Shown here: positions 1-36,039 of the stretch, one piece after another | Layout of the letters: each line of letters starts with the position of its first letter | How positions within the stretch are numbered: the stretch's first letter is position 1 | Assembly: GCA_051294375.1 (NCBI GenBank) | Contig: JBJCIZ010000326.1 | Span: forward strand, 1 to 36,039 | Length of the DNA: 36,039 nt | Reading direction: 5' to 3' | DNA from: Paraspadella gotoi | Taxonomy: Eukaryota > Animalia > Chaetognatha | Notes under the pieces: generated by a model | Told to the model about the DNA's origin: nothing | Database searches by the model: none | What the model saw: only the letters and a program-made list of their open reading frames with translations | Position numbers and translations under genes: made by a program

Positions 1-1804
1 TAGTAAATGCAACTTATGTTTTTTCCATTTAAACTCATTTACACACTGTCCTACCCACACACAAAATTTCATTCTAATCCAACCAGCCAATCACGAATTA
101 TTGGAGCTTTTTGCTAAGATGGACGGAAGGACGGATTGATTGACTAACTAATTAATTATTGATTAATTAATTGACTAATTGATTAATTAACTGATTAATT
201 ATTTGATTTATTAATACATCCTTCATTTACATTTAATAGAAAAGAAAAAAGAAGCATAATCAATTAGTGAAACAGGTTTTTTGTTTTTTTCCATTTAAAC
301 TCATTTCCACTCAAACGATTCCATCGAAACTTGATTTCCAGCTCATTCACACACTTTCCTACCCAAATACAAAATTTCAAGTCAATCGCCCCATCCACTC
401 TTGAGTAATTGGTGTTCAAATAGTGACATTTTTTTAAAATTTTTTCCATTTAAACTCATTTTCACTCGCACGATTCCATCGAAACTTCATATACAGCTCA
501 TTCACACACTTCCCTACCCACTAGAGCGTTTGAAAAATAAAAAATATAACAAATCAAGTGAGGTACATAGCTATTTTAGTGTAATGAAGTCTGTAGAATT
601 CGATGGTGATGACCATTTTTTTTGTATAATTTTATCTTTCTTGTCGGAAATGGCGGTTTTTAATGTTTATAAAATTGTATAAAATAGCAAAAACCATTAT
701 AAGTTATGATAAATCAAATTATTAAAATTTTTAAAAATTTATATGAGCTTTTTAAATATAAAAATAAAGATTATAAAAATATTTTGGTAAGTTTATTTTT
801 AAATTTTATGTTTTATAAAAAGTTAGTTAACTATATTTATTAATAATTATGCGTAAAAAATTGGGCTAAAGTTAAAAAATAATAATTTCAAAAATTTTTC
901 ATGGATTTGCATTCTTTGGAAAAAGTTGATATAAGAAAATATAATTTTTATATCAAAATTATGTCATTAAGTTGGTCAAAATTCAAAAAAAACTATAATT
1001 TTAAGCCAAAAATTGAAAAATTAAAAAAAAATAATAGTTTTTAATATTTTTAACCTACTTAATAAAAGATTTTTTTAAAATCGATTATACTTTCTTATAC
1101 TAACTTTTTGTAAGAATTCAAATCCGGTTTTAAATTTTAAATTTTTATTTTTTTCACTTTAGCTTATTTTTTATTATTTATTAATAAATATAGCTAACAA
1201 ACTATTAATAAAATATAAAATTTGTAAATAAACTTACCAAATATTTATATGGGTCTTTATTTTTCATATTATGTAAGTTAAATATGGCTTTTATAAAATC
1301 TTAATAATTTGAGTTTCTTATACTCTACAATGTTTGCTCCATTTTAATAGCACCTTATATGCTGCAAAAATCGCCATTTCCGACAAGGAAGATGAGACAA
1401 TACAAAAAAATGGTTATCATCATCGAATTCTACAGACTTTATTACACTAAAATAGCTATGTACTCACTTGATTTGTTATATTTCGTTATTTTTCAACGCC
1501 CTACTACCCACACACACAAATTTCATTCCAATCCATCCATGCAACCACGAGTAATTAGTGTTTTTTGCTCAGGTGGGACGGACGGACGGACGGACAGACA
1601 GACAGACAGACAGAGACAGACAGACAGACAGACCGACAGACAGACAGACAGACGGACGGACATCGTTTTTTTTTTGCATAATTTATCATAATTCGATGTT
1701 CTGACATGATATAAGTGTCTGCCCATCAATATTGAGGGGGCGGACCGACGGACCGACAAAGTGAGTTATAGAGTCGGGATCTGCTGATAAGCAGATCCGA
1801 CTAA
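1..1804 (+). mobile_element. HINE/DINE-like non-autonomous Helentron-type element, copy 1 (runs off the left edge; interrupted by the MITE at 522-1503)
   Basis: Has ~125-bp internal subrepeats (ttttccatttaaactcatttccact...), a GACG/GACA microsatellite at ~1577-1660 and a terminal hairpin agtcgggatctgct-gata-agcagatccgact at ~1772-1802. The same layout recurs at 6804, 15050, 20192 and 25740. Confidence 0.7.
522..1503. mobile_element. hAT-type MITE/foldback element, ~980 bp, palindromic over almost its whole length
   Basis: Termini tagagcgtttgaaaaataa / ttatttttcaacgcccta. Exact 8-bp TSD CTACCCAC at 514-521 and 1504-1511. Confidence 0.9.
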
Positions 1805-1827
1805 TATTTTATATTTTTTTAATTTTT

Positions 1828-2667
1828 GCAGTAGGCTATATTTATATATAGTACTATCCTTATAAAATTGAAAATTTCAAAATAGGCTTTTCTTAATTTT
1901 GATTGCAGATTCGAATTCCTCGTCAAAAGTTGATAAAAGAAAATATAAATCATTTTTAAAAATTATTTCATTAAGTGGGTTAAAATTAAAAAAAATATAT
2001 TTAATATAAAAAAAGTTAATTTTCAGTTTAAACAATAATAATTTTAAATTTTTGACCTATTTAATAAAGAAATTTTTCAAAAAGAGTTATATTTCTTTTT
2101 AACAACTTTTTATGACGAATCCAAATCTGCAAAAAAATCTTTAAAAAAATTGTTTTGAAATTTTAACATTTATTGGTTTAATACTAGTATAAATATGGCC
2201 TACTGCGTAAATAATAAAATTTATTATAAATTTTTTTATTACATAAATGTTCATTAGTATAATGTTGTTCGTTCCTCACTTTTAGGATTTTAATTAAAGT
2301 TAAATTTAGAAATTTTACTACGCCTTAGTATATAATAAGCTAAAATTTCAAATTACAAATTTTTAAATTTTAAGATCGGATTTAGATTCCTTGCAAAAAA
2401 TGATATAAGAAAGTATAATTATTTTTTAAAAATTAATTTATTAAATTAGTTAAAAATGTTAAAAAAAACTATATTTAAGACGCCGATTTTTAATTTTAAG
2501 CTTAAAAATATATTTTTTTTATAATTTTAAACTACTTAATAGCATAATTTTTGAGAAAAATTCATATTTTCTTTTATCAACTTTTAATGAGGATTCTGAA
2601 TATGTTTTCAGATGATATGTTTTTGACATTATATAAGGGTAGTACTATATACAAAATAAGCTGACTG
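1828..2667. mobile_element. Foldback/MITE-like element made of two tandem palindromic modules
   Basis: gcagtaggctatattta (1828) is inverted at taaatatggcctactgc (~2190-2207) and again near 2630-2667. The internal module resembles the centre of the 522-1503 MITE. Confidence 0.6.
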
Positions 2668-2787
2668 GGCTACTATATTTGTATTAAAAGAAAAATAATA
2701 ACAGATTAGTATTCACTAATATGATAGTTTTCAAGATATAACTGCGAAATTTTGATTCCAAACTTTCACTTCACCCTACTAACTAAC

Positions 2788-2820
2788 CAATGGTTACTAA
2801 CCATGACCGGATACCCATGA
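2788..2820 (-). CDS. Probable exon of a hemopexin-repeat protein (HGYPVMVSNHW); boundaries uncertain
   Basis: Acceptor ttaaaag and donor gttagt on the minus strand. GYPxxVxxxW resembles the hemopexin GYPKxIxxxW motif. An alternative acceptor would start the exon at 2843. Confidence 0.45.
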
Positions 2821-3692
2821 CTTTTAACCAAAATATTGATGGCCTATGATAAGCCGTCTCAAAGCTGAGGCTCAATCTTTCAGAAGCGTTTATGAAGAGC
2901 AGCTGTAATTTTTTTGTGGTGCTGTAGCAGCAATCCTTATCACATTATATTAATAGTAGTAGGCAGGGATTTGGAGCCGGAGCCGGAGCCGGAGCTGGAG
3001 CCGCCGGAGCCGAGCTTTTTTTGCCGGAGCCGGAGCCAGAGCCAGAATTTTTATCTGGCCGGAGCCGGAGCTGGAGCCGGAGCCGAAAAAAATTTTTGAC
3101 CGGAGCCGGAGCTGGAGCCGGAGCCGAAATAAAAATGCCCGGCTCCAGCTCCATAAAAATAAAATAAGATTATAATTATCAAATTAAAAAAATATTTAAA
3201 AAAATATAATATTGATTTTTATAATTAATAAAAAATTTTAACTTACTTGTTTTACTATTTTCTATTTTTCTATTTTTTATTTTTATAATTTATATAATAT
3301 CATATATTTATTATATATAATATTAAGTAAATAATAATAATTTTTATTTTTAATCTATTAAATTTTATTATAAAATACTTTCAATTTTTTATGAAGTAAA
3401 ATTAATCCCTGAATATGCTTTGGCTTACTTAATATAGCAGTCTGATTAAAGGCAAAGCTTTTCAATAATATATTTAAATAATAATAATATAATAATAAAA
3501 GTTATTTGGCTTACCAATTTTTTTCTTATTATATACTTGCAATTTTTGTTACATATGGTTGAAACATATCTATTTAAAAGATAAAAAATTAAATTTACTT
3601 TATATAATACTTTTTATTTTTAACTTTTTAATTAATGAATCCAAAAATATACCATAAAACTTATAATATTAGTTTACTTCTTTCATAGTATT

Positions 3693-4225
3693 AAGGAGAT
3701 AACAGTTTTTGAATTTGAACAACAATTTTTTTTGACAAAATTTTAAGTCAGGATATGTTTCGGCTCACAAGGGTTAGAGCCTTCATCAGCAGTTTTGAAA
3801 TCAACAATTTTTTCTCTGTTAATGTTAAGTTTTAGAGAAGGAGCGAAAAGATTTTCCAACAAAGAATAGGGTAAGAGACAGTGGCCCGATGTGGGGACAG
3901 ATAAAGGTGAGGACAGGAAGAAGAAGCAAATTTTGTGGAAAGAGAAAAGAGAGAAGGAGAGAGAGAGAGAGAAAAATTAATATCAATACATTTGGTAATG
4001 TACAACAGAGATATAGTGAAATAAAGTTAAATTAACAAACTTAAAGATAAACTAATATTTAACAAAAAATAAAATATATTAAATTAGTTCTAACTAAATA
4101 AATAAATAAAGTGAATTAAAGTGAAATTTGAAATGGAAGAATAAGTGGTGAGGGATAGTTAAGTAAAGTGATAGTGAAAGTAAGTGTAAGAAAGAGCTCA
4201 AAATGAGCTGGCTCCCCCCGGCCGG
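3693..4225 (-). mobile_element. Penelope-like element 3' terminal repeat (pLTR) fragment
   Basis: The reverse complement is colinear with 13425-13965 (gccagctca.tttgagctctttctta ... aatctgtcctcacctt ... ctgatga ... gaaacat). Confidence 0.8.
3745..3795 (-). ncRNA. Minimal type I hammerhead ribozyme, probably degenerate
   Basis: Minus strand reads CTGATGA-A-GGCTC(taacccttgt)GAGCC-GAAA-CATATC. Core and stem II are intact; the stem III palindrome and stem I are mutated. Confidence 0.65.
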
Positions 4226-4789
4226 GCAAATAGAGGATATATTATATGCCTGAAAGGAATAACCATACTCGGGTATCCTGTCAGTCTTTTTTTATTAAGG
4301 TCGGACTAAGTGATAGACAAAAAGCATTGGTCAAGTTCAGGGTTTGAAAAGGGACTGGCCAAGAATAATGGGGATATAATAAGCCTCCCATTCACCTGAA
4401 TGAACCCAATAAAAACCCTAACCCTAATTAATTTATCTTATTTGCAATCTTGCATCATTTATAGCAGGCCATTTTTTTAGCCTTAACCCTAACCTTTTAT
4501 CTCATGCCAAGCTAAAACCTTAACCCTAGTATTTTAACTCTACAAGGTGACACACAACAGCCCGCCGCTAAAAAACATCGTCATTTATAAATTTGTAATT
4601 TTTTTTTTAATCTGAAAAAGTTTTCTGTAATAAAAACCTAAATCATTTATATAACCAATTTTATATTGATTGGTTTTGATTTGACTTGGCACTGAGCAGA
4701 GAAAACTTGCTTTCAAAATTGTGTTTCATTTTAAAACTTTATTTTTTTATTCAATCTGTTTTTTCTAAATTTTTAACTATTTTTTTACA

Positions 4790-5210
4790 AAACTTTATAT
4801 AAAAGGTATCAATATTAATATATTCTGAAAGCTTTTAAAAATATAAAGAGATTGGTATAATTAAAAATACTGTAATATTAAAAATAGCCTATCTAGCTTT
4901 AAGATAATTATTAAATTAAAAATTCTTAAAAAGCAGTTTTTGAATAATTATTAAATTATTATTAGCTATTTTAATTTAGTTTTCTTAAGCTTTTTTATGA
5001 TACTTTATAAAACATAATTGGTAAGATCATTATAGTAAGAATAGGTCAGATATTTAAAAAAAATTATTTTAGTATTTTATTATTTCAATTTGGATTATCT
5101 TAAACTAAAGCTGGTTAGGCTTATTTTCACGTTAGAATATTCTTAAATATATCATTTTCTTCAAGAGCTTTCAGAAGATATTAATATTGATACCTTTTAT
5201 ATAAAAGTTT
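4790..5210. mobile_element. Palindromic MITE-like element nested in the hAT element
   Basis: aactttatataaaaggtatcaatattaatatattctgaaagct is inverted at agctttcagaagatattaatattgataccttttatataaaagttt. Confidence 0.7.
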
Positions 5211-5459
5211 TTATTTGGAGAGAAAACAAAAATTTGTTATTTGATAACAATGGTTTTGTTGTTATTTAAATCGGATATTTTTCGACTCTAGGACTTCATA
5301 GTTTTTATAGCATTAAATCAAAAACATTTCAGTTTTAAATATGAGTTTGTAATTAAATGCTGATGAAAACTCGAAAGTTATAGAATCGAAACATGTCCGA
5401 TTTAAATAAAAACAAAATTATTGTTGTCAAATAATGAATTTTCGTTTTCTTCTAAATAA
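5211..5459. repeat. Inverted duplication of a Penelope-like hammerhead plus 3' tail (~115-bp arms)
   Basis: 5211-5326 is the diverged reverse complement of 5345-5459. The arm sequence resembles the Penelope tail at 13870-13965. Confidence 0.75.
5351..5406 (+). ncRNA. Minimal hammerhead ribozyme motif with weak stem II
   Basis: CTGATGA at 5360-5366 and GAAACATGTC at 5388-5397. Stem I is ttaaatg / cgatttaa with one bulge. Confidence 0.6.
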
Positions 5460-5554
5460 TTCAAAAAAACAAAAAGGAAAGATTAATACAATGTAAAATT
5501 TTTTTTAAAAATGTTTATAAAGTTAGACGATAAAATTGAAAAAAAAGATTTGAC

Positions 5555-6095
5555 TCTGGCCTCCAGTACATCTCTGTGCCTAAACCCAAACCTAACTGCC
5601 TTTGATGCATCAACCATGGGCTTTTCCCTAACCCGAGCCTCTCGTTCAACTCCATGTTTTCTCCCAAATCTAACCCTAACTCGGGCCTGGGCTTCCCATA
5701 TATCTCTGTGCCTTAACCCTAACCCTATCCGCCTTTGATGCATCAACAGTAAGCCTCTCCCCCTACCCTAACCCAGGCTCCCATTCAACTTCATGCCTCT
5801 CTCCTAACCCTAATCTTAACCCAGGACCGGGCTTCCCTTATATATTCGTACCTCAACTTTATTCCCTAATATCCATTGCCAGTACCTTCCTTAACCCTAA
5901 TGCCGGCTTTTTGTTTAAAATTTTACCTTAAAATTGACATTAACCCTAACCATAACCTTAAACTACTTAACTTTAAGCCTAACCCTAAATTACTCAACCC
6001 TAACCCTATTATTACCAACCAACTTAACCCTAAACCAAACCAACTCAACCCTAATCTAACCTTAAACTATCTCAACCCTAACCTTAACCATAATC
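5555..6095. repeat. Degenerate (AACCCT)n-rich tract including a ~135-bp tandem unit (~2.3 copies)
   Basis: tctctgtgcct.aaccc.aacc...gcctttgatgcatcaac is repeated at ~5571 and ~5703. Many taaccct variants continue to 6090. Confidence 0.7.
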
Positions 6096-6589
6096 TGAGT
6101 TTTAAGTAAAATCCCCATAATGAGAATGCTAAATATAATTTACAATTAAATTACCAAAAAGTGAGGATGTCACCAAAAAATAAAAAAAATATTTTGCTTA
6201 TTATTTTAATATTTTTAAATATAATTTTAATTATATAAATATATTTTTTTTAATATTAAAATATATTATATATTATAATATAAAATAAATATTAATTATA
6301 ATAAAAATATAAATTATATAATTTAAAGAATATATTATGAATATTTAATTTCTTAAATTTTAATTATATATATAGTAATGGAGCCGGAGTTGGCCGGAGC
6401 CCTGGGAAGCCGGAGCCGAGTGAAAATTTTTGCTGTGAGCCGGAGCCGGAGCCGAAAAAAAAAATTTTGCTTGGAGCCGGAGCTGGAGCCCGGAAAAAAA
6501 ATTTGGCCTGAGCTGAGCCGAGACAAAATTAGGTCGGCTCCACATCCCTGGTAGTAGGGGAATTTTCCATTCAATTTTTTTATTTAAAC

Positions 6590-6634
6590 GCACCAATTGT
6601 ATCAAAAGGATTTTCTAAATTTTGAATCCCAATC
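6590..6634 (-). CDS. Probable exon of the hemopexin-repeat protein ((R)IGIQNLENPFDTIG); 3' end at 6590 or 6594
   Basis: Acceptor tactacag follows a 33-nt GT-AG intron (6635-6667). The phase matches the upstream exon. Confidence 0.5.
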
Positions 6635-6667
6635 CTGTAGTATAAATATCTCGAAACATCGCCTCAC

Positions 6668-6719
6668 CTCCAAACAATCATGTCGGTCCCCGTAACGTAT
6701 AAATACTTTATTGTTGAAC
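6668..6719 (-). CDS. Probable exon of the hemopexin-repeat protein ((G)STIKYLYVTGTDMIVW(R))
   Basis: ttttcataaag acceptor and gtgagg donor, 52 nt. Its phase 1 start matches the phase 1 end of exon 7929-8051. Confidence 0.62.
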
Positions 6720-6803
6720 CTTTATGAAAAAGATTTATAAAATATTAGATATATCGTATAAGAAAACTTGATATTATCATTTATAGTTTCCCTGTAATTA
6801 TTT

Positions 6804-7245
6804 TTAGCCGGATCTGTTTACAGCAGATTCCGGCTCTATAATCCACTTTGTCGGTCCGTCGGACCCACCCCAAAATTATGCAAAAAAATAGATGTCCAAT
6901 GGACATCCATTGTCCAATGTCCATCCATCCGTCAGTCCGTCCCCGGTTAGCTTTGAACGCCAATTACTCATGATTGGATGGGGCGATTAACTTGAAATTT
7001 TGTATGTGGGCGGAAAAGTGAGTGTTTGAGCAGGAGATCAAGTTTCGATGGAATCATCCAAGTGGAAATGAGTTAAAATAGAAAAAACAAAAAAAATATT
7101 TCACTATTAGAACGCGAATTACTCATGAGCCGATTGGGCGATTGATATGAAATTTTGTATGTGAAAAAGCAAAAAAAAATTATCTGATCAGCTGATTACC
7201 GCTAATGATCGTGGGCAGATCCGGCAATGTTTGCTCAAACTTGTT
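6804..7245 (-). mobile_element. HINE-like element, copy 2 (short, both termini present)
   Basis: Hairpin end agccggatctgtt-tac-agcagattccggct. The other end is gggcagatccggcaatgtttgctcaaacttgtt. Both flanks are T runs. Confidence 0.75.
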
Positions 7246-7928
7246 TTGAAAATGAGAAGAAAAAAAAATTATTATCCTTGTTGATTTCTATTCCACAAAA
7301 TAAACAAGTAATTTGAAAATTTTCATATTATACAATTAACATAAAATTTAAATAAGGGAGTAAAAAAGAGTAGTCCCCGTTATAATACTTTATGGAGTGG
7401 TGCTTTTAAACAATTGAAACATTCTTTGAAACATTATACCACTTGATAGAGAAGCCAAGTACTCCTGGAGTAAAAAAGACTGTGAGAGTCTTAAGTAAAA
7501 ACTTTAAGGGTCTTGCTATTTTATTATTTTATGATGGAGGCCTTTAACCACCAAAGCCAGTCCAAAGTCAAGGACAAAATCGCTTATTTATAAATGTTTG
7601 TACCAATTTCATTAATCAAAAGCCTGCTATGGTACACTGCGGCAAAAAAAGTAGCTACTACCATGATGGAAACAAAAATTGTCGCGGTTACTTTCCAGCT
7701 ATTTTTCAGCATTTTAATGTGAGAATCAAAAAATAAAATTTACATATCGAAAAACTTTGGCCTTCTGTGATTCATATGAGCTATTTATGTACGACAAAAA
7801 AATAATTTAACATTTTATAACTTCTCTTTTTATAGTGAAACCAAATTACTTTTTTATATTTTAATTTTGTCTGGTAACTTATGTACTTTTGTTAATAAAT
7901 TATATAAAAGTTATAAGTTATCAGTTAC

Positions 7929-8051
7929 CTGGGAATGGTTCTTGAAAGACTGAATCAAATTTCGGTGGAATAGGTACAGGAAATCTAGTTAGTCCAACAG
8001 GGAAGGTTCGATACCAGGTATACGACAAACAGCTCCTGTTCCCTCCATTGT
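7929..8051 (-). CDS. Probable exon of the hemopexin-repeat protein (xNGGNRSCLSYTWYRTFPVGLTRFPVPIPPKFDSVFQEPFP)
   Basis: ttttctattatttag acceptor and CAG|gtaact donor. 123 nt with a single open frame (phase 1-1), richer in GC than its flanks. PPKFDSVFQ resembles the hemopexin LPxxIDAVF motif. Confidence 0.65.
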
Positions 8052-8114
8052 CTAAATAATAGAAAATAGATGTAAGTTCAGTAAATTCAGAATTAAGTTT
8101 GTTTTTAATTTTAA

Positions 8115-8810
8115 TAATTAGGTTAGCGGTTAGGGGAAAGGAATTCGGTATAGATTAGGCAAAGGGATTAGTTTAGGGATTTTGTCAAAGTTTTGGTAAG
8201 GAATAAAGGTTAGGAATAGGAATTTAGGTTTAAGGTTAGAAAATAAAGTTAGAGTTGAGGGTAAGGGATTGTGTTGAACTAAGTTCGGAGAGTGGTTTCA
8301 TTGACTTGTAAACTTTTCCGGGCTAACTCTACGCCAAATAAAGCGTTGGTATTTTTGGCGAAATGGCGCAGAGGAGACGATGGCGCTGGTCAAAGACGCT
8401 CAGTAGTTGAGGACGAGAAAGTCTCGGCCACAAAGGCGAAGCCCAGGACGTACAAGTAGTAGTAGAGAGTTATAGTAAAGTTAAGTTGTAGAGGGATTGA
8501 GTTAAGTAGTTAGAAGTCCTGGGCAAAGGATAACAAAACATTTAATTCAAACTCAGCAAATATATACAAAGTTTAAAGAATCTTTCTTACTTGTTTCTGA
8601 AGCCATAATAGTAACAAAAAGCTGCTTCTCTCACAGAAAAGTCCACCAATCCAGCAATTACCAAATAGTTTCTTAAAACTAAAGATTCCGAGGTTTCCAG
8701 AGAACTGAAAGTGCTAGAATGGGCAGATCTATTAGTTCACATCGATAAATCGCAATTAGAATCCATCGAAATCCGATGAACCAATCAGAATCTGCCCCGG
8801 AATCTGTACT
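8115..8810 (-). other. Unclassified repeat-like segment: TTAGGG-like tract, moderately GC-rich leader and a candidate 72-nt intron (8519-8590)
   Basis: ttaggg variants at 8118-8270. 8272-8335 is homologous (inverted) to 14623-14692. The minus strand reads gtaaga...tcctttgcccag. Confidence 0.35.
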
Positions 8811-8819
8811 AAGTATATA

Positions 8820-11059
8820 TATGACACAATGAAAAATGGCGTAACGTTACTGTTCCGTGCATAAAAAAAATTTACTGTTCAATATTATTATATTTCTTTT
8901 TATTTTTTGAAACGTTATAGTTTCATATGTCGATATCCAAAATATCAATGCAAAATCTTTTTTTGTTTTTTAGATATGACCGAATATAGGGTGAAAGATG
9001 ATAAATTTTTTAAAAAAGTTACTTATTCATATTTATTCCTAGAATTGTAATAGAAAAAATAAAAAAAAATAATAGTACCAATAGTTAGTGTTATGTCTCA
9101 AATAGATGGAAAAAAAACCTCATTTAAAAATTCGATCGGGAAGTGGGGTAACTTAGGCTTACCAATGGCATCCTCCACGCCGATTGTTCTCTCAAATAAT
9201 TTTTTTTATTTAATACATTTGAAAGGGAAAAAAAGAAAATTCAGAATGCAGGTTGCATAAAGGGTACAGATAATCTGGACTTACTGACATGATAACCATG
9301 ACCTTTTATATCTTGTGAAATGGGGGCAGTAAAGATATCTAAAAAATTCAATCATTAAGTCAGTCAATGAACCCTTTCTAATGGGGCTATTATGATAAAT
9401 ATTTTTTCTTAATTAAAATGGATGATAAATAATAGAATTAAATTCCTTGCTATATTTAAAAGAAAATTATCAACACAATGATGTCTTGCTTTGTCAAATA
9501 TATTGCCAGTTATATAATTTTTGAAAACTTTATTATGATAAACATTAAACAAGCAGTGTGTCAAGCTTTTAGTTTGCAGTTAAAGATAATGAAAAATTCC
9601 ATATTTTTTTTCACAGACAAGAAGGTAGATGTCCAGACTGTTTATATCAAGCTGAAAACATTTTTGTATTTATCATTTTTGATATTTAAAAAGACATTTT
9701 ATCAAGCTAAAACATAAATTTTTTGCTTGTTTTTTACTTTAACTTAAAAATATAAGCAGTTTTATGGAATAAAGAAAATTTAATAATAATCAAAATGTAA
9801 TTCAGTCTTTCCTTTTTCAAATTACAAAAGAAAAATAAAAAAATTCATATGCCTTCATTGAAATTTTTAAAGCAAAATACTGTTATACTTTTAACTCTGA
9901 TTTAAACAAAAGCTGTGTAAAGATTTATGGATTTAATTTAATAAAACTTTTTTAGAAAGGTGTCCCATGATTAGGGCTTTAATTTGATACCACACCCATC
10001 TTGCTAGCTCTTTTCTTTCAAAAGTTATTTAAAAAAAGAACTTTTTTCAAATTACGCAGTACAAATCTTTGTTAAATAAAAATTTTGGCAAAGCGGGAGT
10101 ATCTCACTTATTTCTATTGATACAATACTTAAATTTTAAAATAAAACTTGAAGAAATTTTTTTTGTCATTTAGAGACATATCACTTTCAGGTGTACCCAT
10201 CGTATAATAATTGATTTATTTATTTCCCCAAAAAAAGCCTAATTAAAAAAGTTGAAATTTTTTCAAATTGTTGGAAAAAAATTTCTCTCCGACCTATGCT
10301 CATTGAGAATAATGGTTTTGCATAGAAAATCAAAATATCAAAAAATAAAAAAAATCAGCCTCTAGAAAAATTGAAAGGCTAGAGGCTGGTTTTTTTAGAA
10401 TTGCAAATTTTTTTTCCTAACTCGAAATCCATTATTCTCAAGTTTCAAAATATTTTTTTCCAAAATCATTCAATCAATTTTTTTTTATTAATTTAAAATG
10501 TTTTTATGATGTTGTTTTTGTTTGAAAGAATTGAAAAAAAGTGAAAAATATAGTAATTATATAAGGTTTTTGGAAATACCTCTAAAATATTAGATAATTA
10601 GACACAAGGGGAGTAAGCAGAGAAAACTTCCCATTCATAAAAAAAATTGAAAATGAATTTGTCATATTGTTATTTAGATTAATTGACTAATTACAAACAT
10701 AAGATTCATATAAATTGAGGAAATGATGGGTAAAAAATATTCATCTTGGTCTCGGTTAACTATTAAGTTATTGTTAAAGTTTTGTTTAAATAATATTAAT
10801 ATTTTTTTTGCATCTATAAAAGCAATGGTCTAAAATTTTGTAAGCGTTTCGAGCTATATTGCTTCATCTTTTTTACTATTTTTGATCTAGTTAGCTTTTT
10901 TGTTGATGGTCAAGGGTTATGGTCAGATACAGTAATGTCCAGTAGTTATATCGCACATATTACCAAAAGTAATAATCAATTAATTTGGCTCAGAAACAAT
11001 TTTAAAGGGACAAAATCAGCACGAGACAGTAACGCCACGTTATTTTTCATTGTGTCATA
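8820..11059. mobile_element. Non-autonomous TIR DNA transposon, probably Tc1/mariner-type (TA flanks)
   Basis: ~45-bp TIRs tatgacacaatgaaaaatggcgtaacgttactgttccgtgc / gcacgagacagtaacgccacgttatttttcattgtgtcata. Internal palindrome at ~10304-10441. Confidence 0.8.
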
Positions 11060-11439
11060 TAACAAAAGTCTAAAACAAAAGATGTCGCTGTAATCGCTGA
11101 AAAGTTGGCAATTCTTGCGTCAGTAAAAAAGACAAAAGAGCACCGGGAAAAGGTGGAGAAGCTGGATTTCATCGTAATATAAAAGATAGTTATTTCGTAA
11201 CAGGGATCATTGATTGAAGTTTGGGATTAGGGCTAGAGATTGGGTTAGGGTTAGAGATAAAGGTTAGGGATTGGATTAAACTTTTGAAAAAGGGTAAAAT
11301 TTAATTTAAGGATGAGGAATCTGAATGGGGCGCTCTCGAAAAAGGGCTTAAGGGAACATAATGACCAAAAATGAAAACATAAGTTTGGGCCTCTCTTCGG
11401 ACGTGATGGTCGAGAGTTAGGGTCATTCTTTCGAGTTTG

Positions 11440-11640
11440 CTTTGGAAATCAGAAAAAAAATTCCATCTCCTTGTTGAAATGCGTACAAGGACGAGATAAT
11501 TATTGGGAAAATTTTTCATTGATCTCCCCTAAATACTGATACCCTTCATTGTCTTACTTTTACATTAGAAATCATTTTTCCATAAATTTCGAATTTTTAT
11601 TTTTTAATTGAGAAAGCTGAAATCTTGCGTCTAGGCCTCC
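11440..11640 (-). CDS. Possible two further hemopexin-like exons (frameshifted as assembled) separated by a 29-nt intron
   Basis: Fragments GGLDARFQLSQLKNK/FEIYGKMISNVK, then intron gtaagac...tatttag (11530-11558), then GEINEKF/YAFQQGDGIFFLISK. Needs several single-base indels, some in homopolymer runs. Confidence 0.3.
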
Positions 11641-12816
11641 TTTAATAAAGGAATTTTAACAGTGGTATGATCTCCTTCATATACGCACAGAGAGAGAGAG
11701 AGACAGAAAGAGAAAGAAAGAGATACAGTACCGGTCTTGGCTTTCCTTCATAAGTCCAGGGAAGCTATATCTTCTATAATAATGAATGGAATGACTTGAT
11801 ATGCATGTGTGGGATGGAACTCGGTATGGTCTATTCCCCATTCTATATTTCAAAAAAAAATTTTGAAGTTTTGTTTTGAGCATCATTTTTAAACAAAAAT
11901 TTAATTTGCATACTCTGCTCAAAATACTTAAAGGATATAATTTTTTTTCTCACTAAAAATTAATCTAACATTACTTGGTCTAATGGTAAAGTGTTAGGCT
12001 GAAAAAAAATATTTATTTATTAATTTAGGCATAGTTGCTAATAATAATAATTAGCATATTATTTATTTTTTATTTATTAGTTCAACTCATTGATATAAAT
12101 TAATAGTTGATTGATAGGCAATTTTATTCCTGTAATCAAATGTATATATTTTTTTTATAATTAACTAAATAGTGTTTTTTTATATATTACTACAAAAATA
12201 TGATTTTTGATAAATAATATTTTGTTTTAAAAAAAATTATGCCAAATTATTGGTGAAATGGTTACTGATTACAAATATATAAATTTTTTAAAATTTGGAT
12301 AAACCCATGAAAAAATACAGACCCAAAAAAGCCCTAAAGATGGTCAAAAACACCCTGTTTTTTTAAACCTTTCTAAAAAACTGCAATAACGCGAATTTCC
12401 AACTCAAATTTGTAAGGTATATTAGAATTAGTAGTATTTTATTGCCTGAAAAAATCCAAAGACGTAGTAATAATTGTTACCTAATTATACAGATTTAATA
12501 GTGAGACGTCCTAAGAAATTCCTGAGGGTAATTTTAAATTTTGTTGAGGTTGTCTAAGTTTTTCTCGTATTTTTCTGTATCTCTCTGTTATTTTCTTCTT
12601 TTTATTACCTCTCCCTTCTTTCCTCATTCTCTCTCTACTCTCTCTCTCTCTCTCACTCTCCCTATCTTTCTTTCTCTATCTCTATTCCGTTCTCTCCTCT
12701 CTCTCTCTCTTTCGCTCTGTCACTTTTTTTTCTGTCAGTTGAACTTTGACTCGTGAGAGACTGCTATGATTTAGGTCTGAATTTATTATTCTTCCTTTAA
12801 GATTTTTACCATCTGT

Positions 12817-13021
12817 ACAGGCCATCTTGTTCAGGGAGTCAGACTGTCTCGTGCTGTCCCATGACCAAAACTGGTTTCAAGAACGGGTATTTAGAGAAGC
12901 AATTTACATCAAAGCTCTCGAGCCCTCTTTGAACCGTGATTCGGACCTCCCTCCAAGCTATGATACGCTTTATCAAAAAGCGTGTGGGAGGCCCCGCCGC
13001 TACCACGCCCGCCACAATTGA
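12817..13021 (+). pseudogene. C-terminal fragment of a Penelope-type GIY-YIG endonuclease
   Basis: ...VLSHDQNWFQERVFREAIYIKALEPSLNRD matches the PLE endonuclease end pattern (IL.E.NWF.R...EAIYI....PSLNRD), preceded by TGH. Confidence 0.85.
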
Positions 13022-13863
13022 TTCCCCTAACTATACTCAACGAGACAGACGGAGACCCTTGCGCAGGCAATGGACAAACGATTTCCACTCCCTCCAAACG
13101 AAGCAAGCTCAGCCCTCTCTCTGTGGAGTGAGCGGCCGGCCCAAAACGACGGGCTTCAGCGAGGAGGGAGAGGAGTTGCCGTCACTCCTGTCGCAAAAGC
13201 GAGCGAAACGGAAAGCCCCCGCCTCGCCAAACAGGCGAGAAGAGGGCAGTCAGCAGGCGTATCCGACCAGAGAAGTATATAAGATGAGGCCGTGGGAATC
13301 TTTCCTCCTCTGGTACAATCCCCAATGCGGCCATCTACTGGTTCAATCCCACTCTCCTCTCAACCATTGACGCTGCCAATGACCCGTCACCTTCGTTTCA
13401 ATGTCCTTCATTTGCATTAAACCAAGGGGGCCAGCTCAATTTGAGCTCTTTCTTAATCCTTGAATTTCACTTCCTAATCACTTGATTACTAAAACAAACT
13501 TTCTTTCACATTTCAAATTTCACATTTCACTTTCTATCCCTTAGCTTAATACATATTTATTCTTTAGTTAATTGTTAAATTTCACTAACATTTAGTTTTT
13601 CAAAATTATTATATTCTCTGTTGTACATTGCACAATGTATCATTTTATTATTTATTTATCCCTCTGTTTCCTCTTCCCTCATTCTCTCTCTCTTTAACAG
13701 TTTCACTTCTTTTTCACAACTCACTCAATCTGTCCTCACCTTCATCCTGTCTCACATCTGACCACACTATTCTGTCTCACCACTTTGTTGGAAAACTTTT
13801 ACCCTCTCTCTCTCTCACACTCTTCTTCTGCACAAAAAAATTTCAATATTTCAAAAAATGTAT

Positions 13864-13913
13864 ATAGACGCTGATGAAGACTTGAACACTACAAGCCGAA
13901 ACATGTCCGTATT
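13864..13913 (+). ncRNA. Minimal type I hammerhead ribozyme (Penelope-type), predicted cleavage after C13907
   Basis: acg-CTGATGA-A-gacttg(aacacta)caagcc-GAAA-CATG-TC-cgt. Core intact, palindromic ACATGT stem III, 3-bp stem I, stem II with one mismatch. Confidence 0.82.
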
Positions 13914-14122
13914 TGAATAAATAAAAATTCATTGCCACAATTAAAAAACTTTGATTTTTCTCTTAAAGATTTTTACCATAATTTTCACTATTTTCGATTG
14001 CATTTGTGATCCCAAAATATTAGGACATCCTTTTCCCATTATTTTAAAGAGGTTTTTTAGAAAAGGAGAATCAAGCATCTAAAGAAAAAAACAAGTTTGA
14101 GCAAACAACGTCGGACCTGCCT

Positions 14123-14317
14123 ACCGTTCAATACAAGCAGTCCCTGAGCTTCGAATCAGGCTGTAACACAATGTAACAGGCGGGTTAAGCGCCCCATCCT
14201 TTTAACTGCTAGGCGACCACCGGGCTAGAACCCTGACCTTTGGTTTTGGAGTTGAATGACTTGCCTCGGCACCAATGGCCGCTGGATAACTGTTGGTGGA
14301 TTTAGTCCACCATAATA
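14123..14317 (-). mobile_element. Truncated solo LTR of TRIM family A, with tRNA-like module at 14213-14282
   Basis: The reverse complement aligns with 30518-30709 and 30933-31141 and lacks the last ~40 bp of the LTR. It abuts a HINE terminus at 14090-14122. Confidence 0.85.
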
Positions 14318-14481
14318 CGAAAAGCTAATTCTGCCTGATAAATCACGATAATCTTTCTGACTTCAATGTGATACTAAAACAGATCATAACAAATCTATAA
14401 CAAATCATGACAGACTTTATTATAATATTATGAAAATATCTATATATCAATGATCAATCAATACCATTTGTGCGCCATACC

Positions 14482-14622
14482 AACTTTGCATAATTTGTCA
14501 ACAAGAAAAAAATTTAGATGAAACTGGCATAATTGCGTAGACTTGCATAATTTTGGTCAACTTGCATAATTTGGTCAACTTGTATAATTCTTAAACTTGC
14601 ATAATTATAAACTTGCAATAAT
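14482..14622 (-). repeat. ~18-bp tandem repeat (aacttgcataatttttggtc-like)
   Basis: Repeated aacttgcataatt; the reverse complement of the array at 21760. Confidence 0.75.
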
Positions 14623-15049
14623 TCGGCGTAGAGTTTGTCCGGAAAAGTCCGCAAGTCAAAGACAGCCCTCTCTCCATAACTTAGTTCATATACACAGACA
14701 TACATAAGAAATATGCTACATATACTTTTTGATTCCATGACCGTAGTTTTGCGGTGGTCATGTGACTACACATTGTACACAAGTATGAAAAACATGCACA
14801 AAGAAGCATAGTTAGTTCTCTTACCAGTTGCAGTATTAACTTAAAATAACTTTCTTAGCCCTTGTATTCATGTCACATTCTTTATGTGTTAGTACTTGCG
14901 GCGCAACTAAAAAAATTTTCTAACTATGCAAGAAAATTAATAAATTTTGTGTCAGCGCTAACATAAACATTAGTACAAATAGGTTTTTTATTTATTTGGC
15001 TGCCGGCCAGCTATGTTTTACCAGCTAATCTACGCTCTCTATTTGTTTT

Positions 15050-15853
15050 TTCGTCGGATCTGACTTATATTAAGCAGCTCTTCGCGACTTCTAGGAAATC
15101 ACTTTGTTCGTCCAAATCGGTCCGCCCCCATCATACTATGGTTCGCGGCGCATTCACTAGTATCATGTCAGAAACATTGAATTACTGATTAAATTATGGA
15201 AAAAAAACGAATTCGTCCGTCCGTCTGTCTCTGTCTGTCCGTCCGTCCCACCTTTAGCAAAAATCTCCTAATTGCTCGTGATTAGATGGGATGAATTGGA
15301 GAAGAAATTTTGTGTGGGTAAGGGAAGTTTTATTAAGCTGGATATTGAAGGTTACTGTTATAGAATCTAATGCGAGTGGAAATGAGTTTAAATGGAAGAA
15401 AACCAAAAAATTATTTCATTTGTTTGAACATCAATTACTCATGAGTGGACTGGGCGATTGACTTGAATTTTATTAGTGGGTAGGAAAGTGTGTGATATAA
15501 GCTGAAATCAGGTTTCGGTGGTAATCAATCTTCATGGAAATGAGTTTAAATAAGGAAGAAACAAAAAAACCTGTTTCACTAATTGATTATGCTTTTTTTC
15601 TTTTTATATTAAATGTATTAATGCATAGATGTATTAATTAATCAAATAATTAATAACAGTTAATTAATCAATTAGTTAATATTATTAATATAATATAATT
15701 AATAATCAATTATTAATCAATCAATACAATTATTTTCATTAAATTAAATTTATTTATTTAAATGTATTATAGTTTAGTTAGATAATTAGTAAATTAATTC
15801 ATTACCGCTAATTCATCGTGGGCAGAATCCAACATTGTTTGCTCAATCTTGTT
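15050..15853 (-). mobile_element. HINE-like element, copy 3 (both termini, diverged)
   Basis: gtcggatctg...agcag hairpin end, ccgtccgtctgtc microsatellite, and gggcagaatccaacattgtttgctcaatcttgtt end. Confidence 0.75.
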
Positions 15854-17149
15854 CAGATTGACGTAGATCACTGATCTTACTCTATACCGCGAGCTTCCAT
15901 CCAATTCTGTTATTGAAACCACATCATAAATGCATATCCTCGATAAAATATCACACCTTTCTTCCATTTTTTTAAAGGAGAGAAGAATGAAGGAAAGAAA
16001 GGGAGAGGTAAGTAGAGAAGATAACTAAGATTGTAAAAGAAATACGAGAAAACCGAGACGACATCAGCAAAATATAAAATAGCTGATTTTTTAGGAATGT
16101 CTCGCTATTTAATCTGCTAAATTAAGTAAAAATTATTACTACATCTTTGATTTTTTCAGGCAATAAAATACTACTAATTCTAATATATCCTTACAAAATT
16201 TTGACTGTTTGAAATATTCTTTAGTCACGTTATTCTGCAGTTTTAGAAAGTGTTTAAAAAATAGTGGTTTTGACCATTTTTAGGGCTTTTGGGTCTGTAT
16301 TTCTTTCATGGGTTATCAAATTTAAAAAAAATTATATATTTGTAATCAGTAACATTTCACCAAAATTTGGCATAATCTTTTTTAAACAAAAGTATTATTT
16401 ATCAAAAAATCATATTTTGTAGTAATATATAATAAAAACACTATTTAGTTAATAATCAAAAAAAATTATAAATTTGATTACAGGAATATAAATTGCCATC
16501 AATCAACTATTAATTTATATAAATAAAAAGTTGAACTAATAAATAAAAAATAAATAATAAGCTAATTATTATTATTTAGAAACTATGCATAAATAATAAA
16601 TAAATATTTTTTTTTCAGCCTAACACTTTACCATTAAACAAGTAATGTTAGATAATTTTTAGTGAGAAAAAAAATTATACGTTCAGTTATTTTTGAGCAG
16701 AGTATGCAAATTAAATTTTATTTAAAAATGAATGCTCGAAACAAAACTTCAAAATTTTTTTTTGAAATATAGATAGGGAATTATAGACCATACCGAGTTC
16801 CATCCCACACATCATATCAAAGTAATCATTCCATTCATTATTATAGAGATATAGCGTCCTCTGGACTTATGAAGGAAAGCCAAGACCGTACTGTAGACAG
16901 AGACAGAGAGAGAGAAAAAGAGAAAACTGGACAGCCACTTAGGAAGGAAGCTGTACAGTCACTGCAGAGCCTAAACTCGTTTTAAATGGTTCAAAGAGCG
17001 AGGAACTGACAAATTGACAGGTTTGTTTCTAAATATCTTTTAAATTTAGAGAGAGAAATGATATATGAAATTTGCAGATATCTGTATTACTTTTTTGTAT
17101 TCCTACTATTATTTCTATTTATTAATATATGTTATGAAGATAATTAGTA

Positions 17150-17670
17150 CCTTTGAATTTATTATTTAATCCCAATATGAATATTGCTTTCTTTCTTAAA
17201 AAGTGTTTATTTACTCAATATTCAATTTGGGAAGGGAGTCAGTGTTGTCTTCTGGAAATAGAGGAGAGCATCTATTACAACACAAGCGTTAGAGATTACT
17301 ATCTGTCCGTAGTAGGGACTTATCTAGTGAGTAATACTATTAGAGTGTAGTACAAGCTCAAGGAATATTTTGAGACATTTTTAAGAGAATACTTTGCAAT
17401 GGACAAAAAATTTCTAATATGGCTCATAATTATCCCAGATATATTAAATGTAATCATTGTAAATAATTATTTATAGATAGGAGAAGGCCAAAAATTTTTT
17501 TTAGAATTATTGTTAATTTTGTAAGACCAGATTAGATAGCTTCATAAAAAGTTGTCTACACAAAGTATAATTCTTTTGTTAAGATAGTTTTACGATAAGT
17601 GTGTCAAAAATAAGAAGAAACCAGTATAAAAAGATCATATCATCATCATAAATCGCATGATTATTATTTT
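17150..17670 (-). pseudogene. Highly degenerate non-LTR retrotransposon reverse-transcriptase C-terminal remnant
   Basis: Minus-strand fragments in the expected order: HAIYDDDMIFLY (YADD-like), YLGII, LYYTLI, YYG, NKHFLR..ILGL, with stops and frameshifts. Confidence 0.45.
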
Positions 17671-18124
17671 TTTTTATATATTTCCACTTAAAGAACGTAA
17701 GAATTTTTAAAACTGGTGGAATTATATTTCTGATTTAACTTTTTTTGCTCTATCAGAATTCCATCAAAAAATTTTAGATTTTTAAAAAAAAATTTGTTTG
17801 CTCTATATGAGTAATTTATAATAATTTTTCTGAATTTAGGCTAGTTACCCTCAGAGAGAAAGCATTTTTGTACAAAAATATTTTAAATACCATAATCTAT
17901 GGTCATGATAGATTATTTCTAACGCTGTATACATAGTACTTTAATTTCATCGGTCTATGGCTAGTCCCTACCGTTTCTAATAGATATCGACGACATCCAC
18001 ATCATTTCTGTTAGAAAGTCATTAATGAAAATATATATATTAATATATTAAAATATATTAAAATATATTAATCATAATATCTAAGAGGCTGAACAGAAAT
18101 AATTTAAAGAAATAAAAGAAAGGA

Positions 18125-19435
18125 AAAAAATGTTACAATTGTTTACTATTGGAAATTGATACAATTTTTTCCAATCATAGCTTGTAACAGATTTTATTTT
18201 TATTTGTATTAAAATTAAGATATAGCTTCACATTAAAAAGGTCTTTTGATTTCACATGTTTTTTTATTGATTCAAAGATTTTTTTATGAATTTCATCTTC
18301 AAAATTATTTACTGCAATATGTAAATTAGATTAAAGTATTTCTATATAATAATTTGGATATTATATTGAGTACTCTAATCTCATTTGCATATTGCAGTAA
18401 ATCATAATGAAGTGGAAATTCAAACAAAAAATACTTACATCCAAATGTAATATAAAAATTTCAAAGCTTTTTTAAGATGAGAAGCCATATCTAAAATTTT
18501 AACTTACTATGATCGCACACTTTTATAAAACTTCATTGTAATTCATAATAATTTTTATTTAAAAAAAAACTGTAAGTCCCAGCAAAACTATAAAAGCATA
18601 GTAGTTTTTATACAAAAAAGTGTGATGCCGACGACGACGACGACTACGTCACAAAGAATCCTGGCCTTCGCTTAATAAAACAGTCTAAGAAAGTTATGGT
18701 AGTCATGTCATGTCACGTCGTCATGTCAAGTCACAAAGAACACACTGATAAGGCAGTCACTGCGGCGTAACACACTAAATTACCGTTCTAGTTTCACAGT
18801 TTCTACATTTAAATATCCTTTTTCCTCAACTAACAGTTATTATCGAGCCTCCCGGCGAAGCCGGTTCAGGCTCGATATTGATTCGGGTTAGCTTCTTTGT
18901 GACTTCGTCGGCGTCATTGTCGTCGTCGTAGTCATAACGCATTTTTATATAAAAACTACTACGCTTTTATAGTTTTGGCTAGGACTTACCGTTTTTTTTT
19001 AAATAAAAATTATTATAAATTACAATGAAGTTTTATAAAAGTGTGCGATTATAGTAAGTTAAAAATTTAGATATGGCTTCTCATCCTAAAATAGCTCTGA
19101 AAATTTCATATTACATTTGGATTCAAGTATTATTCGTTTGAATTTCCACTTCATTAAGATTTACTGATATATGCAAATGAGATTATAGTACTCATTATAA
19201 TATCCAAATTAGTATATAGAAATGCTTTAATCTAATTTACATATTGCAGTAAATAATATTGAAGATGAAATTCATAAACAAATCTTTGAATCAATAAAAA
19301 ACATGTGAAATCAAAAGACCTTTTTAAAGAGAAGCTATATCTTAATTTAAATACAAATAAAAATAAAATCTTTTACAAGCTATGATTGGAAAAAATTTTA
19401 AAAATTTCCAAATGTAGACAATTGTAACATTTTTT
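18125..19435. mobile_element. Inverted pair of a second HINE-like family (18125-18678 and 18838-19435)
   Basis: ~540-bp arms are reverse complements. (GAC/GTC)n microsatellite. Terminal hairpin atcgagcct-cccggcgaagccgg-ttc-aggctcgat at 18842-18876. Confidence 0.7.
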
Positions 19436-19997
19436 GACTGCCTTCCAGCGGCTGTCCAGCTTTCTCTCTCTTTCTCTCTCTGTCTCTGTCTGTCTTTCTC
19501 TTTCTGTCTCTTTCTCTCTCTATCTCTCTCTGTACGATCTTTTGCGTTTTTTGAAAAATTTTGATTATTTTTTTCCTTTTAAAAACTTTTATTATCGTCA
19601 TTTATTCCACGCTTTTTTCTCAATGCAAAGTCCCAAATTCACATCCGAGATTTTCATGGATTTATTCTCTTTCTTTCTCTCTTTCTTTTTTCCTCTCTCT
19701 CATTCACTCATATACGCATTTGTTTGTTTTATTTCGTATCAATGAATGATTATCATCACATCAATGAATGACTATCATGGCATCAACCATTTGGTTATTA
19801 TCACATCAATTATTTGGTTATCATCACATCGATCATTTGGTTATCATCGCATCAAGTATTGGTTATCATCGCATCAATATTTGGTTATCATCGCATCAAT
19901 CCTTTGGTTATCATCGCATCAATATTTGGTTATCATCGCATCAATATTTGGTTATCATTGAAGGTAGGCTCGATCCTATTCTTTTAAGATTTTTTTA
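19436..19997 (-). repeat. Dispersed repeat family with a 22-bp tandem array (tatttggttatcatcgcatcaa) and a GA microsatellite
   Basis: Array at 19790-19958. Opposite-orientation homologues at 21631-21755, 33861-34440 and 35380-35800, plus a fragment split by the 11726 element. Confidence 0.75.
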
Positions 19998-20191
19998 ATG
20001 CTATTCGTAGTCCGATGCTCATTATGAGCTATATTCCAATGTATCAAGGTTTAATTCAATGACAAAATCATAAGACTTAATGCTTCAACTGATGATAGAA
20101 AAATTTGATTAGTTGACCACAAAATTAGTGAGACGTTAAAGAAATGTCCCAAGACACGTTTTTATTACTAACTGATACTCATTTAGTCATT

Positions 20192-20944
20192 AACAAGTTT
20201 GAGCAATGTCGTATCTGCCCACGATCATTATCGGTAATTAATTAATTAATAATTAATTATTTCAAGTTAATTAATTATTTATTTAATTAATAATTAATTT
20301 ATTCAAGTTAATTATTTAATTAATTAGGCAATTAATTAATTTGATTAAAAATGTTTGTTTTGATTGATTAATTGACTGATTAATTAATTATTGATTAATT
20401 AATTGACTAATTTATTAATTAACTGATAAATTATTTGATTAATTAATACATCTTGCATTTACATTTAAAATAAAAAGAAAAAGAAGCATAATCAATTAGT
20501 GAAATAGGTTCTTTGTTTTTTCCATTTAAACTCATTTCCACTCAAACGATTCCATCTAAACTTGATTTCCAGTTTAATCACACTCTTTTCTACCCAAATA
20601 CAAAATTTCAAGTCAATCGCCCCATCCACTCATGAGGTGTTCAAATAGTGAAATTTATTTTTTTATTTTTTCCATTTAAACTCATTTCCACTCGGACGAT
20701 TCCATCGAAATTTCATATACAGCTCAATCACACACTTCCCTACCCACACACAAAATTTCATTCCAATCCATCCATCCAATCACGAGTAATTTGTGTTTTT
20801 TGCTAAGGTGGGATGGACGGACGGACGGACGGACATCGTTTTTTTTTTGCATAATTTATCATAATTTTATGTTCTGACAAGATATAAGTGAGTGCCCGAC
20901 AATATTGAGGGGGCGGAACGACGGACCGACAAAGATCTGACTAA
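20192..20944 (+). mobile_element. HINE-like element, copy 4 (both termini; 3' hairpin partly deleted)
   Basis: Starts aacaagtttgagcaatgtcgtatctgcccacg and ends ggaccgacaaagatctgacta. Two internal subrepeats. Confidence 0.78.
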
Positions 20945-20977
20945 AAACTTTACAACATTACTCTAGATTTCATCGCT

Positions 20978-21236
20978 TTATTCTTTTTCTGTGCACTTTG
21001 CTATATAATCATAAACATGGCTGTGTTCTTTTCGACGATTATATAAATATAAATTATTATATAAACGATTATAAACGATTATATAAATTATAAAACAAAT
21101 ATGCATAATAATAATTGTGAGCATAGAAAATCTAGCTTTTTTTGGCATTATAAACAAATTTATCAGGCGTGTTGGCACCGCCTCGACCGTGTCATTGCTT
21201 GCTATGCAGTTGTTATTTTGGGGTGATGTCCGAAAC
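20978..21236 (-). CDS. Possible terminal exon of a membrane-protein gene (…FSMLTIIIMHICFIIYIIVY…EKE*)
   Basis: Open frame to TAA at 20978. Acceptors giving exon starts at 21236 or 21242 are both phase 2, matching exon 27487-27689. One hydrophobic stretch. The acceptor context is weak and repeat-like. Confidence 0.35.
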
Positions 21237-21759
21237 CTGACCCTATTAGGAATTTAGGATTATGGTTGGGTGTGAGTTTAGGGTTATGGGGATTATGCCT
21301 GAGCTGCGACCTTTATTCGACTTGCCATGAAAAATCAAGCTCAATTTGTAAGCCATTTATGCATTGCACTTAGTGACTTACTTATTCTGAGATTCATAAC
21401 TTCGCAAAGATTATCTTTACAAAAGAGTATAAACATTTTGATACCAACAATTCTGAAATAAAAAAGTTTACAAATGCAATCAAATTAAAATCTTGAAGAT
21501 GATGATAGGCAATATATAAAAATATAAAAAATACGAACTTAGTTTAATACAGTAAAGTGAAATTTTTTTTTCTACATCAACAGTTTCAATAATTTAAATG
21601 ATTTCAAGGATTCAACTACAAGAGCAGAGAAAAAAAAATCTTAAAAGAATAGGATTTCGCCTACCTTCAATAAATAACCAAATATTGATGCGATGATAAC
21701 CAAAGGATTGATGCGATGATAACCAAATGATTGATGCGATAATAACCAATAATTGAGTT

Positions 21760-22059
21760 TGTTGAAAAAATGTTACAAGTTAAAAAAATGGTGCAAGTTG
21801 TAAAAATGGTGCAAGTTGAAAAAATTATGCAAGTTGAAAAAATTATGCGAGTTGAAAAAATTATGCAAGGTGAAAAAATTATACAAGTTAAAAAAATGAT
21901 AATAGTTAAAAAAATTATGCAAGTTAAAAAAATTATGCAAGTTGAAAAAATGATACAAGTTGAAACAATGATACAAGTTGAAACAATGATACAAGTTGAA
22001 AAATTAATACAAATTGAAAAAATGATACAAGTTGAAAAAATGATGAAAGCTAAAAATAT
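21760..22059 (+). repeat. 18-bp tandem array (tgcaagttgaaaaaatta), continuing at ~25700-25730 and ~26780-26945
   Basis: About 16 degenerate copies. The array is split by the LTR element and by HINE copy 5. Confidence 0.85.
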
Positions 22060-22489
22060 CGTTGACGTTTAGTCAAATAACGAGGTAAATAATAAGTGGC
22101 AAAGTATTTGGTTGACAATGGTTTTATTTAATGACGGACAATGATTAGGTGATGACATAGGTAACGATGACACGATGACAAAGGTTAAGAACAAAGGTGA
22201 TGACAATATTAAATGGTTTCAATAATTATTAGAAGAAGAGTTCTTTCTTGAGTTTGGGTGTAGAGGTGAATGCCTAGAGTTTTCCTAGCAATTTTTGACC
22301 ATCAATCCCTCCGTCGGTTTCTCTGTCAGTCATTGGTCATTCTAAGGTTGAAGTAAGGTCTGTGATTCGTCGGCATTCTGATGATTCGTGAAGGAGACGA
22401 GCAATCATCACACCTAGGTCAACCAAGTCCGTTTATAGGTCCATTCCGTTGATGTCACCCCCTCTCTAGTCGACGAGGGCGGTGGGTCT

Positions 22490-24628
22490 TAGAACACCAG
22501 ACGAGTCTTTGCTGGTGTCCAACTACACATCTCCAGGTGTATGGGTGCGAGTAGTCTAACAGTTTCCTTGTCCTGAAATGGCATGTGTCTTACAGTCGGT
22601 ACAGGATAATGATGGTGTATGTTTGATGGTCTTGAGAAGAACAGCAGGGGTTCTTGAGTGAGGTGGCTCAATTTTCAGTTCCATTAGTTTGGGAATATTC
22701 CTTTGGCTGGTTGAATGTTGATTTGCTTGTAAGTGGTGCACAAATGGGTTTTGCAAATCACGAAAAGGCGGTTTACAACCCGTAGGTTGAATGAGTATGG
22801 TCTGGGGCGTGGCTTAAAATGCTTTGGTTGGATATAAAGCTTTTTGTCAAATTGGGAAAAATCTGAAGCAAGGGAATTAATCTTTTCTTCTAAGGCTTTC
22901 ATTTGGGCATTTTGAGTGGGGCAAAACTTGAGGAGTCCCTGAACGATGTTGAGAGGGGTGAAATTTAGGTTTATTATTGTTAATGCAGCTCTCTCTACTT
23001 TGATTTTTGCTGTTATCTGAGATATTTTCTTTGGTTTCTTTGGCCTCATTTTTGTAAGTTGTAATTTTATTGTAACATTTTGGAATTTGCTGTTTCATTC
23101 TGGTCTTTTTTCTCTTGGGTATTAGCACTTAAACTTCGGTGGAAGAAAAGAAGTTCATCTAGTGTATCATTAAGAGCTTTAACCAGCCTGGATAAGTCTG
23201 GAATTTTGGTGCCATTTTCTACTGTGTGTGTCTCTGTTTGCGATGCTGAATTGGACATTGTTGGAGTTATATTTTCAGCTTCTGTTTGTGATGCAGAATT
23301 AGACCTTGCAGGTGTTGTTTTCATAACAGTTGGAAGTCAATAGTTTGTGTTTCTGCATCTTTTTTTTGTAGATGTTCTTAAGTAGCAGGTATCTCCTTGC
23401 TTGTATTCGGCTTTCTTCTTCTTCTCGTCTTTTAATTTATTTTTTTCATGGTGAACCTCTGCTTTTTTTCCTTTTGTTCCTCAGTTTGTTGTTCTGTTGT
23501 TCCTAGCTCCATTGAAAGGGGGTAGTGGAACATCTGATTGATTGCTGTTTTAATCCAGTCTTTCCACTTTATAAGATCTCTAGTGATGTCGGCATCATTG
23601 CTTCAGGGTCTTGGATCAGGCCGATCTTAACCATGTTTTTTTGCAATTTTAATTAAACAGTTTCTTCTTCTTGGCTGTCAGGCTGATGACTCTCAGATTT
23701 TAATCTAATAGACTGGTTTTCTAATGAAGGTAAGATATTCCTTTGGCGCCTTTTGAAACTTTCAAATGCTTTATTCCGAATCTTCTATTGCTTCCCCAAA
23801 AAACCTTTATGTAGATTTAAAAGAATGTCTTGAGTATCATCCTCCCTTTTGTAACAATTTAATGATTTTATAGTTTCATATAATACTTTAAATTGTTCGA
23901 GTGCCTTTCAGGCGAAGTTTCCACCAGTGCTGTAGAACAGGATTAGTGCTATCTTCCATTAGTGTCTTTAGGAAGGGTTGTGGCTATAAGATTTTCAATC
24001 ATCTCATATCTTGACTTGTATAATTTTTCAAATTCTTTCCAATTTATTTTTCATTCTCTTTCCACTTTTGAAAATCTTTATCTCTTTCTTTTTGCATTTG
24101 CTCTTCTTTTTCTTCTTCTATCTGTATTTTTCCTTCTCATTTCCTCTTGTTCAATTTCTTTTTCTTTTTCTTCCCTTTCTCGAGATAAGCGCTCAAATTC
24201 TGCTTTGAAAATCTTTCCATCTTCAATTTCATATAACATTTTATGTAGACATCATAATTCTTTTCTGGCCGGATTAAATAACATATTTTCAGATTTGTGG
24301 AGTTTGACTTTGATTGAATAGGTACAATGTCCATTTTCCAAGGTTGGGTTTTTGAATTCAACTGTGAGTCATATGAGGTACTTGGGCCCTAAATGAAAGT
24401 CGAGCCTCATGAGTTAATTTATTTTTGAATAGCTTAACTATTCCTGTGTGGCGGTCCATCAAATGTAGTAGGGGCAGAATAATACCTATAATATAGGTCG
24501 CATCTCTTAGAAATCATTTCATCTTCATTGGCTTGTGGCGTGGGAATAGAATAGGGTGGTGGGTGTGAGTAATAAGCCTGGAGGCCGCAGTTTCAAATTG
24601 GAACCTATTTTTTTACTGTTCTGGCCAT
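22490..24628 (-). pseudogene. Frameshifted coding region within the LTR element: MARTVKK start, E/K/R-rich coiled-coil, SNSASQTE duplication, Cys/His-rich C-terminal part
   Basis: Overlapping minus-strand ORF pieces (24137-24361, 23067-23324, 22684-23049, 22556-22756). Manual translation gives KAEFERLSREREEKEKEIEQEEMRRK. Confidence 0.5.
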
Positions 24629-25206
24629 TTTATTTAGAACGATTTGTTTTCAGTTTTTGTTTTGAGGGGTTCGAGAGGAGAGAGAGAGAGAGAGAGACGA
24701 TCGATGATCTTTTTCGATTTTCTCTAGGATTCGGTCAAGAGCGATGGACTGGGCAGCGAGGATTTTCGATTCGGTTTTCTTTGTTTGAAAGGGATGCTGG
24801 GTCACGTGACGACGTAGTCCAAAGCCACGAGGAAGGGAGAGCGTGGGAGATATAGAGTTTTTTTTTTTTTTTTGCTTGAATTTGAACGGGGGGGAACAGT
24901 TTGAAATTTAGGGAAATAGTACGTTTTTTTGGGGGGGGGGGGTGGAGGGGATTTTTAGTTTGATTTCGTTTTTTTTTTTTTTTTTTTTTTTTTTGTTGTT
25001 GTTGTTTTTTCTTCACTCAGGCTACGTTAGTACGCACTCCTGATTTCGCAAAAAAAGTGTTTTAATTTTAAAGTTATTTCAAATATCAAAAGGGGCAATT
25101 GAAGGAGAAAACTTTGTATTAATTTCTTTCTTTTTTGTTTGTTTATCTTTTTTTTGGATTGAAGGAATTTTCGGGAACGGGAGTTGACGTAATTTTTTTT
25201 GAGTAG

Positions 25207-25292
25207 GGTAGCGTAGTTTTTTCGAGTAGATAGCGTAGTTTTTTCAATTAAGTCTCTTCGGAGGAGTGGGGAGTCGAATCACGACGATGCCA
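25207..25292 (+). other. tRNA-Leu(AAG/TAG)-derived sequence forming an extended PBS of the LTR element
   Basis: AGTCTCTTCGGAGGAGTGGGGAGTCGAATCACGACGATGCCA (25251-25292) versus the canonical metazoan tRNA-Leu 3' half AGTCTCTTCGGAGGCGTGGGTTCGAATCCCACCGCTGCCA. GGTAGCGT (the tRNA-Leu 5' end) lies at 25207-25214. Confidence 0.75.
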
Positions 25293-25739
25293 ACACGTTG
25301 ACGTTTAGTCAAATAACGAGGGTAAATAATAAGTGGCAAAGTATTTGTTGACAATGGTTTTATTTAATGACGGACAATGCCATTAGGGTGATGACATAGG
25401 TAACGAATGACACGATCGACAAAGGTTAAGAACAAAGGTGATGACAATATTAAATGGTTCAATAATTATTAAAGAAGAAGAGTTCTTTCTTGAGTTTGGG
25501 TGTAGAGGTGAATGCTAGAGTTTCCTAGCATTTTGACCATCAATCCCTCGTCGGTTTCTCTGTCGGTCATTGGTCATGTCTAAGGTTGAAGTAAGGTCTG
25601 TGATTCCGTCGGCATTCTGATGATTCGTGAAGGAGACGAGCATCACCATGCACTAGGTCAACCAAGTTCGGCGTTTATAGGTCGCATTCGTTGATGATCT
25701 TATGCACAGCTAAAAAAATAATACAAGTTTCTGTCATTT

Positions 25740-26770
25740 TTAGTCGGTTCTGCTTATTAGCAGATCCCGACTCTATAATTCACTTTGTCGGTCCGTCGGT
25801 CCGCCCCCTCAATATTGTCGGGCACTAACTTATATCATGTCAGAACATCGAATTATGATAAATTATGCAAAAAAAATGATGTCCGTCCGTCCGTCCGTCC
25901 GTCCCACCTTAGCAAAAAATACCAATTACTCGTGATTGGATGGATGGATTTTAATAAAATTTTGTGTGTGGACAGGGAAGTGTGTGATTGAACTGTATAT
26001 GAAGTTTCGATGGAATCGTCCGAGTGGAAATGAGTTTAAATGGAAAAAAAATTAAATTTCACTATTTGAACACCAATTACTCAAGAGTGGATGGGGCGAT
26101 TGACCTGAAATTTTGTATTTGCATAGGAAAGTGTTTGAGCTGGAAATAAAGTTTCGATGGAATCTTTTGAGTGGAAATGAGTTTAAATGGAAAAAAAACC
26201 TGTTTCACTAATTGATTATGCTTCTTTTTCCTTTTATATTAAATGTAAATGAAGGATGTATTAATAAATCAAATAATTAATCAGTTAATTAATCAATTAG
26301 TCAATTAATTAATCAATAATTAATTAATTAATCAATCAATCCGTCCATCCGTCCCATCTTAGCAAAAAGCTCCATTAACTCGTGATAGGCTGGTTGGATT
26401 GGAAGGAAATTTTGTGTGTGGGTAGGACAGTGTGAGATGCAGCTGGATATAAAGTTTTGATGGAATCGTTCGAGTGGAAATGAGTTTAAATAAAAAAAAT
26501 ATGGGTCACATTTACTTGAATCTTTTTGTTTTCACGATCATGTTAGTCCTGCAATGTTACTTATTTTAACCCATATTACTCGAATTAATCATAATTGAAT
26601 TAATAGATTGAAAAGGAAAGTGTGTGAAGAAGCTAGATATAAAGTTTTGACGGAATTGTGCCTGTGGAAATGAGTTTAAATGGAAAAAACATAATTCACA
26701 TTTTCTTGAATCTTTTTTATTATAATTACTAATAAATGTTTTAATTAATTAATTAATTAATTAATTAGAA
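25740..26770 (-). mobile_element. HINE-like element, copy 5 (hairpin end present, several internal subrepeats)
   Basis: agtcggttctgct-tatt-agcagatcccgact hairpin. Very close to the reverse complement of copy 1. Confidence 0.78.
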
Positions 26771-27486
26771 AAATTATTACAAATTAAAAAAATATGCAAG
26801 TTTGAAAAAAATATACAAGTTGAAAAAATTATGCCCAAGTTGAAAAAATTATGCAAGTTGAAAAAAATTATGCAAGTTGAAAAAAATGATGCAAGTAAAA
26901 AAAATGATGTGAATTGTAAAAATGATGTAAATTGAAAAAATAAAACTTATGCTAGTTCTCCAACTAATGATATACTCGTGAATTATATTTATTAAATATT
27001 TAAAGTATAGTAAAGATTTTTTTGGTGTCACGGGGACACGGGGTATATGCACCAAAAGCATTGTATGGTTTTTACTTCTCTGTTAAAGTTTAAGTCAAAC
27101 AACCAAATATTAATCGAAATATGCCACATTTAATGTGACCTTAGTTCTGCATGGTCACGTGTCTACACAAGAATACATTGCACAAGAACCATTTCCAAAC
27201 ACCTTCATGAATTATGCCGCATAAATTTTCTGGTCATGTGATGGTTTTTTATGTGATCTATCTACCAAACATGACATTTTTTTATTGGTTCTGAGTTATG
27301 ACAGACAGAAAACTAAAATATATAATATATATTTCGTTTTTAATAATTTCATATTATGCACGCTCGTTGTGCAAATGCTTTGTATTGAATACAATAACGT
27401 CATGTCGCATCACTCACTTTTATTTCTCAAGTAGATGTTATGCGAAAATAAAATAAATGATCACAACGCTGGAACCGTTAACTTAC

Positions 27487-27689
27487 GAATTAAAATCTTT
27501 CAAATTAAAACAATCCAGTCCCGGTAAACTCATCCAAAATGTAGTAAAAACAATCCCAACTTCTAGTTCAATCACAGCAAAAAAAATGACATAGGCAATA
27601 ATACCAATTTTCTCCTTAAGGATATAAAAATCCATAACCCATCGAATAGAGTAGAAAAAATACAAAAAGAGTTGAATCAGCAATATTGC
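27487..27689 (-). CDS. Probable internal exon of a multi-pass membrane protein (AILLIQLFLYFFYSIRWVMDFYILKEKIGIIAYVIFFAVIELEVGIVFTTFWMSLPGLDCFNLKDFN)
   Basis: ttttttcaag acceptor and gtaagt donor. 203 nt with only one open frame (phase 0-2) and two hydrophobic segments. Confidence 0.6.
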
Positions 27690-30189
27690 CTTGAAAAAAT
27701 ATTAATTATATTGGAAATGAAAAATGTAAGGGACCTGGACTACAGACTGACGAAGAAAGGGGACGCCGGAGGTGAGAGACATCTCACCGACAGTCGGTGC
27801 TCATGGCTTTTGACGAGCTTGTCATACTTAGGAAGCCGTTATAGAAAAAGAATTATATTTTTATATCGATAGATGTGGAATGACGGGAATATTCGTAGAA
27901 ATCTCAAGTTTCAGCTTAATCGAGACCATCACATTGTGGAGAAATTTTAGGAAACCCATCAAAATTCCACCCCCTTTTTTTTTCAACATTCTCGCCTTTT
28001 AAGATTTTCGGCCGATTCTGACTTCCTCTTATCAAAACTTATAATTCCGCTAGTTAATTTTTTTTTCTTAAAGAGTGGAAGGGAATCCACAACTTTCTGT
28101 TATTTATATTGATCTGGGTAAAAAATATAATAAATTAACATTAACATTGGGATATTATGAAAGTGTAATATCTTATGAAGCCTGTGAGAGTTAAATAAAT
28201 TAAAAAGTTCGCTTATTTTATTATTGAAAAATAACATCAAGTGAAGAAGTTGATGGTCTTCGCGCTCATCTCAGTAAACATCCCGTTCTCTAGCATAAAA
28301 TAATGTTTACTTTTTGCTGGCGTGGAAAAGAAGATAAATACTTAGGCCTGTGATGGTGGTGAATAATATTTTGTAGAATTTTGTAAAAGCGATGCGCTTG
28401 TAAATCAGACAAGCAAATATTTTAATATGAAAAAAATTCACATTTTCTTTATCCAAAAAACTTTAAAGTTTACTAGAGTACAATTTAGACCTTTTTTCTT
28501 TCAGAATCATTAAAAAGAAGTTAAATTTTCATTTATTCTTATGGGGTGTCATTAGTTTTAAAATTCATTATAATTTTGACCTTAGTTTGACATTCACCCT
28601 GTAAGGAGGTTTCAGCATAAGTTAATTTAAAATTGTTATCTTGTATGTGCCCTATGATTATGGCTTCATTTTGGTACTATTACCATCCCTTTATCTTTAT
28701 TCCTTCAAAAGATATTAGGAAAAATCAGTTTTTTTTCTCAACCTTCCTTTTAATTTCTTTTAAATAAAAAATTTCGCGATTCAAACAGGACTATTTCATT
28801 TAAACCTGATCATTTTATGTCAAAATCATTATAAAATGAAAAAAGAAAAATAGGACAAGCTCTTCAGACACAAAGCTATCAAGTCGCGAAATTCGAAGTC
28901 GCTCATGTAACAGAGAACATATTGCAATCCCCGTTTGCAATTTTAAGTTTGTTAAACTTTCCCTTTCATTTCTATAGTAAAAATGAGGTTTGAAAATTCT
29001 CTGGAGATGAGTAGTGCATTTCCCCTGGCTTGTTTGAATATTAAATCCTTTATCAAATGCCATAAAACGAATAGGACAAGCTCTTCAGATGTAACGCTCT
29101 CGGAATCGTGCGTTTTTACAAGTGTTTTTTAAACCGACTTTCTGGCAAACGCGTTTGCAATTTGGGTAGTCAGATTTGAACGGAATTCTCTATTAGAAAA
29201 TGGTTGAATTTTTTTTTAAGCGAGATTCTCGTCTATCATACTATGACATAATCATTAAGCCGGGCCAGAATTCAATATTTTTGACAATTTAAAACAGTTT
29301 AAAATAAGTCTTATCTAATTTCATAACCGAATTGATTTGTCAATTTTCATATACAAATCTTTAAAATTTTAAAAAGTTGTATTACTAACCTAGGCAAAAA
29401 TCTTGCTTAAAAAAAATTCTATATTTTTCTAATAGAGATTTCCGTTCAAATCTGACTGCCCAACTTTACAAACGAGCCTTCAAGAAATTCCGGTAGAAAA
29501 CAGTTGTAAAAACACCCAATTCCGACAGCTTTGCATCTCAAGAGCTCGTTCCTTTCTTCTTGTGGAATTTGATAAAGATTTTACTATCAAACAAGCCAGG
29601 GAAAATGGACTTCTCGTCTCCAGAGGATTTTCATACCTCATTTTTACTATAGAAATGAAAGGGAAATTTCATTTTTTTAAAATTACAAACGGGATTAGAG
29701 TATGTTATCATTATAAATGGTACTTCGAATTATGAGATTCCAAAAGCCTTGTGTCCCTAGACCTCATTCTATTTTTCTTTTTATTATTGACCAATTTTTT
29801 CATATTAAACCAACATGGTAAAGTGAATTGGTCCAGTTTTCATCGCGAAATTTTTATTTAAAAAGAAATTAAAAGGAAGATTAAGAGAAAAAACTTATTT
29901 TTCCTAATATCTTTTGAAAGAACGAAGATAAAGGGATGGCAATTGTACCAAAATAAAGCCATAATCATAGGTAGGGATTAGCAGTATTCGACGAAATTTT
30001 TATTTTTCTATCGGCCGAAAAATAATAGGAAATTTGATTCCAAAAAACAAGGATTTTTGAAATATTTACTATATGGAAAATACTAAAAAGAAAAATTTTA
30101 TTTTTTATTTATATGTACTGTAAGGGTAAGTCCAACTAAAAACCGAAAAAGAATCTTTCAAATATAAAAAATATTGGAATAGTACAGAA

Positions 30190-30345
30190 AGCAATATTTC
30201 TTTTAATTGTTGCGCAAAAACTAGGCTTTCCTCGCAAAACCTCTGGTTACAGGAGATGCAAATGGGTTTTCTCTCAACAAATTGATCATTATTGATTCCC
30301 AAAAATGATGCGCAAAAATGCGCCAGCAGCAGTTCTGGCGATAGT
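30190..30345 (-). pseudogene. Possible BED-finger N-terminal remnant of a hAT (Charlie/Buster-like) transposase
   Basis: KPICISCNQRFCEESLVFAQQLKEIL resembles the PxCxxCxxxLxxESMKPSKLKRHL pattern and lies inside an 8-bp-TSD element. Confidence 0.45.
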
Positions 30346-30517
30346 CATTTTATATCATCTTTCCTATTGTATATTAAGGCCTATGAATCTTTATTATGTA
30401 TGAAACTCCTATAATATATTTATTATGATCTTAAGATTTATCATGCCTTTTTTCTGCCTACAACAATTCCTCCTTTGCTAAATATACATATTACCTATAA
30501 TTATTATAATGGGTAAT

Positions 30518-31181
30518 ATTATGGTGGACTAAAATCCACCAACCGTTCATCAGCGGCCCAATGGCCGGAGGCAAGACATTCGCCTCCAACAAGTCCGGGG
30601 TTCTAGCCCGGTGGTCGTCCTGGCAGTTAAGAGGGATGGGGCGCTAACCTGCCTGTAACATGGTGTTACAGCCTGATCCAAAGCTCAGGGACTGCTTATA
30701 TTGAACGGTCTTGTCACTAACACATAATAATAATTACGGTCTCTTCATTGGTGAGCCCGACTTCCGAACACAGACAGCGAACAACAACACTTCAGGCGAC
30801 AATGCTCAACCTGGCGATGCACTTTCCGCCCAACAACACATCAGGCGACATGCCTCAACTTGGTGACGAACTTTCCACCAACAAAACAATTCACTGAAGA
30901 GACGCAACAGACTTCTCCCAACGGGGGGGGGATGTATGGTGGACTAAAATTCACACCAACCGTTCATCCAGGCGCATTGGGTGCCGGAGGCAAACGACAT
31001 TCGCCTCCCAACCCAAAGGTCCGGGGTTCTAGCCCGGTGGTCGTCTGGCAGTTAGAGAGGACGGGAGCTGCGCTTAACCCGCCTGTAACGATGGTGTTAC
31101 AGCCTGATCCGAAAGCTCAGGACTGCTTATAATTGAACGGTTTCTGTTCATTAACACTTAATAATAATTACTGTCTCTTCA
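30518..31181 (+). mobile_element. TRIM family A: LTR 30518-30747, PBS 30749-30761, 185-bp interior, PPT 30923-30932, LTR 30933-31181; tRNA-like module in each LTR
   Basis: Direct repeats ending ctcttCA, and the 3' LTR starts TG. PBS TGGTGAGCCCGAC, PPT ggggggggga, possible ATAT TSD. B-box-like GGTTCTAGCCC. Confidence 0.88.
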
Positions 31182-31563
31182 ATATCTTTATTCATAGTCT
31201 TCTTTTTTAACTAAGTTTCAAATATAAACCTAAAGAACGATGTTGATCTACAATTCTCATATTTTTTAATAAAATTGGTCCACTGACTTTTATGTGGTTG
31301 ATCTTTGTTTTTTTTTTTTATCTATGATTTGAATATTTAATTTTTCGTATTTGTTTTTTTCTTTGATTTTAAAGAATCAAAACCAAAAGTAATCGACTTA
31401 GAATCGAAGATTGTAATAAAAATAAAAGAGAAAGAAAAGGGAGGAAAGGGAAAAGAGAGAGGATATAGTGGCGCAGTTTTACGTCATTTACGCCATTTCT
31501 ACGCCAAATCATCTTCAACTTAATAGCTTTATTTGGAAAATGAAAAAAAGTTTTTAACGCCAC

Positions 31564-32323
31564 TTGATGTCAGCAGCACTTAAAGTGCCTCACGCTGTAC
31601 CGTCCCTCACCTCGTCTCAATTGGTGAGCAGCTAAATCATCCACGCCATCCGTGCGTCCCGGGTTCAATTCCCTGGTTATCCCCGGGTTCTGGCTTAAAT
31701 GTGAACGGATGCCCGGTATAAACATGCCAGGACAGGCAGGCGGTCACTGAGGGTCCGCAGCCCACGAAAAGCAACAGTTGGTGAAGATACCCCGCGCCCG
31801 GGTATCACAGGCTATCCTCCCGTTGCCATAAGTGGTGAGCCCTACTCTCGAACACGCAACCGCGTGCGCACCGTGCGCCCATGCTTACGTCGCTTAGGGT
31901 ATGCATATCACGCCTATGCCCTACTTCTCTGGTAACGCTCCAGACTCGCTCGCTCGATCGCGCCCATTCGCTCTCACTACTGGGCAATGAGATCAAAACC
32001 TTCTCTCAGACATCCCTCAGGATTGAGGCCCCTGTGGAGAAGTCTCGGTGGGGGGATCCTGTGGCAAGCAAGACTTAAAGCTGCCTCACTGCTGTCCGTC
32101 CTCAAGCCTCGTCTCCAATGGCTGAGCAGGGCTAAATCATCTCATTCCATCCGTGCGTCCCGGGTTTCAATCCCTGGGTATCGCGGTTCTGGCTTAAATG
32201 TGACGGTGCCGGTATATAACATGCCAGTGGACAGGAGGCGGTCAGCTGCAGGCCGCAGCCCCCTACGCCAGTCTGGTGAATGATATCCCCCCCCGTATCA
32301 CAGGCTATCCTCCCGTTGCCATA
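31564..32323 (+). mobile_element. TRIM family B: LTR 31564-31830, PBS 31833-31845, PPT ~32047-32056, LTR 32060-32323; A/B-box-like module in each LTR
   Basis: Direct repeats with inverted termini TGTGGCAA…TTGCCATA. PBS TGGTGAGCCCTAC, TSD gccac/accac, and CCCGGGTTCAATTCCC at 31658-31673. Confidence 0.85.
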
Positions 32324-33860
32324 ACCACAAAATTAAATGATATTAATATGGTTTTCTGTTCATTTTAGCGCCATTCTATCGCCATAACCTGTATAAAAAA
32401 GGCCGCAAATAATATTAAATCAACTTAACTGAGTGGTTTTTACTAGAAAATTACTAGAAATACGCCGACAGAATAGATAATATTTATATCGTTTTTTGTT
32501 AATTTTACGCCATTCTACGCCACATCTGTATAAAAAAGGCCGGATAAATCTTTAAAACCACTTAACCGAATAGCTTTTACTAGAAAATAATCGGAAAGTC
32601 TTTACGTCTCATCATGATATCATATTAAACGGTTTTACCTTCATTTCACGCCATTTTACGCCACAATTCTTTTCCTAATTTAAATATAAACATTTACACT
32701 TATTTAACCTGATATATTTTAAAATTTTTTTTGGAAAAATCATTAACGCCACATATGTAACTAGGAAATAATACATTTTGGCATACTTTTTACGCCACCA
32801 GCGCCAACAAACACGCAAAAAAAAAATCAAATCTGAATCAAATACTACTATGTATTTTTAATCAAAAAAAAGCGTTTTCCAAAATTTTGGTTGAATATCC
32901 TTGACAGCAGTAAGGAGGCAGAAAAGTTACTCCTAATTGACGTAAATCAGTTGGCGTAAATCAAATATTTAAAAGTCAAACTTGGAATTAACGATTAAAG
33001 TACACTTTGATAGGCTTGATATAAGGTTTAAAACCATCGAATGAAGAAAATCAGTATTTTTAAAATTTTTGTGCAATACCCTATCATAGGGAACATACAA
33101 GATACAATTTTAGAATTTTTTTGCTGAAATCTCTTTACAGGGTGAGTGTCAAACTAAGTCAAAATTATAATGAATTTAAAAACTAATGACACCCCATAAG
33201 AATAAATAAAAATTAAATTCTTTTTAATGATTCTGAAAGAAAAAAAGCTAAATTGTACTCTAGTACTCTAGTGGATAAAGAAAATGTAAATTTTTTGTCA
33301 CTTAAATAATTGCTTGTCTGATTTTACAAGCATGCTTACAAAATTCAACAAAATATTATTCACCCCATCACAGTCTAAGTATTTATCTTTCTTTTCCACC
33401 AGCAAAAAGTAAACATTTTCTTATTTTAGAGAACAGGGACATTTACTGAAAGGAGCCAAGAGATGTTCAACTTCTTCACTTTAATATCAGTTAATAATAA
33501 AATAGGCAAATTTTTTAATTACTCAACTTTGACAGGCTTCACAAGACATTACACTTTCACAATATCCTAACGTTTATGTAATGTTTTATATTTTTTTATC
33601 TAGAAATGATAAAAGATTAGAAAGTTGTGGATTCCTTTCGCTCATTAAAGGAAAAAAAATTAACTAGCGGAATTATAAGTTTGTAAGACTAAGAAGCAGT
33701 CAGAATCGGCAAAAAACTTAAAAGGCGAGAATGTTGAAAAAAAGGGGTAGAATTTCTTCTAAACTCATGGGCCAATTTAGACGTAACTTAAGATTTACAT
33801 TATGGTAAGTCGCCTCAATTATTCCAGTCATTCTCGATCTAAAAATATAAAAATATTATG

Positions 33861-34343
33861 AAAAAATCTTAAAAGCAATAGGGATCGAGCCGCTTTCGAT
33901 GGTAACCAAATATTGAGCGATGATACGAAATATTGAGTGCGATGATCAACCAATAATTGATGCGATGATAACAAAAATAAACTGATGTGGATGATAATCA
34001 AATGATTGATGCCGATGATCAGTCATTCATTGATAGTGATGATATAATCATCGGTATATGAGAATAATGATCAATTTCATTGATTGCGATGATAGTCATT
34101 CATGACGCCGGATGAATCATTCATCAGTAAATACATACAACAAATGCCGAGTATGAATGAAAGAGAGAGAGAGAGAGAGAGAGGAAGAGAGAGAGAGGCT
34201 GAGTCCAGTTTTCACTCTCGTTTATATAAAGAAATAATCAGAATTTTTAGAAAAAAAGAATCCACGAAAATCTCGGATGTAAATTTGGGGGATTTTTGTT
34301 TTGAGAAAAAAGCGCGGAATAAATGGCGGAATAAATAGAGTAG

Positions 34344-34383
<40 letters not shown>

Positions 34384-34440
34384 GAAGAGATAGAGAAAGA
34401 AGAAAGCTGGACCGCCCTGCAGAGCTGAAACTCGTTTTCT
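33861..34440 (+). repeat. Copy of the 22-bp-array/GA-microsatellite dispersed repeat
   Basis: Reverse-complement homologue of 19436-19997. Further pieces at 35080-35170 and 35380-35800. Confidence 0.7.
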
Positions 34441-36039
34441 CGACGTATCTGAAGTAGGGACGAACCTCTTTTCCTCTTCTAATATTTTTTTTACTATCAA
34501 AAAAAATTTCTTATGTCTCATCTTAATAAAAGTTTTAATCATTGAATGAAATTTTTAGAATTGTTCTTATTTTTTTTAAGAGAGAAACCAGACGAGGTCA
34601 AATTTTATATTTGCATATTTAACTAATTTAATAAATTATTATCCCAACTCAAATAATTATTATTTTAAAAAAGGATAAAATTATAAATATTAAAAAAAAT
34701 TTACAAATTTAAAATTGTAAAAATTATTAGAATACAAAGAAAGTAATGTTTAATTTTGACTATTCTCTCTTCTCAACTCCTTTTTAGATATAATTTGCAA
34801 TAGTGGGGCCGACCGGTCCAAAGTTTACAGTAATAAAAAAAACAAAAAATTTTTATTTTTTTTAGAAAATTTATATATGCTATTAAATTAATGCTTTTAT
34901 GTCATGCTTTACGTCTTTATGTAACCCTCTGTTTTTATTATTTTTTGAAATAAAAAAAAAAAAATAAAGAAAAAAAAAAATTAAATTAACTCCGCGCAAT
35001 TGCCGGACATATAGCTTGCTGCTGTACAATGTGACTTGCTGCATTATAAGTTAGTTATTTCCTTTTTTCTAAAATGAGAAGAGAGCCGGAACTCGTTTTA
35101 CCTCCGTTTACTGGTGAAAAAAAAAAAGAGAGAGAGAGGTGAGAAGAGAGAGAGAGAGAGATGAGAGAAAAGTTTTCCCGCCAACGATACGCCAATATAT
35201 AGGTCACTCTTGTTTACTCATCGGCGTTCTCGGTCAAGTTGAATTTTTTTTATAACACGTAACGTTTCCGTTGCCATCAAAACGCCGTTATTAGGTCCAT
35301 GTTCCTCGACATTGTTTACACTGTTGCCCCCGCAAACGGCCACTGATAATCCAGGTCAAGTAAGTTATTCTTCACTTTTCCCAAAAAAATCCACGAAAAC
35401 TCAGATGTAAATTGGGATTTTGTATTGAGAAAGAAAGCCGGAATAAATTGGCGAAATAAAAGTTTTTTAGAAGAAAGAAAATATAAGAATTTTTTAAAAA
35501 AACGGTGAGTACAAAAAAAGGGAATAATTTTTTTTTTGTAAAAAAAAAGAGAGAGAGAGAGAGAGAGAAGAGAGACGGAGGGAAGACGGAAGGGAGAAGA
35601 GAGAGAGAGCCTGAACTCGTTTTTTTAACGCATTCAGAAAAGGCAAGCGTCTGATCAAAATATATATGTTTTTACGAAAGAAAAAAAATTAATCAGAGAA
35701 TTTTTCAAAACGGACGATCAACGCAAGTGATGGTACAAGAGAGAGAAAGACGCACACAAAGAGAGACAGAGAGAGACTAACTCGTTTTTAAAACGATTTC
35801 AGAATTTTTTTTTTTTTTTTAGTTTTTTTAATTTCAAAAATAATAAACAGAGGTTACCAATAAAGACAGTAAAGTGACATAAAGCACAATGACCTTATGA
35901 CTAAAATAACCCAAAAATGATATAACGACATAGAACTCACGACATACACGGCGGATGACGTAATGAAACCTTGAAGGACCGAAACATGACTAAAATGACG
36001 TAAAAGAAACGTTGTTTTCATTTTTTTTAATGAAAATGA

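What the first reader, a model, noticed from the sequence alone, without database searches (positions are those of the whole stretch)
30518..32323. Two unrelated miniature LTR retroelements whose LTRs are built around tRNA-like Pol III promoters
Seen: two adjacent elements with LTR-PBS-short interior-PPT-LTR structure and dissimilar LTR sequences. Both carry an A-box-like motif followed by a T-arm/B-box (A: CCGGGGTTCTAGCCCGG; B: CCCGGGTTCAATTCCC). In family A the module closes a 7-bp acceptor-like stem (GCGGCCA/TGGTCGC in the solo copy) about 70 nt apart. Known: plant Cassandra TRIMs use 5S-derived LTR promoters, and I recall a tRNA-LTR TRIM group named Helenus, so novelty must be checked. Inference: these are SINE/LTR hybrids transcribed by Pol III and mobilised by an LTR retrotransposon's RT and integrase, possibly acquired twice independently.
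Basis: partly seen in the sequence, partly recalled or inferred. Interest (0 to 1): 0.9.

Follow-up and report, generated by a model that had tools for sequence, protein, structure and literature searches.

The report
Mini LTR retrotransposons carrying twister ribozymes
Two small, gene-less jumping elements sit side by side here, and each of their end repeats holds a tRNA-like promoter motif followed by a predicted self-cutting twister RNA, so they likely copy themselves through a small RNA circle, a route so far described only for hammerhead-bearing elements mostly of plants.

Summary
Both elements are real TRIMs: A 30520-31181 (TSD ATAT), B 31564-32324 (TSD CCAC). Each has a Trp-like PBS and a PPT; empty sites and about 100 distinct flanks appear in run contigs. 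The tRNA-like A/B boxes are strong in B and borderline in A. That much is the known Helenus kind (Kojima 2024), which this scan has noted before (39 notes, at least 13 genomes).

Three copies beat all 1500 shuffles. All five appear among 7-8 weak hits of two phage-trained models (best E 0.026). Rfam misses them, and each family breaks one near-invariant twister position.

Likely mechanism: Pol III transcription, cleavage in both LTRs, a 430- or 497-nt circle, and Gypsy-type copying, i.e. an LTR retrozyme with a twister. Cleavage, circles, Pol III use and host taxon are untested. No twister-bearing LTR element turned up in nine paper searches or two scan look-ups.

The parts
30516..30519 (.). 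Element A left target-site duplication ATAT
   Evidence: empty site in one contig of run X5
30520..30747 (+). Element A 5' LTR (TA...CA)
   Evidence: 90-105 contigs leave into unlike flanks at each end in runs X1 and X4
30553..30618 (+). A 5' LTR tRNA-like module: acceptor-like stem, weak A box, B box 30599-30608 (T at position 57), T-arm
   Evidence: (15/1500 shuffles)
30623..30695 (+). A 5' LTR twister-like fold, type-P5 order; predicted cut T30645/A30646; catalytic-G equivalent 30635; L4 30677-30684
   Evidence: only descriptor hit in the window; 39.1, 0/1500; E 0.026, other register
30749..30771 (+). A primer-binding site, tRNA-Trp-like; 20 of 23 bases shared with B
   Evidence: compared by eye with the Trp PBS in Kojima Fig. 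S2: 12 of the first 13 bases
30782..30888 (+). 2.2 copies of a 49-nt internal repeat
30923..30932 (+). A polypurine tract
30935..31181 (+). Element A 3' LTR
31048..31126 (+). A 3' LTR twister-like fold; predicted cut before A31076; one extra A in L4
   Evidence: 29.9, 0/1500
31182..31185 (.). Element A right target-site duplication ATAT
31560..31563 (.). Element B left target-site duplication CCAC
   Evidence: joint 31556->32325 in 4 of 4 runs
31564..31831 (+). Element B 5' LTR (ends ...ATAA)
31622..31677 (+). B 5' LTR A box to B box/T-arm (B box 31662-31671, 9/9 consensus positions)
   Evidence: 1/1500; the script chose an A-box register starting at 31613
31690..31766 (+). B 5' LTR twister-like fold; 4-bp P2; predicted cut T31719/A31720; C in place of the conserved L4 A
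   Evidence: 26.4, 0/1500; best hit, E 0.42; E 0.4
31833..31855 (+). B primer-binding site, tRNA-Trp-like
32050..32056 (+). B polypurine tract
32060..32324 (+). Element B 3' LTR (start uncertain by about 3 nt)
32119..32179 (+). B 3' LTR A box (8/8) to B box/T-arm
   Evidence: 2/1500
32189..32271 (+). B 3' LTR twister-like fold; the window has an extra T at the cut site that run contigs lack
   Evidence: 17.2, 33/1500; loose ends at 32216 in runs X5 and X7
32325..32328 (.). Element B right target-site duplication CCAC
14123..14314 (-). Third family-A copy: 3'-truncated LTR with acceptor-like stem and decayed twister-like fold (predicted cut before 14186)
   Evidence: 18.4, 21/1500

Best explanation
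These are two high-copy, gene-less LTR retroelements whose LTRs each hold a tRNA-like promoter motif followed by a predicted twister ribozyme, and they likely propagate as LTR retrozymes. Inferred cycle: RNA polymerase III starts at the tRNA-like module of the 5' LTR and reads through, since neither element has a T4 stop on the sense strand. The twister cuts once in each LTR, releasing a unit-length RNA (430 nt for A, 497 nt for B in window coordinates) with no terminal repeat. A host tRNA ligase closes it into a circle. A Ty3/Gypsy-type helper that uses tRNA-Trp primes at the PBS, copies round the circle to rebuild two full LTRs, and integrates the DNA with a 4-bp duplication. Shown: the anatomy, mobility signs, box motifs and a twister-ordered fold. 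Inferred: Pol III use, cleavage, circularisation and helper identity.
For: (1) A strict P5-order twister descriptor hits once in the whole window on both strands, in the A 5' LTR, with 0-2 of 20000 shuffles per LTR hitting. (2) With a general score, the best site in all five LTRs lies at the same place, just 3' of the B box on the sense strand; 0/1500 shuffles for A5, A3 and B5, 21/1500 and 33/1500 for the other two; they are the top three of 393 window tiles. (3) Two covariance models built only from phage twister-type loci return the five LTR copies among 8 and 7 hits at E<=10. (4) The shared uncommon pseudoknot (GACGG with loop TCCGAAGC) occurs in fully paired phage folds (10 of 120 loci, 5 unique), and a 3-bp P2 like A's is common (35 of 92 loci). 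(5) T1 changes in step in A5 (CCA/TGG) vs A3 (CCG/CGG). (6) Run contigs give GACGG for A and TAA-ACAT-GC plus a P3 strand for B (loose ends). (7) No TTTT on the sense strand of either element, whereas most Helenus LTRs I read have a T-run right after the tRNA part. (8) Helenus-2_SyJa and -2_SyUm, the Trp-PBS Helenus in the parts I read, show a hammerhead core at the same place (by eye). (9) The circle model follows plant LTR retrozymes (PMC4918200 Discussion); RtcB circularises animal retrozyme RNA in vitro (PMC7229834).
Against: Rfam gives no twister hit at E<=10. The covariance-model hits are weak (best E 0.026 and 0.4) and often not in my register. Family A has A-U in place of the 'essentially invariant' G-C closing L4, and family B has C in place of the conserved L4 A; neither variant was found fully paired in phages (0 of 23, 0 of 17 loci, one sequence background only). 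P1 is 0-3 bp. P2 of A has a mismatch in two of three copies. The A5/A3 T1 change is also what CpG decay gives. Minimum-energy folds prefer other pairings (z -1.9 to +0.8). Predicted circles are not unusually stable (52% and 63% paired, z -0.83 and -0.68). The lack of TTTT is common in shuffles (604/5000 and 3518/5000). The A-family A box is weak.
Confidence: 0.55

Rival explanations
1. Ordinary Helenus-type TRIMs. The twister-like part is an inherited but now inactive ribozyme, or a non-catalytic fold, and the elements copy through a linear Pol III RNA with a short terminal repeat.
For: One near-invariant twister position is changed in each family, with no fully paired phage precedent; Rfam negative; alternative folds are preferred; circles are unremarkable.
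Against: Both families keep the catalytic G, the cut-site A, T2 and a paired T1 although their LTRs no longer align. No T4 terminator is present to end a linear Pol III RNA in the 3' LTR.
Confidence: 0.25
2. The twister cuts, but the tRNA-like boxes are relics. Transcripts come from Pol II or read-through, as proposed for other retrozymes, and the ribozymes alone define the RNA ends.
For: A-family boxes are borderline (15/1500, 109/1500; T at B-box position 57) and the A-box half is poorly conserved in three copies; no tRNA model hit. A plant retrozyme LTR has its own mapped promoter (PMC12029980, abstract only).
Against: Family B has near-consensus A and B boxes at tRNA spacing (1/1500, 2/1500), and the T-arm is among the best-conserved parts of A (21/24).
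Confidence: 0.15
3. The twister resemblance is a chance fit of a flexible pattern to GC-rich, hairpin-rich LTRs.
For: Scoring was designed after inspection; the LTRs are GC islands (51-57% vs 27-30% flanks); a non-LTR site scores 26.1; model E-values are weak.
Against: Same position, strand and order in two non-aligning families; 0/1500 shuffles for three copies; antisense best scores of 4-11 against 13-29 sense; phage-trained models pick all five copies.
Confidence: 0.05

Closest known systems
Helenus (TRIMp3), Kojima 2024, PMC10886601 (whole main text read; supplement parts 1 and 5-11 of 11 read, parts 2-4 only motif-searched)
   Same: Under 1 kb, non-coding, two LTRs, PBS, PPT, 4-bp TSD as in animal Helenus, A/B-box tRNA-like module in the LTR; Trp-type PBS as in Helenus-2_SyJa/Gypsy-32_NVi.
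   Different: Here the tRNA-like module lies in the 5' half, has no T-run behind it and is followed by a twister-like fold; it is too degenerate for ARAGORN or Rfam. The paper describes no ribozyme in Helenus, though Helenus-2_SyJa/SyUm show a hammerhead core by eye. No short motif of A or B matched a listed family.
Plant LTR retrozymes, Cervera et al. 2016, PMC4918200 (passages and Discussion read)
   Same: Ribozyme in each LTR, PBS, PPT, 4-bp TSD, no coding region; cut-to-cut unit predicted to circularise.
   Different: Twister-like rather than type III hammerhead; Trp-like rather than Met PBS; smaller unit (430-497 nt vs about 700); tRNA-like promoter upstream of the cut; the predicted circle is less self-paired. 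Animal retrozymes are reported to lack LTR, PBS and PPT (PMC7229834, PMC7761336, passages).
Schistosoma Sm-alpha SINE-like repeats (via review PMC6765202, passages)
   Same: Pol III promoter followed by a self-cleaving ribozyme, so the promoter ends up at the 3' end of the cut unit.
   Different: Non-LTR tandem repeats with a hammerhead; no PBS, PPT or short TSD.
Twister variants at the 5' end of Schistosoma Perere-3 non-LTR elements, PMC8501958 (passages)
   Same: Twister ribozyme with reduced or absent P1 inside a retroelement; similar P3/L4 layout.
   Different: Type-P1 order, a single copy heading an autonomous LINE; here type-P5 order, one per LTR, with a swapped T1 pair.
Cassandra and Ajax (5S-derived TRIMp3; as described in PMC10886601)
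   Same: Pol III-type promoter inside TRIM LTRs.
   Different: 5S-derived rather than tRNA-derived; linear RNA with an 18-nt repeat in Cassandra; no ribozyme described.

Membership tests
Helenus (TRIMp3) | Non-coding element under 1000 bp with two LTRs | tested here: met
   662 and 761 bp; internal frames have no Pfam hit
Helenus (TRIMp3) | PBS and PPT inside the LTRs | tested here: met
Helenus (TRIMp3) | 4-bp (animal) or 5-bp (fungal, plant) TSD | tested here: met
   ATAT and CCAC, with empty sites; one element per family only
Helenus (TRIMp3) | A box (TRGCY...YGG) and B box (GGTTC) at tRNA spacing | tested here: met
   B: 1/1500 and 2/1500 shuffles; A only borderline, 15/1500 and 109/1500
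Helenus (TRIMp3) | Detectable similarity to a tRNA or SINE2 sequence | tested here: inconclusive
Helenus (TRIMp3) | Transcription by Pol III | not testable with these tools
   needs 5'-end mapping or ChIP; untested for Helenus too
LTR retrozyme | Hammerhead ribozyme in each LTR | tested here: not met
   no hammerhead hit in Rfam at E<=10; a twister-like fold is there instead
LTR retrozyme | LTRs, PBS, PPT and 4-bp TSD | tested here: met
   the PBS is Trp-like, not Met
LTR retrozyme | Highly self-paired unit-length RNA | tested here: not met
   52% and 63% paired, z -0.83 and -0.68 on 60 shuffles; copies carry many indels
LTR retrozyme | Circular RNA accumulates in vivo | not testable with these tools
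   only assembled contigs were available
Twister ribozyme | P2, P4, T1 and T2 in one of the three permuted orders | tested here: met
   type-P5 order; A5 complete; B5 has a 4-bp P2, paired T1 and a 2-bp P4
Twister ribozyme | Catalytic G in L1 and A 3' of the cut | tested here: met
   present in A5, A3, the third A copy and B5; B3 has an extra T that run contigs lack
Twister ribozyme | Essentially invariant G-C pair closing L4 | tested here: not met
   A-U in 3 of 3 family-A copies; G-C in B5; 0 of 23 phage loci with A-U were fully paired
Twister ribozyme | Conserved L4 adenine forming the trans A-A pair | tested here: not met
   C in 2 of 2 family-B copies, A in family A; 0 of 17 phage loci with C were fully paired
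Twister ribozyme | Match to a curated or independent twister model | tested here: inconclusive
   Rfam none; phage-trained models find all five copies but best E is 0.42 and 0.026
Twister ribozyme | Self-cleavage at U/A | not testable with these tools
   needs an in vitro assay

The most novel reading that the evidence does not exclude
These are the first twister-based LTR retrozymes: Pol III-driven, tRNA-Trp-primed TRIMs in a probably non-plant host that mature into small circular RNAs through a divergent type-P5 twister. Together with the unnoticed hammerhead in wasp Helenus-2, they define a ribozyme-bearing branch of Helenus in which the ribozyme class is interchangeable and replaces the Pol III terminator.
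Probability: 0.45. Interest if true: 0.82.

Novelty: new variant of a known kind. Interest (0 to 1): 0.7.

Why it matters
If true, it links two element kinds described separately: Helenus (Pol III TRIMs) and retrozymes (ribozyme-processed circles). It would extend LTR retrozymes beyond hammerheads and probably beyond plants. It offers a concrete answer to how an element with a promoter inside both LTRs and no terminator makes a unit-length template. It would give twister ribozymes a second retroelement role, after Perere-3. The variants that break 'invariant' positions are cheap to test in vitro and would inform twister structure rules and search models, since Rfam misses them.

Tried and rejected
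No whole genome is held, so there was no genome-wide copy alignment, TSD table or covariation test. A second read-laying on the B ribozyme region gave no result, so the population state of B's L1, L4 and P4 is open. No RNA holder is listed; run X5 is only guessed to be RNA and holds genomic flanks, so it says nothing on expression. A metagenome scan with the shared PBS gave 2 loci, both chance matches in what looks like a bacterial gene. ARAGORN and five Rfam scans found no tRNA or ribozyme family. Hammerhead, hairpin, HDV-like and pistol readings of the LTRs were considered by eye from recalled consensus motifs and dropped; no call beyond Rfam tested them. Reading the first hairpin (the B-box arm) as twister P4 was dropped because no T1 partner or P2 fits. 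Alignment A4 mis-registered the 3-bp-P2 rows; six such rows were left out before building model R2. Model R2 was a second try after R1 gave no significant hit. The pair count used a structure one column off; the +1 slide is fully paired but invariant, so it is uninformative. Host taxon was not established: two protein searches found nothing, and a profile search gave five unnamed proteins without Pfam hits. Scan look-ups by place and by sequence were empty.

Full report
The window is an AT-rich (mostly 25-35% GC per kb), repeat-dense eukaryotic sequence. No whole genome is held and the host taxon was not established. An invertebrate animal is my inference, from the 4-bp TSDs, the Trp-type PBS and a remnant that I recall as Penelope-like.

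Observation. Element A runs 30520-31181 with LTRs 30520-30747 and 30935-31181, a PBS at 30749, a G-run PPT and the duplication ATAT. Element B runs 31564-32324 with a PBS at 31833, a PPT at 32050 and the duplication CCAC. B ends in ATAA rather than CA. A third, 3'-truncated A LTR lies at 14314-14123. Four public runs of one coded organism were laid on the region (four of the nine holders listed). One contig bridges the empty A site, a joint bridging the empty B site is seen in 4 of 4 runs, and 90-105 contigs per end in two runs leave the A LTR into unlike flanks. Both elements sit inside other repeats, so these empty sites may be paralogues. The window copies are noisy: paired LTRs differ mainly by indels (20 gap openings to 8 substitutions in A, 29 to 14 in B), and many are absent from run contigs. 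The 82-84% LTR identity therefore likely overstates age.

tRNA-like module. A combined A box, B box and T-stem score is matched by 1 and 2 of 1500 shuffles for the B LTRs and by 15 and 109 of 1500 for the A LTRs; in the third A copy the best site was a different one. ARAGORN and Rfam see no tRNA. In A the module folds as an acceptor-like stem, one long arm and a T-arm rather than a cloverleaf. Among three A copies the T-arm half is well kept (21/24 columns) and the A-box half is not (12/25). This is the Helenus kind of Kojima 2024 (PMC10886601; main text read whole; supplement parts 1 and 5-11 read; parts 2-4 only motif-searched). The PBS matches the tRNA-Trp PBS listed there at 12 of the first 13 bases in A (by eye). 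The scan's notes hold 39 Helenus-type findings in at least 13 genomes.

What was missed. Most Helenus LTRs I read end shortly after the B box with a T-run. Here there is no TTTT on the sense strand of either element (1 of 108 window tiles lacks one, but 604/5000 and 3518/5000 shuffles of the elements do too). Instead 75-95 nt of structured sequence follows. Its order is that of a type-P5 twister as defined in PMC5408937 (parts 1-3 of 7 read) and the sequence table of PMC8501958 (passages): P5, P2', G-A, T1', a short linker, U/AA, P2, GC, P3, P4 with the eight-base loop, P5'. A strict descriptor hits once in 72 kb of both strands, in the A 5' LTR; 0-2 of 20000 shuffles per LTR hit. A tolerant score without P3/P5 gave 0, 1, 31, 1 and 7 of 300 shuffles for A5, A3, third A, B5 and B3, with the last two best sites off register. 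With P3/P5 bonuses all five best sites fall at the homologous place: 39.1, 29.9, 18.4, 26.4 and 17.2, matched by 0, 0, 21, 0 and 33 of 1500 shuffles. A5, A3 and B5 are the top three of 393 tiles, and the next is a non-LTR site at 26.1. These scores were designed after inspection, and the five copies are two families.

Independent checks. An alignment of 55 of them shows the expected covariation. Models built only from these found the five LTR copies among 8 hits (R1, best E 0.42) and among 7 hits (R2, 22 sequences enriched for P3, best E 0.026). The alignments were often in other registers, so this is weak support. The uncommon T1 variant shared by A and B occurs in fully paired phage folds (10 of 120 loci, 5 unique), and a 3-bp P2 is common (35 of 92). 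Against: family A has A-U where the pair closing L4 is called essentially invariant G-C, and family B has C for the conserved L4 adenine; 0 of 23 and 0 of 17 phage loci with those changes were fully paired, tested in one sequence background. Rfam finds no twister, and minimum-energy folds favour other pairings. P1 is nearly absent, which the review says is tolerated. Pairwise mutagenesis shows that T1 tolerates swaps that keep pairing (PMC9901934, passages); I did not see data there for the two changed positions.

Relation of A and B. The LTRs do not align (50/300 and 254/300 shuffles as good), but the PBS regions share 20 of 23 bases (0/300), and module order and T1 variant are the same. One old origin or one shared helper fits better than two independent captures. 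This is inference.

Mechanism. The likely cycle is that of LTR retrozymes (PMC4918200, passages and Discussion), with a Pol III start added. Transcription from the 5' LTR boxes runs through; each LTR cuts; the 430-nt (A, 30646-31075) or 497-nt (B, 31720-32216) unit has no R repeat and is ligated, as RtcB does for animal retrozyme RNA in vitro (PMC7229834, passages). A tRNA-Trp-primed Gypsy-type RT then copies the circle and integrase makes a 4-bp duplication. The predicted circles are not unusually stable (z -0.83, -0.68), which counts against the model, though the copies are error-rich. None of these steps is shown. A supporting parallel: Helenus-2_SyJa and -2_SyUm, which also use a Trp PBS, show by eye a complete hammerhead core with complementary loops right after their B box, and the paper's text mentions ribozymes only in citing retrozymes.

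Novelty. Nine full-text searches and two scan look-ups showed no LTR element or TRIM with a twister. Animal retrozymes are stated to lack LTR, PBS and PPT (PMC7229834; PMC7761336), and LTR retrozymes to be primarily plant elements with type III hammerheads (10.64898/2026.07.22.740005, passages). Also consulted: PMC6765202 (passages), PMC10085705 (passages), 10.1101/2022.07.19.500677 (passages), PMC12029980 (abstract). The library lacks most subscription papers, Roth et al. 2014 and its eukaryotic twister lists were not read, bioRxiv supplements are closed, and Repbase was not searchable, so prior annotation cannot be excluded.

Verdict: a real feature, and a new variant of known kinds. As plain Helenus it would merit about 0.3. 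The twister-like fold in both families, with a direct bench test, raises it to 0.7.

Noticed in passing
PMC10886601 supplement Data S1, Helenus-2_SyJa-LTR and Helenus-2_SyUm-LTR: Both published wasp consensus LTRs show by eye a full hammerhead core, open at stem III, with complementary loops 1 and 2, directly after the B box; the paper does not mention it. They look like unrecognised animal LTR retrozymes.
   Followed up: partly
L107, L063, L075, L099, L119 (viral contigs): Natural P5-ordered twister folds with the usually conserved T1 C-G pair swapped to G-C.
   Followed up: partly
L372-L461, L326, L327 (viral contigs): 35 of 92 loci form full twister folds with a 3-bp P2, although the review cites a suggestion that P2 length changes disrupt the active site.
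   Followed up: partly
L256, L288, L319, L435 and the contig of L384/L442-L445: Single phage contigs carry three to six twister-type folds a few hundred bases apart.
   Followed up: no
window about 7545-7625, minus strand: Best non-LTR twister score (26.1) in an AT-rich stretch without P3 or P5; probably chance.
   Followed up: no
window 12770-13370: Decayed retroelement fragment whose frame resembles, from recall, the GIY-YIG tail of Penelope-like elements; five unnamed homologues at E 1e-5 to 1e-3.
   Followed up: partly
window 22060-22454 and 25296-25696: About 400-bp direct repeats (93% identity) flank a 2.8-kb broken coding-like region with an (A/T)-rich tail; possible retroelement.
   Followed up: no
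window 28651-29971, 522-1503, 18125-19435, 11724-12639 with 15976-16895: Several long inverted-repeat (foldback or MITE-like) elements, some nested.
   Followed up: no
window 31470-31563 and 32325-32800: Element B interrupts a repeat of about 140-bp units rich in ACGCCA motifs.
   Followed up: no
window 30516-30519, 31182-31185, 14315-14318: Family A flanks are ATAT and GTAT, and run-contig flank consensus begins ATAT in two runs (agreement about 0.4): a weak hint of an alternating A/T target preference.
   Followed up: partly
window 30542-30549 with 30701-30708: An 8-bp stem encloses the whole tRNA-like plus twister-like region of the A LTR; the third A copy ends exactly at its 3' strand.
   Followed up: no

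Follow-up and report, generated by a model that had tools for sequence, protein, structure and literature searches.

The window analysed here is a stretch of 36,039 nt from Paraspadella gotoi, in which we found two TRIMs, E1 and E2, lying in the same orientation (+ strand) with 382 bp between them. At 662 bp (E1) and 761 bp (E2) both stay under the TRIM limit of about 1 kb, and each carries two direct LTRs, a PBS 3′ of the 5′ LTR and a polypurine tract (PPT) 5′ of the 3′ LTR. Both are read on the + strand, in agreement with the first-pass annotation, which had described them as TRIMs with that sense strand, and the A/B boxes of both LTR families occur on this strand only. The features of both elements, of their flanks and of a third E1 LTR copy are as follows (T4 and A4 denote TTTT and AAAA).

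30516–30519, + strand: left TSD of E1, ATAT (junction analysis)
30520–30747, + strand: 5′ LTR of E1, ending in CA, without the TG start that the 3′ LTR shows
30554–30620, + strand: tRNA-like segment of the E1 5′ LTR, with an A-box-like motif near 30554–30573 and a B box at 30599–30609 (1 mismatch)
30749–30771, + strand: PBS of E1, tRNA-Trp type (12/13 bases equal the tRNA-Trp PBS in Fig. S2 of PMC10886601)
30782–30879, + strand: internal 49-bp tandem duplication of E1, of varying length among family contigs (joint 30772>30841)
30923–30932, + strand: polypurine tract of E1 (from sequence)
30933–31181, + strand: 3′ LTR of E1, TG...CA, with an A box near 30979 and a B box at 31025–31035
31182–31185, + strand: right TSD of E1, ATAT (junction analysis)
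31203–31208, + strand: first T4+ tract past E1 (T6), a candidate terminator, 21 nt beyond the 3′ LTR
31560–31563, + strand: left TSD of E2, CCAC (junction analysis)
31564–31831, + strand: 5′ LTR of E2, with an A-box-like motif at 31613 and an exact B box at 31662–31672
31833–31855, + strand: PBS of E2, tRNA-Trp type (repeat and PBS comparison)
32047–32056, + strand: polypurine tract of E2 (from sequence)
about 32060–32324, + strand: 3′ LTR of E2, with an exact A box at 32119–32130 and a B box at 32164 (1 mismatch)
32325–32328, + strand: right TSD of E2, CCAC (junction analysis)
32352–32355, + strand: first T4 past E2, a candidate terminator, 27 nt beyond the 3′ LTR
14123–14314, − strand: third E1 LTR copy, 3′-truncated, with an A box, a B box, a 7/7 acceptor-like stem and no sense T4

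The two LTRs of each element are identical at 215/223 (E1) and 237/246 (E2) aligned bases. Both insertions have an empty counterpart: one contig (record 28) of public run X8 joins 30514 to 31181 across E1, and a joint 31556>32325 across E2 is found in 3/4 public runs. Run X8, a guessed RNA run, was treated as DNA on the grounds that all 30 bins are covered and empty sites are present. The TSD of E1 can also be read as a 3-bp ATA, because the 5′ TG is absent in this read. Furthermore, loose contig ends in public run X1 gather at the two edges of the E1 5′ LTR, about 100 each at 30520 and 30747. While the PBS is 87% identical between E1 and E2, their LTRs show no alignment beyond chance (P = 0.09). 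E1 and E2 are genuine, mutually unrelated TRIM insertions. E2 is embedded in a dispersed repeat (31460–31563 and 32325–32800) with a period of about 140 bp, rich in the word TTTACGCCA.

Neither element has a recognisable coding part: at E ≤ 0.1 Pfam matches neither of their two stop-to-stop frames (125 and 115 aa), and a Pfam search of 10 ORFs in the window gave nothing above the cut-off. The E1 family could be followed in contigs of public runs (8076 from X1 and 1565 from X5, with thin cover at 30560–30590 and 30770–30800), where the summed contig depth of E1 is far above that of most flanking bins, a hint at many copies and not a count. No E1-family contig was matched in public runs X10 and X11 from two other organisms, which is no proof of absence. 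Relatives were also sought in a metagenome collection (1 match, at chance level), among viral contigs (0 matches) and in prokaryote genomes (9 isolated 18-mers against about 17 expected by chance, none extendable).

Next, we examined the LTRs for a tRNA-type promoter. On the sense strand, 5/5 LTR copies carry a pair of A and B boxes 37–62 nt apart; on the antisense strand such a pair occurs in 0/5. Compared with 3000 dinucleotide shuffles each, the P values per copy range from 0 to 0.013 (E1 5′ LTR 0.004, E1 3′ LTR 0.012, E2 5′ LTR 0.013, E2 3′ LTR 0.008, and 0/3000 shuffles matching the box score of the third E1 copy), values that are optimistic as the scoring rule was written after the motifs had been seen. 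The box consensus was taken in part from PMC10886601. The same sense-only pattern recurs in both LTR families, which are unrelated in sequence. In E1 the B box is invariant across three LTR copies that differ elsewhere, and all three carry a T at a conserved purine; in E2 the B box of the 5′ LTR and the A box of the 3′ LTR are exact, and many E2 family contigs are without one T at 32165, in the B box of the 3′ LTR. Searches for whole tRNAs, run on this indel-noisy read, were negative. Four Rfam scans of the E1 and E2 LTRs returned no tRNA match at E ≤ 10 and only chance-level non-tRNA matches, and nothing in the window reached the Rfam gathering threshold. ARAGORN, run on the same LTRs, called no tRNA at the default, 95% or 90% threshold and gave inconsistent calls at 80% and 70%. 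We also found no Rfam match to 5S rRNA in the LTRs. A long-range inverted repeat of the E1 LTR (30541–30549 and 30702–30710) encloses the tRNA-like part; the fold z-score of this copy is −3.0, and those of the other three LTR copies folded are not significant.

The first-pass annotation had pointed to the absence of TTTT from the sense strand of both elements amid T-rich surroundings, and our counts bear this out. E1 (30518–31181) and E2 (31564–32323) have 0 T4 each, the 382-bp gap between them holds many T runs, and A4 occurs several times on the + strand (3 runs in E1 and 2 in E2, 5 in total). Two of the three E1 runs represent one LTR position, at which the third E1 copy has only A3. The further proposal, selection for Pol III read-through as the cause, was not supported. 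In single elements the probability of no T4 under mononucleotide shuffling is 0.27 for E1 and 0.20 for E2; under dinucleotide shuffling it is 0.11 and 0.71. Taken jointly, the two intervals give P(0 T4) = 0.057 and P(A4 − T4 ≥ 5) = 0.053, figures that count the LTRs twice. Because duplicated LTR makes up roughly two thirds of an element, the corrected null uses one non-redundant unit per element, and it accounts for the absence (P(0 T4) = 0.23; P(A4 − T4 ≥ 4) = 0.09; P(T4 = 0 and A4 ≥ 4) = 0.05). A composition-matched null was the refuting check that the first-pass annotation itself had named; by this check the absence is true and an excess over chance is not found. The GC content of E1 is 51% and that of E2 57%, against about 30% around them. 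Among the GC-rich control stretches in the window, 8/8 have at least one + strand T4; the non-TRIM control nearest in length and GC (12740–13440, 701 bp, GC 0.51) has 1 T4 and 4 A4. Collectively, the absence of T4 is true and tends in the direction first proposed, yet it is not significant; a GC content of 51–57% together with a sense-strand A bias suffices, so that the absence within this window needs no selection. Weak purifying selection against T4 is possible.

We then asked how far run lengths in the window can be trusted. The two LTRs of E1 differ by 8 mismatches and 20 gap opens, those of E2 by 9 and 34, and those of a further LTR element at 22060–25696 by 2 and 21. This dominance of single-base indels among the differences between repeat copies suggests an unpolished long-read sequence, and homopolymer run lengths in so indel-noisy a window are unreliable. 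At the level of the E1 family, none of the listed common variants yields T4 (33 substitution rows at ≥12% and 12 of 24 indel rows, X1/X5), in line with a sense strand without T4 in E1 beyond the single read. The sole LTR site able to give T4 (30709–30712 in E1) has an interrupting C in 96% (X1) and 99.8% (X5) of summed depth. This family-level check refers to E1; the E2 family was viewed at coarser resolution only. For the A4 at 30883 we considered a read error, an explanation that we rejected as this A4 is polymorphic in the E1 family.

The known elements closest in design are Helenus (TRIMp3; Kojima 2024, PMC10886601), which the available part of that paper describes as TRIMs of 311–1263 bp with a tRNA-like segment in the LTR, the animal ones having 4-bp TSDs and a Gypsy-like PBS. 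E1 and E2 share with them a length under 1 kb, LTRs of 230–265 bp with A and B boxes, a PBS and a PPT, a 4-bp TSD as in animal Helenus and a tRNA-Trp PBS as in Helenus-2_SyJa; according to Fig. S2 of PMC10886601, as far as available, Gypsy-32_NVi also uses this PBS type. E1 and E2 differ from Helenus in that the tRNA-like part lies early in the LTR, with 130–150 bp after it, and in that their resemblance to tRNA is too eroded or too noisy for Rfam to recognise. When five motifs of the window were sought in the available Data S1 of PMC10886601, none was present, a result in which line breaks can hide matches. The 4-bp TSDs and the repeat content of this AT-rich, repeat-rich DNA fit an animal host. 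We conclude that E1 and E2 are probably two new Helenus-type families, of an element class already described.

To place the T4 absence, we tallied T4 in published Helenus sequences by eye, in Data S1 of PMC10886601 (supplement parts 1 and 5–9; the sums leave out parts 2–4, which are fungal, as well as part 9 and whatever in part 5 is not from vertebrates). The families counted are related to one another, and the tally includes no Pol II TRIM control. In these parts a T4+ tract follows the B box in 26/26 fungal, 17/31 bivalve, 22/25 mixed invertebrate and 19/19 wasp LTRs, that is in 84/101 non-vertebrate LTRs in total, in contrast to E1 and E2, which have no such tract after the tRNA-like part. 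Among vertebrate Helenus LTRs in the same source T4 follows the B box in 0/18, and in Ajax in 0/2. The internal parts present a different picture: T4 is found there, again by eye, in 0/24 fungal, 3/31 bivalve, 3/24 mixed invertebrate and 3/16 wasp elements (9/95), and A4 in 12, 27, 12 and 13 of them (64/95). The available vertebrate internal parts hold T4 in 0/16. Exceptions in part 9 are Helenus-2_SyJa and Helenus-2_SyUm, which hold several internal T4. A blanket depletion of T4 across the class was rejected on the whole supplement file as available (tttt 247 against aaaa 230; ttttt 44 against aaaaa 102). The T4-poor internal parts suggest that avoidance of T4 is real within the Helenus class, as the first-pass annotation had guessed. 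The usual Helenus design nevertheless keeps a T4 tract in the LTR, so that an element need not be free of T4 to belong to the class.

T4-free LTRs do have precedent in vertebrate Helenus (the LTR-11_DR group and LTR1_LCh) and in Ajax, which resemble E1 and E2 in having no T4 after the LTR promoter or in internal parts. They differ from E1 and E2 in that no sequence match is seen by eye and in their primers (His, Leu, Lys), and Ajax also by its 5S-derived promoter and 5-bp TSDs. Cassandra, as the consulted part of PMC7215508 describes it, is likewise a TRIM whose two LTRs each hold an internal Pol III promoter and whose transcript extends from the 5′ LTR into the 3′ LTR, and read-through transcripts are reported there; it differs in being a 5S-derived plant element, reported to keep its terminators inside the LTR, with no 5S match in E1 or E2. 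Alu and other tRNA- and 7SL-derived SINEs have an internal A/B promoter, and their transcripts end in the flank, at whichever T4+ or non-canonical signal comes first. This is the mechanism that the first-pass annotation had proposed, and the part of PMC4333407 covered here treats it as an accepted route for Alu; unlike E1 and E2 the SINEs are non-LTR elements, amplified by target-primed reverse transcription, without PBS or PPT. The T4 terminator is itself described as weak and structure-assisted in yeast in the excerpts consulted. For Helenus, the authors of PMC10886601 propose the use of Pol III and by their own account have not validated it, and in the available text they mention terminators for Cassandra only.

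We consider it somewhat better than an even bet that E1 and E2 are TRIMs read by Pol III from the A and B boxes of their LTRs, with no terminator of their own, read-through to a host T tract, a Gypsy-type partner and a tRNA-Trp primer. Under this model Pol III would start just upstream of the A box in the 5′ LTR and, without a terminator, would pass the PBS, the PPT and the entire 3′ LTR; with the boxes inside the 5′ LTR and no T4 run, read-through across both LTRs is likely. Transcription would end 20–30 nt downstream, where the host DNA offers its first T tract: the T6 at +21 for E1 and the T4 at +27 for E2. With a median of 46 nt to the next T4 in the window, a nearby T4 in the flank is automatic in this genome, and the closeness of the flank tracts is no evidence in itself. 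A Gypsy-type partner would then probably reverse-transcribe the element RNA with tRNA-Trp as primer, and strand transfer would use the repeated part of the LTR, which is established biology for LTR retroelements. Analogy with animal Helenus makes Pol III use, termination in the flank and a Gypsy partner plausible.

Other explanations make different use of the same features. E1 and E2 may be ordinary Pol II TRIMs whose A and B boxes were left behind when a SINE or tRNA was captured long ago, and in which T4 is missing only through composition and the usual A-rich sense strand of retroelements. We find this rather unlikely: the boxes are well spaced, sense-only and present in two independent families, the B box is unchanged in three copies that differ elsewhere, and the canonical poly(A) signal (AATAAA or ATTAAA) is in neither E1 nor E2. 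On the other hand, this explanation agrees with the corrected null (P(0 T4) = 0.23) and the GC-matched control (1 T4, 4 A4), with the failure of Rfam and default ARAGORN to find a tRNA, with a TATA-like word in both LTRs of E2 and with the imperfect B box of E1.

Alternatively, Pol III could transcribe the elements and stop inside the 3′ LTR, where RNA structure would assist a weak, non-canonical, T-rich signal that is leaky in the 5′ LTR; the arrangement would then be the typical one of Helenus, except that the tract has decayed. The post-tRNA tract in most Helenus LTRs (PMC10886601, as far as available), the non-canonical terminators accepted for Alu (PMC4333407, in the part consulted), the strengthening of weak tracts by hairpins described for yeast in the accessible passages and the T-rich 7-mer of E1 at 30696 and at 31141 all fit such an ending. 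It is nonetheless improbable, given that E2 has no 7-mer with at least 5 T from the A box to the 3′ end and that a C breaks the E1 run in nearly all of the summed depth (96% in X1, 99.8% in X5). A terminator would also be unneeded if a self-cleaving ribozyme in the LTR set the RNA ends, as in retrozymes. The tRNA-Trp-primed Helenus-2_SyJa and Helenus-2_SyUm, with no T4 tract and by eye a hammerhead core in the LTR, and a multi-hairpin region 3′ of the B box in the E1 LTR go in this direction. We rate such processing as very improbable, because descriptor searches for the hammerhead, the ribozyme of retrozymes, and for HDV-like motifs were negative in E1, in E2 and in the third copy, a loose twister-like regex match occurred once, in one E2 LTR only, and Rfam gave no ribozyme match; the fold z-scores of the LTRs are −3.0, −0.4, −1.0 and +0.1, significant in 1/4 copies folded.

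Returning to terminator-less Pol III transcription, we speculate, with considerable doubt, that two designs exist among Pol III TRIMs, a division that we did not see described. The common one would combine a single leaky T tract directly after the tRNA part with an internal region purged of T4, and the other would have no terminator and borrow host T tracts in the manner of a SINE. E1 and E2 might be of the second kind, in a host lineage without published Helenus and with the T4 absence kept by selection. If termination in these families does depend on T tracts of the host, how active a copy is would vary with where it has inserted, and read-through could contribute to tandem arrays. A literature search, with subscription papers outside its scope, found no paper that deals with avoidance of T4, or with where terminators are placed, in TRIMs of the Helenus type, and the consulted passages of later papers citing Helenus or on Cassandra do not treat T4 avoidance. 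What this study contributes is two families that are probably of the Helenus type and, in published sequences, a pattern open to testing; it does not support selection against TTTT as the cause.

Two further groups of observations concern ribozyme-like motifs and other repeats. Inspected by eye, the wasp LTRs Helenus-2_SyJa-LTR and Helenus-2_SyUm-LTR each show the core of a type III hammerhead together with its pairing stems, and these two may be Helenus-retrozyme hybrids; in the main text of PMC10886601, as far as available, hammerheads appear only in a reference title. The window itself holds three short cores of hammerhead-like sequence (CUGAUGA...GAAAC), alike in their flanks, at 5360 (+), 13871 (+) and 3789 (−). 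The core at 13871 follows, at a distance of about 850 bp, a frame (12770–13021) that has no Pfam match and resembles the GIY-YIG endonuclease end of Penelope-like elements.

The LTR element at 22060–25696 (− strand, 3.6 kb) has LTRs at 22060–22454 and 25296–25696, identical at 383/385 aligned bases with the 21 gap opens given above, a TGGCATCG-type primer site and ORF fragments without a Pfam match above the cut-off; it is possibly a young non-autonomous element. The many long inverted repeats of the window are foldback or MITE-like elements with arms 76–90% identical (522–1503; 28651–29971; 11724–12639 with 15976–16895; 18125–18658 with 18893–19435; 27962–28658 with 33083–33755). Degenerate CCCTAA/TTAGGG telomere-like tracts lie within dispersed repeats (about 5580–6100, 8100–8270 and 11220–11280), and GC-rich GGAGCC tandem arrays at 2955–3155 and 6370–6560 flank a small repeat family.
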